IMG/VR virus record: IMGVR_UViG_3300025018_000001
Strand: one strand, 5' to 3'
Length of the DNA stretch: 64,000 bases
Source of the DNA: a virus
Taxonomy: Duplodnaviria; Caudoviricetes
In this document: positions 1 through 64,000 of the stretch, piece after piece
How positions within the stretch are numbered: the first letter of the stretch is position 1
How the letters are laid out: each line of letters starts with the position of its first letter
Notes under the pieces: model-generated
The model's database searches: none
Seen by the model: the letters and a program-made list of their open reading frames with translations, nothing else
Told to the model about the DNA's origin: nothing
Made by a program: the position numbers and the translations under genes

Positions 1-175
1 CATATAATAATGCACTCTCTTCTGCAGTACCTGTACTACCAATAGTCATACCATTAACTTGTGTTAGTTTAGAGTAGCTATTAGTTGACTTACTTTGTGT
101 CCACCCCCGTACAGTAATACTATCGGAGGCTATTTCTATTACATCAGGTAAAATTTTAACAGCAATAACACTCAT
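1..175 (-). CDS. Proteasome-beta/HslV-like Ntn-hydrolase, N-terminal part (runs off the window edge)
   Basis: Not in ORF track. ATG at 175, RBS GGAG upstream. MSVIAVKILPDVIEIASDSITVRGWTQSKSTNSYSKLTQVNGMTIGSTGTAEESALLY: N-terminal Ser, ASDS, conserved Lys and G-x-x-G pattern of Ntn proteases. Confidence 0.55.
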   Translation of the reverse strand, partial: MSVIAVKILPDVIEIASDSITVRGWTQSKSTNSYSKLTQVNGMTIGSTGTAEESALLY

Positions 176-191
176 ATTTGCTCCTTATAAA

Positions 192-725
192 TCATAAGTT
201 AAGTAAGTCGGTATAAATCTCATCTGAAGAACGGATAAGTTTATAAGGTATTTTATATTCTTCAAATATCTCAAGCATAGCATCATTAACACTACTACGA
301 AAAGTGTCATCAGTATCCCTAACACCATCAACTACGTTCCAAGAAAAGAAGTTGGGATCTAATAAGTATATAGCCTTGTAATATTTTTTAATATGTTCTG
401 ATAAGTAGTTAGCTTGTAGTAAACTAATCCAATCTGGTTTACCCACCACCCTACCGTAACATACAGAGTCTAATACACTTCTGTCTACAATTATATAGTC
501 ATACCTATCCATCTTTTCGATTTCTTTTGTAACTTGTTTAGTAGATATCCATGCTTGAGTCCTATCATCCGCCTCCCTATTTATAGGAAAAGGGCTTTCT
601 CTAGCTAGTTCATTAATTATAGCTACATTCTTACCTAGTTTCTTTAAGAACGTAGCTATACTATAAACTATAGTTGTTTTACCACACCCATGTGTGGCAC
701 TCACAGCAATAATTTTTTTGTCCAT
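192..725 (-). CDS. AAA_28/NadR-Ttd14-like P-loop nucleotide kinase/ATPase
   Basis: Walker A-like ATHGCGKTT, ELAR, IIVDRS, GVRD motifs. Confidence 0.75.
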   Translation of the reverse strand: MDKKIIAVSATHGCGKTTIVYSIATFLKKLGKNVAIINELARESPFPINREADDRTQAWISTKQVTKEIEKMDRYDYIIVDRSVLDSVCYGRVVGKPDWISLLQANYLSEHIKKYYKAIYLLDPNFFSWNVVDGVRDTDDTFRSSVNDAMLEIFEEYKIPYKLIRSSDEIYTDLLNL

Positions 726-749
726 ATAAACTCCTTGTAATACAATAAA

Positions 750-929
750 TCAGTTTACACTACTTTTCATATCAAGTAGTTTCCATAATTCAATATAACA
801 TTCATTTTCATAAAAATTACATTCCTTATCTGAACACCAGACAGTCTGACTTTTTAGATCGTAGTTACCGTGGTCACTACCACATAAAGGGCACTTTGGT
901 ATATCTTCTGTAGTATAAGTTGTAGTCAT
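750..929 (-). CDS. Small Cys-rich (zinc-ribbon) hypothetical protein, 59 aa
   Basis: Manually translated MTTTYTTEDIPKCPLCGSDHG...WCSDKEC...SVN*, AAGGA RBS. Confidence 0.7.
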   Translation of the reverse strand: MTTTYTTEDIPKCPLCGSDHGNYDLKSQTVWCSDKECNFYENECYIELWKLLDMKSSVN

Positions 930-938
930 AAATTATCC

Positions 939-1277
939 TTAATTAGAATGCCCCATAGTTCTGGAGTATTTTTGTCTTCTTTCCTGTATTACCTTATCTC
1001 TTTTTCTAATACTACCAAGAAATTTTTGTGCACACCTAGCACAACAGAAATCTTTTGTTTGATATATAAAAGAAAAGGGCTGGCGATACTCTTTCACAAC
1101 CAGGGTTATCCACAAGAAGTCATTATCATCCGCGTAAAGGTCATTTTGGCCTTTTTTCGCATACTCATCTGTAGCATGGTAGCGTTCTAGTTCAAGGTCT
1201 TTTCGTTCATGCCTCTTCATAGATACATTACAATTATCACACACATACTTATCTGTCTTATAGGTTAGCTTACTCAT
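939..1277 (-). CDS. Hypothetical protein (CxxC...CCxxC)
   Basis: ORF track, RBS, fits operon. Confidence 0.7.
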   Translation of the reverse strand: MSKLTYKTDKYVCDNCNVSMKRHERKDLELERYHATDEYAKKGQNDLYADDNDFLWITLVVKEYRQPFSFIYQTKDFCCARCAQKFLGSIRKRDKVIQERRQKYSRTMGHSN

Positions 1278-1302
1278 GGATAACTCCAGTATAATTCTTT
1301 AA

Positions 1303-1482
1303 TTAAGCTTGGTCAAACTGTACATTTTCAGATGCACATTTAGTGCATGTAAAAACTTCACCAAAAGTCTTATGACCGTCTGCCTCTTCAAACCCACAAT
1401 CCATACAAACGGCTTTGATTTTTACTTCTTTCTTTTTAGCTGTCTCTTTATTTTGTTTTAGTCTTCCGTTAGTACTATACAT
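1303..1482 (-). CDS. Small zinc-ribbon hypothetical protein, 59 aa
   Basis: Manually translated MYSTNGRL...VCMDCG...FTCTKCASENVQFDQA*, GGAGG RBS. Confidence 0.7.
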   Translation of the reverse strand: MYSTNGRLKQNKETAKKKEVKIKAVCMDCGFEEADGHKTFGEVFTCTKCASENVQFDQA

Positions 1483-1484
1483 TA

Positions 1485-2000
1485 TTAACCTCCGTTATTT
1501 AGTAGTAAAGGGTCTTCAGGCATAAAATCAAAGAAAGCTGGATCTTGAGACACTAAATAAGGGGCAGATACGTCTAAGCATCTGACATTTTCAGACGCCA
1601 AGTATTTATATTTTGGATCTTTCCCCCATATGCGTAATCTCTCAGTGATAATCTTCCTTCCAAGACCTTGCTGTATCATATTATTAAACTGTCTCTGATA
1701 CTTATATCTTATGTACCGTATGTAACCACTACGCATAAATTCCCAGATAATTTCATCTTTTTTATCAAGCATACTATCTGCTGTAGTTATAACTATATAA
1801 CGATACCCTGCAAATAGGTCGTACAATTTTTGCATTGCATAGCTATAATCAAGTGGGTCTATACCTATAATAACAATACCTAATTCACCCACCTCAAAAC
1901 AATCAGGTAAGTTACTACCTAATGGTACCCGCTTATGGGGTACCATGAAGGTAGTTAACATTATAGAAATCTCAGTTGGTAGTTCTTCTAAACTATACAT
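1485..2000 (-). CDS. Hypothetical protein
   Basis: ORF track, start overlaps stop of upstream ATPase gene. Confidence 0.75.
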   Translation of the reverse strand: MYSLEELPTEISIMLTTFMVPHKRVPLGSNLPDCFEVGELGIVIIGIDPLDYSYAMQKLYDLFAGYRYIVITTADSMLDKKDEIIWEFMRSGYIRYIRYKYQRQFNNMIQQGLGRKIITERLRIWGKDPKYKYLASENVRCLDVSAPYLVSQDPAFFDFMPEDPLLLNNGG

Positions 2001-3936
2001 TAGCTATTTCCTTTAAATTCCCTTTAGTGTCGCTTTCCAAGTAAGTAGGTGCCTTGCTTGGTTTTTTAGTAAACTTAAAAGTAACTCCACCTTTAGCTGT
2101 AGTAACTGTAACTATAGTATTAATAGCTGTAACACCCTTCAACAACTGTACGGCTAAAGGGGTAGATATATATCGCTCAATCGCTCTTTTCAAAGGACGG
2201 GCGCCATATTCTTTAGTAATACCTTTCTCGTATATGAACTCACAAACCTTTTTATCAAATAGTATTTCGATATCTTTATACTTAGTTTTGTTACTCTGAA
2301 GATTAGTATTCAATTTAAAAAGTTCTATATCAATAATTCTAAAATAATCCTCTTTAGTAAGGTCGTTAAAATAAATTACTTCGTCTAATCTATTTAAGAA
2401 TTCTGGTTTAAATTTTTGCTTTAAAGCCTTCTCTATTGCACGCTCTTTTTTATCCTCAGTAACTACACTAACGTCACCAAAGCCAATGGTTTTAGATATA
2501 CTAGCAATATTTTCAACACCTACGTTAGAGGTCATAATAATTACAGTGTCTTTAAATGATACCTTAGTACCTTTATTGTCTGTAAGTCGCCCCTCCTCTA
2601 ATACCTGTAAAAGTAGTTGATATATTTTAGAAGACGCTTTCTCAATCTCATCAAACACTACTACGCTAAAGGGATTTTCAATAATAGCATTAGTTAATAA
2701 GCCACCATTTTCATAGCCTTGATAACCATTAGGGGAACCAATTAACTTAGAATACTCGTGGTCTGCGGAATACTCTGAGCAGTCTATAGTAATTAAGTTA
2801 TCCCTATCCTTTATCAACTCATTGGCTAATATTTTACCAGTTAAACTCTTACCACAACCTGTAGAGCCAGCGAATAAGAAAGAACCTATAGGTTTTACAG
2901 GGTCTTTTAAACCAACACTTGCTCTTTGTATTGCTTCAGTTAAGCTGTTAACTACCTTATCCTGCCCTATTAGGGACACCTTCATGTTAGTAGCTAAATT
3001 TAATAGGTCTTCCTCAGGAACGTCAGCAAAGACTTTCTTCTTCTTGTCCACTTTGTTTGCAAATTGGTCCATAGCGGTAGCTCCTGAAGACATAGTTTTT
3101 TTTCCGGTACCACAGTCAGTACACTCTGACTGTTTCTTATCCTTATTAGAAAGCTCTTGTGCATTTTCATAAGTTAAAAATGTATTACAAGAATGACATA
3201 TATCATATAACTCTTTCATCAACAGAGGGGGCGACACTCTGGCAGGTACACCCATATTCTCAAGGGTCTGAAAAAGGACTTCAAAATCTTCAATGCATAA
3301 TGTTACAATAAATGTATTAAAACTAACACTGCTATGAAAAAAGCGATTACCAATTAGTTTTGCTAAATCCTTTTCTTTAAACACTTTAACTGAAACATAC
3401 CTACCTATACGCTTCCACCACTTATCTTTAGTATCATAAACAGGGACATCACTAACTTTTTCTATAGGGTTACCTTGCGCGTCAACAAAACCATCTACCA
3501 GTTCTTGGTCCGGTGTTACACCCATTTCAGGTATGTAATCCCATAAAGGATTATCAGCCAAAGCTATAGTATCCTCTGGGTCTGTAATCAAAGATTTTAA
3601 TTTTAAAATATGATTTTTATTAATAATAATATTGTCATAAGCAAGGCTAGGATTTTTATCCATAATGGCATTGATTATACTATTACGAAGCTCATGAAAA
3701 TCTAAAGTAGACGCAAGAACTTCTTCACTTATCTTATGAAGTATCTGATTAATATTGGCTACACATGTAGCAATTAAGTAGTCGTCAAACAAAATTTTAG
3801 CTACTAACCCATCATCCTTAGCAAAAAAGGCTAATTTATCTTCTATATCTTCTTCTTTGATTTCAAGAATGAGTAGATTAAATTCAATCAAGTCACAGAA
3901 AACTTCATGTACTTCATAATTAACATTGTCAGTCAT
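1993..3936 (-). CDS. ClpA/ClpB-type AAA+ ATPase with only the D2 module and a novel N-terminal half
   Basis: GSTGCGKS Walker A, VVVFDEIEKA Walker B, IIMTSN, PEFLNRLD, YGARPLKR sensor 2. Confidence 0.88.
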   Translation of the reverse strand: MTDNVNYEVHEVFCDLIEFNLLILEIKEEDIEDKLAFFAKDDGLVAKILFDDYLIATCVANINQILHKISEEVLASTLDFHELRNSIINAIMDKNPSLAYDNIIINKNHILKLKSLITDPEDTIALADNPLWDYIPEMGVTPDQELVDGFVDAQGNPIEKVSDVPVYDTKDKWWKRIGRYVSVKVFKEKDLAKLIGNRFFHSSVSFNTFIVTLCIEDFEVLFQTLENMGVPARVSPPLLMKELYDICHSCNTFLTYENAQELSNKDKKQSECTDCGTGKKTMSSGATAMDQFANKVDKKKKVFADVPEEDLLNLATNMKVSLIGQDKVVNSLTEAIQRASVGLKDPVKPIGSFLFAGSTGCGKSLTGKILANELIKDRDNLITIDCSEYSADHEYSKLIGSPNGYQGYENGGLLTNAIIENPFSVVVFDEIEKASSKIYQLLLQVLEEGRLTDNKGTKVSFKDTVIIMTSNVGVENIASISKTIGFGDVSVVTEDKKERAIEKALKQKFKPEFLNRLDEVIYFNDLTKEDYFRIIDIELFKLNTNLQSNKTKYKDIEILFDKKVCEFIYEKGITKEYGARPLKRAIERYISTPLAVQLLKGVTAINTIVTVTTAKGGVTFKFTKKPSKAPTYLESDTKGNLKEIANV

Positions 3937-3950
3937 TAATAATGCCTCAC

Positions 3951-4871
3951 TTATTTAGAATTTAAAAATGTTACCATGTCGAGAGCGTCTGAGTATAACA
4001 TAGTATCTAGTGATTCTGGTATGCTGCTTTCTCTTGTAGCATAAAATTCTTTGGCTGCTTCTTCAAAAGAAACATTCTTTGCAGAAAGCCTAGTATTAAT
4101 TGCTACTTTTTGTACCATAGTCAAAGCGTGTTCTGCACCTTTTTCTGAGCTAGGTGTATTAGGAGTACTGGGCATAGACCCTGGCACTGCTGTCATTTTA
4201 GGTAACACACTTGGTCCACTTGGTACACTTGGTACACTTGGTACACTTGGTACACTACCACTTGTGGGTGTTAACACTTTAGCTACTTCCTCTGCAACTG
4301 ATTCTATAGCTGTATTACTCATACCACCTGGAACATTTGGAGTACTTTGCTTGCCTGTTGGTGGTGTCGGTGGTGTAGATGAAAAAGATGGTGGAGTATC
4401 CACCGATGCCGTTGCCCCCATTGGGAAAGCGGTACCTGTTGTAGAATTAGGCATTGCTGTCTTTGGCATAGACGGAGTAAATGATGTACTCGTTGAACTA
4501 TCTGATTCATCATCATCCCCTTCCTCAAGAAATAAGCCTACGCCCCAGTTTCTGGCGGCACTTTTTATAGCCTTTGAAGTTGCTGATTTAAAAACATTAC
4601 CTAAGTCAACACCTCTAAATTTTTTAGCTGAGCCAAACCCATCTTGTTTTGCTAATACTCTACCTTCATCATCATATACTCTAAGTGATGCCAGTACTAA
4701 TACTTCGTCATCAATTACCTTATGTTCTAAAATTTCTAATCCCCAATTACAATTGAAAGCTTTGTTCAACCTATCAAGTACATATTTTGTTTTAACATAC
4801 TTAAACCCCTGTCCTGGTTTTTGGTCAACTTTCAAGTCTTCGTATAATTTATCTATAACATGTTGTTCCAT
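3951..4871 (-). CDS. Rad52/Rad22 (Sak-like) ssDNA annealing protein with Pro/Ser/Thr-rich linker
   Basis: Y V..RLN.AF...W, DGFGS, N.FKSA.S.AIK.AA..WGVG motifs. Confidence 0.85.
   Translation of the reverse strand: MEQHVIDKLYEDLKVDQKPGQGFKYVKTKYVLDRLNKAFNCNWGLEILEHKVIDDEVLVLASLRVYDDEGRVLAKQDGFGSAKKFRGVDLGNVFKSATSKAIKSAARNWGVGLFLEEGDDDESDSSTSTSFTPSMPKTAMPNSTTGTAFPMGATASVDTPPSFSSTPPTPPTGKQSTPNVPGGMSNTAIESVAEEVAKVLTPTSGSVPSVPSVPSVPSGPSVLPKMTAVPGSMPSTPNTPSSEKGAEHALTMVQKVAINTRLSAKNVSFEEAAKEFYATRESSIPESLDTMLYSDALDMVTFLNSK
4208..4256. repeat. 9-bp tandem repeat (CACTTGGTA) x5 plus partial copy, encoding (VPS)n in the Rad52-like linker
   Basis: Read directly from sequence. Confidence 0.95.
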
Positions 4872-4906
4872 AATAACTCCTTTTGGTTAAATTTCAATTA
4901 TGGTTA

Positions 4907-4935
4907 ATTATAACTCACTAGTTTGTGTTTGTCAA
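4907..4935 (-). promoter_or_regulatory. Consensus sigma70 promoter for the Rad52/Clp operon
   Basis: TTGACA-N17-TATAAT. Confidence 0.85.
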
Positions 4936-4938
4936 CCA

Positions 4939-5097
4939 TTAATCAGTCTTTCTACTTGGATGTTTCTTTTTTCTACAATAAATAGTTTTATCTTTAACTA
5001 CTTTTGTTTGTGTATTATACTCTAAAAATTCTTTACGTGCAAGCTTTTTTATTAACTTTGTTCTTCTTTTTACTAAGTCATCCTTTTTGTTTGACAC
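4939..5097 (-). CDS. Small basic protein with ArfA-like motif (alternative ribosome-rescue factor-like), 52 aa
   Basis: Not in track. GTG start: VSNKKDDLVKRRTKLIKKLARKEFLEYNTQTKVVKDKTIYCRKKKHPSRKTD*; KVVKxKxxYxRKxKH resembles the ArfA core. Confidence 0.5.
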   Translation of the reverse strand: MSNKKDDLVKRRTKLIKKLARKEFLEYNTQTKVVKDKTIYCRKKKHPSRKTD

Positions 5098-5103
5098 GGC
5101 ATA

Positions 5104-5268
5104 CTACCCCCAAAATGTTCCAGGTATAAGCTCACAGTCAAAGTAATCCTTCAAGATATAAATATCTCTTTCAGAAAGGCCAGCATCTTTAATTTCATTC
5201 ACTAATAAGCTTATACGCTTTTTTATTATTTTTAATTTTTCAATTTCTTTTTTATCTTGTTTATCCAC
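5104..5268 (-). CDS. Hypothetical protein, 54 aa, ends in TAG in frame with the ArfA-like ORF
   Basis: Not in track. AGGAG RBS, GTG start, VDKQDKKEIEKLK...LIPGTFWG*. Confidence 0.6.
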   Translation of the reverse strand: MDKQDKKEIEKLKIIKKRISLLVNEIKDAGLSERDIYILKDYFDCELIPGTFWG

Positions 5269-5304
5269 ATATACTCCTATAATTGAAATTAAAAAACTAC
5301 ACTA

Positions 5305-5505
5305 CTAAAAGCTAGTGGTGTAGTTTTCCTCTGTAGAGTTCTGTATAAACTCGTCTGGGTCAATGAGCTTGTAGCTTATAACCTTATTACCATCTTCATC
5401 AAAAGCATCCACAAAAAGAAAAGCGGACTCGAATGCATCTTCCGACGAAAAATATATTGCTTCAGGTCCATCTTCGGACGATGCAACAAAGTAAACGGCC
5501 TCCAT
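5305..5505 (-). CDS. Acidic hypothetical protein
   Basis: ORF track, AGGAG RBS, TAG TAG double stop. Confidence 0.7.
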   Translation of the reverse strand: MEAVYFVASSEDGPEAIYFSSEDAFESAFLFVDAFDEDGNKVISYKLIDPDEFIQNSTEENYTTSF

Positions 5506-5570
5506 AAATATCTCCTGTATAAATTTTTAAACTGAATACTACCTCTATTGTATACAAGAAACATTATTAG

Positions 5571-6290
5571 TTATTTTGCTGTAGCCATTACATTGTCTAC
5601 TACTTGTTCATACCCAGGCCAATTATCTACACCACTGCCTTCTAAAGCTATAAGAAAATTATTGTTTTTAATTAACATAGCATATTCTTCTTTTGATATA
5701 GTTACTGATTTTGATGCTAACCATTGCCTTAATCCAGCTAACATATAGGAAAAATCATCAAAAAATAAAACCCCGTACACATTTTCGTTATATGGATACC
5801 TTATAGACATTACAGGTAAACCTATACTAACAGCATATTGCTGACTTGAAGGGCTATCATCTATAAATAAATCAGCATCTTGCAACAAAGGGTGTTTATC
5901 ATCAACTGTATGAAGTTCATCAAAGAATATATTATGTTTATTAAGCCAAGCTTTAGTTGCTGCCTTAGATTTATATGTTCTATGAGAAGCTATTTTAACA
6001 TAGAAGCCAGAATTATGCAACATATTTGTCAGCTTACCCGCGCCTTCAAAACAACCAAACTCCTCTTGACGCATATGTACCGCGTCAATAGTCTGTTGAA
6101 AAATATGATCATCCATAAAACCCTCACCAAAATTCCAGCTATTCGTACTTCCTGGGAAGGGTATATCCGGGTTTATCTTTATAAGTTCTTCATACCAAGC
6201 AGGTGCCATAGACCATAGAATACCATCAATATCTACAACCGCTATTCTTTTATACATAGTGTCTCTTTGGAAAAAATCTTTTTTAACCAT
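5571..6290 (-). CDS. HAD-superfamily 5'(3')-deoxyribonucleotidase (NT5C-like)
   Basis: VVDIDG motif I, FIDDSP motif IV. Confidence 0.8.
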   Translation of the reverse strand: MVKKDFFQRDTMYKRIAVVDIDGILWSMAPAWYEELIKINPDIPFPGSTNSWNFGEGFMDDHIFQQTIDAVHMRQEEFGCFEGAGKLTNMLHNSGFYVKIASHRTYKSKAATKAWLNKHNIFFDELHTVDDKHPLLQDADLFIDDSPSSQQYAVSIGLPVMSIRYPYNENVYGVLFFDDFSYMLAGLRQWLASKSVTISKEEYAMLIKNNNFLIALEGSGVDNWPGYEQVVDNVMATAK

Positions 6291-6326
6291 GTTAGTAATC
6301 CTTTATTTTTCTTTTTAGTTTATATA

Positions 6327-6413
6327 CGGATAGAGAGGGATTTGAACCCTCGGTGGCTTTTATACCACACTTGTTTAGCAGACAAGCACCATAGGCCTCT
6401 CGGTCATCTATCC
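6327..6413 (-). tRNA. tRNA-Ser(GCT)
   Basis: Cloverleaf, anticodon arm CTTGT-CT GCT AA-ACAAG, long variable arm, GGTTCAAATCC T-arm. Confidence 0.95.
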
Positions 6414-6418
6414 TTAAA

Positions 6419-6604
6419 TTAGGAATTAGTAGATAGTAGTTCTGGTATAATAGTACTAGTTACTAAGCTTTTGTTTTTAACGCCAGAGTACATCTCTCTC
6501 AATAATGACATCTTAGCGTGACGTCGCTCATCAAACGTTACTTCTGATACTGGTTTCTTAAACATTCTGGCTGCCAATGATTTATAAAAGTCATATTCTT
6601 CCAT
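6419..6604 (-). CDS. Mini-protein resembling the DNA polymerase A fingers (helix N-O, motif B) segment
   Basis: DFYKSLAARMFKKPVSEVTFDERRHAKMSLLREMY aligns with PolA DLHTVNAARIYEVPYDKVTPEQRKASKAISFGLAY. Confidence 0.6.
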   Translation of the reverse strand: MEEYDFYKSLAARMFKKPVSEVTFDERRHAKMSLLREMYSGVKNKSLVTSTIIPELLSTNS

Positions 6605-6615
6605 TAATTATTACC

Positions 6616-6918
6616 TCAGTATTTAATTTTATGTGCCTTTTTGTGGCACTTACTACATATGGTTACTAAATTTTTAGCTGGCTCGTTCCATGGGTATTTC
6701 CTGGTGTACTTTAAGTGATGAAGGTGTAGCATTGTTTCTGTGTCGCCACACTCTTTACATTTCCAACCATCTCTTTCAAATATCTTAAGTCTTTTCTTTT
6801 GCCATTTTGGGTGTTGCAAAGCTAAAGCATACTGCTCTTTAGTGAGTTTGACATAGGGTTTTCCTATAACTTTGGCTTGGGCTTTCTTTTTTATTTGTTT
6901 GGTCTTTGGTTTTTTCAT
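6616..6918 (-). CDS. HNH endonuclease
   Basis: RD.W.CKECG, LHLHH, NLVTICSKCH. Confidence 0.88.
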   Translation of the reverse strand: MKKPKTKQIKKKAQAKVIGKPYVKLTKEQYALALQHPKWQKKRLKIFERDGWKCKECGDTETMLHLHHLKYTRKYPWNEPAKNLVTICSKCHKKAHKIKY

Positions 6919-6922
6919 ATAC

Positions 6923-7225
6923 TTAGTACACTCTTAAACTATTATTATAGATTTCAAATACGCCAGAGTTACCTGTTCTCAAATGTACAATTGTAAACTC
7001 ATCGCCCTCGTAAACCCATTCTTGGCCAAAGGCCGTAAAAGTTGTACAACTATTACCATCAATAACATCATTATACTCTGGTGCTACGTGTATTTTGTAG
7101 TCATCTAATTTCCAATGATAAAATTCATTAATATAAATAGAGTGAGTATTATTATACATAGTGTCACAATTAAAATATCTCATTAATTCTTCTCTAGCCG
7201 TGAAGTAGTCATAAAATAATTTCAT
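6923..7225 (-). CDS. Hypothetical protein
   Basis: ORF track, GGAGG RBS. Confidence 0.7.
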   Translation of the reverse strand: MKLFYDYFTAREELMRYFNCDTMYNNTHSIYINEFYHWKLDDYKIHVAPEYNDVIDGNSCTTFTAFGQEWVYEGDEFTIVHLRTGNSGVFEIYNNSLRVY

Positions 7226-7235
7226 ACAGACCTCC

Positions 7236-7631
7236 TTATAAAAGTTTTAAATCCCCTGTTATTTTATCAATATCTTCACTAACCCAAGGACCTATACCGA
7301 CACAAGTGTATGTGGGTACACCACCAAATTCTGTTCGACCAGCGTCTCTTATTAAAGCACAAGGAATACAAGCTTCTTTAGACCTAATGTATATATCCAT
7401 GAGAGCCTCTTCACTATCCACACTTACAACAATTTTGGTAAAGGAGCTATCCAACCAATGTTTTATAGGATCTGGTGCAAAAATAGGGTCTACATCATCA
7501 TCTCTTATTGCTTGATTTATGTCAAGCTCAGCAAGTATTACAGCTAAACTTGCATGGGCGCCTTGCGCAATCATCTTACCTTTACGCATATTTAAATCTT
7601 TACGCATAACAATAACTTGTTTTGTTTCCAT
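7236..7631 (-). CDS. pth2: Peptidyl-tRNA hydrolase, Pth2 (archaeal/eukaryotic) family
   Basis: KQVIVMRKDL.M.KGKMIAQGAHA, KIVV, IRDAGRTE, TCVGIGP: full Pth2 signature. Confidence 0.93.
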   Translation of the reverse strand: METKQVIVMRKDLNMRKGKMIAQGAHASLAVILAELDINQAIRDDDVDPIFAPDPIKHWLDSSFTKIVVSVDSEEALMDIYIRSKEACIPCALIRDAGRTEFGGVPTYTCVGIGPWVSEDIDKITGDLKLL

Positions 7632-7852
7632 TAAAAAATCTCCATACGTATTGTAGCATCAGAAACAAATGCTTCTGAGTATTTGTGACCCATTGTTCTT
7701 GTATAAACCATATCTATATCTATAGAATGTTCTGCACAACGTATGCCTGACTTCTCTTTAAAGTCTTCTAAGATTCTAGATACTTCTTTTGCTATCTCAC
7801 TTTCTGCTTCTTTTTTCATTTTAGAAAGTTCTTTTACTGTTATGTCGTACAT
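7631..7852 (-). CDS. Hypothetical protein (start revised to MYDITV so it does not overlap the tRNA)
   Basis: AAGGAG RBS immediately after the tRNA 3' end. Confidence 0.7.
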   Translation of the reverse strand: MYDITVKELSKMKKEAESEIAKEVSRILEDFKEKSGIRCAEHSIDIDMVYTRTMGHKYSEAFVSDATIRMEIF

Positions 7853-7864
7853 ATTAACTCCTTT

Positions 7865-7936
7865 TGCCTCCAGAGGGAATCGAACCCCCGTCACACTATT
7901 TTAGAGGTAGTTGTTCCACCATTGAACTATGAAGGC
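7865..7936 (-). tRNA. Amber suppressor tRNA, anticodon CUA
   Basis: GCCTTCA/TGGAGGC acceptor, GTTC/GAAC D-stem, ACTAC-CT CTA AA-ATAGT anticodon arm (C.A mismatch at 31-39), GGGGG-TTCGATT-CCCTC T-arm, A73. Confidence 0.88.
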
Positions 7937-7948
7937 TTCTAATTTAAA

Positions 7949-7982
7949 TAGAGCCGTACATAAATAGTTAGGTACGGCTCTA
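7949..7982 (-). terminator. 11-bp hairpin between the Pth2-like gene and the suppressor tRNA (weak terminator or processing signal)
   Basis: TAGAGCCGTAC-N12-GTACGGCTCTA followed by TTTAAATT. Confidence 0.55.
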
Positions 7983-7986
7983 AGTT

Positions 7987-8289
7987 TTATAATAAAGACA
8001 TGTTAGCAAAATAATCGTTACTGCCTAGGCTTGCTATAGCAGTAAGTTGATTGTTAAAATCAGGCTCTTTAAAACTTGTATAATGGATCTTACCATGTTT
8101 AAGAAGCGCTGTCAAGGATTTTAATTCATCCTCATCATTTACTTTTAAGTACACTAAAGTACCATTAGACCAATGAGTATTATTTTTTAACAAATACTCG
8201 GCTAAGGCGTGGCCAGCTTGGACCGCTTGCTGGGATTTAGATAAATCTTTTCTTGTAACTACATATAACTTATCCTGCATTTGCAACAA
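7987..8289 (-). CDS. Pth2-like protein (PTRHD1-type divergent peptidyl-tRNA hydrolase)
   Basis: LYVVTRKDL...QAVQAGHA, LVYLKV.DEDEL, F.EPD...TAIA. Confidence 0.8.
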   Translation of the reverse strand: MLQMQDKLYVVTRKDLSKSQQAVQAGHALAEYLLKNNTHWSNGTLVYLKVNDEDELKSLTALLKHGKIHYTSFKEPDFNNQLTAIASLGSNDYFANMSLL

Positions 8290-8590
8290 GCTCCTGCTTT
8301 TTAAGATTTTCCCAATGAAGGATGATAGGTTTCATAATCCTATCTACGTAGTACGTGTCAGGCTTGTTATCGTCTGCACACTTACGTTCTATTTCCTCCA
8401 TAGATCTACCTCTTATCAAACAGTAAGCTATGTGGTGGTGCCTATAATCATATCGTAGATCATCTAATCCAGCTACTACACCGTAAAGAGAACCCTTACG
8501 TTTAGATTTTTTATTTCTAATCTCTACCGCTGCTTCTTTTAATGCTACTTTTAGTTCTTTTAATGTTTCTATTTTAGTATTAATTTTCAT
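8270..8590 (-). CDS. Hypothetical basic protein (YRHHHIAYCLIRGR motif), coupled to the Pth2-like gene
   Basis: ORF track, GGAG RBS, overlaps next start. Confidence 0.75.
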   Translation of the reverse strand: MKINTKIETLKELKVALKEAAVEIRNKKSKRKGSLYGVVAGLDDLRYDYRHHHIAYCLIRGRSMEEIERKCADDNKPDTYYVDRIMKPIILHWENLKKQELVANAG

Positions 8591-8657
8591 AATTTTTTCT
8601 CCGTATTTATTTATTAGTATAGTAATAATAGTAGTAACAATTATAGTACCAATAAAT

Positions 8658-8699
8658 TTACGGTGACCTAACTACCTAGACGAATCCTGATTTTGTCAT
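8658..8699 (-). promoter_or_regulatory. Leader uORF MTKSGFV-(TAG)-VVRSP-(TAA) with internal amber codon
   Basis: AAAGGAGG-GACT-ATG ACA AAA TCA GGA TTC GTC TAG GTA GTT AGG TCA CCG TAA, followed by AU-rich hairpin 8609-8657. Confidence 0.65.
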
Positions 8700-8712
8700 A
8701 GTCCCTCCTTTG

Positions 8713-8961
8713 TTAATTGTATTTAGTTTGTACTATCTCCGCATCAGTGAAAACATGGGTATCTTTATCAGCACATACCCACAGGGGAAAACTTTCCCCA
8801 CTATTATCATGTAAGTGAAGACCACATAACTCACCATTTTTTATTTGCACCCATTTATACATGTAATGCTTCTTCCTGCGTACAGCACCTATAAAGTGGA
8901 ATACTTTGAGAACATCAAATTCACGTATCTCATTCCCTTTCTTATCTAGAACCTTCTTCAT
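8713..8961 (-). CDS. Hypothetical protein (DKKGNEIREFD, YopX-like motif)
   Basis: ORF track. Confidence 0.65.
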   Translation of the reverse strand: MKKVLDKKGNEIREFDVLKVFHFIGAVRRKKHYMYKWVQIKNGELCGLHLHDNSGESFPLWVCADKDTHVFTDAEIVQTKYN

Positions 8962-8970
8962 GCTTAGACC

Positions 8971-9153
8971 TTACTTCTCTTCTTTAGGGCCACTAGTATC
9001 AGTAGTGTATCTACTTACTCTATCGTGACAAACTATACAGTGTACAAGCCCTTCAAAATTGTCAATTATATTGGAGTCTCTATATACACCGCCGCAACCA
9101 TTTTCACAGGGTCTATCTAGTCTATCCTTTACGTTGTTAAAAGGTTTAATCAA
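8971..9153 (-). CDS. Small Cys-rich hypothetical protein
   Basis: CENGC...CIVC, AGGAG RBS. Confidence 0.6.
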   Translation of the reverse strand: MIKPFNNVKDRLDRPCENGCGGVYRDSNIIDNFEGLVHCIVCHDRVSRYTTDTSGPKEEK

Positions 9154-9179
9154 AGTAAATCTCCTAGTTGTTAAATAAA

Positions 9180-9770
9180 TTAAATAGTATCCCTATTAAG
9201 GACTACTGCCAATACACCTTTAGAATCATAAATATGAGTACTATTCAAAACAGTTTCTAAATTATAATCATATTTAGCAAATAAGTCAAGCCACCATTGC
9301 TTAGAATGTATCTGAATGTGTGTTTTGTCATTCTTGCTTACTTCTAAAACAAAATCCTCCCCTTCAATAGCTGCTACAGGTATACGTACAATAATAGTAT
9401 TAGCTACTGTAATACTACCTAATAAACTATGCAGAGCATCTTCTGGTATATGTTCTAATACATCTAAGAATAAAACAACATCAAACATTCCTGACAATAG
9501 GCCAGGGTCATAGTGGTGCAGTAAGTTAGCTAAATTATAATGCTTTTTACCAAACTCTACAGCCCAGTGACTTATATCTGTGCCTTCACAATATACATAT
9601 CTCTCAGTTAATTCATATATTAAACCGCCAGTAGCGGCACCGTAGTCTAAAACGCATTTATGTTTTAAATAAGGTAATAAATCATCAGCTAAACCAGAGA
9701 ACTTCTTCTCACGGTAGTCATCATAATTACTGATGGTACTTTTTACATAATAGTTTTTATCAAAAGGCAT
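9180..9770 (-). CDS. Class I SAM-dependent methyltransferase (start revised to MPFDK)
   Basis: VLDYGAATG, GTDIS, FDVV..LDVLEH. Confidence 0.88.
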   Translation of the reverse strand: MPFDKNYYVKSTISNYDDYREKKFSGLADDLLPYLKHKCVLDYGAATGGLIYELTERYVYCEGTDISHWAVEFGKKHYNLANLLHHYDPGLLSGMFDVVLFLDVLEHIPEDALHSLLGSITVANTIIVRIPVAAIEGEDFVLEVSKNDKTHIQIHSKQWWLDLFAKYDYNLETVLNSTHIYDSKGVLAVVLNRDTI

Positions 9771-9780
9771 AGTATAATCC

Positions 9781-10707
9781 TTAAATAAATTTAAAATGCT
9801 CACAAGGTAAAATCACTTGCTCTATCAAATCATTGTGCTCATTAAAAAAACATTTTCCTTCTTGGCATAAATTAGTAGCAAAAGCTTTTGGTGGGCTTAG
9901 CCAATGTCTAGTTATGTCTTCTATAGCGCACATTCTAAAATTTGGGTTAAACTTTCTATCTATCAATGGATTAGCTGAACAATGATACACAAAGCCGTCA
10001 GTATTTACGAACGGTTTCAAAAGGCCCATCCAACAACGGTTAGGTACTGTATATTTCTTCTGTTGAAAAAAGAAACCTGGGTATTTATTTAAAAAAGGTT
10101 TTATAGCCTCAGTTGCAGCATCAATGTCATCTATCGACAGACAGTTTGGCACCACCCTAACATAACTTGCGTTGTACTTATTATAATAGTCAGCAATTTT
10201 AATTAGCTTTTCCTCAGAAGAAAGTTCAGTCCAGACGTATGAAAATCCTAATGTTACATTACTTGGTATATCTATAGTAATATCTTCTACGTAGTCTAAA
10301 CAATTTAAACTAATTCTAAGCCACTCTAACTTGGTTAAGTTCTCTTGTGAAATATTAATTAACTTAACCCCGTTTGTTATCATACCTATATTATACCCTA
10401 AGCTAAATGAAAAGTCAATAGCTTCATTTATATATGAGTACATTGTTGGATCTCCGCCGCCGGTAAACTCTACTGTCTGTGCACCTAGGCCTTTAAAATC
10501 TTTTAATATTTGCTTACACTGTTCTAATGTGAGTGTATTACCCTCACGTGCTTTTACTGAGCACATAGTACAATTTAAGTTACAGGTATCAGTAGGGGCG
10601 AGTTGTATAGATATTGGCTTAAAGATACCATTTTGCATCTCCTGAAGCCTATCAAGATTGTGTAGTAGTTTTGTTTGGGTACTAGTATATAATTTCTCTT
10701 TACTCAT
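9781..10707 (-). CDS. Radical SAM protein with SPASM/twitch-type C-terminus
   Basis: CNLNCTMC, FTGGGDP, ITNG, C..G....VNTDG.VY.C. Confidence 0.92.
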   Translation of the reverse strand: MSKEKLYTSTQTKLLHNLDRLQEMQNGIFKPISIQLAPTDTCNLNCTMCSVKAREGNTLTLEQCKQILKDFKGLGAQTVEFTGGGDPTMYSYINEAIDFSFSLGYNIGMITNGVKLINISQENLTKLEWLRISLNCLDYVEDITIDIPSNVTLGFSYVWTELSSEEKLIKIADYYNKYNASYVRVVPNCLSIDDIDAATEAIKPFLNKYPGFFFQQKKYTVPNRCWMGLLKPFVNTDGFVYHCSANPLIDRKFNPNFRMCAIEDITRHWLSPPKAFATNLCQEGKCFFNEHNDLIEQVILPCEHFKFI

Positions 10708-11431
10708 AAGTATAGTCCTCTATTATTAGGTCTGTATTCCATTTTAGATTAGCAAAAGCCTTGTCATGCCATTCATGACTACAACAAGTTCCCATATCTC
10801 TACCTCTATGGTTTGTTCTAGAGTAAGAAGGGAAGATTTCATACAGATTATTTTTTTTACAACAAGCAGCTATTGCCCAATCCCAACCATAAGAATTAAA
10901 ATACTTTAGTGCAAGCTCATCATTAAACCAATGGTGTTTAAATACACCCTCAATGTTATCTTTAAAAGCACACCAACCTAAGCCTGTGAATGTACCACAT
11001 CTAGTTAATAACTTACTAGGCTCACTAGGGTTACTATCATAATTAAATAAACCATAACTATTGAAGGTTAAGGGTTTATCTCTAAAAGTTCTTTCATAGT
11101 AATCAGCAAGTTTTAATGCGTCAGGTGAGATGAATATATCATCATCCATATGACAATTAAATGTACTACCTGCATTAAAAGCCATAGCAATAGCTGCAAA
11201 CTGATTTAATCTATGATTTTTTCTAGTAGTATTAATAGTAACAGTCATTGAAGCAAAGCCATAATTATTTTCTAGTACTTTTTTTATCTCGTTAGTTTTT
11301 TCAGATGGGTCAACACTTATAAAGAAATGCCAATCTTTTGGATTACATTTAGCAATGTCTAGTAAGGTTTCTTTTAAGTAGTCAGGTCTATTGTATGCAG
11401 TCATACTTATTGTTTTCATAGTAGACTCCAA
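10700..11431 (-). CDS. GT-A glycosyltransferase, GT13/GnT-I-like
   Basis: AYNRPDYL, MDDDI, FTGLGW, WDW, SRT..G mirror the GnT-I motifs. Confidence 0.75.
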   Translation of the reverse strand: MESTMKTISMTAYNRPDYLKETLLDIAKCNPKDWHFFISVDPSEKTNEIKKVLENNYGFASMTVTINTTRKNHRLNQFAAIAMAFNAGSTFNCHMDDDIFISPDALKLADYYERTFRDKPLTFNSYGLFNYDSNPSEPSKLLTRCGTFTGLGWCAFKDNIEGVFKHHWFNDELALKYFNSYGWDWAIAACCKKNNLYEIFPSYSRTNHRGRDMGTCCSHEWHDKAFANLKWNTDLIIEDYTYE

Positions 11432-11830
11432 TTATAAATATTTTCTATATTCTGGGGTTGTTATACACAAGTGCTTAAACATATACCTTGCTATGGTTGT
11501 AGATATATCTTCTACTACAAGCTGTGTAACCTCCTCACGGGACTCGAAACGACAGTTAGTATTTATCTTACCAAATATTTCTTCCCCATTAAGACTACAC
11601 TTGTATAGAATAATTTCACCTACGGATGCCCAATTTTGTGAAACTGTTACGGCAATGTCTATGACAGTGTTAGATATTTTAAATGAATCAATTGTAGATT
11701 TCTGTGCTTTTTGTACAAACTCATGATATAAACGAATACTGTCGTCTGTTGGGGCTTTATGCTCAGTTATTGTTCTAGCATAAGGTACTGCAGTTTCTCT
11801 AACTGTTCCTGTATGATAAGTGTCAAACAT
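11432..11830 (-). CDS. Hypothetical protein
   Basis: ORF track, AAGGAG RBS. Confidence 0.7.
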   Translation of the reverse strand: MFDTYHTGTVRETAVPYARTITEHKAPTDDSIRLYHEFVQKAQKSTIDSFKISNTVIDIAVTVSQNWASVGEIILYKCSLNGEEIFGKINTNCRFESREEVTQLVVEDISTTIARYMFKHLCITTPEYRKYL

Positions 11831-11862
11831 ATAATTCTCCTTTAATTCTTTAGATAATGCTT

Positions 11863-12303
11863 TTATTCACACCAGTCTTTTACTTTTGTCCCTCCATTAT
11901 ACTTAACTGCCAGGCCTTTGTCAAGTAAAATTTCAGCTAAGTTGCCTTCTGATGTAATAACATCTGCAACGATTCTAAAATACTTGCCTCGGCGTGTATT
12001 AAGTAAAGATAGGTATTTGGTATCTCTTAAAGTAACATATACAAGTTCTTTGGCTTCTATAGCTAAATGACGCTCTTTGTCACACTTACCATGTATCTCA
12101 GGTGTATCTATACCATAAACCCTTATGCTTATCTCTTTACCCAAAATGTCCGGTACATCGTCTATATTAACAGTAATAGTGTCACCATCATAATTTCTAA
12201 CCACATGTACAGCATGAAAATCTCCATACGTTTTATCTGTAGCTTGAGCGTTGGTATAGCTTAGTAGTAATATTGTTGTTAGTAAAACTAATAATCTATT
12301 CAT
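11863..12303 (-). CDS. Thermonuclease (SNase family) with signal peptide
   Basis: YDGDT, IRVYGIDTPE, KYFRIVA, GLA; hydrophobic N-terminus. Confidence 0.9.
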   Translation of the reverse strand: MNRLLVLLTTILLLSYTNAQATDKTYGDFHAVHVVRNYDGDTITVNIDDVPDILGKEISIRVYGIDTPEIHGKCDKERHLAIEAKELVYVTLRDTKYLSLLNTRRGKYFRIVADVITSEGNLAEILLDKGLAVKYNGGTKVKDWCE

Positions 12304-12310
12304 ATAAAGC

Positions 12311-12883
12311 CTATTGTAAACGTATAAAATTAGGAGTAGAAAACTTTAGATCCACTTCTCCTATGTCTAGGTGACAGTGCGTATGATGGTTATAAACAGT
12401 ACCAGTGTTTTCTGATAATCTAATACCTGTTAAGTCAAGCTTATATTTCCTAGCTACTGTTCTAAGTTCACTAATTAATACATCATTAACCCTAAAAACT
12501 GTACCTGGAATTATTTGAGATACTCTTAAACAATATATTAAAAATCTTTCAGCATCAAACACACCTCTTTTCAATTTTGTACCTGGGATATCCCACATGT
12601 CTGTGGATTGTCTTCCAGCGGTGCTGTTAGTTTCAAAAGTATAATATCCTTTATCCACTGATATAAACTGTTTATGACTAGCACCAGGATGCCTATCATC
12701 TACGTTTTTATACGTAGAAAAGTCATAGTAACAAGCAACCCTATCTTTTCTGTCTGGGAAATCAAAATATATACTAGCATCAACCAACCATAGGGCTATA
12801 AATCTATTAGCCTCAATGTATCTGTAATCTATATGTCCTATACAACTTTGATACGCCGAATCTCTACAACCTATTACTTTCAT
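12311..12883 (-). CDS. Putative zinc metallopeptidase of LAS type (M15/M74-like), possible murein hydrolase
   Basis: SHKQFISVD (H-x6-D) and HHTHCHLD (HxH). Confidence 0.45.
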   Translation of the reverse strand: MKVIGCRDSAYQSCIGHIDYRYIEANRFIALWLVDASIYFDFPDRKDRVACYYDFSTYKNVDDRHPGASHKQFISVDKGYYTFETNSTAGRQSTDMWDIPGTKLKRGVFDAERFLIYCLRVSQIIPGTVFRVNDVLISELRTVARKYKLDLTGIRLSENTGTVYNHHTHCHLDIGEVDLKFSTPNFIRLQ

Positions 12884-13212
12884 GTTCCTACCACCCTTGC
12901 AATAGTAAAATGTGGAGAACCGTATTGGTCAACAAGCATTTCGTCAGGTCCTAATATTTTCATTTTATAACGCCAACTTTTTATATTGGGGTGATCAGTA
13001 GGTAGTATTAAATGCCCTTGTTCAGGTGCCAGTGTTATCTCTTGTGTTTTTATAATCTTAGAACCATCAGGCCATTCATACCAATGTACAGTAATTTTAT
13101 TTTCTACGCCAGAAGGGTTATCCAAAACAAAGGCTACCCATTGTGGTTTATCATCCTTTATATTTGGGTCTTTTGGGCGACTTGCAAAATAAGGTATCTG
13201 AAATATTTTCAT
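12880..13212 (-). CDS. Hypothetical protein
   Basis: ORF track, AAGGAG RBS. Confidence 0.7.
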   Translation of the reverse strand: MKIFQIPYFASRPKDPNIKDDKPQWVAFVLDNPSGVENKITVHWYEWPDGSKIIKTQEITLAPEQGHLILPTDHPNIKSWRYKMKILGPDEMLVDQYGSPHFTIARVVGT

Positions 13213-13265
13213 TTATTTTCTCCTTTAAATTTTAATTAGTCTTATTATATACAAGACACTTTATT

Positions 13266-13337
13266 AGCGGATACTCGGACTCGAACCGAGATCTTAAGCT
13301 TGGAAGGCTTCAATGCTAACCATTACACCATACCCGC
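13266..13337 (-). tRNA. tRNA-Gly(TCC)
   Basis: GAAGC-CT TCC AA-GCTTA, cloverleaf. Confidence 0.95.
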
Positions 13338-13340
13338 ATT

Positions 13341-13423
13341 CGGAGAGCGTAGGATTTGAACCCACGGGGCTTTCGCCCTTCAGTTTTCAAGACTGATGTC
13401 ATAAGCCACTCGACCAGCTCTCC
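13341..13423 (-). tRNA. tRNA-Ser(TGA)
   Basis: TCAGT-CT TGA AA-ACTGA, long variable arm. Confidence 0.95.
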
Positions 13424-13430
13424 TGTTGTT

Positions 13431-13514
13431 TGGATGCGGTAGGACTCGAACCTACGAAGACCCTAAGGCCGGGAGATTTACAGTCTCCAGCAATTGCCAC
13501 TATGCGACACATCC
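13431..13514 (-). tRNA. tRNA-Tyr(GTA)
   Basis: GGAGA-CT GTA AA-TCTCC, long variable arm. Confidence 0.95.
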
Positions 13515-13521
13515 ATGTATT

Positions 13522-13595
13522 TGGTGCTAGAGGGATTTGAACCCTCGCTGCCGACGTGAAAGGCCGGTGTCCTAACCTAGCTAGACGATAGCACC
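13522..13595 (-). tRNA. tRNA-Glu(TTC)
   Basis: CCGGC-CT TTC AC-GTCGG. Confidence 0.95.
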
Positions 13596-13600
13596 ATGTG

Positions 13601-13673
13601 TTGACCCAGAGAGACTTGAACTCTCGACCTCGGAGTTAAAAGCTCCTTGCTCTACCAACTGAGCTATGGATCA
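13601..13673 (-). tRNA. tRNA-Lys(TTT)
   Basis: GGAG-CT TTT AA-CTCC, TGATCCA/TGGGTCA acceptor. Confidence 0.93.
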
Positions 13674-13679
13674 TTAATT

Positions 13680-13751
13680 TGGACTCGGATGGGATTGAAC
13701 CACCGACGCTCGCCTCTTCAGGGCGACGCTCTACGACTGAGCTACAAGTCC
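13680..13751 (-). tRNA. tRNA-Phe(GAA)
   Basis: TCGCC-CT GAA GA-GGCGA. Confidence 0.95.
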
Positions 13752-13757
13752 AGTGTT

Positions 13758-13830
13758 TAGTTCCAACTGGCATCGAACCAATGTCTCACGATTATCAGTC
13801 GTGTGCTCTAACCAACTGAGCTATGGAACC
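13758..13830 (-). tRNA. tRNA-Ile(GAT)
   Basis: CACGA-CT GAT AA-TCGTG. Confidence 0.95.
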
Positions 13831-13841
13831 ACTAAAAACTA

Positions 13842-14042
13842 TTAAGATATTAATGCTAATTGTTGTCTAATATATCTCATAAATATTATTGCCTTTTCTC
13901 TTGCGGGAAAAGTAGCCTCACCACAATCTACTATAGGCACAGTAAATATAAAATCGGTGTCTTCAACGTGATAGTGAAGATAACCAGCCCTATAGAAATC
14001 AAAACAAACGTACCTATCCTTAACTAATTCTTTAATGTTCAT
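13842..14042 (-). CDS. Small phage hypothetical protein inside the tRNA array (start revised to MNIKEL)
   Basis: AAGGAG RBS after the tRNA; the track start lies within the tRNA. Confidence 0.75.
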   Translation of the reverse strand: MNIKELVKDRYVCFDFYRAGYLHYHVEDTDFIFTVPIVDCGEATFPAREKAIIFMRYIRQQLALIS

Positions 14043-14062
14043 AAATTCTCCTTTAAGTTGTG

Positions 14063-14134
14063 TAGGTAAAGTAGGGGTTGAACCTACGACTTCTAGCATA
14101 TGAGGCTAGCGTTCTACCACTGAACTATTTACCC
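14063..14134 (-). tRNA. tRNA(CAT), elongator Met or Ile2
   Basis: CTAGC-CT CAT AT-GCTAG; lacks initiator GGG/CCC stem. Confidence 0.9.
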
Positions 14135-14140
14135 TTTTTA

Positions 14141-14182
14141 AAACAAAAAAGGCGACTTAGAGTGTTATCCCTAGTCGCCTTT
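14141..14182 (-). terminator. Intrinsic terminator directly upstream of the tRNA array (attenuator)
   Basis: GGCGACTAG-GGATAACACT-CTAAGTCGCC-TTTTTTGTTTT ending 6 nt before the first tRNA. Confidence 0.85.
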
Positions 14183-14206
14183 AGTATATATTTATACTTA
14201 GTTCAA

Positions 14207-14281
14207 CTAGACATAGCAGTACATTCCCTCAATTTTTGAGGAGCCATAAAAGAAAATCTTTTCATAGTTTGTACTAATCAT
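14207..14281 (-). promoter_or_regulatory. Attenuator leader peptide MISTNYEKIFFYGSSKIEGMYCYV-(TAG)
   Basis: Manually translated; AGGT RBS 8 nt upstream; the stop region CTAGTTG can pair with CGACTAG of the terminator 5' arm. Confidence 0.75.
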
Positions 14282-14373
14282 AGTTGTTTACCTAATTTAA
14301 GTTTATTATTACTGCTTATAATATGTATAAGCGAGATATATTATTAATACTACTCCAAGACCACCTAGCAATC

Positions 14374-14679
14374 TTACATAAAAATTACTGAAATAGGGCC
14401 AGGAGCTGCTGGTGCCAAAAAATCCACTGATACGTCCTCTATAATGGAGGGTTCAGACTCGTTAGCTGCGTCATCAATTGCTACAATAGAGAATGTATAA
14501 GTACCATCAAGTGCCGGAGCAATGTTGTTAAGTACGAACTCTATATTACCATCAGCATCAGTAACTAATTCATCCAACAAAAATAGCTTACTATCTGCAG
14601 GATCAGGTCCCCAGGATAGTTTGTATGAAACTACATCTGTTGATGTAGACGGAGCAAAAACTAATTTAACTGTATTCAT
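14374..14679 (-). CDS. Fibronectin type III/Ig-like protein
   Basis: YKLSW, GTYTFSIVAID.AANES, P.APG. Confidence 0.75.
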   Translation of the reverse strand: MNTVKLVFAPSTSTDVVSYKLSWGPDPADSKLFLLDELVTDADGNIEFVLNNIAPALDGTYTFSIVAIDDAANESEPSIIEDVSVDFLAPAAPGPISVIFM

Positions 14680-14730
14680 TATTATTCTCCTTACTATTTA
14701 TTTTTAATTATACAATATTATCTAGGTTAG

Positions 14731-15492
14731 TTAATTAGTAGTATGGCAGTTAGTACATGCTATGCGTTTTTCAGCATGTTTTTTATGGCTTTCACTTACC
14801 CAACTCTTAGAGGAGTGGCAGTTATTACATAAATTTTGCCATGGCATCTCTTTAAAACCTGTTGGATTAACTTCACCTGTAGGTGGTACTGGTGTGTTAT
14901 CCTCATCATTACTACCTATTAAATCACCAGAACCTACCCTTACATGACACTCTAAACAGCCCTGATGTACTAAATAATCTTCAGCTTTAAACCCAGGTGT
15001 AGCGTGTGGGTAATGACAAGTTTTACATTTAATTATGTCACCCTTAAGTAATACTGCTATACCAGTACCTGAAGTAATTTCATTACCACTCATAGGGTCT
15101 TTTACAAAACCCCCATTACCATCAGACACTTTACGTCCAACAGGCTGAAAATCATATTGAGAACATATAAATCTATCCGAAACTACTACAGCATCCTTAC
15201 CATTATGGCAAGGCGTACATGCAGTTATTCCTTCTCTCTTAACTCTATTACCATGGTTAACACCATGAGCATTACCTGGAGAAGGTAAAAATTCAACTAC
15301 TGGTGGCTCAGGGTCTGGGCATACTATCGGATCTGGACATATAGTTGGATCTTCACAAGGTGTACATAGTGGTGGACTATCCAGAGTAAGTGTTTGTCCC
15401 TCTTCAGCACTAAACCATACCTTATCAGCAGCACTAGCTATTGATAAACATAAAAGTGTTAATACAAAAGCGATGCCAATGATCTTCTTCAT
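14731..15492 (-). CDS. Secreted multiheme (5x CxxCH) c-type cytochrome
   Basis: Sec signal peptide MKKIIGIAFVLTLLCLSIASA; CTPCH, CKTCH, CLECH, CNNCH, CTNCH; extra His as distal ligands. Confidence 0.92.
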   Translation of the reverse strand: MKKIIGIAFVLTLLCLSIASAADKVWFSAEEGQTLTLDSPPLCTPCEDPTICPDPIVCPDPEPPVVEFLPSPGNAHGVNHGNRVKREGITACTPCHNGKDAVVVSDRFICSQYDFQPVGRKVSDGNGGFVKDPMSGNEITSGTGIAVLLKGDIIKCKTCHYPHATPGFKAEDYLVHQGCLECHVRVGSGDLIGSNDEDNTPVPPTGEVNPTGFKEMPWQNLCNNCHSSKSWVSESHKKHAEKRIACTNCHTTN

Positions 15493-15526
15493 TTTTTTTT
15501 ATCCTTTAATTTAAGTTAGTAAAACA

Positions 15527-15555
15527 ATTATACTACATTATTTAAACACTGTCAA
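15527..15555 (-). promoter_or_regulatory. Consensus sigma70 promoter of the cytochrome gene
   Basis: TTGACA-N17-TATAAT. Confidence 0.85.
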
Positions 15556-15559
15556 TAAA

Positions 15560-16441
15560 TTAAATCTGAATAAATGGTTTATTAAGGTTATCCTCACTAC
15601 AAATAAGCTGAGGAGTTTGCTCAAATCTGCGCTTTCTTAAAAGTTCTTCTGCTTTATCACGTAAAGTTTTCAAATCAATTGTTGGATTTTGTAGTAGTAA
15701 TCCTTGTACTACGTAAGATAAAGCTCCCTGATACCTATTAGTAAAGTAAGCATCAGCAGATGTTTGGTCGTCACTACAACCAGTTATAATAGAAATATTA
15801 TGTTTACTATAACTAGGTGGGCTTATAGGTATAATAGGCTCTGGTTGAAATAGGAAGTCAAAAAAGTTTTTATTTAAATCATCCTCGCCAAAAGATGATG
15901 TTGGATCAAATAAATCTTTTGTTAAAGTTGCGTCCGATACACGGGACATTAAATCTAAAGGTGTAGGAATTTGTTTTACTAACCTATCTTTAGGTATAGC
16001 AGCTCTGTCAATAGAACCACTATGACATGCATCTACAACCATAGCTATATGGTGATTATCTTTCAATTTTTTCATTAACCTGGCTATCTGGTTATCCAAA
16101 ATGTAGTTACCTTCCCAATTAAAGTCAACTGGGCACATAAGTTCATCCATAGAGTCAGGTTCATAGTTATCTTCCGAGTAATCTTGTGTAGGAATTTGTG
16201 CTCCATGACCTGAGTAGTAGAACATTTTATTCTCAGCATCATTTGTTATCAACCATTCCATTCTTTCCATTATATTATCTTTTGTAGCACGCTCATCTAA
16301 TATTAATCTTATCTGGTTTGCAGGAACTTTATAAATCTTAACTAATATATCCCGCATTATGATAACATCGTTAACACAACCGTTGAGTGGGCAATCAGGG
16401 TATTTATTAATACCTACAAGAACTGCACTAAAATTAGACAT
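15560..16441 (-). CDS. Caspase-family protease (Peptidase C14, metacaspase-like)
   Basis: VGINKY, L.GCVND, YYSGHG, VDACHSG, GCSDDQTSAD, GALS. Confidence 0.93.
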   Translation of the reverse strand: MSNFSAVLVGINKYPDCPLNGCVNDVIIMRDILVKIYKVPANQIRLILDERATKDNIMERMEWLITNDAENKMFYYSGHGAQIPTQDYSEDNYEPDSMDELMCPVDFNWEGNYILDNQIARLMKKLKDNHHIAMVVDACHSGSIDRAAIPKDRLVKQIPTPLDLMSRVSDATLTKDLFDPTSSFGEDDLNKNFFDFLFQPEPIIPISPPSYSKHNISIITGCSDDQTSADAYFTNRYQGALSYVVQGLLLQNPTIDLKTLRDKAEELLRKRRFEQTPQLICSEDNLNKPFIQI

Positions 16442-16456
16442 CTAATTTCTCCTTAT

Positions 16457-16966
16457 TTAAATATTTTTATTTCTTCTTAAACCTAATTCTTTAAACGCAC
16501 TTTTAAATCCACCTTTTCTGTAACCATTCCAAGCAACCCAGCCAAATAAACGTAGTACAAACCAAGCAGCGTCATTTAGGAAAAATCTACCATTTACATA
16601 TGTGTTTATAGCACGTATTTGTCTATCAAAAAAAGATCGTTTTTCTCTATTAAAAACTTTATTATTATTGACGTCTAGTAAATAACCATACTGATAGCCA
16701 AAGTCATGAAAAATACTACCTATAAGTAATATACCGACTGGATCTAGAATAGGCCAAAAGACTCTTGGTACTGATGCGCCATCAAAAGTAAAACCTTTTG
16801 GTATAAATAAAGTAGTATTCAACCAAGGTATATATAATGTATAGTCAACATCAATAATCCACATACGTCTACTAAAAGCATGTTTAACCTTTTTAAGCCA
16901 GGGTAGCCCACGTGTGGGTATACGTAAAGGACTAAATGAAGGCATCCTTATAGTGGTATCTATCAT
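16457..16966 (-). CDS. DUF1353-family protein
   Basis: IPKGF.FDGASVPR, FHDFGY, D. Confidence 0.85.
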   Translation of the reverse strand: MIDTTIRMPSFSPLRIPTRGLPWLKKVKHAFSRRMWIIDVDYTLYIPWLNTTLFIPKGFTFDGASVPRVFWPILDPVGILLIGSIFHDFGYQYGYLLDVNNNKVFNREKRSFFDRQIRAINTYVNGRFFLNDAAWFVLRLFGWVAWNGYRKGGFKSAFKELGLRRNKNI

Positions 16967-17148
16967 TTTATATCCCCTTTCTTAAAAGATACACTCATGT
17001 TAGTAGAAGAAATATTTCTATGTATCTGTGTATTAAATTCTTTTACATTATTTGGTGACTTGCCATGAAGCCTAAAAAGAAACATAATTGTAATAGAAGC
17101 TAAAGCAAGTACATGAAGTCCTTTACAAAAAATTACCATAATATCCAT
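16963..17148 (-). CDS. Small single-TM hypothetical protein
   Basis: ORF track, hydrophobic N-terminus. Confidence 0.55.
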   Translation of the reverse strand: MDIMVIFCKGLHVLALASITIMFLFRLHGKSPNNVKEFNTQIHRNISSTNMSVSFKKGDIK

Positions 17149-17394
17149 AGAAGTTACCTGAGTATATATTAATTATAATTAGGAGCCTAATGGCCCCTCC
17201 CTTACATCCACAAGAGTGACCCTTAATTCACCTTTTTATAATCTGATATAGATACCCAACTGTACGAAAAACCGTTTCTACTTGTAATATTTAAGTTACT
17301 ACAATAAAATAGGAAATCCAAACACCAGTTTTTTGTTAATGTGTATAAGGTTTCTAGATCAGTAATAAAGCACTGAGGGTCAAGTTTTTTCACA

Positions 17395-17736
17395 CTAATC
17401 TTCCCTAGGAGCTTTATTTCTTAAAGCTTCTTTTTTTAACTCTGTTCTTGAGTCTAAAAATCTTGTATAAAGTTTATACATAAAAAATAGAATTATACCT
17501 GATTTACCTGTACTAGTTAAAGCAGTTAAGTCAGGCATATTACTAGCATGTACTGAGGCTACAACATCTTGTACGGTTGTTGCATATTTAGCCATATCCT
17601 CTGGTGATACAATCTTAGTAACATCACCACCTAAAACTTCTTTTAGTAGATACAAACCTCCTAATAATACACCTGCTAAAGATTGTCCTTCTAAGGATTG
17701 ATAGGCTGGTTTTACATCTGGAATCTCTTTTGCCAT
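17395..17736 (-). CDS. Membrane protein (holin-like candidate)
   Basis: Two hydrophobic segments and basic C-terminus. Confidence 0.55.
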   Translation of the reverse strand: MAKEIPDVKPAYQSLEGQSLAGVLLGGLYLLKEVLGGDVTKIVSPEDMAKYATTVQDVVASVHASNMPDLTALTSTGKSGIILFFMYKLYTRFLDSRTELKKEALRNKAPRED

Positions 17737-17752
17737 AATGTGTGTCTCCTAT

Positions 17753-18298
17753 TTAAAGTACTACTACTGCGATACTTAATATTTTAATAGCTAAACCTAG
17801 TACATTGGCCACTAAAGTCAAAGTTGTATTAACTTTAGTATTTGAATTAGCATCTATTAGAATACTAATTTTTTTAGATGCCTCAACAGCTTGTCTATCG
17901 AAACTCTCAAATAACATTTTTGTATCTGCATCAAAAGCATTTTCATGTGCTTTAACTACACTACGTGCTGCAATGTAGCTATTTTTAGTCATATCCCACA
18001 TGGTACTAACGTCATACATATTAAAATTAGTTGTATCTAACCTAAGCAACATATCATACTTCATAAGTAGTAATTTTATTGTTGCGTCTACATCTATAAG
18101 TCTGTCCCACTCTAATGGTGTGAATATTTTATTTTCTTCTTGTTTAAAGTTTAATAAATTTTTAACCTGTACGTAAGAGTCACTGAGAGAAATAACTTCT
18201 AGCTGTAAAGTTGTGCTATCTATAGGAGGCTGTGCTTGCGTAGCACAACCCCCTATAAGCAAAATTGTTAAAAGTATACTAAAGAACAATTTTTTCAT
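17753..18298 (-). CDS. Lipoprotein
   Basis: Lipobox LIGGC after signal peptide; hydrophobic C-terminus. Confidence 0.75.
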   Translation of the reverse strand: MKKLFFSILLTILLIGGCATQAQPPIDSTTLQLEVISLSDSYVQVKNLLNFKQEENKIFTPLEWDRLIDVDATIKLLLMKYDMLLRLDTTNFNMYDVSTMWDMTKNSYIAARSVVKAHENAFDADTKMLFESFDRQAVEASKKISILIDANSNTKVNTTLTLVANVLGLAIKILSIAVVVL

Positions 18299-18314
18299 GT
18301 GTACTCCCGTTCAG

Positions 18315-18905
18315 TTAATCTGTAGCAACTATGTCTCCTTCTAATGAAGCGGCACCCTCTAAAGCAGCGTCACCATTATTAGTCTTATAACTATCGGTAT
18401 TAGTGGTATTATAAGAGTCATGCACACCTGCACCATTAATGCCCGTCTTAGCAACATCAGCTAAATTGTTTGATTGTACAATACCTAAAGCTATGCCACC
18501 TATTCCTAGTATTGTGCTTCCCATTTTTCTTACAGAATCTCCAACAGACTCCGGCGCCTCAATCTTATTCAAGGCTACTGTAGGTTTAGTAGCGTCGCCT
18601 AGAGTTTTTGTTGTTTGCCACTTATCTTCTAATACCATTACCATGATCGGTGCAATAACATCATCAGATGTATCCGGTGTTTTCGCAACCGCTTGCATTA
18701 CGTTGCCAGTCAAAGTCAACATTTTTTCTTCATGTTTTCGCTGGGCTTCTTCCCGCTTGGTTGTTTCTTTTTCTGCCATCAGTTGTAACGTGATGTTCTG
18801 CTCTTTCACGGCTTGGGCGTAGTCACCATAACCGATAGTACATCCTGTAAAAGACATACATAAGAGTAATGCCACTGCTGTTAAAACCAATTTGTTGATT
18901 TTCAT
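18315..18905 (-). CDS. Lipoprotein with coiled coil
   Basis: Lipobox SFTGC. Confidence 0.75.
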   Translation of the reverse strand: MKINKLVLTAVALLLCMSFTGCTIGYGDYAQAVKEQNITLQLMAEKETTKREEAQRKHEEKMLTLTGNVMQAVAKTPDTSDDVIAPIMVMVLEDKWQTTKTLGDATKPTVALNKIEAPESVGDSVRKMGSTILGIGGIALGIVQSNNLADVAKTGINGAGVHDSYNTTNTDSYKTNNGDAALEGAASLEGDIVATD

Positions 18906-18984
18906 AATTCTTGCTCTCCTAAATAAGCATTGACGATTGGACTAATTGCTCTCCTGTAATAGTGTAGTCAGTTTATTAGTAAAT

Positions 18985-19024
18985 ATAAAACCCCTGACTA
19001 ATACAAGATTAGTAGGGGTTTTAT
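18985..19024. terminator. Intrinsic, probably bidirectional terminator
   Basis: ATAAAACCCCT(G)ACTAAT-ACAAG-ATTAGTAGGGGTTTTAT. Confidence 0.85.
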
Positions 19025-19038
19025 CTAAAAAATTATAT

Positions 19039-19632
19039 TTATTTTAGGCTGAAAAGATTAATAAACTTAGTATAAAATTCTAGTGGTGTATGTGGGTCTA
19101 ACCAACCAGATATTATACCTCCTTTATTTAAACATAGTTTAGCTGCTGCCACCATATCCTCAATTTCAGGTAAGGTGTCCTCATCTATATGTTTATAGAA
19201 ATCCATAAATATAAAATCATATTTATTCTTTGTACGCAACATGAATTTCAAACCGTCTTGATTCACTATTTCATGTCTTTCTGGGTCATATACGGACCAT
19301 TTTTCTAATTTATTATCAAGTAATTTTATAGTATCGTTATGTGAATTTATTACATCTTTACGTAATTCTACAGTAGTTAATGATTTAACTTGTGGATATG
19401 TTAAAATACATCTTGAAGCTACACCTAAACCTAAACCTATTTCTAAACAACGTCCTCTAGGTTTATCCCCTAACTGTTCCATATAAACTGTGTATTCACT
19501 TTCCAAAGCCCATAGGTTGTGCCCTGGTCCCACCTCTAAAAATAGTTCTCCGTGCATTTCATAAACAGTAACATTACCATGATTACTCACGACCTTTCCG
19601 TCCTTAAAATAAATACCTGTTGCTGTCTGCAT
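19039..19632 (-). CDS. Spermidine-synthase-like SAM-fold methyltransferase
   Basis: CLEIGLGLG, LTTVE, QDGL, YDFIFMD. Confidence 0.75.
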   Translation of the reverse strand: MQTATGIYFKDGKVVSNHGNVTVYEMHGELFLEVGPGHNLWALESEYTVYMEQLGDKPRGRCLEIGLGLGVASRCILTYPQVKSLTTVELRKDVINSHNDTIKLLDNKLEKWSVYDPERHEIVNQDGLKFMLRTKNKYDFIFMDFYKHIDEDTLPEIEDMVAAAKLCLNKGGIISGWLDPHTPLEFYTKFINLFSLK

Positions 19633-19674
19633 TGTATCCTCCAGATGTGTGTTTACTCCATTAGCTAGTATAAA

Positions 19675-20148
19675 TTACAAAATTACATCTCCCTGCTGTT
19701 GGTCTTCTTGTTGTTCGTAAACAGCTAGGGTCAACTCTGTTAATTTAGATGCCCAATTAGGGTCATCAGCATTTTTTTGGAGTTCTGCTGCAAAATCTTC
19801 TACATCGTGTCCAACTAATTTTAATTTTCCCTTTTCATTAAATACAATATGATTAAGTTCATGTGAAATTATTCTCTTCCTATCCTGTTCAGAAGCATAC
19901 TGCCAAGCTAGTGCGTCAATAATAACTATACAGTCATAACCCTCTGGAATACCGTCATCAGTTGTAAAGAATTTTACCTTTTCATTAGCTAATTCTACAG
20001 AGGCTAATGTAATATTACCTTTGTACACCCGCTTTTTAGTATCAAAAATAAGTTTAAAATTTAAACCTTCCAACCAGTTAAACTCGGTGTTTAAAACGTT
20101 GGCAAAGGTGGTCTCTAAAAGCTCGTCGGAATCAAGGTATCTGTTCAT
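19675..20148 (-). CDS. Putative phage metallopeptidase
   Basis: HELNH and GHDVEDF motifs. Confidence 0.8.
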   Translation of the reverse strand: MNRYLDSDELLETTFANVLNTEFNWLEGLNFKLIFDTKKRVYKGNITLASVELANEKVKFFTTDDGIPEGYDCIVIIDALAWQYASEQDRKRIISHELNHIVFNEKGKLKLVGHDVEDFAAELQKNADDPNWASKLTELTLAVYEQQEDQQQGDVIL

Positions 20149-20212
20149 TGTAATTCTCCTAAATGTAAATTAATAATAGCTAACACTATGTTAGCATTTT
20201 TAAACTTCATAC

Positions 20213-20241
20213 ATTATACAACAACTGTATAAATAATGCAA
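20213..20241 (-). promoter_or_regulatory. Sigma70-type promoter
   Basis: TTGCAT-N17-TATAAT. Confidence 0.7.
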
Positions 20242-20247
20242 CTATTT

Positions 20248-20499
20248 TTATATTTCTTGTAAAGGTTTCACTGTACCATATGGCGCACCGTCATCCCAAT
20301 GATATTCTACATCAGGAAAAACGCTACCAAATTTACGACGCATATAATCAAAACCTTTACCATTCCATTTACCTATATAAAAGTTTCTAGCTTTACATAA
20401 ATAGGTCATGCCTACAACTAACTCTTCTCTAGGTATCCAATTGTCGAATGGGATGTGCCTAAAATATAACTCACGTATTTCTTCTTCTGTAAATTCCAT
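20248..20499 (-). CDS. Hypothetical protein
   Basis: ORF track, GGAG RBS. Confidence 0.7.
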   Translation of the reverse strand: MEFTEEEIRELYFRHIPFDNWIPREELVVGMTYLCKARNFYIGKWNGKGFDYMRRKFGSVFPDVEYHWDDGAPYGTVKPLQEI

Positions 20500-20502
20500 A
20501 AA

Positions 20503-20853
20503 TCACTCCACAAACATTTTAAACTCACCTGTGTTTTCATCTACAGCATAGAAAACCTTAGTAGCTCCTTCATAGTAGCCAATACATCTCCGCTCAATCC
20601 TAAATGATTCCTGTGACCCTGGCACTACTGATGCAGTATTACGAATAAAGTATGCAGCCTTACCAGTTAGATCCCATCTTCGTGTATCAAATAATAATGA
20701 TAGTTGTTTAATCTGTATTTTTGGTACCTCACGCCACTCGTGTGTATCTTCAGTCATTCTGCTACCGTCATACAACAGTACTTCCCAACCTCTCTGCATA
20801 ATGTTATTCCCCTTATTTCCCTTTATTATACTATAAATTACTATGTGTGTCAA
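20503..20853 (-). CDS. Hypothetical protein (true start possibly MQRG)
   Basis: ORF track. Confidence 0.65.
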   Translation of the reverse strand: MTHIVIYSIIKGNKGNNIMQRGWEVLLYDGSRMTEDTHEWREVPKIQIKQLSLLFDTRRWDLTGKAAYFIRNTASVVPGSQESFRIERRCIGYYEGATKVFYAVDENTGEFKMFVE

Positions 20854-20858
20854 TCATT

Positions 20859-21047
20859 TTATTCACTTAATAATTTATGACCACAAAAAGGACAAAATTT
20901 AATAGGTATTCCATAATTATGAGTTTTATGAAATGTTCCTTCATCTGATATTTCCATCCATGCTATTATTATACCATAGTTAGAATATTTTTGAAACAAA
21001 AAAGGGTGGTCTATAATAACATTTTTAAAATCTTCGCAACATTCCAT
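20859..21047 (-). CDS. Small Cys-rich hypothetical protein
   Basis: MECC...FCPFCG. Confidence 0.65.
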   Translation of the reverse strand: MECCEDFKNVIIDHPFLFQKYSNYGIIIAWMEISDEGTFHKTHNYGIPIKFCPFCGHKLLSE

Positions 21048-21054
21048 AAAAAAT

Positions 21055-21079
21055 AAGGGCCTACAAACAGTAGGCCCTT
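21055..21079 (-). terminator. Intrinsic terminator after dnaK
   Basis: AAGGGCCTAC-TGTTT-GTAGGCCCTT-ATTTTTT. Confidence 0.85.
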
Positions 21080-21112
21080 CCTCCTTAAATTAAGTTTTAG
21101 GTGGGTGTCTAC

Positions 21113-22972
21113 TTAATTAGAAGCAGATGCTTCCTCTTCAGGTGGCACTGGAGGCGTATCCATAGGAGGTGCCTGTGCATAAATCTTTTCTGCCACGGGA
21201 TGAAAAGTAGCATTTAATTCTTCTACCTTCTGATTTAGTTCTTCCACAGAAGTAGTTGTTGTAAGAATCTCACGAAGTTCCTTAATTTTAGTTTCTATAG
21301 ACTCCTTTTCTTCATCAGATACTTTATCACTACTCTCCTTTAAAGTTTTCTCCATTTGATAGGCAGTGTTCTCTGCTTGATTTTTTGCTTCAATCAAGCT
21401 ACGTTTAGCCTTATCAGCCTCAGCATGTTCTGCTGCTTCATCAACCATACGAGCAATATCTTCTTTAGACAATCCTGAAGAGGACTCTATCTTAATAGAC
21501 TGCTCTTTACCTGTACCTAAATCCTTAGCAGCTACTGTTAAAATACCGTTAGCATCAATATTGAAACTAACTTCTATTTGTGGTACACCACGTGGGGCTG
21601 GGGGTATACCAACTAAATCAAACCTACCTAAAGTTTTGTTATCCTGAGCCATCTCTCGCTCCCCTTGAATAACATGTATTGACACTGCATTTTGATTATC
21701 TGCAGCAGTACTAAATACTTGCGTCCTTAACACAGGTATAGATGTGTTCTTTTCTATAACTTTAGTAGCAATACCCCCAAGAGTCTCAATACTAAATGAC
21801 AGAGCGGTCACATCAAGCAACAGAACATCTGTTGTAACACCAGCTATAATACTTGCTTGGATAGCAGCTCCCTGAGCAACAACCTCATCGGGATTAACAG
21901 ATTTATTTACTTTCTTACCGAAGAAGTCTTCAACCGCTTTCTGTATAGCAGGTATACGAGTAGAACCACCTACTAAAATTACTTCATCAATATCCTTAAT
22001 ATCAACTCCTGAGTCCCGTAATACCGTTTTACAAGGCACTAAAATTCTTTCTACTAGATGAGCTGTCATAGCGTCAAACTTAGACCTAGATAATTTCATA
22101 GTTAAATGCTTAGGGCCAGAGGCTGTAGCAGTTATAAAAGGCAGATTAATAGTAGTCTCCGAGGATGAAGATAATTCCTTCTTAGCCGATTCAGCTTCAT
22201 CTTTTAATCTCTGTAAAGCCATATTATCTTTTGACAGGTCAATGCCTTCTGATTTTTTAAACTCATCTACTAACCAGTTAACAATAATTTGGTCAAAATC
22301 TGTGCCCCCCAGAAAACTATCACCACTAGTTGCTTTAGTCTCTACAACCCCTCCACCTAACTCAAGTAAACTTACGTCATGTGTACCCGCGCCAGTGTCA
22401 ACGATTAAAACCTTTTCTTCCTTCTTGCCCTCAAAACCATAAGCTAGTGCAGCTGAAGTTGGTTCTGAAATAATACGTTTAACATCTAGTCCTGCAATTT
22501 TTCCTGCGTCCTTTGTTGCTTGCCTCTGTGCATCCGTGAAATAAGCAGGTACAGTAATAACCGCTTCTGTAACAGCTTCGCCTAAGTAATCTTCAGCGTA
22601 TTTCTTCATTTCAGCTAAAACAGCTGCTGATATCTCTACTGGAGAAAGCGTTTTACCAGCTACATCAATAAGCACCTCACCATTAGTACCTTCCTTCAAC
22701 TTAAAAGGTGCGGTTTTTGCAAAATCTTGCACTTCTTTATCTTTATAGAGTCTTCCTATAAGCCGTTTTGCTTCGTAAATAGTTCTTTCAGCATTAGTGG
22801 CTGCTTGTCGCTTAGCTGCACCGCCTACTAGTTTACCTTCATCAGTGAAAGCAACTACTGATGGAGTTGTTCTATTTCCATCACTATTTACTATGATCTT
22901 TGAAGACCCATTCTCCATAACTGATACAACCGAAAAACCGGTTCCAAGGTCAATGCCTACAATCTTTCCCAT
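21113..22972 (-). CDS. dnaK: Hsp70 chaperone DnaK
   Basis: [33 protein letters not shown]. Confidence 0.98.
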
Positions 22973-23002
22973 TCTAAACTCTCCTTTAAATTTGTTAATT
23001 AT

Positions 23003-23572
23003 TTATACTACCTTAAACTTATTCCAAATATTTAAATCATAATCAGCTGGGGTTTTCCCTGCTTCCTGTGCTAAAGTAAGCACTATTTTTTCTAATGTCA
23101 AGTATAATTTTTTATTACTTGGTGTATTTTTAGGTACTTCATATCCTAGTAATTTCAAATGTTTCAACATATGTGTGTCAAGACCTGCATAGGGTGCATT
23201 TTCTCTACTATGTATCAAGAAACACCTAGCAGTTTTCATACCTATACCATAGATACTTTCCAAGTCTTCAGATGTACAGGTCTTTAAATTTAACCCTGCT
23301 CTAGCTAACTGTGATAAAGTGCGTGCTTTTATATTGTGACACCCTGTTTTATTAGCTGCTAGAAAGTCAGCAAGCTGTTCAGTGGTGTAATGCATTATAG
23401 CGTCAAACGGTGGTAATGTCATACCGAAACTTTGCCAAAAACTAACCATATTATTTGTACATTCAGCAGCGCGGGTGCCATTTTTTCCCGCCGCTAGAAC
23501 CCAAAATATAATTCGTTCTTCAAGCTCAAAGTCTGTTAAGTTATAGTTAGTTATATTAGCAGCATCTATCAT
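23003..23572 (-). CDS. HhH-GPD-superfamily DNA glycosylase-like protein
   Basis: LESIYGIGMKTA HhH motif, LDTHML. Confidence 0.75.
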   Translation of the reverse strand: MIDAANITNYNLTDFELEERIIFWVLAAGKNGTRAAECTNNMVSFWQSFGMTLPPFDAIMHYTTEQLADFLAANKTGCHNIKARTLSQLARAGLNLKTCTSEDLESIYGIGMKTARCFLIHSRENAPYAGLDTHMLKHLKLLGYEVPKNTPSNKKLYLTLEKIVLTLAQEAGKTPADYDLNIWNKFKVV

Positions 23573-23629
23573 AATTTCTCCTTGTTTATTTAACCATCAT
23601 TATTATATAGCATGAATTATATACCACCA

Positions 23630-23657
23630 ATTATAACACATATCGCAAGATAGTCAA
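23630..23657 (-). promoter_or_regulatory. Sigma70-type promoter for the glycosylase-dnaK unit
   Basis: TTGACT-N16-TATAAT with extended TG. Confidence 0.7.
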
Positions 23658-23683
23658 GATAAAAATAAAGGAGTATAAATATT

Positions 23684-25846
23684 ATGGCAGATTATTATGT
23701 GGACTTCACCAGGGGTACTAATGGTACTGGAACTGCAGCGGCCCCATGGAATGTGTTTACCTCAACACAAAATGCAGGTGTTTCCGCTGGAGATAAGGTA
23801 TGGTTCAGACGTTGTACTGTGGCAGTCAATACTAAGGTTATTGCATTTAAAGCAGGTACTGATAACTTAAATAGAATTACTTATATAGGATGGCCTCTAG
23901 TGGGTGATGAATTTTATGATAGTAGAGAACCCACTTTACAAGCTGCTTGGGATGTTGATGGTGCTTTATGGACAATGCAATCTAATAATTCAACAACAGT
24001 ATCAGTCGCAGCAGTAGACAGTAATATTAATATACATAGATTTGATGTTTACTCAGAGTATGCTGGTAATACCACCCAAACTTGCTTTAAGATGGATGGT
24101 TTAAGTAACATTACACTGAATAATTGTAGGTCAGGTATGTACGCAGTACCTCTTAATACCTCTTATACAGCAGGACAATTCTATATAAATAATAGCAGTA
24201 ATATTAAAGTAAACAATTCTTATATAAATGGGCAATCACAAGGAAACACTGTTACTTCCAACCGGGAGCACACACTAACTATACTAAATAGTGATGTTGT
24301 ATTTACAAACTGTGATTTTATTCATGGTAGTTCAGCGGCTACTGTATGGACACAAAACTACATGTCTGCATATAGAGCCGGGTCTTTCATTCAAAACTCT
24401 AATATAAGTTTTTATGGCTGCGATTGGAAGGATCAGTTTAACATGTCAATGAGTGTGCAAGTAGTTACAGGCCCAGCACATGTTTATTATTTTGAAAATT
24501 CCCAAGTAACTATATCAGGTTGTACATATCAATCTATGAACACTGTCGGTCTACAAAGTTTAGTAGCTTATGAAAATGGTTATGGTTGGTTACCTTTCTT
24601 TAGATTTATGGGTGCCCTAACCAATGTAAATATAGCTAGTACTGATTTCTCTTCAATTACCCATAAATCTAATCCTTTGATGGTTGATGAAAATGCAAAT
24701 TTAGTTATGACCAACTGTACTTGGGATGTACTTACAGGTTTTACACAAAATGTACTTATGGGTCTATATAATGTCGGTACAATAAGTATAGATGGTGTTA
24801 CATTAACATTACCAACAGCCACGCAAGAAAATTGGAACTATTATAATTGGTTTGCCTACATAAAAGACTGGGAGGCCATTACTGACTCGGCACGTTGTAG
24901 TTTTACTAATATTACTGGATCTGGTCACTTACTCGACGTAAGTTGGGAGGCTAGTGATAAACTAACTCTTACATTAACTCCTGCAAATAGTAATATATTT
25001 GGAGTAGGCCCTTTAGTAGTTTCTCATATAGCCAATATAATAGCCGATGACTGCTCATTAAATAGTTTTATTTTTTATAATAAAATATATGTGACTAATC
25101 AAGTCGTCCCAGGAGGGTCAGCACCAACAAATACTGTAAGATGTAACAACTGTAGTTTTTATAATAAGCCCATAGTACTACACGAAAGTTATGCGGCATA
25201 TATTAAAGCCACCTTATACGGCTGTGTTGGTACAGGCACCAATATAATAGACGTTAAAACAGCATTAGCATACACATCAGACATAAAAGCTCTAAGAACT
25301 AGAGGTTTTATAGGTACCGGTAATTTGAGTGCTACAGGCGAAAATGTGTTACTACAAGTACTTAATAGTTATAATGGGGGTGTATCTTCTTATACAAATA
25401 ATATAATGAGTATATCTTCATCTAGTGTAGCTAGAGCAGGTGGTGCTGGTTATACCAACGCTATATCCAAACTCAATGCTAATGGGGTTAAACTCAGATA
25501 CCCAGCTATAGGTGAGGATTCCATTTGGGTATATTTCCCGACTGCTGGTAACTACGTAGTAACTGCTTATATGTGTTACGAGAGTATTTCAGGGGCGTTT
25601 ATTCAGGGAGATATAGATCTTGGTCTAGAAATAATGGACTCTTATTCATATCCTTTTAGGGGAGGTACCCTAAGTGAAGATGTTCTAAGTGTATGGACAG
25701 GTATAAGTGGCGCTACAAATATAACGGTATCTGATGTTGTTACTATACCTAAGCCTCAATACTGTCCTATATTTTTAAATATATACCCCTCACTTCCTGG
25801 GCAAATTATATACTTTGATCCTAAAATATTAATAACTGCTGTATAA
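23684..25846 (+). CDS. Large beta-helix (pectin-lyase-like) virion/tail protein
   Basis: YYVD...G.GT...PW start, repeated Asn/Cys-ladder strands, AAAGGAG RBS. Confidence 0.7.
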   Translation: MADYYVDFTRGTNGTGTAAAPWNVFTSTQNAGVSAGDKVWFRRCTVAVNTKVIAFKAGTDNLNRITYIGWPLVGDEFYDSREPTLQAAWDVDGALWTMQSNNSTTVSVAAVDSNINIHRFDVYSEYAGNTTQTCFKMDGLSNITLNNCRSGMYAVPLNTSYTAGQFYINNSSNIKVNNSYINGQSQGNTVTSNREHTLTILNSDVVFTNCDFIHGSSAATVWTQNYMSAYRAGSFIQNSNISFYGCDWKDQFNMSMSVQVVTGPAHVYYFENSQVTISGCTYQSMNTVGLQSLVAYENGYGWLPFFRFMGALTNVNIASTDFSSITHKSNPLMVDENANLVMTNCTWDVLTGFTQNVLMGLYNVGTISIDGVTLTLPTATQENWNYYNWFAYIKDWEAITDSARCSFTNITGSGHLLDVSWEASDKLTLTLTPANSNIFGVGPLVVSHIANIIADDCSLNSFIFYNKIYVTNQVVPGGSAPTNTVRCNNCSFYNKPIVLHESYAAYIKATLYGCVGTGTNIIDVKTALAYTSDIKALRTRGFIGTGNLSATGENVLLQVLNSYNGGVSSYTNNIMSISSSSVARAGGAGYTNAISKLNANGVKLRYPAIGEDSIWVYFPTAGNYVVTAYMCYESISGAFIQGDIDLGLEIMDSYSYPFRGGTLSEDVLSVWTGISGATNITVSDVVTIPKPQYCPIFLNIYPSLPGQIIYFDPKILITAV

Positions 25847-25847
25847 T

Positions 25848-27032
25848 ATGGTAATTCATGCTTCATATCCAGTTTACTATACTCCTGATAGTACTAATAG
25901 TGGTATAGTAAACGTATATGGTCCTATAGTTCATGGGCCAACTACTTCTGGTTTTGTTGGTCCACAATTACCTGCAGGTGGTGTAGGTGCGTACTTTCCA
26001 GACGCTACAATTAACCCTATAGTGTACCTGGAACCACTTATGGGTGGGTATACTACAGGGCCAACCATAATTCCAGAGCTTTCTAAAGATTTTATACCTA
26101 GTATACAATATATTAGTGAATCAATACAAAGTACAAACAACGAGGCAGTACAACCACTAGGCTTTACATACTTTGTATATGTAGAACAAAACGTATACAC
26201 AATAGCTATTAACTTATCTGCATTTGTAAATGTAATATCTATAGAAGATATAGTAGGTTATATAACACCAACACAACAGTCCCTAGATGATTTATCAAGT
26301 TTTATTAGAAGTTCTACAAACAGTAATGAAAGTTTTGAAGCAGGTATTGGTGTTGTTGTTCCACAACTATTATTTCAAATATTTACTAAAGGTGAATTTA
26401 TTTATGCAGCCGTACAAAAAGGTATAGAGATATTTGATGTTCACACAGGTAATTCTTTATATCTAAAAGATGTTCCTTATACACGAATTAAAACCTTATG
26501 GGGTAATGATACTACTTTATACTTTGGTGGTATTGGCGGAATTTTCTCAATAGATTATGCAGATCTTCACGCCGATTTGGAAAACTCAGTTATCAGCAAT
26601 AGTTTCTCATTAAAATCAAATGTAGTAAATTATATACATGGTAGCGGTAATTCATTATTAGTATCAACAACCTCAGGAGTAGAGTATTTTAACTGGTCAG
26701 GAAATCCTGTAATTAAAAGTAGGGCTTATATAGAAAATGTTAGTAAATGTTTCTTAGTAGACGACTCAGCTTATTATATAACTAATACTACTATATCAGG
26801 GGAAACTACCTGGACGTTAAATAAAAAATATAATCTAATAACAGATTGGACCTTACCTACAGCTACATATAGTAATGGTGATACATTCACATTAAGTACT
26901 GCATTAACTGATATATTCGTAACAAAAGGGACTGCAGCGGCTGGTGGTAATACTATATTTTGTGCAACTACTAGCGGTATCTATGTTATAGACGAAGATA
27001 CAAATAATAAAGCAATATATTACACGAGGTAA
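25848..27032 (+). CDS. Putative structural protein with beta-propeller-like C-terminus
   Basis: ORF track, operon position. Confidence 0.6.
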   Translation: MVIHASYPVYYTPDSTNSGIVNVYGPIVHGPTTSGFVGPQLPAGGVGAYFPDATINPIVYLEPLMGGYTTGPTIIPELSKDFIPSIQYISESIQSTNNEAVQPLGFTYFVYVEQNVYTIAINLSAFVNVISIEDIVGYITPTQQSLDDLSSFIRSSTNSNESFEAGIGVVVPQLLFQIFTKGEFIYAAVQKGIEIFDVHTGNSLYLKDVPYTRIKTLWGNDTTLYFGGIGGIFSIDYADLHADLENSVISNSFSLKSNVVNYIHGSGNSLLVSTTSGVEYFNWSGNPVIKSRAYIENVSKCFLVDDSAYYITNTTISGETTWTLNKKYNLITDWTLPTATYSNGDTFTLSTALTDIFVTKGTAAAGGNTIFCATTSGIYVIDEDTNNKAIYYTR

Positions 27033-27034
27033 TA

Positions 27035-29017
27035 ATGGCCGATATAATGAATTGGGACAAGACTAAAATATTAAAGTTCAGTATAGACAATACCTTGATA
27101 GACGAAGAACTTACTGATTTTCCTGTACTTCTAAATATAAGTGAGACTGCAGGGATAAATAGGTTTGACTGTTCGCCTTTATTCAATAACTTAATGGATG
27201 CGACCGGTAAAGATGATACTTCTAACTATAGTCTTATACTTAATTTTGAAAATGGTTTTGTAGATCTTTCTGAACAAGAACTGCTTATTTCCTCTGGTGG
27301 TACTCCTGGGTTAACTTCCGGCATATCAAAATTCGGTAACAAAGCTTTATCACTGAATGGGGCTTCTTGGCTAATAGTAAACATGACTGATGCGTTAGTG
27401 CCAGGAACGGGTGATTTTACCATTCATAGTTGGTACTACGTAAGTGCTATTACAACTTACATACCCTTCTTTTACTTAGGATTTTACACTCTAGGTATAT
27501 TTTTATATTACAATGGAGGGAAACTAACATGTATTGTAAATGGTACGATTATAAATGACACTACTGTAGCATTACCTTTAAGCAGTTGGTTCCATATAGC
27601 TTTAGTAATTAGTTCATCCATGATAATGATATTTCTAAACGGGGTACAACAAGGCACTGCTTACGGACCTTACATGAGTGGTATAGTTCCAACTAATCCC
27701 TTGTTAATAGGTAAAGATGAGGGGTATGCTAATTCATATTTCACAGGTTATATAGATGAATTTATTATTGTAAAAGGGGAAGCTTTGTGGACAACAAACT
27801 TTACGCCACCCTCAACAGGTATAAACCCTGCTAAACTAGAAATTAAAAAAATAGCAGCCATCTACCCAAGTGTACAAGAACATTGGGTAGATGGTGTTTT
27901 AAAGAACTACATACACGGTAGTACAGATGAATTATTCTGTGAAATAGAAAGTTATAGTTCAACAAATAAATCAATACAATTGTGGGTTAAAGTACCTAAA
28001 GTATTAGTAGACCAACCAACAGATATATTATTATATTATGATATAACTCAAGAAGATAACAACGACTATGTGGGGTTTACTAAGGAATACCCAGCCACAC
28101 AAGTTTGGACAAATAACTATGCAGCTGTTTACCATATGGCACAAATACCCCAAGCTGGCCTAACTAGTACACTGGATTCAACAAGTAATGCCAATCATGG
28201 TGTACCTTATTCACTTCTTACTACAGATAGAGTTGCTGGTTTAATAGGCTATGCTATAAATTTTGATGGTGCAAATGATCATATTAACGTGCCTAATCAT
28301 ACTTCATTAATGTTAACAGGCAGCTTGACTATGGAAGCCTTTGCAAAAGTTTTGGATAACGGTACTGCTAGAGGTTTAATGCTGAAGGGTGTAATATCTA
28401 GCTGGGGTGATTACCATTTATCAAGATCAGGAGTAGATGATAAAAGTATGTTTGTACTTAATAAAAGCTCTTCTAGTGATAATGGTACAGGTAGAATAAC
28501 AGGGGGTCCTATATATAAAGATGAGTGGTTCAGTCTTAGCGCAGTATATGACAAGTCATCTCAGTATTTATTTACAGATGGTATTGTGACTGCGTCTGGG
28601 ACTTTTACCTCAGACGTTACTACAGATACTAACTCCTTATTTTTAGGTAGGTCCTATAATGCTTATTTTTATGGTCCTATACAAAGTTTAATATTGTCTA
28701 ACACAGCTAGAAGTGCTGCTTGGATAAAAGCAGGAAGTTATATGCAAAGAGATGCGCTAATAAATATAGATTTAGGTAAACGATATAAGATATCTGGGCA
28801 TGTAGCAGCTTTTGGTTCCCCTGTAAGAAGAACTATTTTTCTATATGATAGGGTGTCAGGAGTATTACTAGATAAGATTATTTCCGATGATGCTGGTTAT
28901 TACACTTTATATGCAAATACAGGTGACAGGTATAACGTAGTATGCTTAGATGATGACACAGGTATGGATTTAAGTGATATACTTATAAGCAAAATAGTTC
29001 CAGTGGAGGTAGTATAG
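27035..29017 (+). CDS. DUF2341 plus two LamG/concanavalin-A-like domain tail protein
   Basis: DFPVLL, GTGDFTI..W, WFHIA, GYIDEF, LWVKVP, YHM, AWIKA motifs. Confidence 0.82.
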   Translation: MADIMNWDKTKILKFSIDNTLIDEELTDFPVLLNISETAGINRFDCSPLFNNLMDATGKDDTSNYSLILNFENGFVDLSEQELLISSGGTPGLTSGISKFGNKALSLNGASWLIVNMTDALVPGTGDFTIHSWYYVSAITTYIPFFYLGFYTLGIFLYYNGGKLTCIVNGTIINDTTVALPLSSWFHIALVISSSMIMIFLNGVQQGTAYGPYMSGIVPTNPLLIGKDEGYANSYFTGYIDEFIIVKGEALWTTNFTPPSTGINPAKLEIKKIAAIYPSVQEHWVDGVLKNYIHGSTDELFCEIESYSSTNKSIQLWVKVPKVLVDQPTDILLYYDITQEDNNDYVGFTKEYPATQVWTNNYAAVYHMAQIPQAGLTSTLDSTSNANHGVPYSLLTTDRVAGLIGYAINFDGANDHINVPNHTSLMLTGSLTMEAFAKVLDNGTARGLMLKGVISSWGDYHLSRSGVDDKSMFVLNKSSSSDNGTGRITGGPIYKDEWFSLSAVYDKSSQYLFTDGIVTASGTFTSDVTTDTNSLFLGRSYNAYFYGPIQSLILSNTARSAAWIKAGSYMQRDALINIDLGKRYKISGHVAAFGSPVRRTIFLYDRVSGVLLDKIISDDAGYYTLYANTGDRYNVVCLDDDTGMDLSDILISKIVPVEVV

Positions 29018-29018
29018 T

Positions 29019-29357
29019 ATGGAATGGGTGCCAGGACTGTCAGGCGAAAATTTAGATATTGTATTTTCAGAAGAAGATATTAGGGAAATACGCACTGAAT
29101 ATAACTTTGACTTTTTACAAAGCCCCGATAGTGTTTATATACTAAAGGATGCTAATGTATTTTCATCTATATATGCAGACCCAGACGCCTCATTAACTAA
29201 TGGTAGTTTTTATATAGGAACGAATAAAAGCCTGACAATAGTAAAAGTTACTAATGGTCAGGCTTTTATAAAAGATTACTATAGTAATACAATTTCAGGT
29301 TCCACAGGTGCAGCACTCATAAATGACACTGCTGTGGATGTGGTGGTTAATTTTTAA
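29019..29357 (+). CDS. Hypothetical (structural cassette)
   Basis: ORF track. Confidence 0.65.
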   Translation: MEWVPGLSGENLDIVFSEEDIREIRTEYNFDFLQSPDSVYILKDANVFSSIYADPDASLTNGSFYIGTNKSLTIVKVTNGQAFIKDYYSNTISGSTGAALINDTAVDVVVNF

Positions 29358-29581
29358 CCTAGCAACCAGCTAAAGAAACTTCCTGATTCTTTTGGCATAT
29401 CTTCAGGATTTCTATTAGCCCTCTCTATTGCATCATTTATTTGGTCTATTGTAAATAGTGCAGGAACTTCATTTCCATCTACCCTAATAATGTATGAAGG
29501 GTAATAAGAAGGACAGCTGCCAAATTTACGGTCCATATTATCAACTTGCTCCTCCATATAAATCTTAGAATCTACTTTCAT
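29354..29581 (-). CDS. Hypothetical protein
   Basis: ORF track, GAGG RBS. Confidence 0.7.
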   Translation of the reverse strand: MKVDSKIYMEEQVDNMDRKFGSCPSYYPSYIIRVDGNEVPALFTIDQINDAIERANRNPEDMPKESGSFFSWLLG

Positions 29582-29591
29582 AATTACCTCG

Positions 29592-30632
29592 TTAATTATA
29601 TTTGGCTACAATTTTAGCAATAGCTTTCAAGTCATTCTCGAAATCAGGTGCTATATAAACAACTTTTTCCAAAGAACCATAATGAGTTTCTAAGCAATTA
29701 ATTAAAAGTTCCTTAATTTTGGCCTCATTAGGTTTGTACTGAAGAGTACTTTTAGCATATAATTCCTCCAGCTGCTTTTCTTTACTTTCAAAATAATCTG
29801 ATATTTGCTGTAGTGTCCACTCACCCCGCCGTATAGATTTAAGTTGTTCGTTATTCCTCTGTAAGTCTATGTCATGTTCAACTAGTATTTGTTCACATTC
29901 AGAAAGTAATCTTACTATGTGATAAGAAAATTTAGAATCATAGCCTAAAATCTTACTACCTATAGCTCTTTTACCAGCAAGCGAAAATAAGTTATTATAA
30001 TTCTTTAGTTGATCGTCTGTTAAATAACCTAAAAAAGACTTTCCTCTATTTGCAAGTTCAAATTCTACATCATGTATATCTGTAGATTTAGGTATAGCAA
30101 ATTCAATCTCATAGTCAATTAACTCTTGTAAACCTTTTGGGTCTTTTATATTCATCTTATGCATCTGTGAATAAGCGTATCCTTTAAACTTATGAAAGGC
30201 ACCTCTATGCAAAAATAACTTCCTATTCTCTCTTACAAGTTCACTAATAGCAGTACTATGTAAAATACATGTCCTAGGCACAAACAAGGAATCAATCATA
30301 TTGGGATTATTATCCATACATAATTGGAAATATTTAACAATACTAAAAATAGAGAAGTCATACTCCTTATCAGAAGAAGCATCTTTTATATGGTGTTGCT
30401 GCCATTGGTCAAACCTGGGTGAGGGTTTTCCAAAACCAGCTATATCACCAGCTAAATGTGGAAATACTTGGTCTTTTGGTGGTAGACAAAAACCATAAAT
30501 GTCAATATCACTACCTAAATTTGCAACACCATAAGCCACCGACCCCATATAGGTAGCATACATAACATTATCAAGTAAAAACTTAGGTGCTGTAAGTTTA
30601 CCTAGCTTATTTAATTTCTTTAATAACTCCAT
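29592..30632 (-). CDS. Pol-beta-superfamily nucleotidyltransferase (Nuc-transf/RlaP family), start revised to MELL
   Basis: GSVAYG...SDID..G, NPN.ID.LF, K..YH.VRL. Confidence 0.88.
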   Translation of the reverse strand: MELLKKLNKLGKLTAPKFLLDNVMYATYMGSVAYGVANLGSDIDIYGFCLPPKDQVFPHLAGDIAGFGKPSPRFDQWQQHHIKDASSDKEYDFSIFSIVKYFQLCMDNNPNMIDSLFVPRTCILHSTAISELVRENRKLFLHRGAFHKFKGYAYSQMHKMNIKDPKGLQELIDYEIEFAIPKSTDIHDVEFELANRGKSFLGYLTDDQLKNYNNLFSLAGKRAIGSKILGYDSKFSYHIVRLLSECEQILVEHDIDLQRNNEQLKSIRRGEWTLQQISDYFESKEKQLEELYAKSTLQYKPNEAKIKELLINCLETHYGSLEKVVYIAPDFENDLKAIAKIVAKYN

Positions 30633-30702
30633 AAGACCTCCAAAAACAAGAGTTCTAAACAAACATAGTTTAGAACTCTAATTACTTTAGCATAGTAAAA
30701 TT

Positions 30703-31065
30703 TTACTTCTTACTTTTATTAAAATTGAAACCACGTTTAACTTCTTTAACTTCTTCTTTAGCTGGTTTAGGTTCCACCTTAACTTCCTCAACCTTAACTT
30801 CTTCAACAACAGGCTCTACTACAGTCTCTACTACAGGTTCAACAACCTCTGGTACTACTTGTTCAGCAGTACTGATCATTAAGTCAGCTTCTTTTATTGA
30901 TGTTTCAATGTAAGGTTTCATAGCAGTCATAATTTTTTTAGCATAACTTCTTGACTTAGCTACAGAACCAAGATCATCATCTTCACACCATTTATTGCCA
31001 AGTGTTTCAAACTCTTTTACATACGTCATAATTTCTTTAAAAATTTTCTTAGATACTTTTTCCAT
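30703..31065 (-). CDS. Hypothetical protein with Glu/Val/Pro low-complexity tail
   Basis: EVVEPVVETVVEPVVEE. Confidence 0.7.
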   Translation of the reverse strand: MEKVSKKIFKEIMTYVKEFETLGNKWCEDDDLGSVAKSRSYAKKIMTAMKPYIETSIKEADLMISTAEQVVPEVVEPVVETVVEPVVEEVKVEEVKVEPKPAKEEVKEVKRGFNFNKSKK

Positions 31066-31085
31066 GATGGCTCCTTATATTTATT

Positions 31086-31376
31086 TTAGTCAGTCACATT
31101 AGCTCTGAAATTAGCCAAGCAATCTGGGGTCACACTTTGGCTAACGGCTTGTACGTAAGCATTCTTAGATGCCTCTTTTTGGGTCTTTTTATATTCTTTC
31201 CTTGTCCTTATATTATAGGGTACATAAATAGCTTCCATTTTATTAGGCTTTTTAACCTTTTCAGGGGCATACGAAAATAGCTCACATAATCTAGATTTAT
31301 TTTGAGCAACTTTATTACCTTTGACTAAACATATAATACCATCCGTATTTTCACAAACTTTACATCTTACTTTCAT
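31086..31376 (-). CDS. Hypothetical protein
   Basis: ORF track, AAGGAG RBS. Confidence 0.7.
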   Translation of the reverse strand: MKVRCKVCENTDGIICLVKGNKVAQNKSRLCELFSYAPEKVKKPNKMEAIYVPYNIRTRKEYKKTQKEASKNAYVQAVSQSVTPDCLANFRANVTD

Positions 31377-31392
31377 AATATCTCTCCTTTAG

Positions 31393-31776
31393 TTACCAAG
31401 AAACACACATATCTCTTATTTCATCTGTACAACCCCAGTAGTCAATATCAATTTTTCCCATATCTACATCCCTAGAATCACACTCAACCTTAAACCCTTT
31501 AGCTCTTAGCTCTTTCTTTATAGCATCCATATAACTACTATTTAGTGTACATACATCTAAGTAAGAACCACCATATGTAATATGCCGTATCCCAGAAGAG
31601 GCTGCTTTTTTAATATCCTTATCTAGATTTTTTCTAATGTGTTCTGATAAACTAGTAGCTTGCATTTTCAATACATTCTGATGCTGTTCTTCTTTTTTCT
31701 TCTTTTCGGCCCAACGTTTTTTATTTATAGCCTCAGTGGTTTTGTTTGTTAATCTTTGAGCACTTTTTGCATCCAT
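31393..31776 (-). CDS. Hypothetical protein
   Basis: ORF track. Confidence 0.7.
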   Translation of the reverse strand: MDAKSAQRLTNKTTEAINKKRWAEKKKKEEQHQNVLKMQATSLSEHIRKNLDKDIKKAASSGIRHITYGGSYLDVCTLNSSYMDAIKKELRAKGFKVECDSRDVDMGKIDIDYWGCTDEIRDMCVSW

Positions 31777-31788
31777 ATAGTTACCTCG

Positions 31789-32022
31789 CTAGTTAAGATA
31801 AAAAAATTCACAACAAGGGTACTTTCTTCCCTTGTCGTCTAAAGGTTCTTCCCAATTAGATGGATCTGAGTTTTCATGATCACCGTCTTTAGGTTCCATA
31901 TTACAACTACATCCTCTCGGTACACAATCATCACAATAAAAGTCATTTGTTTCTGGACCTTCATGGCTTGGCATATATACCCAAACTGCTATTCTACCAC
32001 AATCACAATAGTCTGTCATCAT
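31789..32022 (-). CDS. Cys-rich hypothetical protein
   Basis: CDCG, CDDCVPRGCSC, PCCE. Confidence 0.7.
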   Translation of the reverse strand: MMTDYCDCGRIAVWVYMPSHEGPETNDFYCDDCVPRGCSCNMEPKDGDHENSDPSNWEEPLDDKGRKYPCCEFFYLN

Positions 32023-32729
32023 TTATTTACCTCTATATAGTAACAATCTGGAAAATTATACATAGTGCACCTTCTTCTTATAGTAGCCCTTGAAACACCA
32101 AAACATTTTGCAGCCTCTAAGGTAGATGTAAAATATAAGTCATGCACTATACATTTTGTACTATGTGATGGTGGTGCGCCCTTTATATCTTTATTCCAAG
32201 GAATGTTACCTTTTTTAAAATCTACTAAGCCAAGTTTTAACCTATCTTTTAGAGTTAGCTTTTTGCCATATAAGTAATTTTTAATTCCGAGCTTTTTACC
32301 TTTCTTAGCCTTACTAATGTTTATTTTTTCCTCTTTAGTACGTGGAATATTTTTATTCCATGAGGGTTTACCTTTGAGCTTGGCCTTTATCATATCCATA
32401 ACTTCTTTAGGATGTTTTTTACCATACATGTGGTTATCTCTACCATAAAATGTTGGAGGGTTTCCACCACCTTCTGTAATATTATAACAATTAGTATCCT
32501 CTAAAAGTTCATCAGTAATAAAGTTCTTTTCAAAAGCATAAGCACTGGCTTCATCATAAAACAAAGCTAGTGTTTCTCGTGTAAAATTATTACGTCCATA
32601 CTTTTTTATAGCTTGAAGTATAAGTTTACCAGAACCTAAATACAAAGTAGATTTTTTACTATTCACTTTATGTACACCAATATAGTATTTGTTATTAATA
32701 AGATTTGTTGTTTTATATACTAACCACAT
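32019..32729 (-). mobile_element. Free-standing GIY-YIG homing endonuclease with NUMOD3-type repeats
   Basis: LVY.TTN..N.KYYIG, YN..EGG, N.MYGKKH repeats. Confidence 0.9.
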
Positions 32730-33683
32730 TTAAAAGCTATCCTTAAATTTTGACAGTAGAAACATACCACAACTAGCTGCTATTTCAGCACCTGGTGATA
32801 TCTGAACCTTTATATTTTTATGTTTTTCATATAAGGTATCTATAATACTATCAAAGTTTTTAGACTCTGTAAAAGTTGTACCATCACACTTATTGAATCG
32901 TAAAAGACGCAACTCAATATTATCAAATACATCTAACAAACCTAATAAATAGGTTATGTCAATATCAGAATCGTTCACGCCATCAAAAAACATATGATGT
33001 AGTATAACAGTTATACCTTGTTGTTCTAGTTCTTTAAAATATTGTATGGCACTATATACATCTACTGTATGGGGTATCAACTCTTTTCTAGTACCTTCAA
33101 AAGCACTATGTACGGAATAGAAAATTCTAAAAGGTTGTCTATCAGTACCTTTTACATAATTACGTTTAGGATTTAGATGCATAGCCCAAACACTGTTAGA
33201 TAAAGCTTTTATATAATCAATCTCAGTTGTAGGTATTTTAGGTAAAGTAGTAGCTATGTCAACACCATCTATACCTAAAGACATATCAAATCCTTGTATA
33301 TAACTTGCTATATCTTCAGTTGCATTATATACTAACTCTGTGTCTAAAAAACCATCTCCCATACCCATCCAAGAAAGCTTGGTGTACATCTGTCTTAATT
33401 CAGGTCTTACTGTTAGCTCACTATTTAGTGCTTCTACTACGTTTAAAGCTATAGCTTCTGCGGATAAACGATGATAAGGGCATTTTTTAACTGTTAGGTA
33501 ACAAAACTTACAACCTACAGGACAACCCACAGAGCTACTTATAAATATATTATATTTGTTACCTATATTACCATAACCACCACACCCCACCTCTCCTGGA
33601 GGGGTGGTTTTTATTGCTGTCTCTGAGCCGTCATCATGTACATATTTAGCCACCTGCCCGTTTTTGGTTCTGTATACTTCCAT
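32730..33683 (-). CDS. RlmN/Cfr-like radical SAM RNA methyltransferase
   Basis: ISSSVGCPVGCKFC, WMGMGD, S.H, C-terminal IAASCG (catalytic Cys). Confidence 0.8.
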   Translation of the reverse strand: MEVYRTKNGQVAKYVHDDGSETAIKTTPPGEVGCGGYGNIGNKYNIFISSSVGCPVGCKFCYLTVKKCPYHRLSAEAIALNVVEALNSELTVRPELRQMYTKLSWMGMGDGFLDTELVYNATEDIASYIQGFDMSLGIDGVDIATTLPKIPTTEIDYIKALSNSVWAMHLNPKRNYVKGTDRQPFRIFYSVHSAFEGTRKELIPHTVDVYSAIQYFKELEQQGITVILHHMFFDGVNDSDIDITYLLGLLDVFDNIELRLLRFNKCDGTTFTESKNFDSIIDTLYEKHKNIKVQISPGAEIAASCGMFLLSKFKDSF

Positions 33684-33691
33684 AAACCCTC

Positions 33692-34108
33692 CTACATTTT
33701 TTGTATAATAGCACTAACTAATTTACCATCGACAGAGGCACCAAAATGATTTTTTACAATTTTAACCGCTTGCATTTTATTACTAAGTGCAGAAAAATCT
33801 ATAGTGGTTATAAAAGACAACAACTCTTCCTTTGAAATCTGCTTGGGTAAATAGGTGTCAATTAAAGGTTTTAAAGTACTTACTGATGTAGGCACTAACT
33901 CTAGTAGTTTATCTTCACCTGCTACAATTAACTTTAATACGCGAATAGCTTGGTCATCTGATAAAACACTGCCTATGTATTCCTTACCATCTTTGGTACC
34001 TTTAAGTCTAGAAAATTCACCTAAGATATATTTTAAATCATTCGTATTGTCACTATGGGTTTTCATGGCTGTATGTAAGTCTTCTTTAAGTCTATCATGT
34101 AAAATCAT
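33692..34108 (-). CDS. GatB/YqeY-domain protein
   Basis: L...LK.DL..AMK, YLPKQ, MQAV..VK..FG..VDGK. Confidence 0.85.
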   Translation of the reverse strand: MILHDRLKEDLHTAMKTHSDNTNDLKYILGEFSRLKGTKDGKEYIGSVLSDDQAIRVLKLIVAGEDKLLELVPTSVSTLKPLIDTYLPKQISKEELLSFITTIDFSALSNKMQAVKIVKNHFGASVDGKLVSAIIQKM

Positions 34109-34127
34109 TTTGGTACCTCCTTGGATA

Positions 34128-34877
34128 CTATTTTAAAACATATCTTTTACTTTGGTCTACATCGAAGTAGTAACGATTACTACCTTCCAAAAATTTATGG
34201 AAGTTAAAAATACCTGTCTTACGATCATACACCATAAGCCAAGCATATACTGGCTTTTCACCACGTATAACCTCTGTTATCATTTTTTTGGCGTAAAGTA
34301 ATTGACGTATAGTAGCATCTTTATCCTCAGAGTTTTTTGCTTCTACAATATGAATACTTTTAGCCCCCTCATAACAACCATCTACTTCTATTTGTACTTT
34401 TTCTACATCAAAGTCCATTTTCCCCAACTTAAATTTAAAAGATGCACGCCTTTTATTTCGTAGGGTCAACGAAACCTTTTCACCAAAACAATCATCCAAT
34501 ATACTATTATAGTGAGCCAAATCCAAGGCCATAGACTCTGTTTTAGACCCCTTAGCGAACCTATCTATAGTAAGTAATCCTTCCATTTTCTTAATTGGAT
34601 ACACACGCATACCAGAAATATCTGGGATTGGTATAAATGGGTTTTCTTTTGTAAGTCTATATTTACCATTTTTAATAGCAAGTACAGAGATATTATTATC
34701 TCGCATAATAGGTGGTTGTTTACTTTTGTTATCCATCTTAGCTAGTAACCTTGATTCTTCTCCTGTAATTTCCTTTAGTGTATCGGAAGTAACGTCAAGG
34801 TAACCATAAGTATTCACATGTTTAACTACATCCAACTGTTCAAAAATACCATTCCATGCCTGTCTAAATTTACTCAT
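34128..34877 (-). CDS. PD-(D/E)XK type II restriction-endonuclease-like protein (DUF6997/DUF6996-like)
   Basis: QIEVDGCYEG...IVEAK, IRQL.Y; adjacent to dam. Confidence 0.7.
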   Translation of the reverse strand: MSKFRQAWNGIFEQLDVVKHVNTYGYLDVTSDTLKEITGEESRLLAKMDNKSKQPPIMRDNNISVLAIKNGKYRLTKENPFIPIPDISGMRVYPIKKMEGLLTIDRFAKGSKTESMALDLAHYNSILDDCFGEKVSLTLRNKRRASFKFKLGKMDFDVEKVQIEVDGCYEGAKSIHIVEAKNSEDKDATIRQLLYAKKMITEVIRGEKPVYAWLMVYDRKTGIFNFHKFLEGSNRYYFDVDQSKRYVLK

Positions 34878-34892
34878 TAAGTTATTCTCCTT

Positions 34893-35732
34893 TTATAAAA
34901 ATAAACCTGTACAACTTCCCTTGTAGTTTCTTATTAGAACTTCTCCTTTATCTTTTCTAGATTTAGCTGATGCACCTACACTGTGATAAACATCTATTGA
35001 ATTTATTTCAAAATCTTTGAATAAGTCTCTAGTTAAAGGTGTATCAGAATTAGATAGCAAAAACTTTGCACCTTGAGCGTCAACCAACTTACAGTAGTCA
35101 ACTATGCGCTCTTGGTCCTGTACTCCAAAACCAGCCGAAGTATAATTTGCAAAATTGGCTGTGTCCGAGTATGGTATATACGGTGGGTCAAGATAAATAA
35201 ATGTGTCTTTATTTACATAGTTTAAAGTCTCATAAAAATCAACATTTAAAATTAACGTTTTACGTAATATTTTAGAGACGCTTAAAATATGTTCTTCTTG
35301 GGGAAAAGTAACTTTGTCATACTTACCATACGGAGTGTTCATTTTTCCTTTGCTATTACTCCTCCATATACCGTTAAAGGCCGTTTTATTGAGATATAAA
35401 AAACGAGCTGCCCTACTTAAACATGATTTTTCATCACGCCAATCAATATCTCTATCTGTGGCTCTAACGATATAATACTCTTCTTCAGAAACTATAAAAA
35501 GTTTTGTTAAATTTAACAACTCTATAGGGTTATCTCTTATTTGTGTATAAAAATTTATAAGCTCCCTGTTAGCATCATTAATGATACCTATATTTGGATT
35601 TATGTAAAAAAATAATGCACCTCCTCCAATGAATGGCTCTATGTAATTTGTATATTCCAAAGGTACATATAGAGATAAGTATCTTATAAGTTTAGTTTTA
35701 CCTCCTACCCATTTTAATAACGGTTTAGGCAT
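34893..35732 (-). CDS. dam: DNA adenine methyltransferase, Dam/D12 class (start revised to MPKP)
   Basis: KWVGGK, EPF.GGG, FLYLNK, YLDPPY, LSNS. Confidence 0.95.
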   Translation of the reverse strand: MPKPLLKWVGGKTKLIRYLSLYVPLEYTNYIEPFIGGGALFFYINPNIGIINDANRELINFYTQIRDNPIELLNLTKLFIVSEEEYYIVRATDRDIDWRDEKSCLSRAARFLYLNKTAFNGIWRSNSKGKMNTPYGKYDKVTFPQEEHILSVSKILRKTLILNVDFYETLNYVNKDTFIYLDPPYIPYSDTANFANYTSAGFGVQDQERIVDYCKLVDAQGAKFLLSNSDTPLTRDLFKDFEINSIDVYHSVGASAKSRKDKGEVLIRNYKGSCTGLFL

Positions 35733-36493
35733 TAAAGTCCTCCACATTGTTTAGTTAAATCTTTATGACATATATTACATAATAGTATATGACCAGCAGA
35801 ACTTATTGCATTAGTACCGTATTTGGCCACTTCCAGTGTATGATGCAATTCTACAACATCGCAAGTAGTACCACATTTTTCACAATAGTTATAACCTACC
35901 GCATCTAATTGAAGCTGCTTAAGATGTGTTGTTTGGCACGATCTGGCTTGTTCTTTATCAGAAGTACTTAGGTTAAGTATCGACTCTGGATCTACTAACG
36001 TGGTATTAAAATTGTAAACTTTACAAGATTGTTTGCATTTATCAGAACAATACATATTAGCATAACCACTTGGTGTTTTTATAAAGTTTTTTATTTCTTC
36101 AACTATAGGTGTATATAACTCTTTACAGTGATAACAGTTAATAACTACAAAATCACCCAATAAAGTAGCAGCGTATCCAGGATCTTTATCATTGATTTTT
36201 TCTATAAAATAAGGATTAGTGCATAAAGATCTATTATTAATTTTATTATTAGCATATTTTTTGTCCCTATTCTTTTCAAGATAGTTCTTGTCATATATAA
36301 TTCGTGTAGGTATACGTGAGTCTCTATAAGTTTTTAAACAACTTTTACAATTAGAAACAAGTTTGGTTAAAGAATCCTTACGTATCCCAAAAGCTTCCTT
36401 ATTCTGCACTTTACCACATTTCGAGCATTTTTTATATCCTCGTGCAAGTAAGGCTAAACGTAGCATTTTTTCATATTTTGATATACCAGCCAT
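35732..36493 (-). mobile_element. Zinc-binding HNH homing endonuclease-like protein
   Basis: CSKC, CKSC, CEKCG..ELHH, LLC..CH. Confidence 0.8.
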
Positions 36494-36506
36494 AAAATTA
36501 CCTACT

Positions 36507-36536
36507 AGGCAAGGTATAACTAGTTATACCTTGCCT
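36507..36536. repeat. Perfect 30-bp palindrome
   Basis: AGGCAAGGTATAACT|AGTTATACCTTGCCT. Confidence 0.95.
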
Positions 36537-36547
36537 TAAAATATTTT

Positions 36548-36727
36548 TTATTCTTTTACTGAAAGTTTTCTAAACTCTTTGCCTAACTTTTCAAGGGTTA
36601 GAGTGGCTTTACGTACACGAGCACCGGCTGACTTATTATTCTTATCAGCCCATTTTTCAGCATCTTCATTAATCTCCGCCATAATTCCCATCATCTCTTC
36701 CAAAACAACTTTTGATGTTCTTTCCAT
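36548..36727 (-). CDS. Histone H1-like protein Hc1 family, 59 aa
   Basis: Not in track. MERTSK...KNNKSAGARVRKATLTLEKLGKEFRKLSVKE*; NK.AG.R.RK....LEK..KEFRK is the Hc1 signature. Confidence 0.8.
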   Translation of the reverse strand: MERTSKVVLEEMMGIMAEINEDAEKWADKNNKSAGARVRKATLTLEKLGKEFRKLSVKE

Positions 36728-36752
36728 TTGTAACCTCTTAATTTATTTTATT

Positions 36753-39323
36753 TTAACTACACCTTGAGTAAGTACATCCTTCTGAAATACATTTTATGCA
36801 CCCCTCTGTAAACATTAAACTATTTTCACCACATTTAGGACATTTATTCTCATCTCCAGTTAATTCATAGGTGCCAACATACTTACCTAAAACTCTAGAG
36901 ATAGCAGTACTAAAATCAGATATACTGCCATTTGTCTTCTTAAGTTGTTCCACAATGTATCTAGGTAGAGCACCATGACGTAAAGCCAAACTTAAGAGTC
37001 TTGTCATACCTTTCTGACCGTCAGTCATTAATATAGAAGCTAAATCCTTATAAATTACGGGAGACCTTCTAATAACTACATCCAATTCGTATCTTCCTTT
37101 ACCTTGTTTGCGTATTATACCATTGTTACAAGTTTTTGGCAAGTATAAATCTTCAGAGTTACCACAAAAAATCTCGTAAGGTTTCCCATCAAGTAATCCT
37201 ACAAGTACCGTCCACATTTCCCCCTTTATAGATGTATAGTAAATGTCACAAGGTAGTTCAGCAGGTCTTTTAGGTGCACAATTAGGCACTATACCTAAAG
37301 GCCTGTCTAATTCAGAGCAACCTCCGGGTTGTTTCTTTTCAAAATTAGCTTCACTGGTTTTTGGGTCTTCGAAAAGTAGAATACCTTCACGAGAACCATC
37401 AACATAAACAGATACTGCCCGCACACCATGATTAAATGCCTCCATATAAATATTTTCTACGTCTTTAATAGTAGATGTAGCTGGTAAATTATATGTGCAA
37501 CTGATTGCAGCGTCTACCCATCTGTATATTCCAGCCATTAATTTAATTTTTTGTAGTGGATCTATATAATGTGCTGGCTTAAAAAACCCTTTAGGTAGAT
37601 TTCTATTAATAATGTCGGCTAATTTAAGACCTATAGCACCATCTTCATCTAACACTGACCCAGGAAAAGCACTTAATAATTGATAGTCATAAGAATCAGC
37701 ATTCAATTTATCCAGTACATAGTTTTTTATTTTATCTGGTATAATAAAATAATGTATATATTTACCTTTGTCAATTGCACGGGTTCTTCTCCAATAATAA
37801 GGGCCTGGGAAAGGTTCTACCCCAGATGAAAAGCAAGGTATTGGAAATGTACTGGACAATGATCCAGTAGGTGCTACTGACATATGTGCCATATTACGCA
37901 TATACTTTACAGCACTATAATCCCCATCAAATAACTCATCTACTACATTTTTAAAATAAGTGGACCCCATAAAAGCCTTTGTATCTGAGACTAAATTAAA
38001 AGCTGGAGCATTCCCCTTCTCTTTACCTAAAGCCATAGATGCTTTAAATACTGCACAAGAGTAATGTTTAAAAAACTCGCCCACATTGGCTATAGCCTCA
38101 TCGGAATCATAAGCTAAATCTTGCTTAAGAAGCCAACCATGAATATTTGTTATACCCATTCCTATTTCTCTAGTTTGTTCCAGAATCCAAGCTTGTTCTT
38201 TCAATGGAGAAAGTTTATTACGCGCTTCATAAGTAATAACATTATCGGACATACGTACCATATATGGTACTATATAAGCTAATTCTTGTGCATACTCCTC
38301 CGCGTTAGTCGAGAACATAGCATTATTCGGTGAAAGAAGATTACATACTCCATAGGGAGGTAAACTTTTTTCAGAGCACGCATTAGTACTAATTATTTTA
38401 AATCGTTTATCACCTGTGTCTAAAAATATTTGATGTACCATAGACCCTTCTCGTAATAGATCTATATATTGTACTCCTGGCTCAGCGTGCTTAAATGCTT
38501 GTTCCGCTATTAAATCAAATAACTCCTTAGCAGGAACAAATTTAGATATTCGTTCATACTTACTACCTTCTTCGAAATCAAAGTACAACTCCCAAGAAGC
38601 ATCTGCCTTAACAGCTTCAATAAATTTATTAGATATTTGAACAGATATATTTGCATTCTCAAGAATACCTTTTTCTGACTTTGCTCTGATAAATTCATAT
38701 ATGTCTGGGTGATGAACCTTAAGACTTACAAGTATAGCAGGTTTCCTACCTTTCTGTCCGACCCATTCTCCATTGTCTACTAACTTACAAATCCAAGGAA
38801 CAGCTCCTGTAGACTCTTCAGCAGCGTTATTAACAGGGGCACCTCTAGGACGTAGCGCAGATGAATCAAAACCCAATCCCTGTCTAAAAGCTGCGCATTT
38901 CATAATATCATAGTCACATTTAGAAATACTTTCCAAACTATCTTCTGCTAAAGGTAATGTGGTACAATTTAATAGTGATTTTAAGCTTGTAGCACCTACA
39001 CCAGCTAATACACTACCTCCTGGTCTAAACCACCCTGACCACATTAAGGCAAACCACAGAGCACAATATTTTTCTTGTAACTCTTCCGTTTCCTCCATAG
39101 CTGCCAAACCGGAAGCTACACGCTGAAAAACATCTGCTGGCGTCTCTATTCTAGCATAAGGAGTATCAGTATCTGTAATTACTTTACCATCTGCATCCCA
39201 CTTTGTACAATACTTTGTGTCAAACATCTTATGCGCATACTCATCATGTGTAAAATAATCTCTACTAGAAATAGTCTTCACATTCTCATATTTTATTACT
39301 TCAAAAATTTCATCTGATAACAT
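36753..39323 (-). CDS. nrdJ: Class II (B12-dependent) ribonucleotide reductase with TSCPD/Zn-ribbon C-terminus
   Basis: PGG..L, LLNC, TNACSE, CNL, APTGS, SGVEP, GSREG. Confidence 0.93.
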   Translation of the reverse strand: MLSDEIFEVIKYENVKTISSRDYFTHDEYAHKMFDTKYCTKWDADGKVITDTDTPYARIETPADVFQRVASGLAAMEETEELQEKYCALWFALMWSGWFRPGGSVLAGVGATSLKSLLNCTTLPLAEDSLESISKCDYDIMKCAAFRQGLGFDSSALRPRGAPVNNAAEESTGAVPWICKLVDNGEWVGQKGRKPAILVSLKVHHPDIYEFIRAKSEKGILENANISVQISNKFIEAVKADASWELYFDFEEGSKYERISKFVPAKELFDLIAEQAFKHAEPGVQYIDLLREGSMVHQIFLDTGDKRFKIISTNACSEKSLPPYGVCNLLSPNNAMFSTNAEEYAQELAYIVPYMVRMSDNVITYEARNKLSPLKEQAWILEQTREIGMGITNIHGWLLKQDLAYDSDEAIANVGEFFKHYSCAVFKASMALGKEKGNAPAFNLVSDTKAFMGSTYFKNVVDELFDGDYSAVKYMRNMAHMSVAPTGSLSSTFPIPCFSSGVEPFPGPYYWRRTRAIDKGKYIHYFIIPDKIKNYVLDKLNADSYDYQLLSAFPGSVLDEDGAIGLKLADIINRNLPKGFFKPAHYIDPLQKIKLMAGIYRWVDAAISCTYNLPATSTIKDVENIYMEAFNHGVRAVSVYVDGSREGILLFEDPKTSEANFEKKQPGGCSELDRPLGIVPNCAPKRPAELPCDIYYTSIKGEMWTVLVGLLDGKPYEIFCGNSEDLYLPKTCNNGIIRKQGKGRYELDVVIRRSPVIYKDLASILMTDGQKGMTRLLSLALRHGALPRYIVEQLKKTNGSISDFSTAISRVLGKYVGTYELTGDENKCPKCGENSLMFTEGCIKCISEGCTYSRCS

Positions 39324-39335
39324 AGTTACTCCTTA

Positions 39336-39827
39336 TTATCTTATTATCTTGGCATTGCCTACGAATTCATTGACGCCGGTGGAGCCGAAACCGCCCCTGT
39401 CTTCATTTTCTAGCGAGTCAACTTCTACCCAGTTTACATTTGGTTGCTTAAGTACTAATCTACATTGACAAATACGGTCATCTATACTTATTTTTGTATC
39501 TCTCATAGCTAAAGCGGGCATCTTAACTATATCACCATCACCACTATAACTTTCATCTAATACCCCTACAGAGTTTACCTGTATAATACCAAAATTTTTA
39601 AACGTACTTCCTCTAGGTGCAATATGCATTTCATAACCTGCAGGAACTTCAACAGAAATACCTAAATTTATGAATCTAAAATCACCTGCTTTTAAATCTA
39701 GTTCTTCGGCACATCTTAAGTCTGTCCAATCCCCTATGTTAATATTCTGAACCTTTGTTATATCCTTACTATGGTACTTAACTTTCATGTCTAATGGACC
39801 ATGACTACACCCACAAGCTTTATTCAT
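39336..39827 (-). CDS. dut: Trimeric dUTPase
   Basis: DL, PRGS, GVLDESY.G, RICQ, RGGFGSTG. Confidence 0.95.
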   Translation of the reverse strand: MNKACGCSHGPLDMKVKYHSKDITKVQNINIGDWTDLRCAEELDLKAGDFRFINLGISVEVPAGYEMHIAPRGSTFKNFGIIQVNSVGVLDESYSGDGDIVKMPALAMRDTKISIDDRICQCRLVLKQPNVNWVEVDSLENEDRGGFGSTGVNEFVGNAKIIR

Positions 39828-39829
39828 TA

Positions 39830-40072
39830 TTAATCCTCCACTAAAGTTTCAACATATAGATATTTTTCTCCTGCTTTACATCCTAAAATAACGAACGGAC
39901 TTGTGTTCGTACTAGAATTCTCCCTACCTCTATCAAAATAGAATAAAGCACACCAATTACCACACAACCTGCCACCATATTTTTCTGAGTATGGACAAGC
40001 ACCATTTAAAAAGAATGTTTCTTTTTCTTTTAAAGATGCTAATGCAGTTTCCTCATTTCTATAAACTTTCAT
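39830..40072 (-). CDS. Hypothetical protein
   Basis: ORF track. Confidence 0.7.
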   Translation of the reverse strand: MKVYRNEETALASLKEKETFFLNGACPYSEKYGGRLCGNWCALFYFDRGRENSSTNTSPFVILGCKAGEKYLYVETLVED

Positions 40073-40082
40073 AAGCTCACCT

Positions 40083-40499
40083 CTAATTAGTTTTCTCTAT
40101 AAAATTAGCATAAAACTGGGCGCCAATCCACGAAGAACTTTTAGGCACAAAACTGACAACACATATTGGGTCATCTAATTCTGCTCCTTGTTGTTTAACA
40201 AAAATATAGTTTAAATGTATAAAAAAATCTAGGCTTTCGTCATAGAAATTTTTAATTTCCATTTTCATAACATTTTCTAAATATTCAAGACTGACCCCCG
40301 TGAACCTATAGTCCTTAAGTAAGCTTATAGTAGTCTGGTCAGTGAATCCACACAAGTGTGAGTGGTTGTATAAAAGAAGCTCACCACCAATGTCGTCTAT
40401 TATAACATCTTCAGAATATTTAGTCAACAAAACTTTTATATTATTTCCTATAGTAACCATATTCATTTCCTTAATCTTGTTTAGCAGTACATTTATCAC
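40083..40499 (-). CDS. Hypothetical protein
   Basis: ORF track. Confidence 0.6.
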   Translation of the reverse strand: MINVLLNKIKEMNMVTIGNNIKVLLTKYSEDVIIDDIGGELLLYNHSHLCGFTDQTTISLLKDYRFTGVSLEYLENVMKMEIKNFYDESLDFFIHLNYIFVKQQGAELDDPICVVSFVPKSSSWIGAQFYANFIEKTN

Positions 40500-42405
40500 A
40501 TACTAGTCTAGTACCATAATGGTCGTCCGCCTCAAATCTCATTATATTGTGTTCACATTTTTTACCACTTGCATCCTTTTCTTCACATTCATGCTTTATC
40601 CAACAAGGGCCTATTACTGGTGCAGTACGCATGGGCATAACAGGAAAATAATGATTAAAGGCGTCATCCACAGAACTTACAACTATCTTAGCCACCTCAT
40701 CTGCATGAGTTATAGGTGCCTCTACAACAATCTCATCATGTACCGACAATAACAAACGTGCACCAACATCTAATTGTTCTAAACGTTCAACACATAATAC
40801 CATTGCTAATTTAATAGTATCACTGTCGGAACCCTGAATCTTATGATTTTTAGCAGCACGTTCTACCCCACCTATTATCTTCTTCCTTGCTGGGTCACTC
40901 ATAGGTGGTATATTGTAAAAACGGTGTCTACCTGTAATAGTAGTACTACTATGTGTACGTACTGCGTCCTTTGCTGCTTTAGTAAGCCAAGTATTCAAAA
41001 CATTATTGATTCTAAAATATTTATCAATAAGCTTTTGAGCTGTATCCTTAGGTATACCTAAACGTTTACCCAAACCAACAGCAGAAATACCATAAGCAAG
41101 TCCAAATGAAATAGCTTTGGAGGCTTTACGTTGTTCAGGAGTAACCTTATCATATGGCACTTCATAAATTCTAGCAGCGTTTACTGTATGTAAATCTAAA
41201 CCTTTCTCATATGTGTCTAAAAAGTTAGGCTCTCCTGACATAGCACCCATAATAACTAATTCTGCAGAGTTCTGATCCACAGTTATTAAACACATTTTAT
41301 CGTCTGCTATAAAACAAGATCTAAACTTTTGCTTTCCTGGTATATTCTGTAAATTAGGGTTGTTAGAAGACATCCTTCCTGTCGATACCATCTGCTTAAA
41401 CTGTGTATGTAATCTTCCTGTTTTAGGGTGTATACGCTCAATTAAAGCTTCACCATAAGTATTTACTAACTTGGCATTTTGTCTGTAAGATAATAAATCA
41501 TCTACAACTTTATGACCAGAATATTTTTTTAACGCCTCGTTTGCAGTGGACTCAACCTTAATACCAAGTTTGTTTAAGGCTGCCTTAAGTTGAACAGGGC
41601 TTGCAATATTAACTGTTGGTACACCAAATAACGATAACTGGTCTTGTGTGACTTGTAAGCTATCCTCAATATTCTTTTTGAACCCTTCAAGCTCACTAGC
41701 AAATTCATCCATCATAAGACGCCACTTTGTTACATCTAATTTTACACCATTTAATTCCATCTCACACAGTGGTTTTATAAAAGCCATTTCTAGTGCTAGT
41801 ACCTCTTGCAAATTGTACTTCTCTATTCTTTGCATTTGCATACTACGTATTATATCTAATACACAAACATCATTTGCGGCATATGCAACCTGTTTGTCAG
41901 TAAATTCTTGGTCATAAACTTCAAAAGTCCCACGAGGTTCTTTATTCATAACCATTCCTAAGTACTTTTCTACTAATTTAGCTAAACTAAAACCAGATAC
42001 TTGCACACCTAGATACATAAGAATTTCTGCTAGCATTGTATCATAAACATTTTCAATATAAAAACCATACTGAGACTTTAAAACTTTCATGTCATAGCTA
42101 GCATTTTGAAGTATCTTTAATTGCTTTTTACTTGTTAAAATTTTCTTAAATAAACTACCATGAATAGTAATCCCAGGTAAGTCACTTCTTACATCAAATA
42201 CGTAAGCCATATTAGGCACACCTATTTGCAATAGGGTAGTCTTACATCTAAAGGGGTCTAAAGATGTGCCCTCGGTATCTACCTCCAATATTGGCTGGGT
42301 ATATAAAAAATCGAGTACCTCTCTAGCTCTAGCTTCATCTTTTATATATTCATAGTTTGGTGTAGGTAGTTCAGGTAACTCAACAAATGCTTCTAAATTA
42401 TTCAT
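40471..42405 (-). CDS. polA: Family A DNA polymerase (3'-5' exonuclease plus polymerase, no 5'-3' exonuclease)
   Basis: DTE, N..YD, YAAND; GRMSS.NPNLQNIP, D.NSAE, R...K...FG..YG, SVHDE. Confidence 0.97.
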   Translation of the reverse strand: MNNLEAFVELPELPTPNYEYIKDEARAREVLDFLYTQPILEVDTEGTSLDPFRCKTTLLQIGVPNMAYVFDVRSDLPGITIHGSLFKKILTSKKQLKILQNASYDMKVLKSQYGFYIENVYDTMLAEILMYLGVQVSGFSLAKLVEKYLGMVMNKEPRGTFEVYDQEFTDKQVAYAANDVCVLDIIRSMQMQRIEKYNLQEVLALEMAFIKPLCEMELNGVKLDVTKWRLMMDEFASELEGFKKNIEDSLQVTQDQLSLFGVPTVNIASPVQLKAALNKLGIKVESTANEALKKYSGHKVVDDLLSYRQNAKLVNTYGEALIERIHPKTGRLHTQFKQMVSTGRMSSNNPNLQNIPGKQKFRSCFIADDKMCLITVDQNSAELVIMGAMSGEPNFLDTYEKGLDLHTVNAARIYEVPYDKVTPEQRKASKAISFGLAYGISAVGLGKRLGIPKDTAQKLIDKYFRINNVLNTWLTKAAKDAVRTHSSTTITGRHRFYNIPPMSDPARKKIIGGVERAAKNHKIQGSDSDTIKLAMVLCVERLEQLDVGARLLLSVHDEIVVEAPITHADEVAKIVVSSVDDAFNHYFPVMPMRTAPVIGPCWIKHECEEKDASGKKCEHNIMRFEADDHYGTRLVCDKCTAKQD

Positions 42406-42406
42406 T

Positions 42407-43471
42407 CTAACTCCCTAATAAAGTTACTACTTTAAACATTATATTATAAAACATGTGTTCTGCAGGTTTACCTGTAAGATAGATTGGTGTTGTTAATTGT
42501 GATAAAGCGTTTGAAATATTCTTACCACTAGTTAAGTTGCTTCGTTTTAGACAGCCCACAAAAAAGCCGCATACAGCAATACGTATACTCTCTACGGGGT
42601 ATTTCTTGGCTAACTTCTCAAACAATACACAGGATTCTTTAAAATCTCGTTTAATTAATGTCTTACATAGATGTATAGTTTCTGCATCATCTTCATCTAA
42701 GATAATACCTGTTAGTAACTCTTTAACATTAGTTAAATTCCAAGAACCTTCTGTTATTACAGAGTCTAAACAATTAAGCGCTTTTCTAGGTACACCAAAA
42801 GATAAGTCACAAATATACTTTAATACATCAATGTCATAGTTTACCCCTTCAAATTGAGCTACGTTTTCTAACATTTGCATTATCTCTTCAGGAGATAAAG
42901 GTTTCAGATGCAATATCTTACACCTATCTAGAAACGGATCGTCATCCGTATTTTTACTTGTTAGTTTCTCTGGCTCATTAGTACAAAATATAATATACAC
43001 ATGTGAGTAACAATCTTCCATACGCTTTAGTAATAAAGCTTGTGCTGCTGGAGATAATCTATGCGCTTCATCAAATATTAGAACTTTATGTTTAGAGCTA
43101 AATGGTGAAGAGGATAAATTCTCAACTAACCCATCTACGGCGTCTTTACCGTTGTTACTACCTACATTTATTTCATTAACATCCATACTATTTGAATTTA
43201 AAATAGCGGTACAAGAAGAACAAGTAAGACATGGTACTGTATCTTTAGAATTTTCACAATTTAAACTCAGTGCTAAAATCCTAGCTAAAGTAGTCTTACC
43301 TAAACCAGCATCACCTGTTAGTAATAAAATATGAGGTAGTGTACCTTTTATAAGATAATTACTGACCAATGTTTTAACAGAAGGACTTCCTAAAAATTCT
43401 TCTACTGTACAAGGCCTGTACACAGTTAAAAAACCATTTGCGCCTGTCCTTGTTTCTCTTCTTATTAACAT
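42407..43471 (-). CDS. dnaX: Clamp-loader subunit, DNA polymerase III gamma/tau-like
   Basis: YRP, G..G.GKTT.ARILA..LNC, PC..C..C, DEAH.LS..A...LLK. Confidence 0.9.
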   Translation of the reverse strand: MLIRRETRTGANGFLTVYRPCTVEEFLGSPSVKTLVSNYLIKGTLPHILLLTGDAGLGKTTLARILALSLNCENSKDTVPCLTCSSCTAILNSNSMDVNEINVGSNNGKDAVDGLVENLSSSPFSSKHKVLIFDEAHRLSPAAQALLLKRMEDCYSHVYIIFCTNEPEKLTSKNTDDDPFLDRCKILHLKPLSPEEIMQMLENVAQFEGVNYDIDVLKYICDLSFGVPRKALNCLDSVITEGSWNLTNVKELLTGIILDEDDAETIHLCKTLIKRDFKESCVLFEKLAKKYPVESIRIAVCGFFVGCLKRSNLTSGKNISNALSQLTTPIYLTGKPAEHMFYNIMFKVVTLLGS

Positions 43472-43905
43472 AAGTACTCCTTTCGATTTAAATATAATTC
43501 AGTTAAGATACCTCTACCTGAGGTAGTTTTAAATTGTTTAAACCCCAAATCTTTGTTAGTACAAAAAGAATTAGGTATCATACGCATACAAGGTATATCT
43601 GATATAAAGCTTCCAATATAAACAGCGTCATCAGCAGTATAATTGTATTTGCGTAAAATTTCAAGTAAAATATCACGTTTATTTTTTGGTGCCCAGTAAA
43701 AAGGTATATATTTTCTTGTACAGAGATTATAATTAACATTGTTGTCGGCAGATAAGAACACAAACTGGTAGTCGGACTTCAACTTGTTTATAGCTTCAAA
43801 GTCACCAATGTAAAAATCCTTAAACAGTGTTATACCTATGTTATCAATTCTGCTACATCCAGAAGTAATAACTCCATCTATTTCTGAAATTATTATTTTT
43901 GTCAT
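43465..43905 (-). CDS. KdsC-like HAD phosphatase (degenerate motif I)
   Basis: ISEIDGVIT, F..GDF.AI, YIGS..SD..CM, GRG...E. Confidence 0.7.
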   Translation of the reverse strand: MTKIIISEIDGVITSGCSRIDNIGITLFKDFYIGDFEAINKLKSDYQFVFLSADNNVNYNLCTRKYIPFYWAPKNKRDILLEILRKYNYTADDAVYIGSFISDIPCMRMIPNSFCTNKDLGFKQFKTTSGRGILTELYLNRKEYLC

Positions 43906-44462
43906 TTTTTACCTACTATTAATATGTCATTTGGGATATTTAGTATACTACTGGTGGGTGTCTTAATAAAATGTTTAACTGTACAACCTGAATTATTTAT
44001 AATAGCCCTCCAAAGCCCTGAAGATCTGTGTCTACAAGAGTCCTCTGTATACGAGGATTGTAAGTCACCAGTAATTATCATAAAACCACCAGACTTTAAA
44101 TAAGTGCACAAATTTTCTAGAGCCTTCTGCCACATAAAGTCATTTAATTCATAAGATAGAGTGCTTAATACATGTATTACGTCATACTGTCCTATAAATG
44201 GGCCTATGCTTTCATAAAGTTCTTTATCGAGTATGTCATAATTGTACACATCAATAAATTTATTAACACAAGGTGGGTTCTTATCTAAACTCGTAACCAA
44301 AGTAGCCTGTACAGTATTTAAATAAAAGTCAACCCAATATTCCTCTGTAGTTGTATCCAGTACACACAAATCATCGAGGTGGGTACCACAATATTTATAC
44401 AACATTTTAAATATATAGTTCTCTATTAGATTATTGTAGTAGTTACTGAACCATCTATTCAT
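43902..44462 (-). CDS. Divergent class I methyltransferase-like protein
   Basis: VLD, YDVI....LSY, LKSGG. Confidence 0.55.
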   Translation of the reverse strand: MNRWFSNYYNNLIENYIFKMLYKYCGTHLDDLCVLDTTTEEYWVDFYLNTVQATLVTSLDKNPPCVNKFIDVYNYDILDKELYESIGPFIGQYDVIHVLSTLSYELNDFMWQKALENLCTYLKSGGFMIITGDLQSSYTEDSCRHRSSGLWRAIINNSGCTVKHFIKTPTSSILNIPNDILIVGKK

Positions 44463-44633
44463 TTAATCTCCCAATATATTAGCATAGAATTATAATTAAA
44501 GCAACAAAAATTTACTTGTGTAGAACAATTATTTAAATTGCAGTTAAAAACGCTTATAATGCCCCGTAGTAGAGTTTTAATACTAAAGATATGTCAGTAC
44601 ACCTTTTTTAATAAAACACCTATAAAAGACACG

Positions 44634-44667
44634 TGAGGTACCTATACGTTATGCATAGAGTACCTCA
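44634..44667. terminator. Hairpin, possible terminator
   Basis: TGAGGTAC...GTACCTCA arms with inner CTAT/ATAG. Confidence 0.45.
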
Positions 44668-44673
44668 TTTACT

Positions 44674-45180
44674 TTACTTAATAACTTTAAGAATAAAGTT
44701 AGAATGTACACTTAAAGTACTAATTAATTTTAAGCCTACTTCAGAACACAGTTCTTGTAACCATTTAGTGTTAAAAATAACGTAATGAAAATTTCCTGGG
44801 TAGTCTTGACCTCCAAAAATATGATAAGACACAAATTTAGCATCTTTATTATCTTTGTAGTGCTCAGCAACCCACTCCATATCTGGTGTACGTATTTCCA
44901 AAGTTCCTCCTAATTTTAAGACCCTGTACCATTCAGTTAACAAGGTTAGAGTTTTACTTATTGGAAAATGTTCTATAATATCACTAGCTAATAGGTAGTC
45001 AAAATAATTATCTTCAAACGGAAGTACTTCTGCAGAGCTGACTACATCAACTACACTTAAATCTGAACGTTCATCTAAATTTATACATTTAAATCCTTCG
45101 GGATATTCTGTAAATGTCCTGTCACCACAACCAATATTCAATGTCTTTTTCAAATTAACCTCTAATAAATTAAATTTCAA
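44674..45180 (-). CDS. Class I SAM methyltransferase (type 11)
   Basis: LNIGCG, IEH, W.RVLK.GG.L.I.TPD. Confidence 0.88.
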   Translation of the reverse strand: MKFNLLEVNLKKTLNIGCGDRTFTEYPEGFKCINLDERSDLSVVDVVSSAEVLPFEDNYFDYLLASDIIEHFPISKTLTLLTEWYRVLKLGGTLEIRTPDMEWVAEHYKDNKDAKFVSYHIFGGQDYPGNFHYVIFNTKWLQELCSEVGLKLISTLSVHSNFILKVIK

Positions 45181-46291
45181 CTGCTTCTATAAAGATCTTT
45201 CCTATAATGTCATCAGAGAAATTACTTATAAGCTCCTTCTTTAATTGGTCACCTCTACGTTTTGCTGTTAACTTATCTTCAAATACACATTGTGCTAAAG
45301 ATGCCCCATGTGTTGGGGATGCTTCTGCCCAGTTCATCGACCCTAAGTACCATGGGGAGAAAGGCATACCTGACACAGGTGTTTCTACGTAGTTAACTAA
45401 GTAACTATTATGACTATTTAAGTACTGTAAAACACCACCATAACCTGTCACTATAACTGGATTACCTGCGGCCCCAGCATTAGCCGTACTCATTCCCCAA
45501 CCTTCTGCCCTGTCTAAAGCTATATAACAATCACACCTTTTATGTAGTGCAGTTATTTCCTCTTCACTCAACAAATCTAAAATCAAATAGATTGGTGGGT
45601 ACTTAGGTAGTACAATCATCTGTTTCATACGTTTAATAGTTGCTCGAATTGCATCTCTGTCTGCATCAGCGTAGCTACTACCGTATGTTTTTAAAACTAG
45701 CGCAACATTTTCATCATTCTGAAAAGCCGACCAATATGCTTTTATAGTGGCCAAAGGATTTTTACGTTCAGTCCATTGATTAATATTATAAAACAAAAAG
45801 GTATCTTTGTCAGGTATGTTTAATATATTACTACAATCTTCATTTTTTGTAAAGTTAAAAGTGTCCACCACATGTGGTACTACATAAATAGGTATAGTAA
45901 CACCACTACTTTCAAATACTTCCTTATTCCATGAACAAGGTACAAAAACTTTGTCTACATTGGTGTTTATATATTTAGGCCATTCTGGATGTAAATGGTC
46001 TGTCTCCCACACAGTGTACCCTATATTTATTTTATCTTCCTCACGGTAACGTTCCCAGAATTCTGGAGTTGTATGTATAATAACAGTGTCATACTCAATA
46101 TCTTTATTAAGCAACTCAGAAATAATTGAAGAAGCCTCTCCTAAATCTGGTCTAGCTTCCTCAAAAGATATGGGCGCTATTGTTAAAGGCACACCTAATT
46201 TATGTAATGCAAGTATGTAGCCTCTAGCCGCTTTAGCGTAACCAGAATTATCAAGACATGGTGCTATATACTTTATCCCTTGTATCCCCAT
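45170..46291 (-). CDS. GT-B glycosyltransferase (GT4-like)
   Basis: TVWET, ERKN, RAEGWG, EA..GNPVI.T.YGG. Confidence 0.88.
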   Translation of the reverse strand: MGIQGIKYIAPCLDNSGYAKAARGYILALHKLGVPLTIAPISFEEARPDLGEASSIISELLNKDIEYDTVIIHTTPEFWERYREEDKINIGYTVWETDHLHPEWPKYINTNVDKVFVPCSWNKEVFESSGVTIPIYVVPHVVDTFNFTKNEDCSNILNIPDKDTFLFYNINQWTERKNPLATIKAYWSAFQNDENVALVLKTYGSSYADADRDAIRATIKRMKQMIVLPKYPPIYLILDLLSEEEITALHKRCDCYIALDRAEGWGMSTANAGAAGNPVIVTGYGGVLQYLNSHNSYLVNYVETPVSGMPFSPWYLGSMNWAEASPTHGASLAQCVFEDKLTAKRRGDQLKKELISNFSDDIIGKIFIEAVEI

Positions 46292-46688
46292 ATAAATTCT
46301 CCTTTAAATCATTATTGTAATATAAACGTATTACGTCGTCTGTAGGTGACACTATATCAGAAAAACATAATTCATATAAAGGCCAGATCTCTACCTGCTC
46401 GTCAGTCTTAGAAACGGCCTTTTGTATAGCTGTTGTCTGTATTGTGAAGAAGTGCACATTAAAATTAACATTGTCAGTAAAGTTATCTACTAACAACCAA
46501 TTATATAATAGTAAACCGCACTCCTCCTCACATTCACGTATCATAGCTGCATAAGGTGTTTCATCTACTTCTATTTTACCACCCACACCATTTAACTTTC
46601 CTATTTGCAGCTCAGGTCTTCGTTTACGTATCAGTAAAACATTGTCGTATGTTTCATCAAAAATTACACCAACTACGTATTGTTGCAT
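46251..46688 (-). CDS. NUDIX hydrolase
   Basis: GGKIE.DET...A..RE..EE.G. Confidence 0.92.
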   Translation of the reverse strand: MQQYVVGVIFDETYDNVLLIRKRRPELQIGKLNGVGGKIEVDETPYAAMIRECEEECGLLLYNWLLVDNFTDNVNFNVHFFTIQTTAIQKAVSKTDEQVEIWPLYELCFSDIVSPTDDVIRLYYNNDLKENLYGDTRDKVYSTMS

Positions 46689-47167
46689 ATTATCTCCTTT
46701 CTTTTGTAAATTCTAAAATCAAGTATACCACTAATTCTACTACTTTGCAACTCCCAAATATTTAAATCTATGTCTTGCCAATAAATATCTCCGACATGTT
46801 CAGCATTGATCCTAGTAATATCTAATACATGCGCATAAGAAAGATAGGCATTAAATATTTCTGACCCACCAATTACATATATTTTATCGTATACACTAAA
46901 ATTAGTAATAACATCTTCTAAATTATTAAATTTGTAAGCCCTACAGCCAGTACTATAGTTTAAGTCACGTGTTAGTACAATATTAGGCCTATTGGGTAGT
47001 GGCTGCACAGATAAAGACTCCCACGTCTTTCTGCCCATAACTATTGGGTAACCTGTAGTTACTTCTTTAAACCTCTTTATATCTTCTGAGTAATGCCATG
47101 GTATACTATTATTACAACCCATTACATTGTTGTTAGCTATAGCTAATATAAATATAACTTGTGTCAT
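46673..47167 (-). CDS. folA: Dihydrofolate reductase
   Basis: IPW...ED..RFK..T, MGRKTWES, PLPNR.N, IGG. Confidence 0.95.
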   Translation of the reverse strand: MTQVIFILAIANNNVMGCNNSIPWHYSEDIKRFKEVTTGYPIVMGRKTWESLSVQPLPNRPNIVLTRDLNYSTGCRAYKFNNLEDVITNFSVYDKIYVIGGSEIFNAYLSYAHVLDITRINAEHVGDIYWQDIDLNIWELQSSRISGILDFRIYKRKEIICNNT

Positions 47168-47176
47168 AAGTATCTC

Positions 47177-48028
47177 TTACACACTAAAAGGAAAGTTGAT
47201 TCCTGGATGACAGTTGTAGCCTTCAACTATAAAATCATTAGCAGTTACCCAAGTTTCCAAGTCTTTTAAAGTTTTTATATCTGGATTAATCTTTATTTTA
47301 GGTAGAGGTAGAGGCTCACGCTTTAATTGAACATCCTGAATCAAGTTTAGTTGATTTTCATATATATGAGCATTTATAATTTTATGAAAAGCTTTAGCTG
47401 GTTTAAGCCCAGTTATTTGGGCCATAACCATTAAGAACCATGCTACTTGTAGATGATTGAAAACTAAACCTAATGGGACATCACAGGAACGTTGATAAGA
47501 TGTTAGGTATAACTCTCCATCTAAGATACTAAAGGTATGGGTATGCATACACGAGTTAAGACACGCCCTATCTCTCTCGCCTGGATTCATAAAAGTCATT
47601 ATTTCACTACGATTATCTATTCCCTGTTTTAAATCATTATACACATTTAGTAATTGGTCTATCTTATTACCTTCAGGTGTTATCCATCCTCTGCCTTGGG
47701 CGCCATAACATCTACCCATATCGTCCTCACCTTTCCTCCAAGGATTAGCTAACCAAGCTTCATTATCGTTTGCATTAGCTGTCCATGTGTTACACCCTAT
47801 TGCCCTAAATTGTGCTGCACTTGTATATCCACGTAAGTATCCTAACATCTCTGAAATAGCTTGCTTCCAAAAAACCTTTCTGGTAGTTAGCATAGGGAAC
47901 TCTCCCTCACTAACATCATATTCGAAAGAAGCATCTATAACTGTTAGGCACCTATTACCAGTACGAATATTATCTACCCATTTACCTTCACTGACTATTC
48001 TATTACATAGGTCCAAATACTGTTTCAT
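47177..48028 (-). CDS. thyA: Thymidylate synthase
   Basis: [29 protein letters not shown]. Confidence 0.96.
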
Positions 48029-48049
48029 AATTATACTCCTTAAATTACT

Positions 48050-48080
48050 TCAGAGGACAAGTAGTTTACTTGCCCCCTGA
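48050..48080. terminator. Imperfect hairpin between the glycosyltransferase and thyA
   Basis: TCAGAGGACAAGTA-GTT-TACTTGCCCCCTGA. Confidence 0.4.
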
Positions 48081-48098
48081 ATAATATGACTACTTATT

Positions 48099-49367
48099 TT
48101 ATAGTTGTTCTAAATTTATAGCTTTGGTTTTTGGCTTACTACTTACTCTAGAAGACAATTTAGCAGCTTCCTGGTCAAAAATATTTAACCACTGAGTAGC
48201 AATTTTACCTGACCACTGCATATCTGACTTAACCCACTCATAAGCATTATCAGCTTTAGCCTTTGCTTCTGTATAATTATCATACACATAACACATTTTA
48301 GCTACTAAATCATCTACATCAACCAAAGGCCGGGGGATATCATTATCATTAGGTAAGGTAGTCCATAAACTTAAATTATTACCACTACCCACCAAGTAAC
48401 CACGCTCTTTTGTAATAAGTTCTTCCATTGCAGTATTATTAGGCATGATAGTTGGAGTTTTACAAGCCATAGCCTCTAACCAACCTATACCAAAACCCTC
48501 ACCCAGGGTAGTACTTATTACACAATCACAGCTATTATAGAGGTAGTTAATAACGTCTACAGGAAAGCCCTGATTAGGCTCCATCTTATCCGGTAATACC
48601 ACATCTCTACCTAGTTGCATATCCATCTCCGTAAGTAGTTTAGGAATGTTCCAACCCTGGTCTACACCGCACATGTGTAAGTATAGCATTGATTCGGGTA
48701 CATACTTCTTAAACTCCTTGAACGCTTGGATAGTTCTAGGGATATCTTTTCTCTGCTGATTTCTATTTATATTCATAAATATAAAGCGGTCCTTACCAAT
48801 AGAAAAGTAAGATTCCCTAAATTTAGCAACTTCTTCAGTAGGTAGGGGTTTAAATATATTCATATCTACCCCATGGTAAATTATATCTATATCTGGCTGT
48901 TTACCTCTTACGTGTTTCAAATAAGCTTGTTTTCCAAAGTTAGTATAAGCTACTAACCTATCTACGGGGAGTAAGTTAGGGTACCATTCAGCACGTAGTA
49001 CACTGTCAATAGGGTAGTACATAATAGTTTTAAACGGCTTTACTCTTTTTGCTTTCAAATGCTTAATTAGTTCGGGTAAAAAGTCAACTATAAAGGTATC
49101 CTGCAATACCCAGAGTATGTCAAAGTCATGCTCTAAAGCAAAGTAACAAAATTTACGTCTTCCGTAAGGGTCACCGGCTTGATGATCCATTGCTGGCCAA
49201 ATTCTGTAAGGTAGTGTGTGTGGTGTACCATGATAGTTAATACCGAAAATATCAATATCATACCTACCACTAGCATGTAATTGGGCTAGTATGTTTCTAC
49301 TTACAGTACCAAACCCTGTTGCTACGGTTGGACTATCCGCGTATACTAAAATTTTTGTCTTTTGCAT
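48099..49367 (-). CDS. GT-B glycosyltransferase (GT4-like)
   Basis: TGFG.V, HGVD...F, NRNQ.RK, GEGFG...LEAMAC. Confidence 0.9.
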   Translation of the reverse strand: MQKTKILVYADSPTVATGFGTVSRNILAQLHASGRYDIDIFGINYHGTPHTLPYRIWPAMDHQAGDPYGRRKFCYFALEHDFDILWVLQDTFIVDFLPELIKHLKAKRVKPFKTIMYYPIDSVLRAEWYPNLLPVDRLVAYTNFGKQAYLKHVRGKQPDIDIIYHGVDMNIFKPLPTEEVAKFRESYFSIGKDRFIFMNINRNQQRKDIPRTIQAFKEFKKYVPESMLYLHMCGVDQGWNIPKLLTEMDMQLGRDVVLPDKMEPNQGFPVDVINYLYNSCDCVISTTLGEGFGIGWLEAMACKTPTIMPNNTAMEELITKERGYLVGSGNNLSLWTTLPNDNDIPRPLVDVDDLVAKMCYVYDNYTEAKAKADNAYEWVKSDMQWSGKIATQWLNIFDQEAAKLSSRVSSKPKTKAINLEQL

Positions 49368-49372
49368 AATTC

Positions 49373-50557
49373 TTAATCCTCTTTGGTTTTTGTTTTCTTA
49401 GCCTTAATCTTTTTTGTAGCAAGAAAGGCGCCATTAAAGTTTGTCTCACTTATATCATCCATTACGGGTAGTATACTTGGATTTTTTTCAAGATACTTTT
49501 TTAGCTTTGTAGGTGATACTGTAACCAATGTTGCAAAGTCTTCTACAGGGATGAAGGTGCTTAGTTTTGCTGCGTTATACGAAGTCCTTGAATTCTGTCG
49601 CATAACCATCTCTTGCTCGCCAGAAACAACCGACTTCTCCTGTATCTTAATCTTTTCTATAAGTACATTTGCAATTTCCTTTTCACGTAGTTCTAGAATC
49701 TTCTGGCTTGCTCTAACAGATTCCCACTCAGTGACTAATTCTTCATCTGGTAGAGTTTGTACATTTAGGAAAGAGAACTCTTTCTTAACACAAAGCTCCT
49801 GATATTTCTCACACACATTAGTATAATCACACCAAGCACATAAAAAGTTGATTGAGGGTTTAGCTTCTTCTCTTGTTAAAGCTGAGATTTCTGCATGTAC
49901 GGCATTTAAGTACTGCTCAAATTCCTCAAGCTCTTCATCAGTCCTATACGTGTAAACTAAATCACCAGAACGTAGCATATCCAAACAAAGTATTACTCTA
50001 CTATATTGGGGATATAACTTTCTAGCTACTAGATTATACATTGATAACTGAATGTCGGAACTTAACTTATTCGCATCCGGTACTGTTTTAGATGTCTTGT
50101 AATCCACAATTAATAAAGTAGTTGGATTGACTTCTACTGCTTTATCAATAGCACCAATCAACTCCACTCCACCGTTAGTAGTGATAACCTGTGTATTTGG
50201 AAATCCAAATCTATCCTCTATACCCACAATTTTATCACCAATCTTAAAAATTTTAAGCTTAGCTTTAATTATATCTTTACCGACTAGATGATCTCCGTAA
50301 TCTTCTATACCATGTTTAACAGAAGCCTTATCATAATAAGCTAGTAATTCTTTAATTTGTGTGGCACTAAATTTTTTAATATCTTGCTCTTTCATGATAC
50401 GACCAGCTTTTTCTAAAGTATCATGGCAAGCAAGCCCTAACTTAAATACAGGGTTAGATAGTTTTTCTAAGTGCTCTTCATATGAGTACCAATATCTAAG
50501 TTTACATTGTAGAAACGTATTTATTCTTGTGGCACTTAATTTAACAATTTTCTTCAC
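49373..50557 (-). CDS. PD-(D/E)XK exonuclease (RecB/Cas4-like), start revised to GTG
   Basis: LSAT....F.QC, G.ID, IVDYKT, QL..Y, C.WCDY. Confidence 0.88.
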   Translation of the reverse strand: MKKIVKLSATRINTFLQCKLRYWYSYEEHLEKLSNPVFKLGLACHDTLEKAGRIMKEQDIKKFSATQIKELLAYYDKASVKHGIEDYGDHLVGKDIIKAKLKIFKIGDKIVGIEDRFGFPNTQVITTNGGVELIGAIDKAVEVNPTTLLIVDYKTSKTVPDANKLSSDIQLSMYNLVARKLYPQYSRVILCLDMLRSGDLVYTYRTDEELEEFEQYLNAVHAEISALTREEAKPSINFLCAWCDYTNVCEKYQELCVKKEFSFLNVQTLPDEELVTEWESVRASQKILELREKEIANVLIEKIKIQEKSVVSGEQEMVMRQNSRTSYNAAKLSTFIPVEDFATLVTVSPTKLKKYLEKNPSILPVMDDISETNFNGAFLATKKIKAKKTKTKED

Positions 50558-51074
50558 TTTTTCCCTCCATATAAAGATAGCCATAATCTCTAGCATATCT
50601 ATATTTATATTTATTTAAAACTGTATCAGCATAACAAAATAGTTGTGCTTGTGCATCAATCATATCATTATCTTTTTTAAATGTCAAGTTTTCTATATCT
50701 AATAAATAGCATACGAAATTAAATAGGTCTTCTTTATTAGGTGATGCAAAGTAAGACTTGACAGTAGTATTTGTAATTATGTAAGGTTCAATACCTAGTG
50801 TTTTTATACAGGTGAGTTTGGCTACCCCAGCAAACTCACTAAGTATTTTTAGAGTTCCTACATTAATACCAGAAAAAGTATCCTCCTGGACTATAAAGTC
50901 AGGGGCTAAGTCTATAAGTAACTGCTCTAATAAATTACTAAATAGTAATAATCTTTCAGACCTAGTAGATTTAGGGCTAGTACAAATAACACCCTTTTTA
51001 AAAGTCATACCATCTGAAGTAAAACACCAACCTGTAGAGGAGGCAGAAACATCTATACTTAAAATTTTACACAT
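50541..51074 (-). CDS. ruvC: RuvC-like Holliday junction resolvase
   Basis: LSID....TGW, V.ED, D..DA. Confidence 0.8.
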
Positions 51075-51843
51075 TGCTAACTTCTTTAAGTACTTTCAAT
51101 TGTTCCGGGGTAACTTTGTCAATTGATGGAAGTACTAAGTGCAATTGTACAAATACATTACCATTAGGTCCTCCATTTTTACCAATACCTCCCTTACCCA
51201 TGAACCTCAACACTGACCCATGTGTGGCGCCATTAGGTATAGCTACATCAATCTCTTTCTCTACAATTACCCTCCCAGAGTCACAAGAGGTGCACTTTGT
51301 TTTAACAGTAAAGCCTCGGCCTGAGCAATGTTTGCAAGGTACTTGTGTCATCATACGCACATTAAACTGCATAACGATTTGTTCTGTACTGCCCATACCA
51401 TTACATACATTACATGTGGTACGTTCTGACGCGCCTGTGCCCGCACATTTTTGACAAGGGTCTGCCAGAGTAAACTTAATATTTTTAGTAGCCCCTGATA
51501 GTATATCATATATAGATACAGGTACTTTTATATTTACATCTTGTCCAGGCGTTGGGAAGTTTTGCCTATTATGCTGACCACCCATACCAAAATGGTTTTT
51601 AAAAAAATCATTAATATCAAAGTCACTAAAACCAGACCTAGGATTATCATGTTGGTTTCTTTTCTGGGGGTCAGATAAAATCTGGTAAGCGTCATTTATT
51701 TCTTTAAATTTAGTATCATCACCATTATTCTTATCTGGGTGATGTAGTAAAGCTAACTTTCTGAACGCTTTCTTTATTTCTTCATCTGTAGCATTAGGGG
51801 TGACACCTAAAACTTTATAGTAGTCTTTCATTTTAATCCTCAA
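51067..51843 (-). CDS. dnaJ: DnaJ co-chaperone
   Basis: DYY..LG, HPD, four CxxCxG motifs. Confidence 0.95.
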
Positions 51844-52195
51844 GCATAGTTACAACTTTACCGTCAATAGCTACAAAGTCATCTACAATTTTAAAACTTA
51901 TTGGGCAAAATAGTTGATTATCCGCTAGAGCTGGATATTTTTTAACGCCAAAAAGAACTTTAGTAATAGTAGATACATAGAATATGTTATCACTAAAAAT
52001 AGTAAAGTCTCCATCTTCTTCAGTAAAGAATGTAGGGTCTAAATCATAATAACTACCTTTACAAGGTAATTTAAAAGAGTACATTTCTTCACTAATATGG
52101 ATCTTAAAATTATTAGCTGGTAACATGGCTAAGGTAGGCATTGCGTATATAGCATCAGTTTCCTGTAAACCCATCCCATTTTCATTTTCGTTCAT
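51833..52195 (-). CDS. Hypothetical protein
   Basis: ORF track. Confidence 0.7.
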
Positions 52196-52210
52196 TTAGA
52201 TCTCCTTTAA

Positions 52211-52522
52211 TTAGTATAAAACAATAAAATTATCAACAACTACATTTGTCCAGTATGCTTTTGAAGGTCCTTGGCAGTATTTACATTTAGTGTCATAAGA
52301 TGTCTCTTCTATATGCCCAAATAATTTTATATACGTACCATTAGGTAATTCTGCCAACGCTTCAGCAATTTTACCCCATGCCCCTATTTTAACATATTGA
52401 AATTTATCATCAATAGGTAAAGCCAGTTTACATTTGTAATTTGTTATATCACTATATATGCTGACTTCTCTGTAAGAGATTTTACCTACTAATTTTACAA
52501 TATTCTCACCTGATATATTCAT
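52211..52522 (-). CDS. ssb: Single-stranded DNA-binding protein (OB fold, no acidic tail)
   Basis: N.V.LVG, I.AWGK.AE, G.I....Y. Confidence 0.75.
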   Translation of the reverse strand: MNISGENIVKLVGKISYREVSIYSDITNYKCKLALPIDDKFQYVKIGAWGKIAEALAELPNGTYIKLFGHIEETSYDTKCKYCQGPSKAYWTNVVVDNFIVLY

Positions 52523-53558
52523 CTAGATACCTATAAATTTCGTCTGTTGTCAATTCTGCTGGCCCATCTGTCTCTTTTTTAACAGAAGGAGTGATGTCAA
52601 TGTCTACTACAGGTATGCCCTCTTTTGTAAGAGCTTCAACCCCTAACTTTGCACCACCTCTACCAGCTTTATCAGCATCATACATTATAATAACTCCTTT
52701 AAGTGCATAAATTTTCAACAACTGCACTTGTCCTGGGCTAAGAAAAGAACCCATAGTACAAACTACGTTGTAAATACCATAGTCGTACATGCGCCAAACG
52801 GACTTAAAACCTTCTACAACTATTATAGGTGTTATATTACCATATAGTTTAGCATTTTGCAAGTTATAAAGAACTAGATCTTTAACAAAACCAGTAGTTA
52901 TTATATATTTAAAAGAATCGTCTGGTGGGTTCATCCTTGTATCTTTTAATGAGTAGGCTTTTAATGCACCATCAACATCTCTGATTGGTATTATATCCCT
53001 AAGAATACCAAACTCATCTGTTAAGCCACCAGCAACTTCAAAATAATCTAAGGTAGTATTGCTAAAATTATCTTGTCTAATCATAACCTGCGAACGTAAT
53101 GGCCTGTAAGATATTAAATGATCTTCAGATACATATGCGGGCTGCTGTGAAGTTGCATAACTTTTAATAAACGCATCTCTATCTTTAGAAAATAATCTAT
53201 CAACTTTAAAATTATTAGATAAAACACTATCACCTACAAGATCTTGAAGATATTTTACTGCTTCTTTAAAATCAATTTTAAGTACCCCTTTTATAAGACC
53301 TATTATGTCATAACCATAGGTTTCCTGACATTTAGAGGTAAAACAAAGCCATGTCCTGGTTTGTTTATTTAACCTAAAAGCACTCCTATTATCGCCACCA
53401 TGCACTGCACAAGATGCTCTAATTTGTTTAGCATTTTCATTTGTTATTTTAAAGCCTAGAGAATGTAATAAAAGATGTAGGTCTACACTTTCTTTTAGTA
53501 GTTGTATATCTGTATTATCATAAGAGCGTGTTGTGTTCTGCAAAGCTATCACCTCCAT
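52506..53558 (-). CDS. dnaG: DNA primase (Zn finger plus TOPRIM)
   Basis: C..H.GDN, W.CF, IPI, LYN, VVEG..S, YDAD.AG. Confidence 0.92.
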   Translation of the reverse strand: MEVIALQNTTRSYDNTDIQLLKESVDLHLLLHSLGFKITNENAKQIRASCAVHGGDNRSAFRLNKQTRTWLCFTSKCQETYGYDIIGLIKGVLKIDFKEAVKYLQDLVGDSVLSNNFKVDRLFSKDRDAFIKSYATSQQPAYVSEDHLISYRPLRSQVMIRQDNFSNTTLDYFEVAGGLTDEFGILRDIIPIRDVDGALKAYSLKDTRMNPPDDSFKYIITTGFVKDLVLYNLQNAKLYGNITPIIVVEGFKSVWRMYDYGIYNVVCTMGSFLSPGQVQLLKIYALKGVIIMYDADKAGRGGAKLGVEALTKEGIPVVDIDITPSVKKETDGPAELTTDEIYRYLDEYIR

Positions 53559-54987
53559 TTTGATTACTACCTAAATCTAATTTTAAATCACTTAAATAGT
53601 CAAATGTTTCTACTTGATTTTCTTGACTTACTTCAACGATTCTAAGCTTAGTCTTTTTAAATTTAAAGCCTATGCCCCACTCACCAGTAGTACCACCACG
53701 ACGCGTATCACGAATACATAGTCCGTAATGCCCAGCTATATCTAAATCTACTGCTTCTTCTTCAGCTTTTTTCAAATCCCTAAGGCCCCAAAAAGCTACG
53801 ATATCTCCATATCTAGCTACTCTATCAGAGTCAGCTACATCCCCTGTTCTATTTACTTGTACTGCTGCTAAGAACGGAATATCTAACTGGCCGGATAAAT
53901 CCTTTAAGCGTGTTGTTACATCACCTAAAATTTGGTATTCTTTCCTACCTGCTTCCACACTGGAAGATTCTGGCTCTTTTATGTAGTCAAAAACAGCTAA
54001 CTTAATATCTTCTTTGAACTTATATTTTTTGTAGAGTGCTGTTATCTTTTCTAAATTATATCCAGGTAAGTAATGATGAAACAACTTACTTTTCTTTAGA
54101 TATTTAGCTGCTTCTTGTATACGTCTAAATACTTCTTTATCATTTCTAAAGCCACCATGTTTGATAGTTCTCTCCTGTACACCACTAATGATTGCTAGTA
54201 CCCGGTCACGCCATTCTTTAAAGGTCATTTCTGTGTCCACGTATAGTGTGGGTAGTCCATCATTAACCGCTACATGAGTAGCTATATTAGTAAGCACAGT
54301 AGACTTACCCATTTTCTTCCTTGCTGCTACAATCATTAATGTTCCAGGAATTAAACCATCAATAACCTTATCGAGTATAGGGAAGCCTGTTGAAATACCA
54401 ATAACAGGTATATGATCATCCATAATACTTTCTATGTATTCATCTAAACCATCTGATATGTGCTTAGGTTCTGCTATAGCTTCACTATGAATAGATAAAG
54501 ATATTAAGTCAGCCTGTACGCCATTAATCAAGTCATCACTAGATACAGAAGCTAACGAAGACGCATTTGCTAAAACGCTATCTGTGTGTAAATTTAACTT
54601 ACTGAATAACTTATATTTTGTACTATCATCTATCAATTTTGTAATTAAATTTGGTAAGTCTTTATCCGGTACTGGTACATTTAATATAGCGTCAATAAAT
54701 GCCTCGCTACAGGTATCTTCAAAATTTAAATCTATTGAAGTTTTAGTTAGTAAAAGTTTACTACATTTCGAGTACCCTGCTTTATTCAATAAACATAAAA
54801 TAGAGAAGAACGCTCTAGACTCAGGTGCAAGGAAATCAGTCTCTTCCACTCTAGCTAGTACATTAAAAAAGTTATCTTCACTATGAGACATAGCAGAAAG
54901 AATACCTCGTTCATTATAAGCATCACAAAAAGTATGCGCAGATTTATCAATACTCTTACTTATAGTGCTTTCTTTGGTATAATTCAT
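53518..54987 (-). CDS. dnaB: Replicative DnaB-like helicase
   Basis: STGF..LD..I.G, ARKKMGKS, EM, FDY, QVNR. Confidence 0.93.
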   Translation of the reverse strand: MNYTKESTISKSIDKSAHTFCDAYNERGILSAMSHSEDNFFNVLARVEETDFLAPESRAFFSILCLLNKAGYSKCSKLLLTKTSIDLNFEDTCSEAFIDAILNVPVPDKDLPNLITKLIDDSTKYKLFSKLNLHTDSVLANASSLASVSSDDLINGVQADLISLSIHSEAIAEPKHISDGLDEYIESIMDDHIPVIGISTGFPILDKVIDGLIPGTLMIVAARKKMGKSTVLTNIATHVAVNDGLPTLYVDTEMTFKEWRDRVLAIISGVQERTIKHGGFRNDKEVFRRIQEAAKYLKKSKLFHHYLPGYNLEKITALYKKYKFKEDIKLAVFDYIKEPESSSVEAGRKEYQILGDVTTRLKDLSGQLDIPFLAAVQVNRTGDVADSDRVARYGDIVAFWGLRDLKKAEEEAVDLDIAGHYGLCIRDTRRGGTTGEWGIGFKFKKTKLRIVEVSQENQVETFDYLSDLKLDLGSNQNGGDSFAEHNTLL

Positions 54988-55411
54988 TCTCTCTCCTTGT
55001 TAATTCGCGTTTAAACGCTGCAATAAGTTCCATAATGGTTTTATCTACACCATCTAAAAGAACTAACTCATCTTGTAAAGCATCAATTTCATCTTGTAAA
55101 GTATTTAGTACTTGGTTAGTATATACTAAAGAGGCTCTTGCATCTTTTTTAGTTTTGAACTCTTTTATAATGGCAGGGGTTATTAAACCAAATAAAACAC
55201 CTTCTAATATGCGTTCTTTTCTAGTTATCTCAGCCCTAGTAATATTATATTGTGACTTAAAGTACACTAAGTATTGTGATAAAGCAATAACACCTTTACT
55301 TATAAACATATCGTCTGTCTGTTCTAAGGTACGTACATCGTATGAAAATATGTCCTCTATTAAAGAATTCTCTGGTTTACTTTTTTGAAATAACAATAAC
55401 CCCTCATCCAT
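54956..55411 (-). CDS. Coiled-coil hypothetical protein (possibly UvsY-like mediator)
   Basis: Helical composition and position near recA; family call weak. Confidence 0.5.
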   Translation of the reverse strand: MDEGLLLFQKSKPENSLIEDIFSYDVRTLEQTDDMFISKGVIALSQYLVYFKSQYNITRAEITRKERILEGVLFGLITPAIIKEFKTKKDARASLVYTNQVLNTLQDEIDALQDELVLLDGVDKTIMELIAAFKRELTRRENELYQRKHYK

Positions 55412-55663
55412 TTATGATACCTCATTGTCGTCTTTTTTATTTTCTTCTGTAACGTAAAAGCCAGTACAAAAATAATCGAAGTCGTACTGCTTGGTTTCAT
55501 AGTTAAAAAAATGATACCAGTCTGTCTTCATACCTATCTGTCTACAATACTGACTTAAGTCGCAGTACTTAATGTCACCTGTTGCAGTTCCATCTTTTAA
55601 AGGACACCAGTCTGCACAGTCCTTTCCATGTCTCTTTGGATTTACATTTATAAGATTAAACAT
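55412..55663 (-). CDS. Hypothetical Cys-containing protein
   Basis: ORF track. Confidence 0.55.
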   Translation of the reverse strand: MFNLINVNPKRHGKDCADWCPLKDGTATGDIKYCDLSQYCRQIGMKTDWYHFFNYETKQYDFDYFCTGFYVTEENKKDDNEVS

Positions 55664-56000
55664 TCATCGCCTCATATATTCTGTTTAGTACAAGTTCATT
55701 GTCTATGCTGTCTATTGTATCAAATAACAACACTAAAGTCAAGTCATTTTCTTCACAATACTCAACTTTTAGACTATCTCTCCTCTTTTGGGCATAAAAA
55801 TTAGAGACGTCACCATGAAAGTGTTTAACAAACTCAGTATGTTGACGTCCCTGACATTCAAATAATAGCCCTAACTCCTTAATATAGAAATCAAAAAATA
55901 ACTGAGTATTTTTAAATCTAACATAATACTCTTTCTCAATATAAGTAAATTGAAATTCTTCTTTTAATATATTATATACATCATCAGCTATTTTACTCAT
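55656..56000 (-). CDS. Small PD-(D/E)XK/Vsr-like endonuclease (DUF559-like)
   Basis: FDFYI......E..G.QH, RD..K..YC. Confidence 0.75.
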   Translation of the reverse strand: MSKIADDVYNILKEEFQFTYIEKEYYVRFKNTQLFFDFYIKELGLLFECQGRQHTEFVKHFHGDVSNFYAQKRRDSLKVEYCEENDLTLVLLFDTIDSIDNELVLNRIYEAMNV

Positions 56001-56002
56001 AA

Positions 56003-57103
56003 CTACGCCGTAACTTCTCTAGCTTTATCGTACTCCGCTTGCGCTTTGTAGTATACATCTAAACCAAGTAATACAGTAATTTCCTCTTTTATTAGTAGGA
56101 AAATATCTGGGTTGTCCTCAAAAAACTTTCTTACTCCGTTGTCACCTTGACCTATATTTTCATCGGAGTATTTGTACCAACTACCCGCTTTAGTCAAAAT
56201 ACCTAAATCAGTGGCTATTTTAATAACTTCCCCAGTCATGTCATAACCAACACCATATATTAGGTCTGTCTCGGATTTAACGAAAGGGCACGCCAATTTA
56301 TTTTTAATAGTTTCAAACTCTGTTTTATGCCCAATAACTTTACCTTTTGAATCAACTATTCTATTTGCTTTTGCTCCTATACCAGATACTCTAATCCTGC
56401 CTGTAGAATAAAAAGGAAGTGCATCCCCACCAGTAGTGGTCTCCGGGTTACCATACCCACCTATTTTATTACGTGTTTGATTTATAAATATAACACACGT
56501 ATCTGTCTCAGCAGCTATAGGTACAAACCTAAGAGTAGTTTTACTCATCAGTCTAGCTAATAAAGCTATATTATTATCTTCTAACTCTGAGTCAGCTGCT
56601 ACCTTTGGTATGAGTGATGTAACAGAATCAATAACTATTAGATCTACACTTCCAGTTTTCATAAGTGTTTCAGCAACACCTAAGTTATCCTCCCCTGTAT
56701 ACAGCTCAACTACATGAAGTTTAGCAGTATCAACACCCATACTACTAAATAGTCTTGGGTCAGCACTATGTTCTGCGTCAACGAAAACACAATTCATACC
56801 TCTACGTTGTGCCTCTGCTATAATTGACATAGCTAGTGTGGTTTTTCCTGCACTTGGTGGACCGTAAATTTCATATATACGCCCTTTAGCTACACCACCT
56901 CTATCTAAAGCAGCATCTAACCCTATACTACGTGTAGAAATAGTGTTTATCACTAAAGGTTTATCACACATATATTGTAAAACGCTACCATGTTTTTTAT
57001 TAATAGCCTTTATAGCAATATCAAATGAAGATGTTTTGCCTCCAGTACTTGCCCCAACCTCTGAAGCAGACTCTTTTAATTCTTTTGTTTTTTTAATCGC
57101 CAT
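56003..57103 (-). CDS. recA: RecA recombinase
   Basis: EIYGPPSAGKTT, DAEH, VIDSV, INQ.R, TTGG.AL.FY. Confidence 0.97.
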   Translation of the reverse strand: MAIKKTKELKESASEVGASTGGKTSSFDIAIKAINKKHGSVLQYMCDKPLVINTISTRSIGLDAALDRGGVAKGRIYEIYGPPSAGKTTLAMSIIAEAQRRGMNCVFVDAEHSADPRLFSSMGVDTAKLHVVELYTGEDNLGVAETLMKTGSVDLIVIDSVTSLIPKVAADSELEDNNIALLARLMSKTTLRFVPIAAETDTCVIFINQTRNKIGGYGNPETTTGGDALPFYSTGRIRVSGIGAKANRIVDSKGKVIGHKTEFETIKNKLACPFVKSETDLIYGVGYDMTGEVIKIATDLGILTKAGSWYKYSDENIGQGDNGVRKFFEDNPDIFLLIKEEITVLLGLDVYYKAQAEYDKAREVTA

Positions 57104-57668
57104 GTACTCTCCTTAAATTTTCAAAATTAAACCCTGTGTATTCATTATCCTTTAACTCATCCGCTTCTACCATTTTTTCCATTCTGTATGCATTAAGTAT
57201 TTCTACATTACTATTTAACATACTTATAACTTTATCAGTTATCCATTTACATTTATCACTACCAAAAACCCAAGTACCTATAGGTAAGGTTAGGTCTAAT
57301 TCAGATTCATACACAAATAGGGCGTTAATAATATTAGCACAGTCCTGTATACCATCCTCAAAGGAACACTTAAGCTCTAGCTGTCTATTACTTATAAACC
57401 TTGTAAATAAAGTTCTATCTTTTTGCCTATTAGCTACTAGTGCACAAACATCATTGTGATAGTAGTCCATTAAATTATAAAAGAAATTAACCAACTCGTC
57501 AAGATTTTTTATTTGTCTAGGCCTTGCCTTATTTGCTACTTTGTATCCCAACGATTTTAAAAAGTTTACACATGCCACTTCAACTTCTTTCTCAGGTAGT
57601 TTATCATTTAAAAAACTTGGTGCATCTAACTGTTTTACTTTAGAGATTAAAATATCTAAATTTTTCAT
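57093..57668 (-). CDS. Hypothetical protein
   Basis: ORF track. Confidence 0.7.
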   Translation of the reverse strand: MKNLDILISKVKQLDAPSFLNDKLPEKEVEVACVNFLKSLGYKVANKARPRQIKNLDELVNFFYNLMDYYHNDVCALVANRQKDRTLFTRFISNRQLELKCSFEDGIQDCANIINALFVYESELDLTLPIGTWVFGSDKCKWITDKVISMLNSNVEILNAYRMEKMVEADELKDNEYTGFNFENLRRVHGD

Positions 57669-58801
57669 TAATGTCGCCTAACAGGAGTTATTAAAGCCTT
57701 CTGATTACTAAACTGTGCTGAGTCAAATATTACAGCACTTGTATCATTAGAAAACTGCATAATGACTAAATCATCCATTATAGCTGTTAGAGTCTGTAAT
57801 AGATAGGTACCGTTAAGATCAACTATAAAATCACCTGTAAACTTAATGTCTTCGCTATATTCTGCATCAGCAAAATCATTCTTTAATGATAACTTATTAT
57901 TAACTAAAGTTATGGTTAGTCTACTATGATCTTCTTGATCAAGTGACGGAAGTACTGGTGCTAAACTACTTAATAGTATATTCTTATTTAGTGTAATTGT
58001 ATGAGTAAAATTCTCAAAAGCTTTTGTATAGTCTGGGTACTCCTCACCTAGTATTAATTGACCATGTAGTACAGTATTACTAAATTTAGCTTTTATTTTA
58101 CCGTTGTCTATACAAAAGAATACGGTACTATCTGTGTCTAATACACGTTTTAATGCGTTAACAAAACTATAGGTAAGTGTAAAACTACCCTCAAAAAACT
58201 TACTAGTGTTAGGTGTTTTATACTCAGATAGTTTTTGTGCGTCAGTACCTGCAAAATATACATAGTCTTTATCGAAATTTATATTTATACCTTGTAAAAA
58301 ATTACGTATTGATGAGGGATTAACAGCATACATAACTTTAGACAAAGCTAAACGTAGAGTAGCTGCATTAATTTCAAATAAACTTTGTGTAAAAGGTGAT
58401 GGTATTGCAATTTTTTGTGGTGGATATAAACGTAATTTTAATTTATGAGCTGTTTTTTTATTGTTAGCCGCAAGGCTATCAATTGTAACAGATAGGTCAT
58501 TCTTAAGTGCTTTGAATTTAACTATCTTAGCTCCCACACCCTCGGATAGATAGGGGAATGCAAAAAGAAAAGAACTAAGTTTGCCATATAATATAGCATT
58601 AACGCCTACCGTTTTTACGTCACATTTAGGCACTACATGCGTTAGAGATACTAATTTATTACTACAAAGTAGCACTAATTCTCCGGTATCTCTAATGTCC
58701 ATAAACAATTGTCCGTCTGTGTCCTCAGAAGTAGCTTTAGCTACAGCACTAAATAATTTCATGGCTTTCTGAAGAGACAGTAAATCTACACTAAATTCCA
58801 T
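57668..58801 (-). CDS. dnaN: Sliding clamp, DNA polymerase III beta-like
   Basis: L.GI, GTD..KL, EYPDY, N..YL, LI.PVR; about 377 aa. Confidence 0.88.
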   Translation of the reverse strand: MEFSVDLLSLQKAMKLFSAVAKATSEDTDGQLFMDIRDTGELVLLCSNKLVSLTHVVPKCDVKTVGVNAILYGKLSSFLFAFPYLSEGVGAKIVKFKALKNDLSVTIDSLAANNKKTAHKLKLRLYPPQKIAIPSPFTQSLFEINAATLRLALSKVMYAVNPSSIRNFLQGININFDKDYVYFAGTDAQKLSEYKTPNTSKFFEGSFTLTYSFVNALKRVLDTDSTVFFCIDNGKIKAKFSNTVLHGQLILGEEYPDYTKAFENFTHTITLNKNILLSSLAPVLPSLDQEDHSRLTITLVNNKLSLKNDFADAEYSEDIKFTGDFIVDLNGTYLLQTLTAIMDDLVIMQFSNDTSAVIFDSAQFSNQKALITPVRRH

Positions 58802-58845
58802 AATAACTCCTTTTAGTTAATGTTAAAATACTAAATTGTCTGTAT

Positions 58846-58874
58846 AGTATAAGGTATATTTATTGAAATGTCAA
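58846..58874 (-). promoter_or_regulatory. Sigma70-type promoter heading the replication operon
   Basis: TTGACA-N17-TATACT. Confidence 0.8.
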
Positions 58875-61646
58875 CTATAAAATTAGTTGCGGGGTGATAT
58901 TACTTAAAATAAAATCATTGTGAAGAGAGTCACCAACACCTATTATAAAGTAAGCACTTCTAAATGGCACTTCTAAGTAGTAGAAACCATTATTATCTGT
59001 TATAGATGATCCTAGTAAATCACCAGAATTTTGGTCATATACTAAAACCCTTGTGATGTACGTCTTATTATATATTGTAGTGTAACCTCTCACAAAATAA
59101 TTACTAAATTCTATTAGTTCATCTTTTAAACTTCTGTTCATAAATAGCACAGAGTCGCTAGATATTTGATGCTTGAAAAAAAATACTTCCGATATTTTAC
59201 CAGTTATGCCTGTCTCTAGGTCACCAAGAATCACAGACGTTTCATTTGTACGTACTCCTTCGGCTGTCTTGAATAAAAAGCGGGTATCGGAATCACCTAG
59301 TAAAGCGTTTAAGTCCGTAAAATTACTAGACACACCTAAAGTATAAGATAGCCAGTCAGAGGATAACGTATAATCAGGTAATTCTAAAATATGTGTAATA
59401 TTATTATACCTATACTCCATAGCTAATACATTATTATTACGCGATGAACGTCTGAAAAAAGAGCAATTTTCATTTGTATAGAAATTTGAAATATAAAAAG
59501 AGGTGACCCCACCGGTATTAGACACTCCTTGGGTATTATTAAGAATAATTTTAGTATAAGTTTTTGTGGTTGACCCCACGGAGTAACCATTATACCAGGC
59601 GCCATCATAATAATAAGTATATTTTGTAGTTGTGCCATCATTATATATACGTATCTTACCTGAGAAATAATCTACAACACTACCTATATTAACCCCCCAT
59701 TTTGTTGTAAAAGTTCCTGGGGCTACTTGTTGTATATAAATATATGAAAGGTTATTTGAACGTGTAACACTGAATAGATACTCATTTACTTCCCCAACAA
59801 AGTGTAACCTGACCCTTATGGCCCAATCATCACTTAAGTTCCCGCCAGTGACATCAAAATCAAAAGAGAAATCAAAGTCATCACCCACGTAATAGTTAGT
59901 TGTAATTCTATTATCTAGATTAGTATCGAATTTAATTCTATTCCCATCTAATGTAGCACCACCTAATAAAATAGTCCACAAATAAGGGTCTAGTGGATCA
60001 CCTATAGGTCCAGAAAAATCATCACTTAAACTATCACGGGTTAGTAAGGGTGTTTGTTGATAGTATAAAGACATTGAAGTTTTAGAATATAAACCTTTGG
60101 TCATAATAATATTACCATCATCTATAGTACCGAATATAAGTGCTTGTGAAGTATAACCATAGTTATATCTATGATTAGTACCTAGATCTGCCGTACTAGT
60201 TAAACTATTAAATTTTATGGCATAGCTTCCTAAATTGTCAGAAGTTATAGATACATTATTTAATGCTAACACAGGTGAGTTAATATCTGTGGAGTTAACA
60301 TAACCAAATGAGGGATTAAAGTGGTGTACAGAACTAAACTTATCTTTCCAAACTAGCTGAGAGGGTATTATAGGATTTTCAAGCTTTACCGAGTCCACGC
60401 GTAGAATACAATATTGACTACTTAACACGCCGCTATATAGTAAAGTGTATAAATTACTAAACTCTTTGTATACAAATATACCTGATATATTAGTAAGGTC
60501 GTAAGTACCCTGTAAATTAAACTCAGAAAATAAATGAAAATCAGTGAAGGTTTTACCATCCTCAGAAGAAGCATAATACATTGTGCCTCCACCAGAGACA
60601 TTAACTTTTATCCATACGTAATATAAACCATTCTCAAAGTAGGCGAAATTTATATTTATAGTGCTTATAACAACATCTATGTCAATAGTGGTTTCATGAA
60701 GAAGACCTTGGCGGTTTACCCAAGATATACCATCACTAGACTCAGCATATAATATGGAATAATAATAAGTGTTACCTATACCCACACCACTATACCACAT
60801 TTTATATACAGAACCTTCTGCTATTACACAGGGTGATTGTTTACCGTTACGGGTGTCATAAAAACTAGTGCTATCTAAACCAGTGCACTCTATAAAATTA
60901 TACCAAACTTTACCATCTAAAGATTCACAGTAGAAAATTCTATGCCCCAAAGTGGAGTTAGCATTATTACCAGAATACCACATCTTAAAGACATCATTCT
61001 CAAGAAGTACTGTTCCAGCAGTTTTATATATTCTAGTTTCTGTAGGTACATCATCTACACATATGGTAAAGTTAGTAAAATTTATTAAATCTAAGGATTC
61101 ACAATAATAAATAGCACCGTGCCAGTAACCACCTACAACTACCTTACCCATATACCATAATAAATATTTTCCATTATGTTTTATAATACTAATAGGTTCT
61201 CCGCCGTAAGTATCGTAAACGCTGTAAGATCCGGAAGGTATTAGGGGGTATATAGCTAAGTCACCAGCTTCTGAAATATATGAAACATTACTTTCTTTAG
61301 TTACATCATAATAAAAATAAAAAACATTTGTATAAGTGGAAGAAACTTCTAGAGGTAGAAACCAGAACAATGCTTTCTCAGTGACATGATCCCACATATC
61401 TAATTCAGCATATAACTGTTTCTCTTCCCCATCTACTATTTGCGAAAAAGCTACTTTTTTTCTGCTAGCGTAACTACTACCCGCTATTGCCATATGATTA
61501 AATACGTGACAGATATCTGTTTTTGAGAAACCAGATTGATTGGATAATCTAAAAAGTATAGGTACAATTTCAGTACAAACCCCCACCCTTTCTATTGGTA
61601 CAGTAAATTGTAATCTATTGGAATTCTCCCAGCCTGATAAACTCAT
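58875..61646 (-). CDS. Large tail/adhesin protein: DUF2341-like N-terminus, 5-bladed glycoside-hydrolase-like propeller, lectin-like domains
   Basis: Five repeats of V/I...G.Y.MWYSG plus Y.ES.DG..W Asp boxes. Confidence 0.75.
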   Translation of the reverse strand: MSLSGWENSNRLQFTVPIERVGVCTEIVPILFRLSNQSGFSKTDICHVFNHMAIAGSSYASRKKVAFSQIVDGEEKQLYAELDMWDHVTEKALFWFLPLEVSSTYTNVFYFYYDVTKESNVSYISEAGDLAIYPLIPSGSYSVYDTYGGEPISIIKHNGKYLLWYMGKVVVGGYWHGAIYYCESLDLINFTNFTICVDDVPTETRIYKTAGTVLLENDVFKMWYSGNNANSTLGHRIFYCESLDGKVWYNFIECTGLDSTSFYDTRNGKQSPCVIAEGSVYKMWYSGVGIGNTYYYSILYAESSDGISWVNRQGLLHETTIDIDVVISTININFAYFENGLYYVWIKVNVSGGGTMYYASSEDGKTFTDFHLFSEFNLQGTYDLTNISGIFVYKEFSNLYTLLYSGVLSSQYCILRVDSVKLENPIIPSQLVWKDKFSSVHHFNPSFGYVNSTDINSPVLALNNVSITSDNLGSYAIKFNSLTSTADLGTNHRYNYGYTSQALIFGTIDDGNIIMTKGLYSKTSMSLYYQQTPLLTRDSLSDDFSGPIGDPLDPYLWTILLGGATLDGNRIKFDTNLDNRITTNYYVGDDFDFSFDFDVTGGNLSDDWAIRVRLHFVGEVNEYLFSVTRSNNLSYIYIQQVAPGTFTTKWGVNIGSVVDYFSGKIRIYNDGTTTKYTYYYDGAWYNGYSVGSTTKTYTKIILNNTQGVSNTGGVTSFYISNFYTNENCSFFRRSSRNNNVLAMEYRYNNITHILELPDYTLSSDWLSYTLGVSSNFTDLNALLGDSDTRFLFKTAEGVRTNETSVILGDLETGITGKISEVFFFKHQISSDSVLFMNRSLKDELIEFSNYFVRGYTTIYNKTYITRVLVYDQNSGDLLGSSITDNNGFYYLEVPFRSAYFIIGVGDSLHNDFILSNITPQLIL

Positions 61647-61657
61647 TGTTATACCTC

Positions 61658-62032
61658 TTATATAATAGGTGTGGGTACTACGCTTTTGGCCACTATATGG
61701 TTATAGTCAGAGTTATCTGACAAACTTACAATAAAACAAGTACCACTAGTAGTAATAGGAAGTGTAAAAACACCACTTTGATTATTTGATATACATTGCC
61801 CCACTAACCTAAATGATTCACTATCATAGGCGTATATAATAGCTTCTTTAGGCGTACCTTCTAAAGTTACGTCACCGTAAAAATAGTGAGTATTTAAAGT
61901 TATTTTAACCGGTGTATTAAATTTGTGCAGTATTGACACAGTATAGTCTGCAATATATATTGCATTAGTACCTACAAGGGGTGTACTCTCAAGTACACCT
62001 ATACTATAATCTGCTATCCTAATTTCAGTCAT
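61658..62032 (-). CDS. Small structural protein with carboxypeptidase-regulatory-like module
   Basis: Shares G.V...I..YD...G......S...G.F motif with the C-termini of 27035 and 58875 proteins. Confidence 0.6.
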   Translation of the reverse strand: MTEIRIADYSIGVLESTPLVGTNAIYIADYTVSILHKFNTPVKITLNTHYFYGDVTLEGTPKEAIIYAYDSESFRLVGQCISNNQSGVFTLPITTSGTCFIVSLSDNSDYNHIVAKSVVPTPII

Positions 62033-62034
62033 AG

Positions 62035-63684
62035 TTACCCAGAAATAGTTGTAAAACCGAACTCATTTGCCGTTATGAATGTGTCTTTCCAGTCTTCTAA
62101 AGAGTCTGGTGTTACATCCTGGATAAAACTTAGCATACTGTATTTAGTTGTAGGTAGTATTGAACCACTGTTAGTTGTATTACTACCACTAACCATAGTA
62201 GATGTCAAGTATAAGTCAACGCCCATATCTTTTTTTGCTATTATGTCACTACTTAGTGCCAGTATATTAGTTATACCTGAAGGCACTGATAACATATAAG
62301 TATCTGTACTACCTAGACTACTAGAGTAAATATATTTAGAGCCAGCCTCTTCAAGTAGTTGCCATTCAATGTATAACTTAGGTGAGTTAACGTGGTAAGA
62401 ATCATTATTGGCTTCGTAAGCAGTATAACCTACCCTTATATAAGAATAGTTGGTGTCTACATAATGTAGGTCTATTACAGCCAAAATACTATTATTGTTT
62501 TGTTGCCAATCAGGTAAATCAACTAGTTCTTGTAGTGATGCTTTTATATCTCTATTTGCTATATTGCCCTGCTGAGGTATTTTTGTTTTATTATAAGTAA
62601 ACTTTCTACTTAACAGGTCAGCACTAGAGGTAATTTGCGTAACAGGTGTACCAGACTTTTCAAAAAAAATTAGCTGCTCATTTATATCATCCTCACTAAT
62701 TATCTCAGTAGGGTTTACTAGTAAGTAAGCATTAGTAATTTTGGCATTTTTAGGTATATTAATATTTGAGAACCTGAACCAGTAGTAACAACTTCTAGTG
62801 TTTGTGTCCATATATATTGAAGCTACACTAGGAACCATGACCGATGTATTATTGAATACCCAGTCCGCACCAGAACCATTTCTTACGTAACTACCATCAT
62901 CTGCACCACTGTATTCATAATAGGTACTATTATAAGTTTGGGTGTTAATAGGGTATACTGTATTAGTAATAATACTAGCATTACTAGTACCAGAGTAAGT
63001 TGCTTCAGGAAGGAATTGTTGTGAACTTCCACCAGTTAATACGGGTAAAGTAGAAACGGTACAGTTACCTAAAAATGTATTATTCTTTGTACCTAAAGTG
63101 TTTAAAATATACAAATCTTCTATGTATGCAAAGTCATCAGAAGATAAGGAGCTTACATTTTTACCTATTTTAATATTATTGACTAGGTGTGGTGTAGTAG
63201 TTATGGTGTTTAAAGAGGTTAAACTTAGTATAGCTACCTCATTTATATGAATATCCAATGTGCCCTGTGTATCACTAAACTTAATTTTAATCTCTATATA
63301 GGCCCATTTATTTAATATGAAGCCTTGGTTAAATCCGTAGTTATTGTATATATCATCAGTATACCAATATATACCTGAGGCCATAATAACTATTCTACTT
63401 TGTATGTCATTATTATAACAAAAATATATAGTAAACTGGTCAGTTACATCTTTTACACGCACTAATGCAAAACCAATTACAAGTTCATCGTAGGCATCAT
63501 CCAGATTTTGTTGTATAAAATCATCCTCTGGTTCAGAGTAGGAACATTCCAAGGCTAATACATTACCTCCTCTTCGGCCAAAAGATCCCTCTTTCACATA
63601 CATACTACAATTAGCAGTGCGCTCTTGCCATTTAAGTGGTAAGTGTAAGTAATTTTTAAAACTATCAAAAAATAAAAGAGACAT
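62035..63684 (-). CDS. Structural protein with LamG-like and DNRLRE/CBM96-like domains
   Basis: W.YIEIK...G.....INE, YI.DLY, RFSNINIPKNAKITNAYL. Confidence 0.65.
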   Translation of the reverse strand: MSLLFFDSFKNYLHLPLKWQERTANCSMYVKEGSFGRRGGNVLALECSYSEPEDDFIQQNLDDAYDELVIGFALVRVKDVTDQFTIYFCYNNDIQSRIVIMASGIYWYTDDIYNNYGFNQGFILNKWAYIEIKIKFSDTQGTLDIHINEVAILSLTSLNTITTTPHLVNNIKIGKNVSSLSSDDFAYIEDLYILNTLGTKNNTFLGNCTVSTLPVLTGGSSQQFLPEATYSGTSNASIITNTVYPINTQTYNSTYYEYSGADDGSYVRNGSGADWVFNNTSVMVPSVASIYMDTNTRSCYYWFRFSNINIPKNAKITNAYLLVNPTEIISEDDINEQLIFFEKSGTPVTQITSSADLLSRKFTYNKTKIPQQGNIANRDIKASLQELVDLPDWQQNNNSILAVIDLHYVDTNYSYIRVGYTAYEANNDSYHVNSPKLYIEWQLLEEAGSKYIYSSSLGSTDTYMLSVPSGITNILALSSDIIAKKDMGVDLYLTSTMVSGSNTTNSGSILPTTKYSMLSFIQDVTPDSLEDWKDTFITANEFGFTTISG

Positions 63685-63687
63685 AAA

Positions 63688-64000
63688 TTATTCCTTCCAA
63701 AAATCTTCTGCTTGAATATGTGTCCAGTTCATATTATTATATGAACCTGGTGATACATAAGTAGGGTCATCGAATTTAAAGTGTATATTAGTAGCTGTAG
63801 GTGCTTCATAAGCCTTACCTACTATAAGCGCAGTTAGATTATTAGTATCCTTATACAATTTAGGTGTAATATACGCATCCAAAAGCTTAAAATTATTTAA
63901 TATTCCTGTTATTGTAGCTTTACAGGAAAGTGACCAATGATTAATCCTTTTAACTTTTATATTAGCTTGTAGATCAGTTGAAGGGAAGGTGGTGGCAATT
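63688..64000 (-). CDS. 3' end of a gene truncated by the window edge
   Basis: Frame stays open from 63882 to the window end. Confidence 0.7.
   Translation of the reverse strand, partial: IATTFPSTDLQANIKVKRINHWSLSCKATITGILNNFKLLDAYITPKLYKDTNNLTALIVGKAYEAPTATNIHFKFDDPTYVSPGSYNNMNWTHIQAEDFWKE

Follow-up and report, generated by a model that had tools for sequence, protein, structure and literature searches.

A small phage protein with an ArfA-like tail motif, predicted to belong to DUF7230, and the amber-terminated gene in front of it

Introduction

The described systems closest to the locus analysed here are short ribosome-rescue factors of bacteria. ArfA (YhdL, PF03889) is the RF2-dependent alternative ribosome-rescue factor of Proteobacteria, and its residues 15-31, an L-F-R-x-R-V-E strand, bind RF2. 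BrfA (YqkK of Bacillus subtilis) and ArfT (from Francisella) are short proteins whose positively charged C-terminal tails probe the empty mRNA channel. Hallmarks of all three factors are that peptidyl-tRNA on non-stop ribosomes is hydrolysed in an RF-dependent manner and that their loss is synthetically lethal with that of ssrA. We know of no obvious sequence similarity among ArfA, BrfA and ArfT and, since the rescue factors are mutually dissimilar, the existence of a further, unrelated-looking factor is plausible. Mature ArfA has 52-55 aa and the motif of ArfT is KKGGSTNKK (PMC6299226). A Lys-His pair that contacts U534 of the 16S rRNA is common to ArfA and BrfA (PMC6881298).

The locus studied here is a pair of small ORFs, ORF1 and ORF2, on the minus strand of a 64,000-nucleotide stretch of the IMG/VR virus record IMGVR_UViG_3300025018_000001 (the window, meaning the whole stretch that was analysed). 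The phage carrying them is a roughly 264-kb groundwater phage. A preliminary description of this DNA had proposed that ORF2 is an ArfA-like rescue factor, made either alone or, through an amber codon, as part of a 109-aa product that would be a candidate target of the suppressor tRNA of the phage.

Results

ORF1 (5104..5268, minus strand, as are all window features of the locus given below) encodes a small protein of 54 aa. It starts with GTG at 5268, 5 nt downstream of an AGGAG ribosome-binding site read from the sequence (5274..5278), which a sequence comparison also located in the related phage L002, and it ends with F-W-G followed by an amber stop, TAG (5104..5106). The frame runs on after the TAG through TAT GCC to the GTG at 5097 that starts ORF2 (4939..5097), a basic protein of 52 aa with a TAA stop at 4941-4939. 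The arrangement originally reported, a 54-aa ORF from GTG 5268 to TAG with the same frame continuing to TAA 4939, was thus confirmed as written, and the quoted string TKVVKDKTIYCRKKKH is present in ORF2. A GGGGG ribosome-binding site (5107..5111), formed by the last two codons of ORF1 (TGG GGG), lies 9 nt before GTG 5097.

The ORF1-ORF2 unit is delimited on its downstream side by a perfect sigma-70 consensus promoter (TTGACA, 17 nt, TATAAT; 4907..4935; 12/12 matches), which begins 4 nt past the ORF2 stop, drives a Rad52-like gene (4871..3951) and marks the end of the unit. The same promoter is found behind ORF2 in the relatives L001 (3939-3967), L003 (411-439) and L091 (913-941), with the leader conserved too. 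On the other side, a terminator-like hairpin with a U-run (5291..5329, in the region 5285-5335; 16-bp, AT-rich) is located just before ORF1, where it overlaps the end of an upstream 66-aa gene (5505..5305), tandem TAG TAG stops included. It has a folding energy of -16.3 kcal/mol (z -5.0), with 0 of 200 shuffled sequences folding as well, and its sequence is conserved in L001 and L002; a stricter terminator pattern did not call it. Located at the end of the 66-aa gene, this element may serve either as a terminator or for processing. A doubled amber stop in that gene is itself noteworthy, given that the phage has an amber suppressor.

The neighbours of ORF1-ORF2 in the window encode the Rad52-like annealing protein, a 239-aa protein (5571-6290) that combines an NT5C-type 5'-nucleotidase domain with a C-terminal T7 gp5.9-like RecBCD-inhibitor domain (Pfam E 2e-10), and a ClpB-like ATPase. 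A Pth2/suppressor tRNA operon lies 2-3 kb from the pair. The L001 homologue of the NT5C/gp5.9-like fusion (187 aa) does not have the gp5.9-like end.

Two ORFs that share a frame, separated by a single TAG and two further codons, in a phage that encodes a tRNA with anticodon CUA 2.8 kb from the junction (7865-7936, detected by ARAGORN), are compatible with programmed amber read-through, in which the functional product would be the 109-aa fusion and the gene a dedicated target of the tRNA(CUA) suppressor. We compared the junction across seven lineages, retrieved via the Rad52-like neighbour gene, phmmer, contig look-ups and scans of sequence collections; L001, a 228-kb IMG/VR phage, was reached through the neighbouring Rad52-like gene. 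The window junction reads TGG GGG TAG TAT GCC GTG, in frame. The frame is also kept in L002 and L091, which favours read-through, but it is kept there across other stops: L002 has a double ochre stop (TGG GGG TAA TAA GCC GTG) and L091 an opal stop (TGG AGG TGA TAT GTT GTG). In L003, TGG GGG TGA is followed by the TTG start of ORF2 in another frame. The remaining three lineages have no ORF1, and ORF2 is present there alone with its own start signals. In L001 and L152, it directly follows the conserved 66-aa gene, with an extended -10 element, a GGAGG site and a GTG start; in L147, it starts with ATG; and in L148, L149 and L151, it has its own TTGACT-17-TATAAT promoter and an ATG start.

TAG is therefore the junction stop in the window only, among these seven related lineages, which argues against the proposal that the junction is a target of the suppressor tRNA. 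An amber suppressor cannot decode TAA or TGA. As the junction stops of the relatives are unreadable by such a tRNA, the fusion product does not appear to be under selection. Neither fused homologues nor a sense codon in place of the TAG were found in the relatives. A phmmer search with the 109-aa read-through sequence among 1.84 billion representatives returned no fused form and three matches only, namely an ORF1 homologue, an ORF2 homologue and a low-complexity match. Two database proteins were considered as possible longer forms and rejected. The first, P0014 (109 aa), could have been a true fusion, but its DNA has a TGA at the junction, which the gene caller had read as Trp. The second, P0004 (79 aa), could have been a longer ORF2, but its translation depends on decoding TAG as Gln, and the actual gene begins at a TTG.

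TAG also serves as an ordinary stop in the window, where 13 of the 87 long ORFs terminate with it, among them genes of 647 and 923 aa. Among 14 TAG-terminated ORFs, two run in frame into the next gene. The other case is a 77-aa ORF (32022..31789, minus strand) followed by TAG, four codons and a 127-aa ORF (31776..31393; 131 open codons). By chance, one in three pairs of adjacent genes would be in the same frame, and the frame sharing of ORF1 and ORF2 does not exceed this expectation. The frame is kept by three of the four ORF1-bearing relatives, which counts against pure coincidence; however, these relatives share the junction by descent, so that keeping the frame amounts to one event. With the stop not conserved, ORF1 missing in three lineages, no fused homologue and in-frame TAG junctions at chance frequency in the window, we consider programmed read-through extremely improbable. 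The 109-aa product is thus unsupported as a read-through protein, the homologues of the two ORFs occurring independently of each other and also out of frame.

Each of the two ORFs shows purifying selection, with dN 0.12 and dS 0.33 for ORF1 against L002, and dN/dS of about 0.16-0.46 for ORF2 against four relatives. ORF1 homologues were detected in L002 (77% identity), L091 and L003. ORF1 is absent from the three other related lineages, in which it is dispensable. ORF1 has no Pfam or NCBIfam match and belongs to no known family, and it is unrelated to a small gene located upstream of another DUF7230 member.

Conservation at the junction concerns a purine-rich site formed by the last two codons of ORF1, GGGGG in the window, L002 and L003 and GGAGG in L091; the stand-alone ORF2 of L001 also has a GGAGG site. 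The preliminary description had regarded the GGGGG as a pseudo-ribosome-binding site, but GTG with this purine-rich site is a real start: GTG or TTG preceded by GGGGG or GGAGG is kept in five relatives, the two more distant ones having ATG. Whatever the stop codon, ORF2 starts about 4-7 nt after the ORF1 stop in the window (6 nt), L002, L091 and L003. Since the ribosome-binding site of ORF2 is located within the last codons of ORF1, the anatomy of the junction indicates that ORF1 and ORF2 are translationally coupled, yet separate, genes. A ribosome finishing ORF1 could restart on ORF2, and the shared frame and the TAG would be incidental. Should the tRNA(CUA) of the phage be active, some 109-aa fusion might arise as a by-product, which would not be maintained by selection.

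From profile comparisons, ORF2 is assigned as a divergent phage member of DUF7230 (PF23876). Searched alone, it falls below the Pfam cut-off of that family (27 bits), scoring 14.1 bits (E 0.051) over profile positions 18-35, and it matches the PHROGs phrog_2701, phrog_18092, phrog_20887 and phrog_6310 with E values of 0.0015-0.5. A family profile built from close relatives and extended once gives E 7e-20 for ORF2 and retrieves 397 proteins of 35-100 aa at E<=10. PF23876 is matched by 66 of the 71 aligned ORF2 relatives (best E 2.2e-8), and no other family recurs among them. Moreover, an hhalign comparison of bacterial DUF7230 members, namely those scoring 33-55 bits, with the phage family gave an alignment of 41 columns, in which ORF2 is the sequence shown, at a probability of 93.7% (E 1.9e-7). 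The DNA of the region had no match in 50,697 phage records, nor did ORF2 in a tblastn search of the same records, probably as a result of low-complexity masking. A word-indexed search with ORF2 alone retrieved only ORF2 itself, and the NCBIfam search yielded chance matches only. Taken jointly, the gene structure, the absence of programmed read-through and the DUF7230 assignment of ORF2 make up a reading that we consider probable.

DUF7230 comprises basic proteins of 35-70 residues, mostly from large phages. In ORF2, residues 4-25 (5023..5088) are predicted by AlphaFold2 to form an amphipathic N-terminal helix, which corresponds to the variable 'head' of the family. According to the family alignment and hhalign, residues 31-46 (4960..5007) form a conserved basic tail, T-K-V-V-K-D-K-T-I-Y-C-R-K-K-K-H, that contains the ArfA-like motif. 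The AlphaFold2 model, computed from a 71-sequence alignment, shows the helix at 4-25 followed by an extended tail (mean pLDDT 84), and Foldseek found no match to this model in the PDB. The tail is nearly invariant in the family, T-[KR]-V-V-K-D-K-T-x-Y-x-R-K-x-K-H, mostly with T-K-Y and with K after H; in ORF2 numbering, T31, K37, Y40, R42, K43 and K45 are invariant or nearly so. The heads differ greatly between members; besides the helix of the window clade, there are R-D-x-N-I, N-P-V-A-K and Cys/His-rich types. That the tail also occurs joined to the Cys/His-rich head shows it to be a portable module. The subfamily with that head (C-x-K-H ... C-x-x-C) includes P0012, P0030, P0031, P0079, P0099, P0100, P0108, P0116 and P0120, and the head is possibly zinc-binding. 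Among cultured phages, homologues are present in Campylobacter (Eucampyvirinae) and Vibrio myoviruses, where they are labelled "hypothetical protein" or left unannotated.

The spacing of the tail motif, K-x-K-x-x-Y-x-R-K-x-K-H, is identical in ORF2 (K35...H46) and Escherichia coli ArfA (K34...H45). The two proteins agree at K, K, Y, R, K, K and H, and the two glycines and the serine of ArfA are replaced in ORF2 (K-D-K-T-I-Y). When the tail of the ORF2 family is compared with that of ArfA, hhalign consistently aligns the two (P 0.002, probability 14%); it places N-T-Q-T-K-V-V opposite the ArfA segment L-F-R-Q-R-V-E with a 3-residue gap and no clear conservation. The Pfam ArfA model, which scores E. 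coli ArfA at 89.7 bits and has a cut-off of 25.5 bits, returned nothing at E<=10 for ORF2, for the read-through product or for the 71 relatives, and had no match in the six frames of the related 228-kb phage. A PDB-wide search with ORF2 and its 71-sequence profile returned chance matches (SUMO E1, Dcr1) and neither ArfA nor BrfA. Comparisons with ArfA, by Pfam, hhalign and the PDB-wide search, thus gave no significant match.

Below these thresholds, the ArfA model scores members of the family at 4-12 bits, with per-sequence P values of 1e-5 to 1e-3. When sequences were shuffled at matched composition, 0.5-5% of the trials attained the observed ArfA score (26/5000 for ORF2). ORF2 ranks first among 1024 window frames against the ArfA model, at 6.4 bits, a rank to be read against a roughly thousand-fold multiple testing within the window, as ORF2 had been picked for its ArfA likeness.

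These results bear on whether ORF2 and DUF7230 are true ArfA homologues, that is, RF2-recruiting rescue factors that phages acquired from bacteria. Motif spacing, motif position and protein length are all the same, and in P0115 and similar sequences the alignment with the ArfA model extends from the N-P-V-A-K helix to K-H-G (40 positions). In the reverse direction, the single best six-frame match of the Pfam DUF7230 model in an E. coli genome falls inside arfA, while the A4 family profile has arfA as its top match in one of five ArfA-bearing genomes and as its sole match in G062. The intragenic terminators of some bacterial members, described below, would also fit common descent. However, every score is sub-threshold, lysine-rich composition inflates such scores, and a profile of bona fide bacterial DUF7230 members, the core of the family in bacteria, has no likeness to ArfA (P 0.23). 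Furthermore, BrfA shows that an independent origin is possible, and shared function would not imply shared descent (PMC6881298). We therefore regard homology with ArfA as decidedly unlikely. Of the rescue factor originally proposed, the likeness in tail spacing is real, but kinship with ArfA is unproven, and membership of ORF2 in the ArfA family is not supported by these profile comparisons. The ArfA-like motif spacing appears instead, from the alignment, as the most conserved part of a large family.

We also searched the DUF7230 genes for the non-stop design that is typical of rescue factors. No significant structure (z -0.39) and no internal hairpin or terminator was found in the ORF2 mRNA, and none of the phage DUF7230 members examined contains an intragenic terminator. 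In two of nine bacterial DUF7230 genes sampled, an intrinsic terminator is located inside the ORF right after K-H-K-G. In L136, the terminator (1601-1634) begins at the K-H-K-G codons and comprises a T-run and an 8-bp stem, 5 pairs of which are GC; the stop is 83 nt downstream. In L141 (G1026:C89), a 9-bp stem with 7 GC pairs comes just after the DUF7230 match, and the frame stays open for 780 nt beyond it. Since both terminators precede the in-frame stop, the transcripts would end without a stop codon, like those of arfA and brfA. These cases support the view that part of DUF7230 is designed like a rescue factor, although this does not extend to the phage genes, which end normally. A long hairpin was also seen in the 3' extension of the gene on L132 (P0009), a bacterial-looking contig.

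The bacterial-type DUF7230 proteins L140, L143, L144, L132 (P0009) and P0074 end in ...Q-A-A, ...C-A-A or ...S-A-A. The ssrA degradation tag ends in Ala-Ala, and it is a speculation that the Ala-Ala ends could act as a built-in degron of the full-length form. A predicted complex of ORF2 (alignment A4) with E. coli RF2 scored 0.00, a value that counts neither for nor against binding, as ArfA binds RF2 only on the ribosome.

The neighbourhoods of eight family members were surveyed and are mostly related to DNA metabolism, not translation, with no consistent theme. In Campylobacter phage NCTC12673, the gp049 homologue (L131 3495-3626) is located between a clamp-loader subunit and RNase H, next to gp32. 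The homologue occupies the same place in CP30A, CPX and CP8, where it is unannotated in the GenBank records. RNase H-like genes adjoin, or are near, the homologues P0095 and P0037. On a 1.8-kb marine metagenome contig (L150 950-1310), a P0042-type DUF7230 gene is directly downstream of two tRNA-like genes.

Gene context does not favour a role in translation, and it keeps alive a rival in which ORF2, a small basic protein, binds nucleic acids as an accessory of phage DNA replication or recombination, or has some other early function unrelated to translation, the ArfA-like motif being a chance occurrence in a lysine-rich peptide. Its immediate neighbours, the Rad52-like annealing protein and the NT5C/gp5.9-like fusion, fit this reading, as do the replication genes around the NCTC12673 homologue, the RNase H-like genes at P0095 and P0037 and the weak statistics of the ArfA similarity. 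Yet the neighbourhoods are inconsistent across the family, one member follows two tRNA genes, and some bacterial members have the non-stop design. Moreover, phages of widely differing hosts keep Y, R, H, D and T at constant spacing, which non-specific DNA binding would not require. On balance, we judge a DNA-metabolism role mildly unlikely.

Discussion

ORF1 and ORF2 are best described as two small genes with a junction that suggests translational coupling, the second of them probably encoding a divergent DUF7230 member. The suppressor tRNA of the phage should therefore not be credited with an ArfA fusion target. More generally, in-frame TAG junctions of small phage genes require comparative support before recoding is inferred.

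Turning to what ORF2 might do, its tail hardly varies among phages whose hosts differ widely, which would be consistent with docking on a target that is conserved across bacteria. The K-H pair is among the features kept in the family. If ORF2 is a rescue factor, its role during infection would be to release or modulate ribosomes that have stalled on broken mRNAs. That ORF2 works like ArfA is, in our view, possible but less likely than not. A wider proposal would have DUF7230, including ORF2, consist of unrecognised and very widespread rescue peptides, release-factor-dependent or otherwise ArfA-like, that in large phages recycle host ribosomes stranded on degraded mRNAs and that in bacteria are placed under tmRNA control by intragenic terminators, in the manner of arfA and brfA; this we find rather doubtful. 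Were the rescue activity true, a function could be assigned to DUF7230, and these phages would come equipped with a ribosome-rescue factor of their own. That a tiny family common in large phages keeps a basic tail spaced like the mRNA-channel tail of ArfA is a lead of moderate value.

Compared with other coupled pairs of small genes, the ORF1-ORF2 junction shows nothing unusual, with the Shine-Dalgarno sequence of ORF2 inside the end of ORF1 and its start close to the ORF1 stop. Within DUF7230, ORF2 resembles the other members in its tiny size, its basic conserved C-terminal motif ending in K-H-K and the phage-rich distribution of the family. It differs from them in having a longer amphipathic helix as its head, instead of the N-P-V-A-K or R-D-x-N-I types, and in its GTG start, coupled here to an extra upstream gene.

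Among the rescue factors, ArfT has KKGGSTNKK where the ORF2 family has K-D-K-T-K-Y. BrfA has a Lys-His pair, as does the ORF2 family, but it was not returned by the PDB profile search, and its mRNA is cut short by an internal terminator, whereas ORF2 has none. The comparison with ArfA is the closest. Its tail, KGKGSYxRKxKH, is spaced as in ORF2 and placed at the same distance from the N terminus, its mature length is close to the 52 aa of ORF2, and the layout of a helix followed by an extended tail is common to both. In contrast, G35 and G37 of the ArfA KGKGS are D and T in ORF2, and the RF2-contacting L-F-R-x-R-V-E segment is not recognisable there. Finally, arfA has an RNase III hairpin and a non-stop mRNA, whereas ORF2 is a phage gene that ends with an ordinary stop.

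Follow-up and report, generated by a model that had tools for sequence, protein, structure and literature searches.

A phage protein of 61 residues, maintained by selection and very probably derived from the N/O-helix hairpin of a family A DNA polymerase

A gene for a protein of only 61 amino acids lies within a tRNA/Pth2 accessory operon of a groundwater jumbo phage of about 264 kb. The DNA analyzed here, which we call the window, is a stretch of 64,000 nucleotides from this phage (Caudoviricetes; IMG/VR record IMGVR_UViG_3300025018_000001). Members of the operon include two Pth2 genes, an amber-suppressor-like tRNA, a gene for an HNH endonuclease, the gene for the 61-residue protein (hereafter the mini-protein), a serine tRNA, and a gene that fuses a nucleotidase to a gp5.9-like domain. 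The phage also encodes a complete family A DNA polymerase (PolA), whose gene is located 34 kb from that of the mini-protein. The features on which the argument depends are the following.

5571-6290, minus strand: gene for a 239-aa NT5C-like 5'-deoxynucleotidase with a C-terminal T7 gp5.9-like RecBCD-inhibitor domain (Pfam)
6327..6413, minus strand: tRNA-Ser(GCT), beginning 5 nt past the stop codon of the mini-protein gene, an adjacency kept in most relatives
6419..6604, minus strand: mini-protein gene, 61 aa, ATG to TAA; three predicted helices; homology to the N helix, loop, and O helix of family A DNA polymerase
6613..6617, minus strand: GAGGT ribosome-binding site, 8 nt 5' of the ATG of the mini-protein gene and overlapping the TGA stop codon of the HNH gene
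6616..6918, minus strand: gene for a 100-aa HNH endonuclease (Pfam HNH, E = 4.4e-6), directly upstream of the mini-protein gene
40471-42405, minus strand: gene for the resident PolA, 644 aa, with 3'-5' exonuclease and polymerase domains (profile match)
41089..41196, minus strand: PolA segment compared with the mini-protein, residues 404-439 (N helix, loop, and O helix with motif B)

The initial annotation of this DNA had credited the mini-protein gene with a ribosome-binding site of its own, and the GAGGT box is indeed in place. Its overlap with the stop codon of the preceding gene is also kept in relatives. No promoter-like or terminator-like site was found between the HNH and mini-protein genes. 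In the 239-aa protein, the gp5.9-like domain (PF25708) is recognized with E = 2.1e-10, and the NT5C-like part with E = 1.1e-4, which is slightly under the Pfam cut-off. Some related loci carry a Thg1-like gene (tRNA-His guanylyltransferase family) soon after tRNA-Ser (L001:4506-5192, L002:4504-5190, and L010:632-1321), and the window has no such gene at that place.

Relatives of the mini-protein are few and short. A word-indexed search of 5.8 billion proteins recovered six relatives of 59-61 aa with 74-85% identity. A further four, of 44-70 aa and with identity as low as 46%, came from an exhaustive HMMER scan that covered 1.84 billion cluster representatives. The resulting ten relatives (44-70 aa, 46-85% identity) all reside in related uncultured jumbo phages. 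Because a word-indexed search for longer relatives returned none and the exhaustive scan gave small proteins only, no fused or intermediate form of the mini-protein is known.

Codon alignments built from the DNA of these relatives reveal how the gene has been maintained. Synonymous sites are saturated (pS 0.36-1.0) while pN is 0.02-0.39, and dN/dS is 0.04-0.3 for most computable pairs, reaching 0.54 only for the most distant pair. Reading frame, length, and ribosome site have been retained in nine lineages. With saturated synonymous sites and dN/dS of about 0.04-0.3, the gene is therefore not a decaying fragment. The open reading frame at 6419-6604 is a real gene that is selected for. It had been proposed earlier that homologs be checked for a consistent length near 60 aa and for purifying selection, and both were found; neither of the outcomes named as contrary, a missing profile match or homologs that are decaying polA fragments, was encountered. 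Altered copies do occur. The copy in L018 is missing the N helix, and those in L019 and L020 stop after residue 44 and so are missing helix 3. The gene is thus dispensable in some phages, since these carry truncated versions.

Between positions 6419-6918 of the window and L001:3700-4180, synonymous differences reach a proportion of about 1.0, which is above the 0.75 expected at saturation. The same value is seen for both the HNH and the mini-protein genes in several pairs, and it hints at either a systematically different choice of synonymous codons between phages or an artifact of the counting method.

AlphaFold2, supplied with the family alignment, places three helices in the mini-protein (residues 6-14, 24-43, and 47-59) with a mean pLDDT of 88.6, and the protein is predicted to fold autonomously as a three-helix unit. 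No single similarity statistic for so small a protein is strong because the query is short. Its only Pfam match is DNA_pol_A (PF00476; E = 7.9e-4, profile positions 183-228 of 381), at a score of 18.9 bits that lies under the Pfam gathering score of 34.3. The same entry ranks first for nine of the 11 family members when they are scanned separately (best E = 5.1e-4). Pairwise BLASTP of the mini-protein against the resident PolA yields E values of about 0.006-0.009, and hhalign comparison of the mini-protein family alignment with an alignment of the PolA segment yields E = 4.6e-5 with a probability of 68% over 52 columns. A search of PHROGs matched a DNA polymerase family, and in the phrog_6982 match residues 1-49 of the mini-protein fall on positions 1-49 of the profile. 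Almost all of the 146 weak tblastn matches among 50,697 phage genomes are located within annotated DNA polymerase genes. Searching all PDB sequences with the family profile produced a single match, DNA polymerase I (8jrb), whose E value of 0.26 is not significant alone. In the ESM Atlas, the neighbors are PF00476 clusters whether features or structures are compared.

Comparisons of the predicted fold point to the same part of the polymerase. When the PDB is searched with Foldseek, each of the 50 best matches is a family A polymerase, among them KlenTaq, Klenow, Bst, Pol theta, Pol nu, and the apicoplast Pol (probability up to 0.99, E 0.2-1). Many of these superimpose with an rmsd of 1.2-1.8 A over 37-38 columns at 22-40% identity, most at 25-34%. 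VIA-align pairs model residues 1-40 with residues 728-767 of E. coli Pol I in a gap-free placement (rmsd 2.2 A, 32% identity), and a second such placement pairs residues 1-42 with 728-769; the Z value for the model is at most 4.4. In a scan of 48,161 chains that was independent of Foldseek, PolA ranks second, fourth, and fifth with Z values of 3.5-3.8, no higher than those of unrelated small helical proteins. Geometry of the model alone therefore does not single out PolA, and it is sequence and geometry together that appear to do so. The check that had been suggested for this protein, of the HHpred or Foldseek type, thus matched the PolA N and O helices at the level of both profile and fold. 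Several independent methods, each of them weak, agree on the PolA N/O hairpin and on the same register within it.

In this register, R27, K31, L35, and Y39 of the mini-protein correspond to R754, K758, F762, and Y766 of Pol I. The R-x3-K-x7-Y pattern noted in the initial annotation is preserved, and the fuller R-x3-K-x3-L-x3-Y falls in the motif B register when VIA-align places the model on E. coli Pol I. Examination of the mini-protein for the elements of the motif B hairpin found R27, K31, L35 (in place of Phe), Y39, and S40-G41, with D5-F6-Y7 in place of the D-x-H turn. The four residues R27, K31, L35, and Y39 are invariant or nearly so in the family while positions 24, 28, 30, and 32 of the same helix vary, and therefore the residues that have been retained are those that touch the dNTP in PolA. 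Because hhalign and the structural alignment differ in where they place a one-residue indel, the equivalence of Y39 and Y766 depends on the register and is less certain than those of the Arg, Lys, and Leu residues.

These comparisons suggest that the mini-protein descends from the hairpin of N helix, loop, and O helix in the fingers subdomain of a family A DNA polymerase. Taken together, this descent and the selection acting on the gene constitute an identification that we regard as very probable. The palm, with the carboxylates of motifs A and C, is absent from the 61 residues, and no PolA-like open reading frame lies beside the gene. Lacking palm, thumb, and exonuclease parts alike, the mini-protein cannot polymerize.

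The hairpin was not copied recently from the polymerase that this phage now encodes. Initially, the mini-protein was described as a copy of part of the resident PolA, which aligned without gaps over a quoted segment corresponding to PolA residues 404-438. The alignment stands, with ten of 35 residues identical, which is above chance. The copying does not, since other PolA lineages are closer. The family HMM scores the PolA of Bacillus phage W.Ph. at 17.8 bits, PolAs from the phage's own clade at 2-10 bits, and the resident PolA at 4.5 bits, and BLASTP aligns the mini-protein to the W.Ph. PolA with E = 8e-7 and 43% identity over 42 aa. Because the mini-protein is nearer to this Herelleviridae-type (Bacillus-phage) PolA, it is not the product of a recent duplication of the resident polA. 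Aligned in register, the mini-protein gene and the resident motif B DNA are 45% identical, and their longest common run is 5 nt. Neighboring small open reading frames (6923-7225, 7631-7894, and others) gave only scattered, chance-level matches to PolA and resemble no other part of it, and so the gene does not belong to any visible debris left by a second polymerase gene.

Inteins with LAGLIDADG domains are present in many of the clade's PolAs at two sites, neither of which is occupied in the resident PolA. One site lies within motif B (SFGL|C...HN|CYG; P0024, P0043, P0118, and P0129), and the second follows HKIQG at residue 525 (P0018, P0023, P0025, P0030, and others). The motif B coding region is thus a target of mobile elements in these phages, because inteins have inserted within the motif itself. 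We found no mechanistic link between the PolA inteins and the mini-protein. The idea that the mini-protein gene serves at the DNA level as a repair template or decoy site for a motif B intein endonuclease was rejected on account of its 45% identity to polA and shared runs of no more than 5 nt.

What a free polymerase hairpin might do for a phage can be approached through the residues that it has kept. We tentatively favor the possibility that the mini-protein is a small ligand-binding module that would hold a nucleotide or nucleic acid by its retained O-helix face, a proposal that we advance with considerable doubt. R27, K31, L35, and Y39 (R754, K758, F762, and Y766 in Klenow), together with D5 and Y7 of the "D-x-H" turn, would bind a phosphate-rich ligand, with a nucleoside triphosphate, pyrophosphate, or a nucleic-acid strand as candidates. 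Binding would then either sequester this ligand or present it to another protein. Such binding would be the simplest mechanism, given that the residues preserved by selection are those with which PolA contacts the incoming dNTP and the template. The genes nearby (NT5C-like nucleotidase, HNH endonuclease, and tRNA) likewise relate to nucleotides or nucleic acids, which we count in favor of ligand binding. Counting against it is the composition of the site, as an O helix supplies only part of a dNTP site when the metals and the carboxylates of the palm are missing.

A second stand-alone family bears on this question. A single weak tblastn match outside polymerase genes led to a hypothetical protein of 59 aa that is encoded in the early region of Acinetobacter phage vB_AbaP_ABWU2101 (Friunavirus). 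This protein belongs to phrog_38792 (E = 7e-45), which is filed as of unknown function, and it matches PF00476 at positions 183-221 with E = 1.9e-5. Members of phrog_38792 occur in about 33 Acinetobacter phage records, and their next-best matches are phage polymerases. Some Friunavirus records call the protein a "DNA-binding protein". Five copies were considered, as follows.

L021:2474-2653: copy from vB_AbaP_ABWU2101 (UFJ83473.1)
L023, L024, and L026: further copies
L025: frameshifted copy

The four copies that remain in frame have dN/dS values of 0.25-0.39. Like the mini-protein, phrog_38792 proteins stand alone (59-62 aa), and their best named matches are PF00476 and phage polymerases. The two families also have in common the motifs D-x-Y-K-x-L-A-x-R-x-F and P-V-x-E-V-T. 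They differ in motif B, which is degraded in phrog_38792 and reads Q...R instead of R...K, and in the C terminus, which is rich in Gly and Pro in phrog_38792 and helical in the mini-protein. Phage group and genome context differ as well. If the two families share a function, then the pair of residues that contacts the triphosphate is not essential to it, because the Arg/Lys pair has become Q...R in phrog_38792.

Direct comparison of the mini-protein with the phrog_38792 profile gives a weak match restricted to residues 5-32 (E = 0.0018), and with reciprocal HMMs both small families and PolA score one another alike, at 15-22 bits. Because the link between the families is no stronger than the link of either to PolA, they may share an origin or may have been captured independently. 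One could imagine that unrelated phages (groundwater jumbo phages and Acinetobacter Friunavirus) took the hairpin, either repeatedly or once, and kept it free as a new class of "polymerase-fingers mimics" in conflicts over the polymerase or its substrates, although we judge this to be unlikely. If it were true, such mimics might block a host factor that recognizes the fingers, or they might sequester nucleotides or nucleotide-derived signals. The presence of the Friunavirus family in phages that can be cultured makes a bench test of the question possible.

A rival proposal, and one to which we give a rather low probability, is that the mini-protein is a decoy, its polymerase-fingers surface occupying a sensor, modifier, or inhibitor from the host or a rival in the stead of a phage family A polymerase. 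The family has kept exposed, functionally conserved residues of the O helix in addition to core residues, the accessory region contains the gp5.9-like RecBCD-inhibitor domain, and the similar 59-aa family is found among early genes of T7-like Acinetobacter phages. However, likeness to the resident PolA is poor (4.5 bits with the family HMM), which would be unexpected for a decoy of that polymerase, and we know of no sensor of the polymerase O helix. [quoted passage not shown] Mutations that allow escape from Borvo, however, lie in the proofreading (exonuclease) cleft of the phage polymerase and not in the fingers (bioRxiv 10.1101/2022.08.27.505566). Because these mutations map outside the fingers, Borvo lends the decoy proposal no specific support.

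The mini-protein might instead modulate replication by binding the phage PolA, another part of the replisome, or host Pol I, thereby tuning or blocking its target. Derivation from a polymerase subdomain and confinement of the family to phages that encode their own PolA would both suit this role. Even so, we consider it improbable, since polA is unlinked at a distance of 34 kb and there is no evidence of co-variation. Moreover, the N/O hairpin of PolA packs within the fingers and is not known as a surface on which proteins dock.

About equally improbable is a partnership with the adjacent nuclease, in which the hairpin arrived with the HNH gene or serves its product, perhaps as a subunit that binds DNA, directs the nuclease to its target, or inhibits it. 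An HNH gene is located directly upstream of the mini-protein gene in the window and in eight related loci; the same 100-aa protein is encoded in seven of these (L001, L002, L005, L007, L009, L011, and L014), and the gene is degraded in the eighth (L019) as well as in L020. Overlap of the HNH stop codon with the ribosome site of the next gene, the presence of an unrelated HNH gene at the same spot in L006, and the absence of any DNA-binding module from the 100-aa HNH protein itself are also compatible with a partnership. Co-occurrence, however, is not obligate. The mini-protein gene persists with an entirely different HNH gene in L006 and with none in L012 and L018, and in L012 a 106-aa upstream gene overlaps its start. 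It is thus the mini-protein gene that is the constant element and the nuclease that is the variable one, a pattern that, on the sequences compared, fits recurrent insertion of endonuclease genes at this place better than an obligate two-gene unit. Furthermore, the HNH protein of the window is a generic small HNH whose relatives in annotated phages occur in unrelated contexts, many of them adjoining terminase and none in polA, and an Rfam search of positions 5000-9000 at a permissive threshold detected two tRNAs only and no group I intron. A predicted complex of the HNH protein with the mini-protein, for which alignments of both were provided, received a score of 0.04 against a mark of 0.32 and counts neither way.

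Several further observations concern this endonuclease position. The L006 protein (L006:247-1089) is a zinc-ribbon-rich HNH protein of 280 aa whose gene sits exactly where the usual 100-aa HNH gene is found, and this replacement suggests that the position before the mini-protein gene is a spot at which endonuclease genes recurrently insert. In L019 (2740-3000) and L020, the upstream 87-aa gene has an HNH remnant fused to its start, and within this remnant TAG replaces a conserved Trp codon (HPKWQKK). This phage group encodes a tRNA with the anticodon CUA, and the remnant may be either a pseudogene or a case of read-through. The separate idea that the hairpin was captured together with an intron-type HNH gene found no support, as the HNH of the window is generic and has its relatives by terminase or elsewhere.

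Least probable is that the gene is a non-functional leftover of a polymerase gene that is open by chance, as might be imagined from the truncated or rearranged copies in L018 and L019/L020 and the one frameshifted Friunavirus copy, because synonymous sites are saturated against 46-85% protein identity, length and a low dN/dS are held across the nine lineages, the ribosome site is conserved, the product is predicted with good confidence to fold on its own, and neither nearby PolA-like remnants nor more than the limited DNA identity to the resident polA can be found.

The interest of the mini-protein comes from the piece of polymerase that it represents. Nothing about it is categorically new, because its homology is to a very well known family. 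The O helix is nonetheless among the most studied pieces of any polymerase, and the mini-protein appears to be a natural, free version of it under selection. If it binds nucleotides or DNA alone, it would offer a natural model of the dNTP-binding helix in minimal form; should it instead be a mimic, it would point to some factor of the host or a rival that acts against polymerase fingers. Interest would rise further if polymerase-fingers mimics turned out to be a general class to which both small families belong.

Several known systems invite comparison. A survey of family A polymerases reports splits between whole exonuclease and polymerase domains only (Czernecki et al. 2023, PMC10201439). 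The terms "stand-alone," "standalone," and "intein" are absent from that survey, and a natural, selected, free-standing O-helix protein is mentioned neither there nor in the other literature that we searched. The split polymerases of some T7-like phages (PMC10201439) resemble the mini-protein gene in that a part of PolA is encoded as a separate gene. However, in those enzymes whole domains reassemble into an active polymerase, whereas the mini-protein corresponds to a subdomain hairpin that exists beside a complete and separate PolA.

Interrupted polymerases provide a second comparison. In Bacillus phage Smudge (L015, KX156152.1, 2975-3986), two coding sequences annotated as "DNA polymerase II" flank an HNH gene (gp154/gp155/gp156), so that a PolA-like coding piece is immediately preceded by an HNH gene, just as the mini-protein gene is. 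The resemblance is limited. No other polymerase half adjoins the mini-protein gene, no intron was detected there, and its HNH neighbor belongs to a different, generic small family. In addition, the apparent start of the second Smudge coding sequence near the N helix is an annotation artifact. The annotated start is an ATG inside the exon, which in fact resumes about 60 codons earlier at PNLQN (NLQNLP), such that about 60 residues, including motif A, are missing from the annotation. A split point shared with such polymerases, which the phrog_6982 match beginning at position 1 had brought to mind, was dropped once the Smudge junction was placed upstream at PNLQN.

Another comparison is with the fingers hairpin of E. 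coli Pol I itself (residues 728-767; PF00476 positions 183-228). The mini-protein shares with it the D-x-(H/Y) turn, the V-T-x-(D/E)-(E/Q) loop, and the R-x3-K-x3-(F/L)-x3-Y pattern followed by Gly. It departs from Pol I by a change of His to Tyr at residue 7, a change of Phe to Leu at residue 35, and one residue inserted before the Gly, and its third helix (47-59) has no confident counterpart in PolA.

This same piece of Pol I has been isolated before by chemical means. A synthetic 50-residue Pol I peptide, described by Mullen, Shenbagamurthi, and Mildvan (J Biol Chem 1989; Arch Biochem Biophys 1993), is reported to bind substrate and DNA and so offers the proposed ligand binding a biochemical precedent. 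It is said to span Pol I residues 728-777, which is the same segment that the mini-protein matches. Like the mini-protein, the peptide is an isolated piece from this part of the enzyme. The peptide, though, was made in the laboratory from the E. coli sequence, whereas the mini-protein is natural, has about 30% identity to that segment, and possesses a third helix of its own.

Follow-up and report, generated by a model that had tools for sequence, protein, structure and literature searches.

On the minus strand of the DNA analysed here, a 64,000-nucleotide stretch (the window) from a huge, standard-code phage of groundwater, a short open reading frame (ORF) interrupted by an in-frame amber codon stands at the head of an operon that itself encodes a tRNA with the anticodon CUA. 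This mini-ORF is probably a translated regulatory leader that reports read-through of UAG, by means of a switch that frees the Shine-Dalgarno (SD) sequence of the next gene, called A1 in the following. The leader most likely measures the performance of the operon's tRNA(CUA), and its most likely mode of action is that of a read-through-dependent translational switch with an arrest-type C-terminus. The anatomy of the locus, its conservation, the constraints on frame and codons, the covarying hairpin and the footprint geometry are established by computation, and from them we infer that the UAG is actually read through by the operon's tRNA(CUA).

An initial annotation of the window had noticed this leader and had interpreted it as a sensor of the competition between release factor 1 (RF1) and the suppressor tRNA of the same operon, coupled by feedback to the recycling of peptidyl-tRNA. 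The observation is confirmed and the interpretation of the leader is supported by the results below; at the same time, RF1 would have to compete with this tRNA in vivo, the Pro-stop end would have to stall the ribosome at this particular leader, the switch would have to be activating in its direction, and peptidyl-tRNA recycling is a presumed purpose of the whole.

Anatomy of the locus

The operon consists of the following elements, given with their positions in the window:

8704..8711, minus strand: SD of the mini-ORF, AAAGGAGG, read from the sequence
8658..8699, minus strand: leader mini-ORF MTKSGFV-UAG-VVRSP-UAA, 13 codons, read from the sequence and its conservation
8676..8678, minus strand: in-frame amber, UAG-G, the proposed sensing site, from the +4 purine statistics
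8598..8666, minus strand: SD-sequestering hairpin, from RNAfold, footprint folds and the arms of relatives
8599..8602, minus strand: SD (GGAG) of A1, 8 nt before the A1 ATG, from sequence and fold
8270..8590, minus strand: A1, 106 aa, the directly gated gene in the model; an ORF with no Pfam match
7987..8280, minus strand: A2, a 97-aa divergent Pth2-fold protein (PF01981, phrog_3668)
7951..7980, minus strand: GC-rich 9-bp hairpin, GAGCCGUAC / GUACGGCUC, with a 12-nt loop, then UAUUUAAAUU; read from the sequence
7865..7936, minus strand: tRNA(CUA), amber suppressor anticodon (ARAGORN; Rfam RF00005, 60 bits)
7631..7852, minus strand: 73-aa ORF, with a homologue at the same place in the related locus L001
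7236..7631, minus strand: canonical Pth2, 131 aa (PF01981, E 1.7e-33)

The mini-ORF is built of ATG (8699-8697), six more sense codons, TAG (8678-8676), the codons GTA GTT AGG TCA CCG, and TAA (8660-8658), and its SD starts one base past the TAA (8715-8713) of an upstream 82-aa ORF. Its SD, in-frame TAG and Pro-TAA end were recovered on the minus strand exactly where the initial annotation had put them, as was the downstream order that it gave, i.e., 106-aa ORF, Pth2-like ORF, hairpin, tRNA(CUA), 73-aa ORF and Pth2. The start of A2 overlaps the end of A1 by 11 nt, and the SD of the 73-aa ORF lies directly 3' of the end of tRNA(CUA). The hairpin at 7980-7951, which the terminator scan left uncalled because its loop is longer than 8 nt, may be a leaky terminator or a processing site ahead of the tRNA.

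The Rfam scan of 7000-9200 returned the tRNA as its sole match and assigned the leader to no known RNA family, and blastn of 3 kb against the phage collection gave no DNA match to cultured phages. Contigs from four aquifer runs were identical to the window wherever they matched it (7800-9000), and thus say nothing about natural variation. Promoter-like matches in 6000-10000 were not above chance (14 against 17.4 expected). A -10-like TATAAT is present at 8645-8640, within the loop of the leader hairpin, and transcripts begun there would escape control.

Conservation of the leader

Among the non-redundant A1 loci, about 36 of 40 carry a mini-ORF that has its own SD and an in-frame amber and continues in the same frame to Pro-Pro or Pro-stop, as expected from the earlier suggestion that a uORF with an in-frame TAG should be found upstream of homologues of the 106-aa gene; four extra instances come from metagenome and MAG contigs. 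The loci compared span from 81% to about 30% protein identity and their upstream and flanking genes differ; the leader design is one shared by dozens of distant phages. Its consensus can be written as M-x(1-10)-amber-[I/V]-x-[R/K]-x-Pro-Pro, or Pro-stop, and nearly all the homologous mini-ORFs are preceded by an SD-like sequence. The mini-ORF of the window is conserved in L001 and L071 (MYKSGFV-amber-VARSP-stop), L073 (MENSGFT-amber-NNRSP-stop) and L078, the codons for S, G, F and R differing synonymously at their third positions, and S-G-F-[V/T]-amber is kept in the subgroup to which the window belongs. Many relatives end, at or just before the stop, in RGPP (L078, L080, L088, L098, L151), in RAPP (L089, L136, L155), or in RSPP, RDPP, RPP or KPP.

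The significance of this arrangement was assessed with a strict pattern made of an SD, ATG, 1-10 sense codons, TAG, 1-8 codons, and then Pro-stop or Pro-Pro. It occurs once on both strands of the window, at 8699, and, as dinucleotide shuffles give 0.57 matches per window, this single occurrence is by itself not significant. The 39 non-redundant related loci contain the pattern 27 times, each time within 200 nt upstream of an A1 homologue, and nowhere else in their 470 kb; it is by position and conservation that the match in the window becomes significant.

The part of the leader that follows the amber is constrained as codons. The TAG and CCNCC share one frame in 33 of 35 leaders (the two out-of-frame cases are instances in which the script picked the wrong ORF), despite spacings that, counted from the start of the TAG, are 12, 15, 18, 21, 24, 30, 36 or 45 nt, i.e., 9 to 42 nt between the two, and the third positions of the Pro codons vary across leaders (CCT, CCA, CCG, CCC). 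Taken with the synonymous changes in S-G-F, these features argue, at the level of sequence, for translation through the amber. They also weigh on a quite different reading, namely that of an RNA-only element in which an SD-hiding hairpin acts as a thermosensor, or is operated by a protein or an sRNA, while the ORF is a by-product of the anti-SD-like CCUCC and is not read through its amber. It is true that CCUCC and UCACC look like 16S rRNA at its 3' end and pair with the SD in many loci, but such a by-product would not explain a frame that is held at variable spacing, nor Pro codons whose wobble, which includes CCA and CCG, weakens anti-SD pairing. Moreover, the anti-SD of the fused family is a separate CUCC past the stop and Pro-Pro is still kept there, and the mini-ORF has kept its SD and ATG as well. 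We therefore hold the RNA-only reading to be very improbable, and retain that of a leader translated through its amber.

The base that follows the amber is a purine in 36 of 37 leaders, whereas the gene-ending TAGs of the window are followed by T in 9 of 14 cases (Fisher p 8e-7 against the leaders), and the +4 purine may well mark a suppressible amber context. Before the amber the leaders are short: 26 of 37 are AUG-NNN-UAG, and thus formally SD-led minigenes of two codons, standing ahead of Pth2-fold genes. This suggests a link with minigenes of the lambda bar type, in which drop-off at the early stop, or at Pro-Pro, would yield short peptidyl-tRNAs, which the Pth2-like proteins would take as substrate or signal or which would load the host Pth, and the suppressor tRNA would not be sensed at all. 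However, no particular tRNA is targeted, as the relatives differ freely at codon 2 (Thr, Leu, Trp, His, Lys, Arg, Ser, Asn), and the leader in the window has seven sense codons before its amber. As the minigene would also leave the in-frame Pro-Pro-stop, the +4 purine and the SD-sequestering hairpin without explanation, we think it improbable, and a leader that reports read-through of the amber accounts better for the data.

The hairpin predicted to sequester the SD of A1

The initial annotation had described an 11-bp stem beginning right after the TAA and ending just before the next SD. Its two strands, 8657-8647 and 8619-8609, do pair, with one G-U, but the stem is longer than was thought and reaches into the SD of A1, since RNAfold extends it by U8666-A8598, C8665-G8599 and the pairing of 8663-8659 with 8605-8601. 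The Ser-Pro-stop codons are thereby paired with A1's own SD (GGAG, 8602-8599): the 5' arm (8666-8647) is formed by these codons and AUUUAUUGGUA, and the 3' arm (8619-8598) includes the SD. The hairpin has a predicted energy of -16.1 kcal/mol (RNAfold) and z = -3.6 against dinucleotide shuffles.

The same architecture recurs in the relatives, where the SD of A1 is paired in the hairpin with the Pro-stop codons or with bases immediately 3' of them. RNAalifold, applied to the MAFFT alignment of 14 leaders of the fused family, found no common structure, as the arms are put out of register by indels, and the consensus fold was replaced by per-sequence folds, shuffles, controls, and a test of cognate against non-cognate duplexes. 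By these measures the median structure z of the leaders is -2.8, compared with -0.06 in 90 control 5' regions (Mann-Whitney p 5e-11), and the pairing probability of the SD exceeds 0.6 in 84% of leaders but in 46% of controls. Duplexes between a 5' arm and its cognate SD average -14.0 kcal/mol, against -7.9 for non-cognate ones, and the cognate partner is in the top three for 30 of 36 leaders. Hence, the hairpin is kept as a structure and not as a sequence, its two arms covarying: L071 has a compensatory change from G-U to A-U, and in L073 the arms are wholly different yet complementary.

In simulated footprints, the median unpaired probability of the SD is 0.01 both in the free RNA and when the ribosome stands at the amber, and 0.53 once it is at Pro-Pro (Wilcoxon p 5e-9). 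The proposal of the initial annotation that read-through carries the ribosome 18 nt onto the hairpin agrees with these models, in which the SD is exposed only past the amber. The window itself discriminates poorly in the whole-RNA simulation (SD unpaired 0.42 at the amber, 0.40 at Pro), and its contrast between a hairpin of -16 kcal/mol with the ribosome at UAG and one of -1 to -3 kcal/mol with the ribosome at UAA is clear only when the RNA behind the ribosome is omitted from the fold. With the ribosome at the UAG, the two outermost pairs (8666, 8665) may already be frayed.

Constraints on peptide and on RNA are not fully separable, because CCUCC doubles as an anti-SD sequence and several relatives have the SD paired with the Pro-Pro codons themselves.

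The same leader could in principle have another output, with the Pro-stop stalling acting on transcription or on the fate of the RNA instead of opening the SD, for example by masking a Rho site as in tna, by blocking RNA decay, or by allowing run-on into the tRNA gene; the tRNA would then come under positive feedback, or A1 would even be repressed. There are precedents for this, as TnaC-type Pro-stop stalling controls Rho termination (PMC8450073) and synthetic tna/trp leaders bearing a TAG work in this manner (PMC6412442), and the locus has suitable parts, with a terminator-like hairpin between A2 and the tRNA in the window, and a co-oriented downstream tRNA in 36 of 39 loci. On the other hand, what pairs with the presumed stall site, conserved and covarying, is the SD of A1 itself, which points to control of translation initiation, and the leader hairpin has no U-tract after it. 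We consider an output in transcription or RNA fate unlikely, though less so than the two readings discussed above, and keep to SD opening as the preferred one.

The suppressor tRNA and the genetic code

The tRNA(CUA) has a 7-nt anticodon loop, CUCUAAA, and discriminator A, and its CCA is not encoded. With a cloverleaf that scores above the Rfam gathering cut-off, U33, anticodon CUA and purine 37, it has the features of an amber-suppressor tRNA, and it is predicted to decode UAG. A CUA tRNA stands on the same strand, downstream of the leader, in those 36 of the 39 A1 loci, and two of the three exceptions are truncated contigs. Within the 64-kb window no other amber-gated ORFs were found.

The amino acid identity of tRNA(CUA) was sought among the nearest non-CUA tRNAs (Thr, Trp, Arg, Asn), which at only 65-69% identity allowed no assignment. 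On the evidence of the 64-kb window, genome-wide recoding of TAG was rejected, since there the longest ORFs are unchanged when TAG is taken as sense, and TAG ends 15 of 91 ORFs.

A1, A2 and the canonical Pth2

A1 is an all-helical protein with the conserved motif YRHxHIAYCLxRGRxxEQIE, and its AF2 model has a pLDDT of 90.8. Its sequence has no match in Pfam, PHROG, PDB (profile search) or Atlas, its model found no fold match when compared with PDB by Foldseek (non-specific helical bundles only, with E above 1), tblastn against the phage collection was likewise without a match, and A1 patterns gave none in representative prokaryote genomes. A metagenome scan with A1 yielded three loci. In many phages A1 is fused to A2.

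A2 is recognized by PF01981 with 24.8 bits (cut-off 23) over profile positions 2-81 of 115, and also by phrog_3668. Its profile aligns to archaeal Pth2 structures, with Gln in the position of the canonical GK lysine (whose role we take to be that in the Sulfolobus enzyme) and with the Asp of EPD kept. The search with A2 in representative prokaryote genomes returned six MAG contigs. About 60 of 80 viral A2 loci have an adjoining CUA tRNA. A2-like domains are present in Lak, XacN1, RAS14 and Aeromonas phages. Where A1 is lacking, about 20 A2 genes themselves begin with ATG-NNN-TAG-RTT in frame, which amounts to the same gate at a different site; XacN1 ORF364 and its RAS14 homologue have the start ATG-AAG-TAG.

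The 131-aa protein at the end of the operon is a PTH2 by its profile (PF01981, 115.7 bits) and by its similarity to PDB 2zv3 (E 7.7e-24, residues 4-131). CUA tRNAs are found at 0 of 62 viral canonical-Pth2 loci, so that canonical Pth2 is not a conserved partner of the leader. Thus, of the operon partners listed by the initial annotation, A1, the short Pth2-like A2 and tRNA(CUA) are conserved with the leader, whereas the canonical Pth2 falls outside the conserved module. As to function, our guess would be that A1 and A2 act on tRNA(CUA), or on peptidyl-tRNA resulting from stop read-through.

Proposed mechanism

In the model that we favor, ribosomes would load at the strong SD of the leader and meet the UAG at codon 8. 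If the release factor wins, translation would stop at the UAG, with a footprint that ends just short of the -16 kcal/mol hairpin; the Ser-Pro-stop codons (UCACCGUA) and the next 11 bases would stay paired with the SD region of A1, and A1 would remain untranslated, as would the overlapping and probably coupled A2. If tRNA(CUA) wins, the ribosome would proceed five codons further and halt at the slowly terminating Pro-UAA, where it would cover the 5' arm, so that the hairpin could not form, the SD of A1 would be free, and A1 and A2 would be made. In this manner, the output, a two-part Pth2-like factor, would depend on the activity of the neighboring suppressor tRNA.

As the leader in the window ends in R-S-P-stop and not in a proven RAPP or RGPP, its stalling rests on the general slowness of Pro-stop release. 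That a C-terminal Pro slows release is stated in PMC7246954, with citation of Hayes 2002 and Pierson 2016, and this slowness varies between species (PMC7246954). RAPP and RGPP, found in several relatives, are versatile arrest motifs that are resistant to EF-P (PMC12992588).

A broader version of the model is a self-referential 'private code' circuit, in which the leader, with its amber, arrest motif and SD-hiding hairpin, reads the activity of the suppressor tRNA and licenses A1 and A2, which in turn would act on the tRNA or on the products of read-through, with the same gate, ATG-NNN-UAG-RUU, recurring where Pth2-like genes of cultured jumbo phages start. We put this forward tentatively, as a possibility with slightly less than an even chance of being correct.

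Relation to known systems

In the ermCL/ermBL, cat and cmlA leaders, and in SecM-secA and MifM-yidC2, a stalled ribosome opens a hairpin that sequesters an SD. The window has the same layout, i.e., a short SD-led ORF directly upstream of the regulated gene and conserved in relatives, with a presumed stall site that, in silico and by comparison, lies on the 5' arm while the SD of the next gene lies in the 3' arm, and with an SD that is predicted in silico to be freed only by a ribosome parked at the stall site. It differs in that the input would be UAG read-through before the stall site, and not a drug, secretion or membrane insertion, in that the off state would be early termination, and in that tRNA(CUA), which would be the decoder, comes from the operon itself.

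The logic of the early stop recalls prfB, the RF2 gene, which is autoregulated through an early in-frame UGA and a +1 frameshift. In both, an early in-frame stop would turn the efficiency of termination into a decision on expression, and the deciding factor is encoded alongside. In the leader, however, the competing event would be read-through by a suppressor tRNA in place of the +1 frameshift, there is no slippery CUU-U site or internal SD stimulator, and the stop is in a separate leader and not in the regulated gene, except for the A2-only relatives, in which it is within the gene. Nor does the locus have the frame arrangement of prfB, as the zero frame runs past the TAG to the Pro-stop and no long ORF exists in the other frames.

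Phages with recoded stop codons (code 15; Lak, crAss-like) carry suppressor tRNAs, and the phage of the window, like these and like standard-code jumbo phages such as XacN1, encodes a tRNA(CUA), though the window shows no sign of TAG being recoded throughout the genome. For XacN1, its authors found no target for the two CUA tRNAs (PMC5852040); in contrast to such 'orphan' tRNAs, the leader would be a specific, built-in target, as would the ATG-AAG-TAG start of XacN1 ORF364 and its RAS14 homologue. With lambda bar, most relatives share the two-codon, SD-led ORF (AUG-NNN-stop) and a thematic link to peptidyl-tRNA hydrolase; they differ from it in the free choice of codon 2 and in the conserved in-frame continuation and hairpin past the stop of the leader, and the window departs further with its seven codons before the stop.

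With regard to arrest, the family of RAPP/RGPP peptides comprises ApdA, ApdP and ApcA together with RGPP uORFs of Streptomyces (PMC7897499, PMC10951233, PMC12992588). Several relatives likewise have RGPP or RAPP in a leader upstream of the gated gene, reached there only after stop read-through. The leaders are short (8-17 residues), have no signal or membrane segment, and have no link to Sec or YidC genes. The window in particular lacks the C-terminal R-A/G-P-P core; unlike the original RAPP class, made up of small secretory or membrane proteins encoded ahead of protein-localisation genes, its 13-residue read-through peptide is without a hydrophobic segment and is followed by A1, A2 and the tRNA. 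TnaC, which ends in Pro24-UGA, is similar in that a Pro-stop with slow release holds the ribosome at the stop (PMC8450073), but the leader has no ligand, and TnaC controls Rho-dependent transcription termination and not access to an SD. Synthetic tna/trp leaders with an inserted TAG exist (PMC6412442), and the leader would be their natural counterpart.

Significance

Our search found no published description of an amber-sensing leader, and the one proposed here would be the first natural leader-peptide sensor of how a release factor and a suppressor tRNA are balanced. It would join three known principles in one element of about 110 nt, namely the stop competition of prfB, the arrest motifs of RAPP peptides and TnaC, and the SD hairpin of the erm type, and it could provide synthetic biology with a compact natural part for reporting or controlling amber suppression. 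The analysis also flags A1 and its Pth2-fold partner domain as an uncharacterised pair that is functionally tied to tRNA(CUA).

Large phages without recoded genes often carry suppressor tRNAs, and for these a leader completed only by reading its amber offers a concrete and testable target. If the model is true, the 'orphan' suppressor tRNAs of cultured jumbo phages would gain their first defined target, and a phage could switch on, measure and restrain stop-codon read-through in the course of infection.

Organization of the operon and its genome

All elements listed in the initial annotation were found in place on the minus strand of the window. In the list below, SD denotes a Shine-Dalgarno sequence, and A1 and A2 are the names used here for two adjacent genes.

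8711-8704, minus strand: SD AAAGGAGG of a mini-ORF
8699, minus strand: ATG start of the mini-ORF
8678-8676, minus strand: in-frame TAG (amber) codon of the mini-ORF
8660-8658, minus strand: TAA stop, preceded by GTA GTT AGG TCA CCG
8657-8647 with 8619-8609, minus strand: AU-rich stem
8590-8270, minus strand: A1, a 106-aa ORF
8280-7987, minus strand: A2, a 97-aa Pth2-like ORF
7980-7951, minus strand: GC-rich hairpin
7936-7865, minus strand: tRNA(CUA), an amber-suppressor tRNA
7852-7631, minus strand: 73-aa ORF
7631-7236, minus strand: canonical Pth2

The mini-ORF, MTKSGFV-amber-VVRSP-UAA, is referred to as the leader. Regarding the distal part of the operon, the SD of the 73-aa ORF (AAAGGAG; within 7853-7865) directly abuts the discriminator of tRNA(CUA), whose CCA is not encoded, and tRNA excision and translation of this ORF would compete for one RNA end. 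Just 3' of the operon are an HNH endonuclease ORF (PF01844; 6616-6918) and a tRNA-Ser(GCU) (6327-6413); the related viral locus L001 has the same order of Pth2, a 100-aa ORF, HNH, and tRNA-Ser.

The window has a GC content of 34%, carries nearly all its genes on the minus strand, and includes ten tRNA genes. It encodes a ribonucleotide reductase, a family-A DNA polymerase, a DnaB-type helicase, Hsp70, and a ClpB-like ATPase; its closest relative is a 228-kb viral contig, and its DNA is present in aquifer and cold-spring metagenomes, all of which indicates that it belongs to a very large groundwater phage. Genome-wide recoding of TAG was excluded for the window, since the long ORFs gain no length when TAG is read as sense and 15 of the 91 ORFs terminate in TAG; the standard genetic code fits. 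Of 14 real genes of the window that end in TAG (e.g., at 1993, 12311, 29017, and 58875), nine have T as the base following the stop, versus 21 of 64 for TAA stops; these numbers are small, and the phage may protect its own TAG stops against its suppressor tRNA by a context of strong termination.

Conservation of the leader

A strict pattern was defined as an SD, ATG, 1-10 sense codons, TAG, 1-8 codons, and then Pro-stop or Pro-Pro. The window contains this pattern once, versus 0.57 times per shuffled window; taken alone, the window's leader is no more than chance, and position and conservation decide. When A1 was used as the query, three viral loci were retrieved, all with a CUA tRNA downstream and all with an SD-led mini-ORF containing an in-frame TAG just 5' of A1. 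The better conserved A2 retrieved 80 viral loci, of which ∼60 have an adjoining CUA tRNA, 51 have A1 upstream, and ∼15 encode A1 and A2 as a single fused protein of ∼190 aa. The strict pattern was found in 27 of 39 A1 loci, each match within 200 nt 5' of A1, with no match elsewhere in the 470 kb of these 39 loci.

The initial annotation had expected a conserved short uORF with an in-frame TAG and Pro-stop upstream of A1 homologues, and such a uORF is present, in the form M-x(1-10)-amber-[I/V]-x(1-7)-[R/K]-x(0-1)-Pro-Pro, in ∼36 of 40 non-redundant A1 loci. The stop mostly follows Pro-Pro immediately, or else 1-3 codons on, and the subgroup of the window ends in Arg-Ser-Pro-stop. Four further leaders were found in metagenome and MAG contigs. 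The gene 5' of the leader varies (an 82-aa ORF in the window, a different ORF in L001, tRNA or tRNA-like genes in others), which indicates that the leader travels with A1.

Some leaders (L077, L078, L079, L080, and L088) have tandem ambers or tandem amber/Pro-Pro modules, such as MT*ISGFT*IRGPPYI*, ML*KRFNGL*IIRGPP*, and MT*IQIPP*IRGPP; two ambers would need two read-through events and give a steeper response. In phages with fused A1-A2, a tRNA-like gene fills the 85-93 nt directly 5' of the leader SD (L093, 2550-2637; L097, about 615-704; L103, 2542-2634; L118, about 2545-2633; also L094, L101, L109, L113-L117, and L121). It retains intact acceptor, D, and T arms, and its 3' end reads ..GCCA or CACCA; a long hairpin with a UUCG, GAAA, or GCAA tetraloop replaces or extends the anticodon arm. 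The L103 gene matches the Rfam tRNA model with 50.7 bits over 93 nt, and ARAGORN without introns misses most of these genes, which could be intron-bearing tRNAs or anticodon-less processing or scaffold RNAs. In L151, 3' of a cassette whose leader reads MKMNILNTENFP*GRGPP.., ARAGORN calls a tRNA of undetermined type (1055-1131) with the four-base anticodon 'tcta', suggesting an 8-nt anticodon loop.

Evidence for translation through the amber codon

Four kinds of sequence evidence indicate that the leader is translated through its amber codon. First, CCNCC is in frame with TAG in 33 of 35 leaders, at spacings, counted from the first TAG base, of 12, 15, 18, 21, 24, 30, 36, and 45 nt; in L082 and L084, the remaining two, the script had picked the wrong ORF, and by eye the amber ends a longer upstream ORF with RGPP again in frame behind it. 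Second, the third position of the Pro codons varies (CCT, CCA, CCG, CCC). Third, S-G-F-[V/T]-amber is common to the window, L071, L073, and L078 with synonymous changes (TCA/TCT, GGA/GGT, TTC/TTT). Fourth, 36 of 37 leaders have a purine immediately 3' of the amber, mainly in RTN codons, compared with T after 9 of the 14 gene-ending TAGs of the window (Fisher p 8e-7). In E. coli, UAG is suppressed well when a purine follows it, and UAG-U is a strong terminator.

The conserved frame, the Pro-codon wobble, and the start signals contradict a hairpin acting as RNA only. A bar-like minigene would leave the conserved continuation past the amber unexplained, and codon 2 is not fixed.

A predicted hairpin covering the SD of A1

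RNAfold predicts a long hairpin in nearly every leader, with a 5' arm that begins at the Pro-Pro-stop codons or 1-5 nt past the stop and a 3' arm formed by the A1 SD; its interior sequence is unrelated between loci. The median structure z is -2.8 for leaders versus -0.06 for 90 control 5' regions of the same loci (Mann-Whitney p 5e-11), with 78% versus 8% below -2, and the SD is paired in 84% versus 46% (p 1e-6). The hairpin arms covary: the duplex of 5' arm and SD region averages -14.0 kcal/mol for cognate and -7.9 for non-cognate pairs, and in 30 loci the cognate partner is one of the three best among 36. In the window, U8666-A8598, C8665-G8599, 8663-8659 with 8605-8601, and 8657-8647 with 8619-8609 pair, so that the Ser-Pro-stop codons (UCACCGUA) cover the SD GGAG at 8602-8599. 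The window's G-U pair becomes A-U in L071, and in L073 the lower stem is retained and the upper stem is wholly different yet complementary. An output on transcription or RNA fate, or positive feedback on the tRNA, is possible but less probable, since it is the SD that covaries with the stall site.

Every leader was then refolded with a masked ribosome footprint that spans -12 to +15 relative to the P site. In 34 leaders, the median probability that the SD is unpaired is 0.01 in free RNA, again 0.01 when the ribosome stands at the amber, and 0.53 when it stands on Pro-Pro (Wilcoxon p 5e-9). This test on the whole RNA is weak for the window (0.42 versus 0.40) because the SD can pair there with RNA that the ribosome has already passed. 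When folding is confined to the RNA in front of the ribosome, the hairpin retains -15 to -16 kcal/mol if the A-site codon is UAG and -1 to -3 kcal/mol if it is UAA, in agreement with the earlier proposal that read-through moves the ribosome 18 nt onto the hairpin.

Proposed mechanism

A ribosome terminating at UAG would leave A1, and the overlapping A2, closed. If the operon's tRNA(CUA) reads UAG, the ribosome would reach the slow C-terminal end and keep the hairpin open, and 30S subunits could load on the A1 SD. Published work supports such a slow end: robust EF-P-resistant arrest at RAPP and RGPP is known in several contexts (PMC12992588; PMC10951233), TnaC stalls at Pro-UGA (PMC8450073), and release of peptides with terminal Pro is slow (PMC7246954, citing Hayes 2002 and Pierson 2016). 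Exact RGPP or RAPP occurs in the leaders of several relatives; the window has R-S-P-stop instead, so here we infer the stalling. Each read-through event would briefly unfold the hairpin even without long stalling.

The genes under proposed control

The A1 model is all-helical and confident (pLDDT 90.8), and A1 matches no fold or family; A2, a divergent member of the Pth2 fold, carries Gln at the position aligned with the canonical GK lysine. The many phages in which A1 and A2 are fused argue that the two work together. In the window they overlap by 11 nt (within 8270-8289), and in ∼15 other phages (among L093-L121) they form one ORF; nearly all unfused A1 proteins have the C-terminal end [C/R]-x-x-Ala.

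A same-strand CUA tRNA is present in 36 of 39 A1 loci, and none of 62 viral canonical-Pth2 loci carries a CUA tRNA. The tRNA(CUA) linkage is specific to A2, and the canonical Pth2 of the window and L001 is thus a lineage-specific addition. A1/A2 might act as a brake, by hydrolysis or deacylation of tRNA(CUA) species, or might alternatively clear peptidyl-tRNA made by read-through.

Occurrence in other phages and novelty

Among A2 genes without A1, ∼20 themselves begin with ATG-NNN-TAG-RTT in frame, the gate having moved into the gene. In the cultured jumbo phages XacN1 and RAS14, protein similarity extends past the annotated starts in the 5' direction, as far as SD-ATG-AAG-TAG-ACC, and to judge from this similarity the annotations missed an amber-gated start. 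The A2-like domain is C-terminal in their ∼270-aa proteins (L161, about 940-1800, Xanthomonas phage XacN1 ORF364; L160, about 941-1800, Stenotrophomonas phage RAS14), whose N-terminal part has HD-domain-like motifs (WHDIGKP, HFPNHA, AHDM). XacN1 has two CUA tRNAs with no identifiable target according to its authors (PMC5852040).

A jumbo-phage survey noting PTH2 leaves suppressor tRNAs unmentioned (PMC7824862), and our full-text search on phage suppressor tRNAs, Pth2, and leader peptides found no description of such a leader. A synthetic analogue is the TAG placed in tna/trp leaders (PMC6412442). Stalling-type leaders are known as a class, and the one described here is known from computation alone; what would be new is a leader of this type whose input is stop-codon read-through by a cis-encoded tRNA.

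Follow-up and report, generated by a model that had tools for sequence, protein, structure and literature searches.

We describe a jumbo phage that keeps the standard genetic code and encodes a real, conserved amber suppressor tRNA, referred to here as tRNA(CUA), whose decoding of UAG is argued from sequence comparison. It is probable in our view that tRNA(CUA) is a functional suppressor, to which the host lysyl-tRNA synthetase (LysRS) most likely attaches lysine, and that its conserved substrates are UAG codons in its own operon. The role best supported by comparison with related phages would be the gating of this Pth2 operon through a short leader reading frame that contains a UAG codon, and not incipient recoding. 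The original prediction had interpreted the tRNA as a sign of either conditional read-through or an early stage of recoding; the first interpretation now acquires targets, namely the conserved UAG leader and an in-frame UAG in the Pth2-like gene of a relative (G026), and the second finds no support in the use of TAG throughout the genome segment analyzed.

Genome features and use of TAG

The window, which is the whole stretch of 64,000 nucleotides under study, is the reverse complement of positions 187526–251525 of a 264,359-bp phage contig (NODE_15 of ENA ERZ17986938), and the sequencing runs that contain its DNA are labelled as aquifer and cold-spring metagenomes. Genes identified include those for PolA, an NrdJ-type reductase, DnaK, DnaJ, RecA, DnaB, a primase, thymidylate synthase and a ClpB-like ATPase. 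The tail module is located outside the window; its tape-measure gene is called with a length of 7581 aa, and its fibre-like genes have 2269, 1829 and 1062 aa. The tape-measure gene (PF10145) is found at L102 1–5645 (contig NODE_15, about 147–153 kb), and is followed by hub-like and fibre-like genes of 667, 615, 854, 869, 1829, 2269 and 1062 aa with no in-frame stops. The source is a jumbo phage without a close relative among isolates; neither the region nor tRNA(CUA) has a near or a distant DNA match in the GenBank phage collection, an exact-pattern search of IMG/VR with tRNA(CUA) gave no match, and a search with the 923-aa protein gave no relatives.

For analysis of the genetic code, the window and overlapping loci were merged with zero conflicts into 106,969 contiguous bp, corresponding to about 40% of the ~264-kb genome and covering early, replication and tail genes; the head and lysis genes fall in the remaining ~157 kb. 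Under code 11 this segment is 96.9% coding, and its 122 genes end in TAA (87), TAG (21) or TGA (14), such that TAG accounts for 17% of the stops across the 107 kb, is more frequent than TGA, and is not depleted; within the window alone it terminates 13–15 of 95 genes. There are no in-frame TAG codons among 34,589 codons, and TAG occurs 2,359 times out of frame in the same genes. In the early, replication and tail genes TAG thus functions as a normal stop without depletion, which bears out the original prediction that it still serves as a stop and that long conserved genes are free of it. The comparison of coding densities proposed at that time gives no rise within the 107 kb, with coverage of 96.4% under code 11 and 96.2% when TAG is read as sense, where code 15 is recognized by a rise of >5%. 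Reading frames that continue past TAG stops extend for a median of 4 codons, the same as past TAA or TGA.

The relatives that carry tRNA(CUA) present a similar picture. At the ends of orthologous genes TAG alternates with TAA and TGA, as seen for the SNase, radical-SAM, methyltransferase and ClpB-like genes, among others. The IMG/VR relative G026 (161 kb, 61% complete), with ~70% nucleotide identity to this phage, is 96% coding under code 11 and reaches 47 kb past the region shared with it, and gains nothing when TAG is read as sense (96.2% against 95.8% coverage). The same standard code and the same tRNA are thus kept across relatives at ~70% nucleotide identity, and the arrangement looks stable and not transitional; together with the undepleted state of TAG and its exchange with TAA and TGA, this speaks against an early stage of recoding.

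A scan for TAG codons with coding signal on both flanks gave the Pth2-like gene discussed below as the only clear case; such codon-score scans cannot separate antisense frames, and only sense-strand hits were read. Neither an RF2 nor an aminoacyl-tRNA synthetase gene was seen among the gene calls of the 107 kb, and the motif GTCTAGG is not enriched.

Three further candidates for read-through were rejected. Pairs of neighbours in the same frame separated by a TAG (77 and 127 aa, 201 and 91 aa) have a Shine-Dalgarno sequence (SD) and ATG of their own for the second gene, and are no commoner than pairs separated by TAA or TGA. An ArfA-like reading frame behind a TAG (4939–5268, minus strand) has no ArfA Pfam match, and the corresponding junction in the relative L161 is TAA TAA; the locus consists of two ~54-aa reading frames in one frame with a single TAG between them, the downstream one being basic (it includes Y-C-R-K-K-K-H) and weakly matching the small stand-alone PHROGs 2701 and 18092. 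A short 'MHNV-TAG' resembling an upstream reading frame at about 44656 is a terminator hairpin. We also note that a 66-aa gene ends with a tandem TAG TAG (5299–5304, minus strand) that is kept in L161 and is TAA in L162 and L159.

The tRNA(CUA) gene and its conservation

ARAGORN reports ten tRNA genes in the window, every one on the minus strand, including the following:

7865–7936, minus strand: tRNA(CUA), amber suppressor, 72 nt, anticodon CTA

This gene matches the Rfam tRNA model RF00005 with 60 bits (gathering threshold 29; E 1.8e-10) over model positions 1–71 of 71. The acceptor stem has 7 bp including one G.U pair, with G1-C72 and the discriminator A73; the D stem has 4 bp and a 7-nt loop, AAUGGUG, without A20. 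The anticodon loop, C-U-CUA-A-A, has U33 and a purine at position 37, and a C31.A39 mismatch lies at the bottom of the anticodon stem. The variable loop is of 5 nt, the T arm is GGGGG/CCCTC, and CCA is not encoded. ARAGORN and the Rfam score thus confirm the cloverleaf first read from the letters, with its CT-CTA-AA loop, G1-C72, A73 and short variable loop. The thermodynamic fold of the gene on its own is unremarkable (z -1.7), and it is the covariance model, together with covariation in relatives, that identifies the gene as a tRNA.

All 72 letters are identical in eight independent assemblies (ENA, JGI and Logan), which rules out the sequencing error in the anticodon that had been raised as a possible objection. 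These assemblies are clonal, being 99.98–100% identical to the window, and hence hold no evolutionary information; strain polymorphism offered no usable TAG/sense alleles for the same reason.

Relatives were found by searching with the neighbouring Pth2 protein and form a group at 69–74% identity. Every contig of the group that reaches the spot has tRNA(CUA) at the same place (L160, L161, L162/163 and L164), as do the metagenome loci L176 and L177, which are near-copies of L160 and L164, and G026. The shared setting is a Pth2-like gene, a hairpin, tRNA(CUA), a 73- or 76-aa gene and Pth2. An alignment of five distinct syntenic tRNA(CUA) sequences has 81% column identity, with 94.3% of the cloverleaf cells paired and 11 of the 21 stem pairs changed on both sides; none of 500 shuffles is as good, and sliding the partners cuts pairing to 42–59%. 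CUA, A37, A38, A73 and G1-C72 are invariant across this alignment and all four stems co-vary. The loop C-U-CUA-A-A is constant in six of the seven lineage members, with C33 in L162. Decoding may be weak in some members: three of five have A.C in place of a 31-39 pair, the anticodon stem of L160 contains two U.U mismatches, and L162 deviates by the C33 just mentioned. The suppressor genes of L162 (4686–4760; C33 and a C4.A69 mismatch) and L176 (1912–1984; a U3.U70 mismatch and a TTCCATT T loop) are blemished, possibly through decay or assembly error.

The operon around tRNA(CUA)

The genes and other features immediately surrounding tRNA(CUA) are as follows:

7236–7631, minus strand: canonical Pth2 peptidyl-tRNA hydrolase, 131 aa (PF01981, TIGR00283)
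7631–7852, minus strand: 73-aa conserved protein directly after tRNA(CUA), 73–85% identical in relatives
7950–7981, minus strand: 10-bp hairpin between the Pth2-like gene and tRNA(CUA), read from the sequence
7987–8280, minus strand: Pth2-like gene, 97 aa from its ATG (PF01981, phrog_1866)
8270–8590, minus strand: 106-aa helical protein, first gene behind the putative leader switch, orthologues 42–92% identical

The 131-aa Pth2 is a strong match to PF01981 (115.7 bits, E 1.7e-33) and to NCBIfam TIGR00283 (109 bits), and the Pth2-like gene scores 24.7 bits against PF01981 (cut-off 23; E 2.9e-5). The Pth2-like gene ends 51 nt upstream of tRNA(CUA) and is co-oriented with it, likewise in all lineage members. 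Its first 11 nt lie within the 3′ end of the 106-aa gene, an overlap suggestive of translational coupling, and the stop of the 73-aa gene overlaps the start of Pth2. Searches of Pfam, PHROG and NCBIfam gave no match for either the 106-aa or the 73-aa protein; their AF2 models have pLDDT values of 56 and 60, respectively, and an ESM Atlas search gave no hit. A hairpin of other sequence occupies the place of the 7950–7981 hairpin in the relatives, and could be a processing site or a weak terminator; a terminator scan made no call there.

The Pth2-like gene of this phage has no in-frame TAG. That of G026 has one (position 131031), inside the conserved motif NGTLVYL-X-V, with both the reading frame and the similarity continuing to the normal stop. 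The codon at this site is AAA or AAG (Lys) in four other distinct sequences and in L176 and L177, and AGT in L162. The G026 TAG is a single metagenomic observation, which could also reflect a recent nonsense mutation or an assembly error.

A conserved UAG leader and a predicted hairpin

Two further features are located at the head of the operon, upstream of the 106-aa gene:

8658–8699, minus strand: leader mini-ORF, M-T-K-S-G-F-V-TAG-V-V-R-S-P-TAA, with a strong, conserved SD (AAGGAGG)
8597–8666, minus strand: predicted SD-hiding hairpin; the final two sense codons of the leader and its TAA form the 5′ base, and the SD GGAG (8602–8599) forms the 3′ base

The leader starts with ATG at 8699 and has seven codons before the TAG (8678–8676) and five between the TAG and the TAA (8660–8658). 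The SD, the ATG, and the in-frame TAG and TAA are present in all seven members (this phage, L161, L160, L176, L164, L162 and G026), and the TAG and TAA are separated by 18 nt in six of them and by 21 nt in L162, always in frame. The encoded peptides are as follows, with x at the TAG:

This phage: M-T-K-S-G-F-V-x-V-V-R-S-P (the same in L161, except for V-A-R-S-P at its end)
L160 and L176: M-V-T-H-S-G-F-V-x-V-A-R-S-P
L164: M-N-T-N-Y-S-G-F-V-x-V-A-R-S-P
L162: M-H-R-H-W-x-V-N-R-G-P-P
G026: M-E-N-S-G-F-T-x-N-N-R-S-P

Among the four alignable sequences, changes in the leader frame are synonymous in seven cases and non-synonymous in one, with a ratio of one to seven in every other frame (P about 0.001). 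Past the TAG alone, five of six changes are synonymous (P about 0.01), and the Arg codon varies between AGG, AGA and CGA. The changes are few, and one of them (CCG to CCT) is also matched by a change in its RNA partner, so that the coding signal is good but thin; conservation past the TAG is assessed from about 8 substitutions, and that of the Pro codon is partly explained also by pairing with the SD. From this pattern of substitution the codons past the leader TAG look translated.

Minimum free energy folds of the segment between the TAG and the next ATG predict in all seven members that the SD of the 106-aa gene (GGAG) is paired with the last sense codons of the leader. These partner codons are UCA-CCN, or CCU-CCA in L162, and are located directly 5′ of the leader TAA. 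The helix runs on through the TAA into an arm that is wholly different between members, and the pair next to the SD is G-C, U-A or A-U depending on the member. The hairpin is AU-rich, with predicted folds at z -1.1 to -2.6, and was folded as single sequences; the AU-rich arms do not align (MAFFT). Its base begins 13 nt past the T of the leader TAG.

Other small reading frames were seen near these leaders and elsewhere in the genomes. Upstream of the UAG leader three relatives, but not this phage, have a small reading frame with a strong SD encoding a Gly/Lys-rich peptide that ends in Cys (G026 129605–129670, L160 about 4977–5045, and L164 about 446–517; the G026 peptide is M-A-K-K-G-G-G-K-G-G-K-G-G...G-C). 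A second leader reading frame (14207–14281, minus strand) precedes an array of eight tRNAs in this phage, with a counterpart in G026 just upstream of 124276. In both phages it ends with an aromatic residue, Val or Ile, and TAG (...M-Y-C-Y-V-TAG here and ...M-G-W-F-I-TAG in G026), and an intrinsic terminator follows it, directly before the first tRNA of the array. Lys, Ser, Glu, Gly and Met abound in the second leader of G026 and are the amino acids of the five tRNAs in its own array; the next in-frame TAA of this leader abuts the terminator stem.

The amino acid carried by tRNA(CUA)

The original prediction left open which amino acid would be inserted, and comparison with other tRNAs and with identity rules now narrows the choice. 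An acceptor-stem search of 185,579 species genomes, a method that biases the result towards Arg, found the same acceptor stem mostly in tRNA-Arg genes of Patescibacteria and other metagenome-assembled genomes (MAGs), with D and T arms shared too. A near-identical acceptor stem, D arm and T arm belong to tRNA-Arg at loci L082–L097, from Patescibacteria MAGs and two short MAG contigs labelled 'Gammaproteobacteria'. Among phages the same acceptor stem is used by tRNA-Thr and tRNA-Lys. Overall, the tRNA(CUA) bodies are similar to tRNAs for Arg, Lys, Met and Thr, and furthest from those for Gln, Trp, Tyr, Ser and Leu.

By rules of the E. coli type, Gln identity depends on G73, a weak 1-72 pair, G2-C71 and G3-C70, and Arg identity on A20 with C35 (PMC9976931). 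tRNA(CUA) has A73, G1-C72, C2-G71 and C3-G70 at the first set of positions; at the second it has no A20 and a U at position 35, and its relatives have U20. U35 and A73 are Lys determinants, and Lys tends to be the residue inserted by amber suppressors that have U35 (PMC9976931). Both residues are invariant in the lineage, and the anticodon is one change away from CUU. This U35/A73 signature, and the alignment of the G026 TAG with Lys codons, make Lys the best guess for the residue inserted by tRNA(CUA), which would presumably be charged by the LysRS of the host.

A model for UAG-dependent expression of the operon

We propose that the last codons of the leader and its UAA act as the anti-SD arm of a hairpin that would bury the SD of the next gene. 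Where RF1 terminates the leader at UAG, the ribosome would halt about 13 nt before the hairpin and the SD would stay closed. Where tRNA(CUA) reads the UAG, the ribosome would reach the Pro-UAA end, melt the hairpin and expose the SD, such that the 106-aa gene, and also the overlapping Pth2-like gene, could be translated. Given the known mRNA channel of the ribosome, a ribosome with the TAG in its A site should leave the hairpin closed, and one that has advanced to the TAA should open it. Termination is known to be slow at Pro-stop ends, and at Pro-UAA this may hold the SD open. We infer the direction of this regulation, from read-through to expression, and a part in it for the Pth2-like enzyme. 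The module would report, and probably feed back on, the balance of amber suppression against RF1; its possible uses are feedback on suppression, RF1 sensing and timing.

Suppressor tRNAs and Pth2-like genes in other phages

A search of 25 other large IMG/VR phages that bear Pth2, made with a restrictive pattern, found tRNA(CUA) in G002 (323 kb), G005 (239 kb) and G008/G017 (181 kb, complete), and L165 has one too. The bodies of these tRNAs are unrelated, and the genomes look standard-code. In G002 and G005 a Pth2-like homologue is located 0.5–0.7 kb upstream of tRNA(CUA) and is co-oriented with it, and this Pth2-like gene has TAG at codon 3, starting with M-K-TAG in G002 and M-L-TAG in G005. 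G008 and L165 have no Pth2-like hit within 4 kb of tRNA(CUA). Of the five independent lineages sampled, three thus show the association. More generally, Pth2 homologues that are 42–59% identical (IMG/VR loci L001–L062) are common in large environmental phages and are often embedded in arrays of tRNA genes. A scan of 60 loci gave no CUA tRNA within 3 kb of Pth2, yet several of those genomes have one elsewhere, beside a separate Pth2-like gene.

From these observations we tentatively suggest that tRNA(CUA), a UAG-containing leader or gene start, and a Pth2-like hydrolase may constitute a self-contained and horizontally spreading 'amber gate', a feedback module that would both measure and set how much UAG is read through relative to RF1 termination in the infected cell. 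It would occur in many large phages of standard code and in some bacteria, and would use Lys and not Gln in the lineage described here. CUA tRNAs in standard-code phages are of a kind already known, being on record for relatives of recoded phages (bioRxiv 10.1101/2021.08.26.457843), for RsoM2USA (PMC8504454) and in jumbo-phage surveys. We found no paper that connects them with UAG-gated genes of the Pth2 type or with a leader containing UAG.

Alternative explanations

tRNA(CUA) could instead be a general suppressor without a target, its low-level read-through of all UAG stops acting in host sabotage, in nonsense buffering of giant genes or as a step towards code 15, in which case the leader UAG would be incidental. 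Suppressor tRNAs in standard-code relatives of recoded phages have been proposed as recoding precursors (bioRxiv 10.1101/2021.08.26.457843), for crAss-like phages sabotage of the host has been put forward (PMC11025619), and RsoM2USA, a jumbo phage in culture that uses the standard code, carries a CUA tRNA for which a target is not known (PMC8504454). Giant genes are present here (7581, 2269 and 1829 aa), and the short extensions past TAG, with their median of 4 codons, would make global read-through cheap. We nonetheless regard an untargeted suppressor as unlikely, as TAG is undepleted (17% of stops and above TGA), unlike the precursor state of Borges et al., and this state persists stably in relatives with about 70% identity. 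An untargeted role also leaves the conservation of the leader UAG and its in-frame continuation in seven of seven members, with a coding signature, as a coincidence, and does not predict that TAG-gated Pth2-like genes recur beside unrelated tRNA(CUA) genes.

A different possibility is that the phage is partly recoded, tRNA(CUA) being a code-switch tRNA for late genes (head and lysis) that carry in-frame TAG elsewhere in the genome. This is modelled on recoded phages that keep their replication genes standard and recode structural and lysis genes (bioRxiv 10.1101/2021.08.26.457843), and the 107 kb read of the ~264-kb genome places the head and lysis genes in the other ~157 kb. The tail module is, however, a late module, and its partial tape measure, hub and fibre genes (about 40 kb) have zero in-frame TAG; G026, read over 161 kb, gains nothing from TAG as sense, and the Pth2-like gene alone emerged clearly from the scan for TAG with coding signal on both flanks, such that a code switch seems improbable. 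It is less probable still that tRNA(CUA) does not decode at all, being a decaying pseudo-tRNA or a tRNA-shaped anticodon-nuclease decoy, primer or processing signal. Mismatches in the anticodon stem (C31.A39 here and two U.U in L160) and C33 in L162 might be read in this way, but CUA, A37 and A38 are invariant while all four stems co-vary, the Rfam score is that of a full-length canonical tRNA, and the conserved in-frame UAGs adjoining tRNA(CUA) make sense only if UAG is decoded. We thus favour a functional suppressor directed at the UAGs of its own operon.

Relationship to known systems and significance

The proposed module has parallels in bacterial regulation. E. coli prfB, encoding RF2, is autoregulated through an early in-frame UGA and +1 frameshifting. 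In both cases an early stop codon would report on release factor versus alternative decoding and set the expression of a termination-related gene; here, however, the alternative is suppression by a dedicated tRNA, the outcome is unmasking of the SD of a downstream cistron, and the products are of the Pth2 family and not a release factor. The leader-peptide attenuators ermC/ermB and secM-secA use the position of a ribosome to open a hairpin that hides the next SD. The arrangement described here likewise has a short upstream reading frame, ending in Pro-stop, that would control an SD-hiding hairpin, but the signal would be stop-codon decoding by a suppressor tRNA and not antibiotic- or secretion-dependent stalling, with any stall at Pro-UAA being a presumed one.

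Among phages, the closest comparison is with code-15 suppressors of crAss-like, Lak and 'gemstone' clades (bioRxiv 10.1101/2021.08.26.457843, PMC9523058), which are also phage-encoded tRNA(CUA) genes in low-GC large phages of presumably standard-code hosts, and the two also share the idea that read-through could time when certain genes are expressed. In contrast to those phages, there is no recoding here, as TAG ends 17% of genes and occurs inside none of them; the tRNA body and discriminator are not Gln-like and the one informative site aligns with Lys; and the putative targets are a leader reading frame and a Pth2-like gene of the same operon, not structural or lysis genes. RsoM2USA (PMC8504454) is another jumbo phage of standard code whose many tRNAs include just one tRNA(CUA), a situation seen also in G002, G005, G008 and L165. 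For orphan CUA tRNAs of that type no target has been proposed in the published cases, whereas here a conserved operon, apparently gated by UAG, surrounds the tRNA.

CUA tRNAs of standard-code phages have long been listed without a target, and are usually explained as recoding steps or host sabotage. In the phage described here and in its relatives, expression of an operon encoding enzymes of the tRNA-hydrolase type appears to require UAG read-through. If this is correct, it would represent a new translational switch, in which a leader peptide, a hairpin that hides an SD and a dedicated tRNA together sense a stop codon, and would provide both a natural regulatory 'private codon' and a Lys-type natural amber suppressor, which are of interest for genetic-code engineering. 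Should the 'amber gate' extend to other phages as we tentatively suggest, it would give a function to the orphan suppressor tRNAs of standard-code phages.
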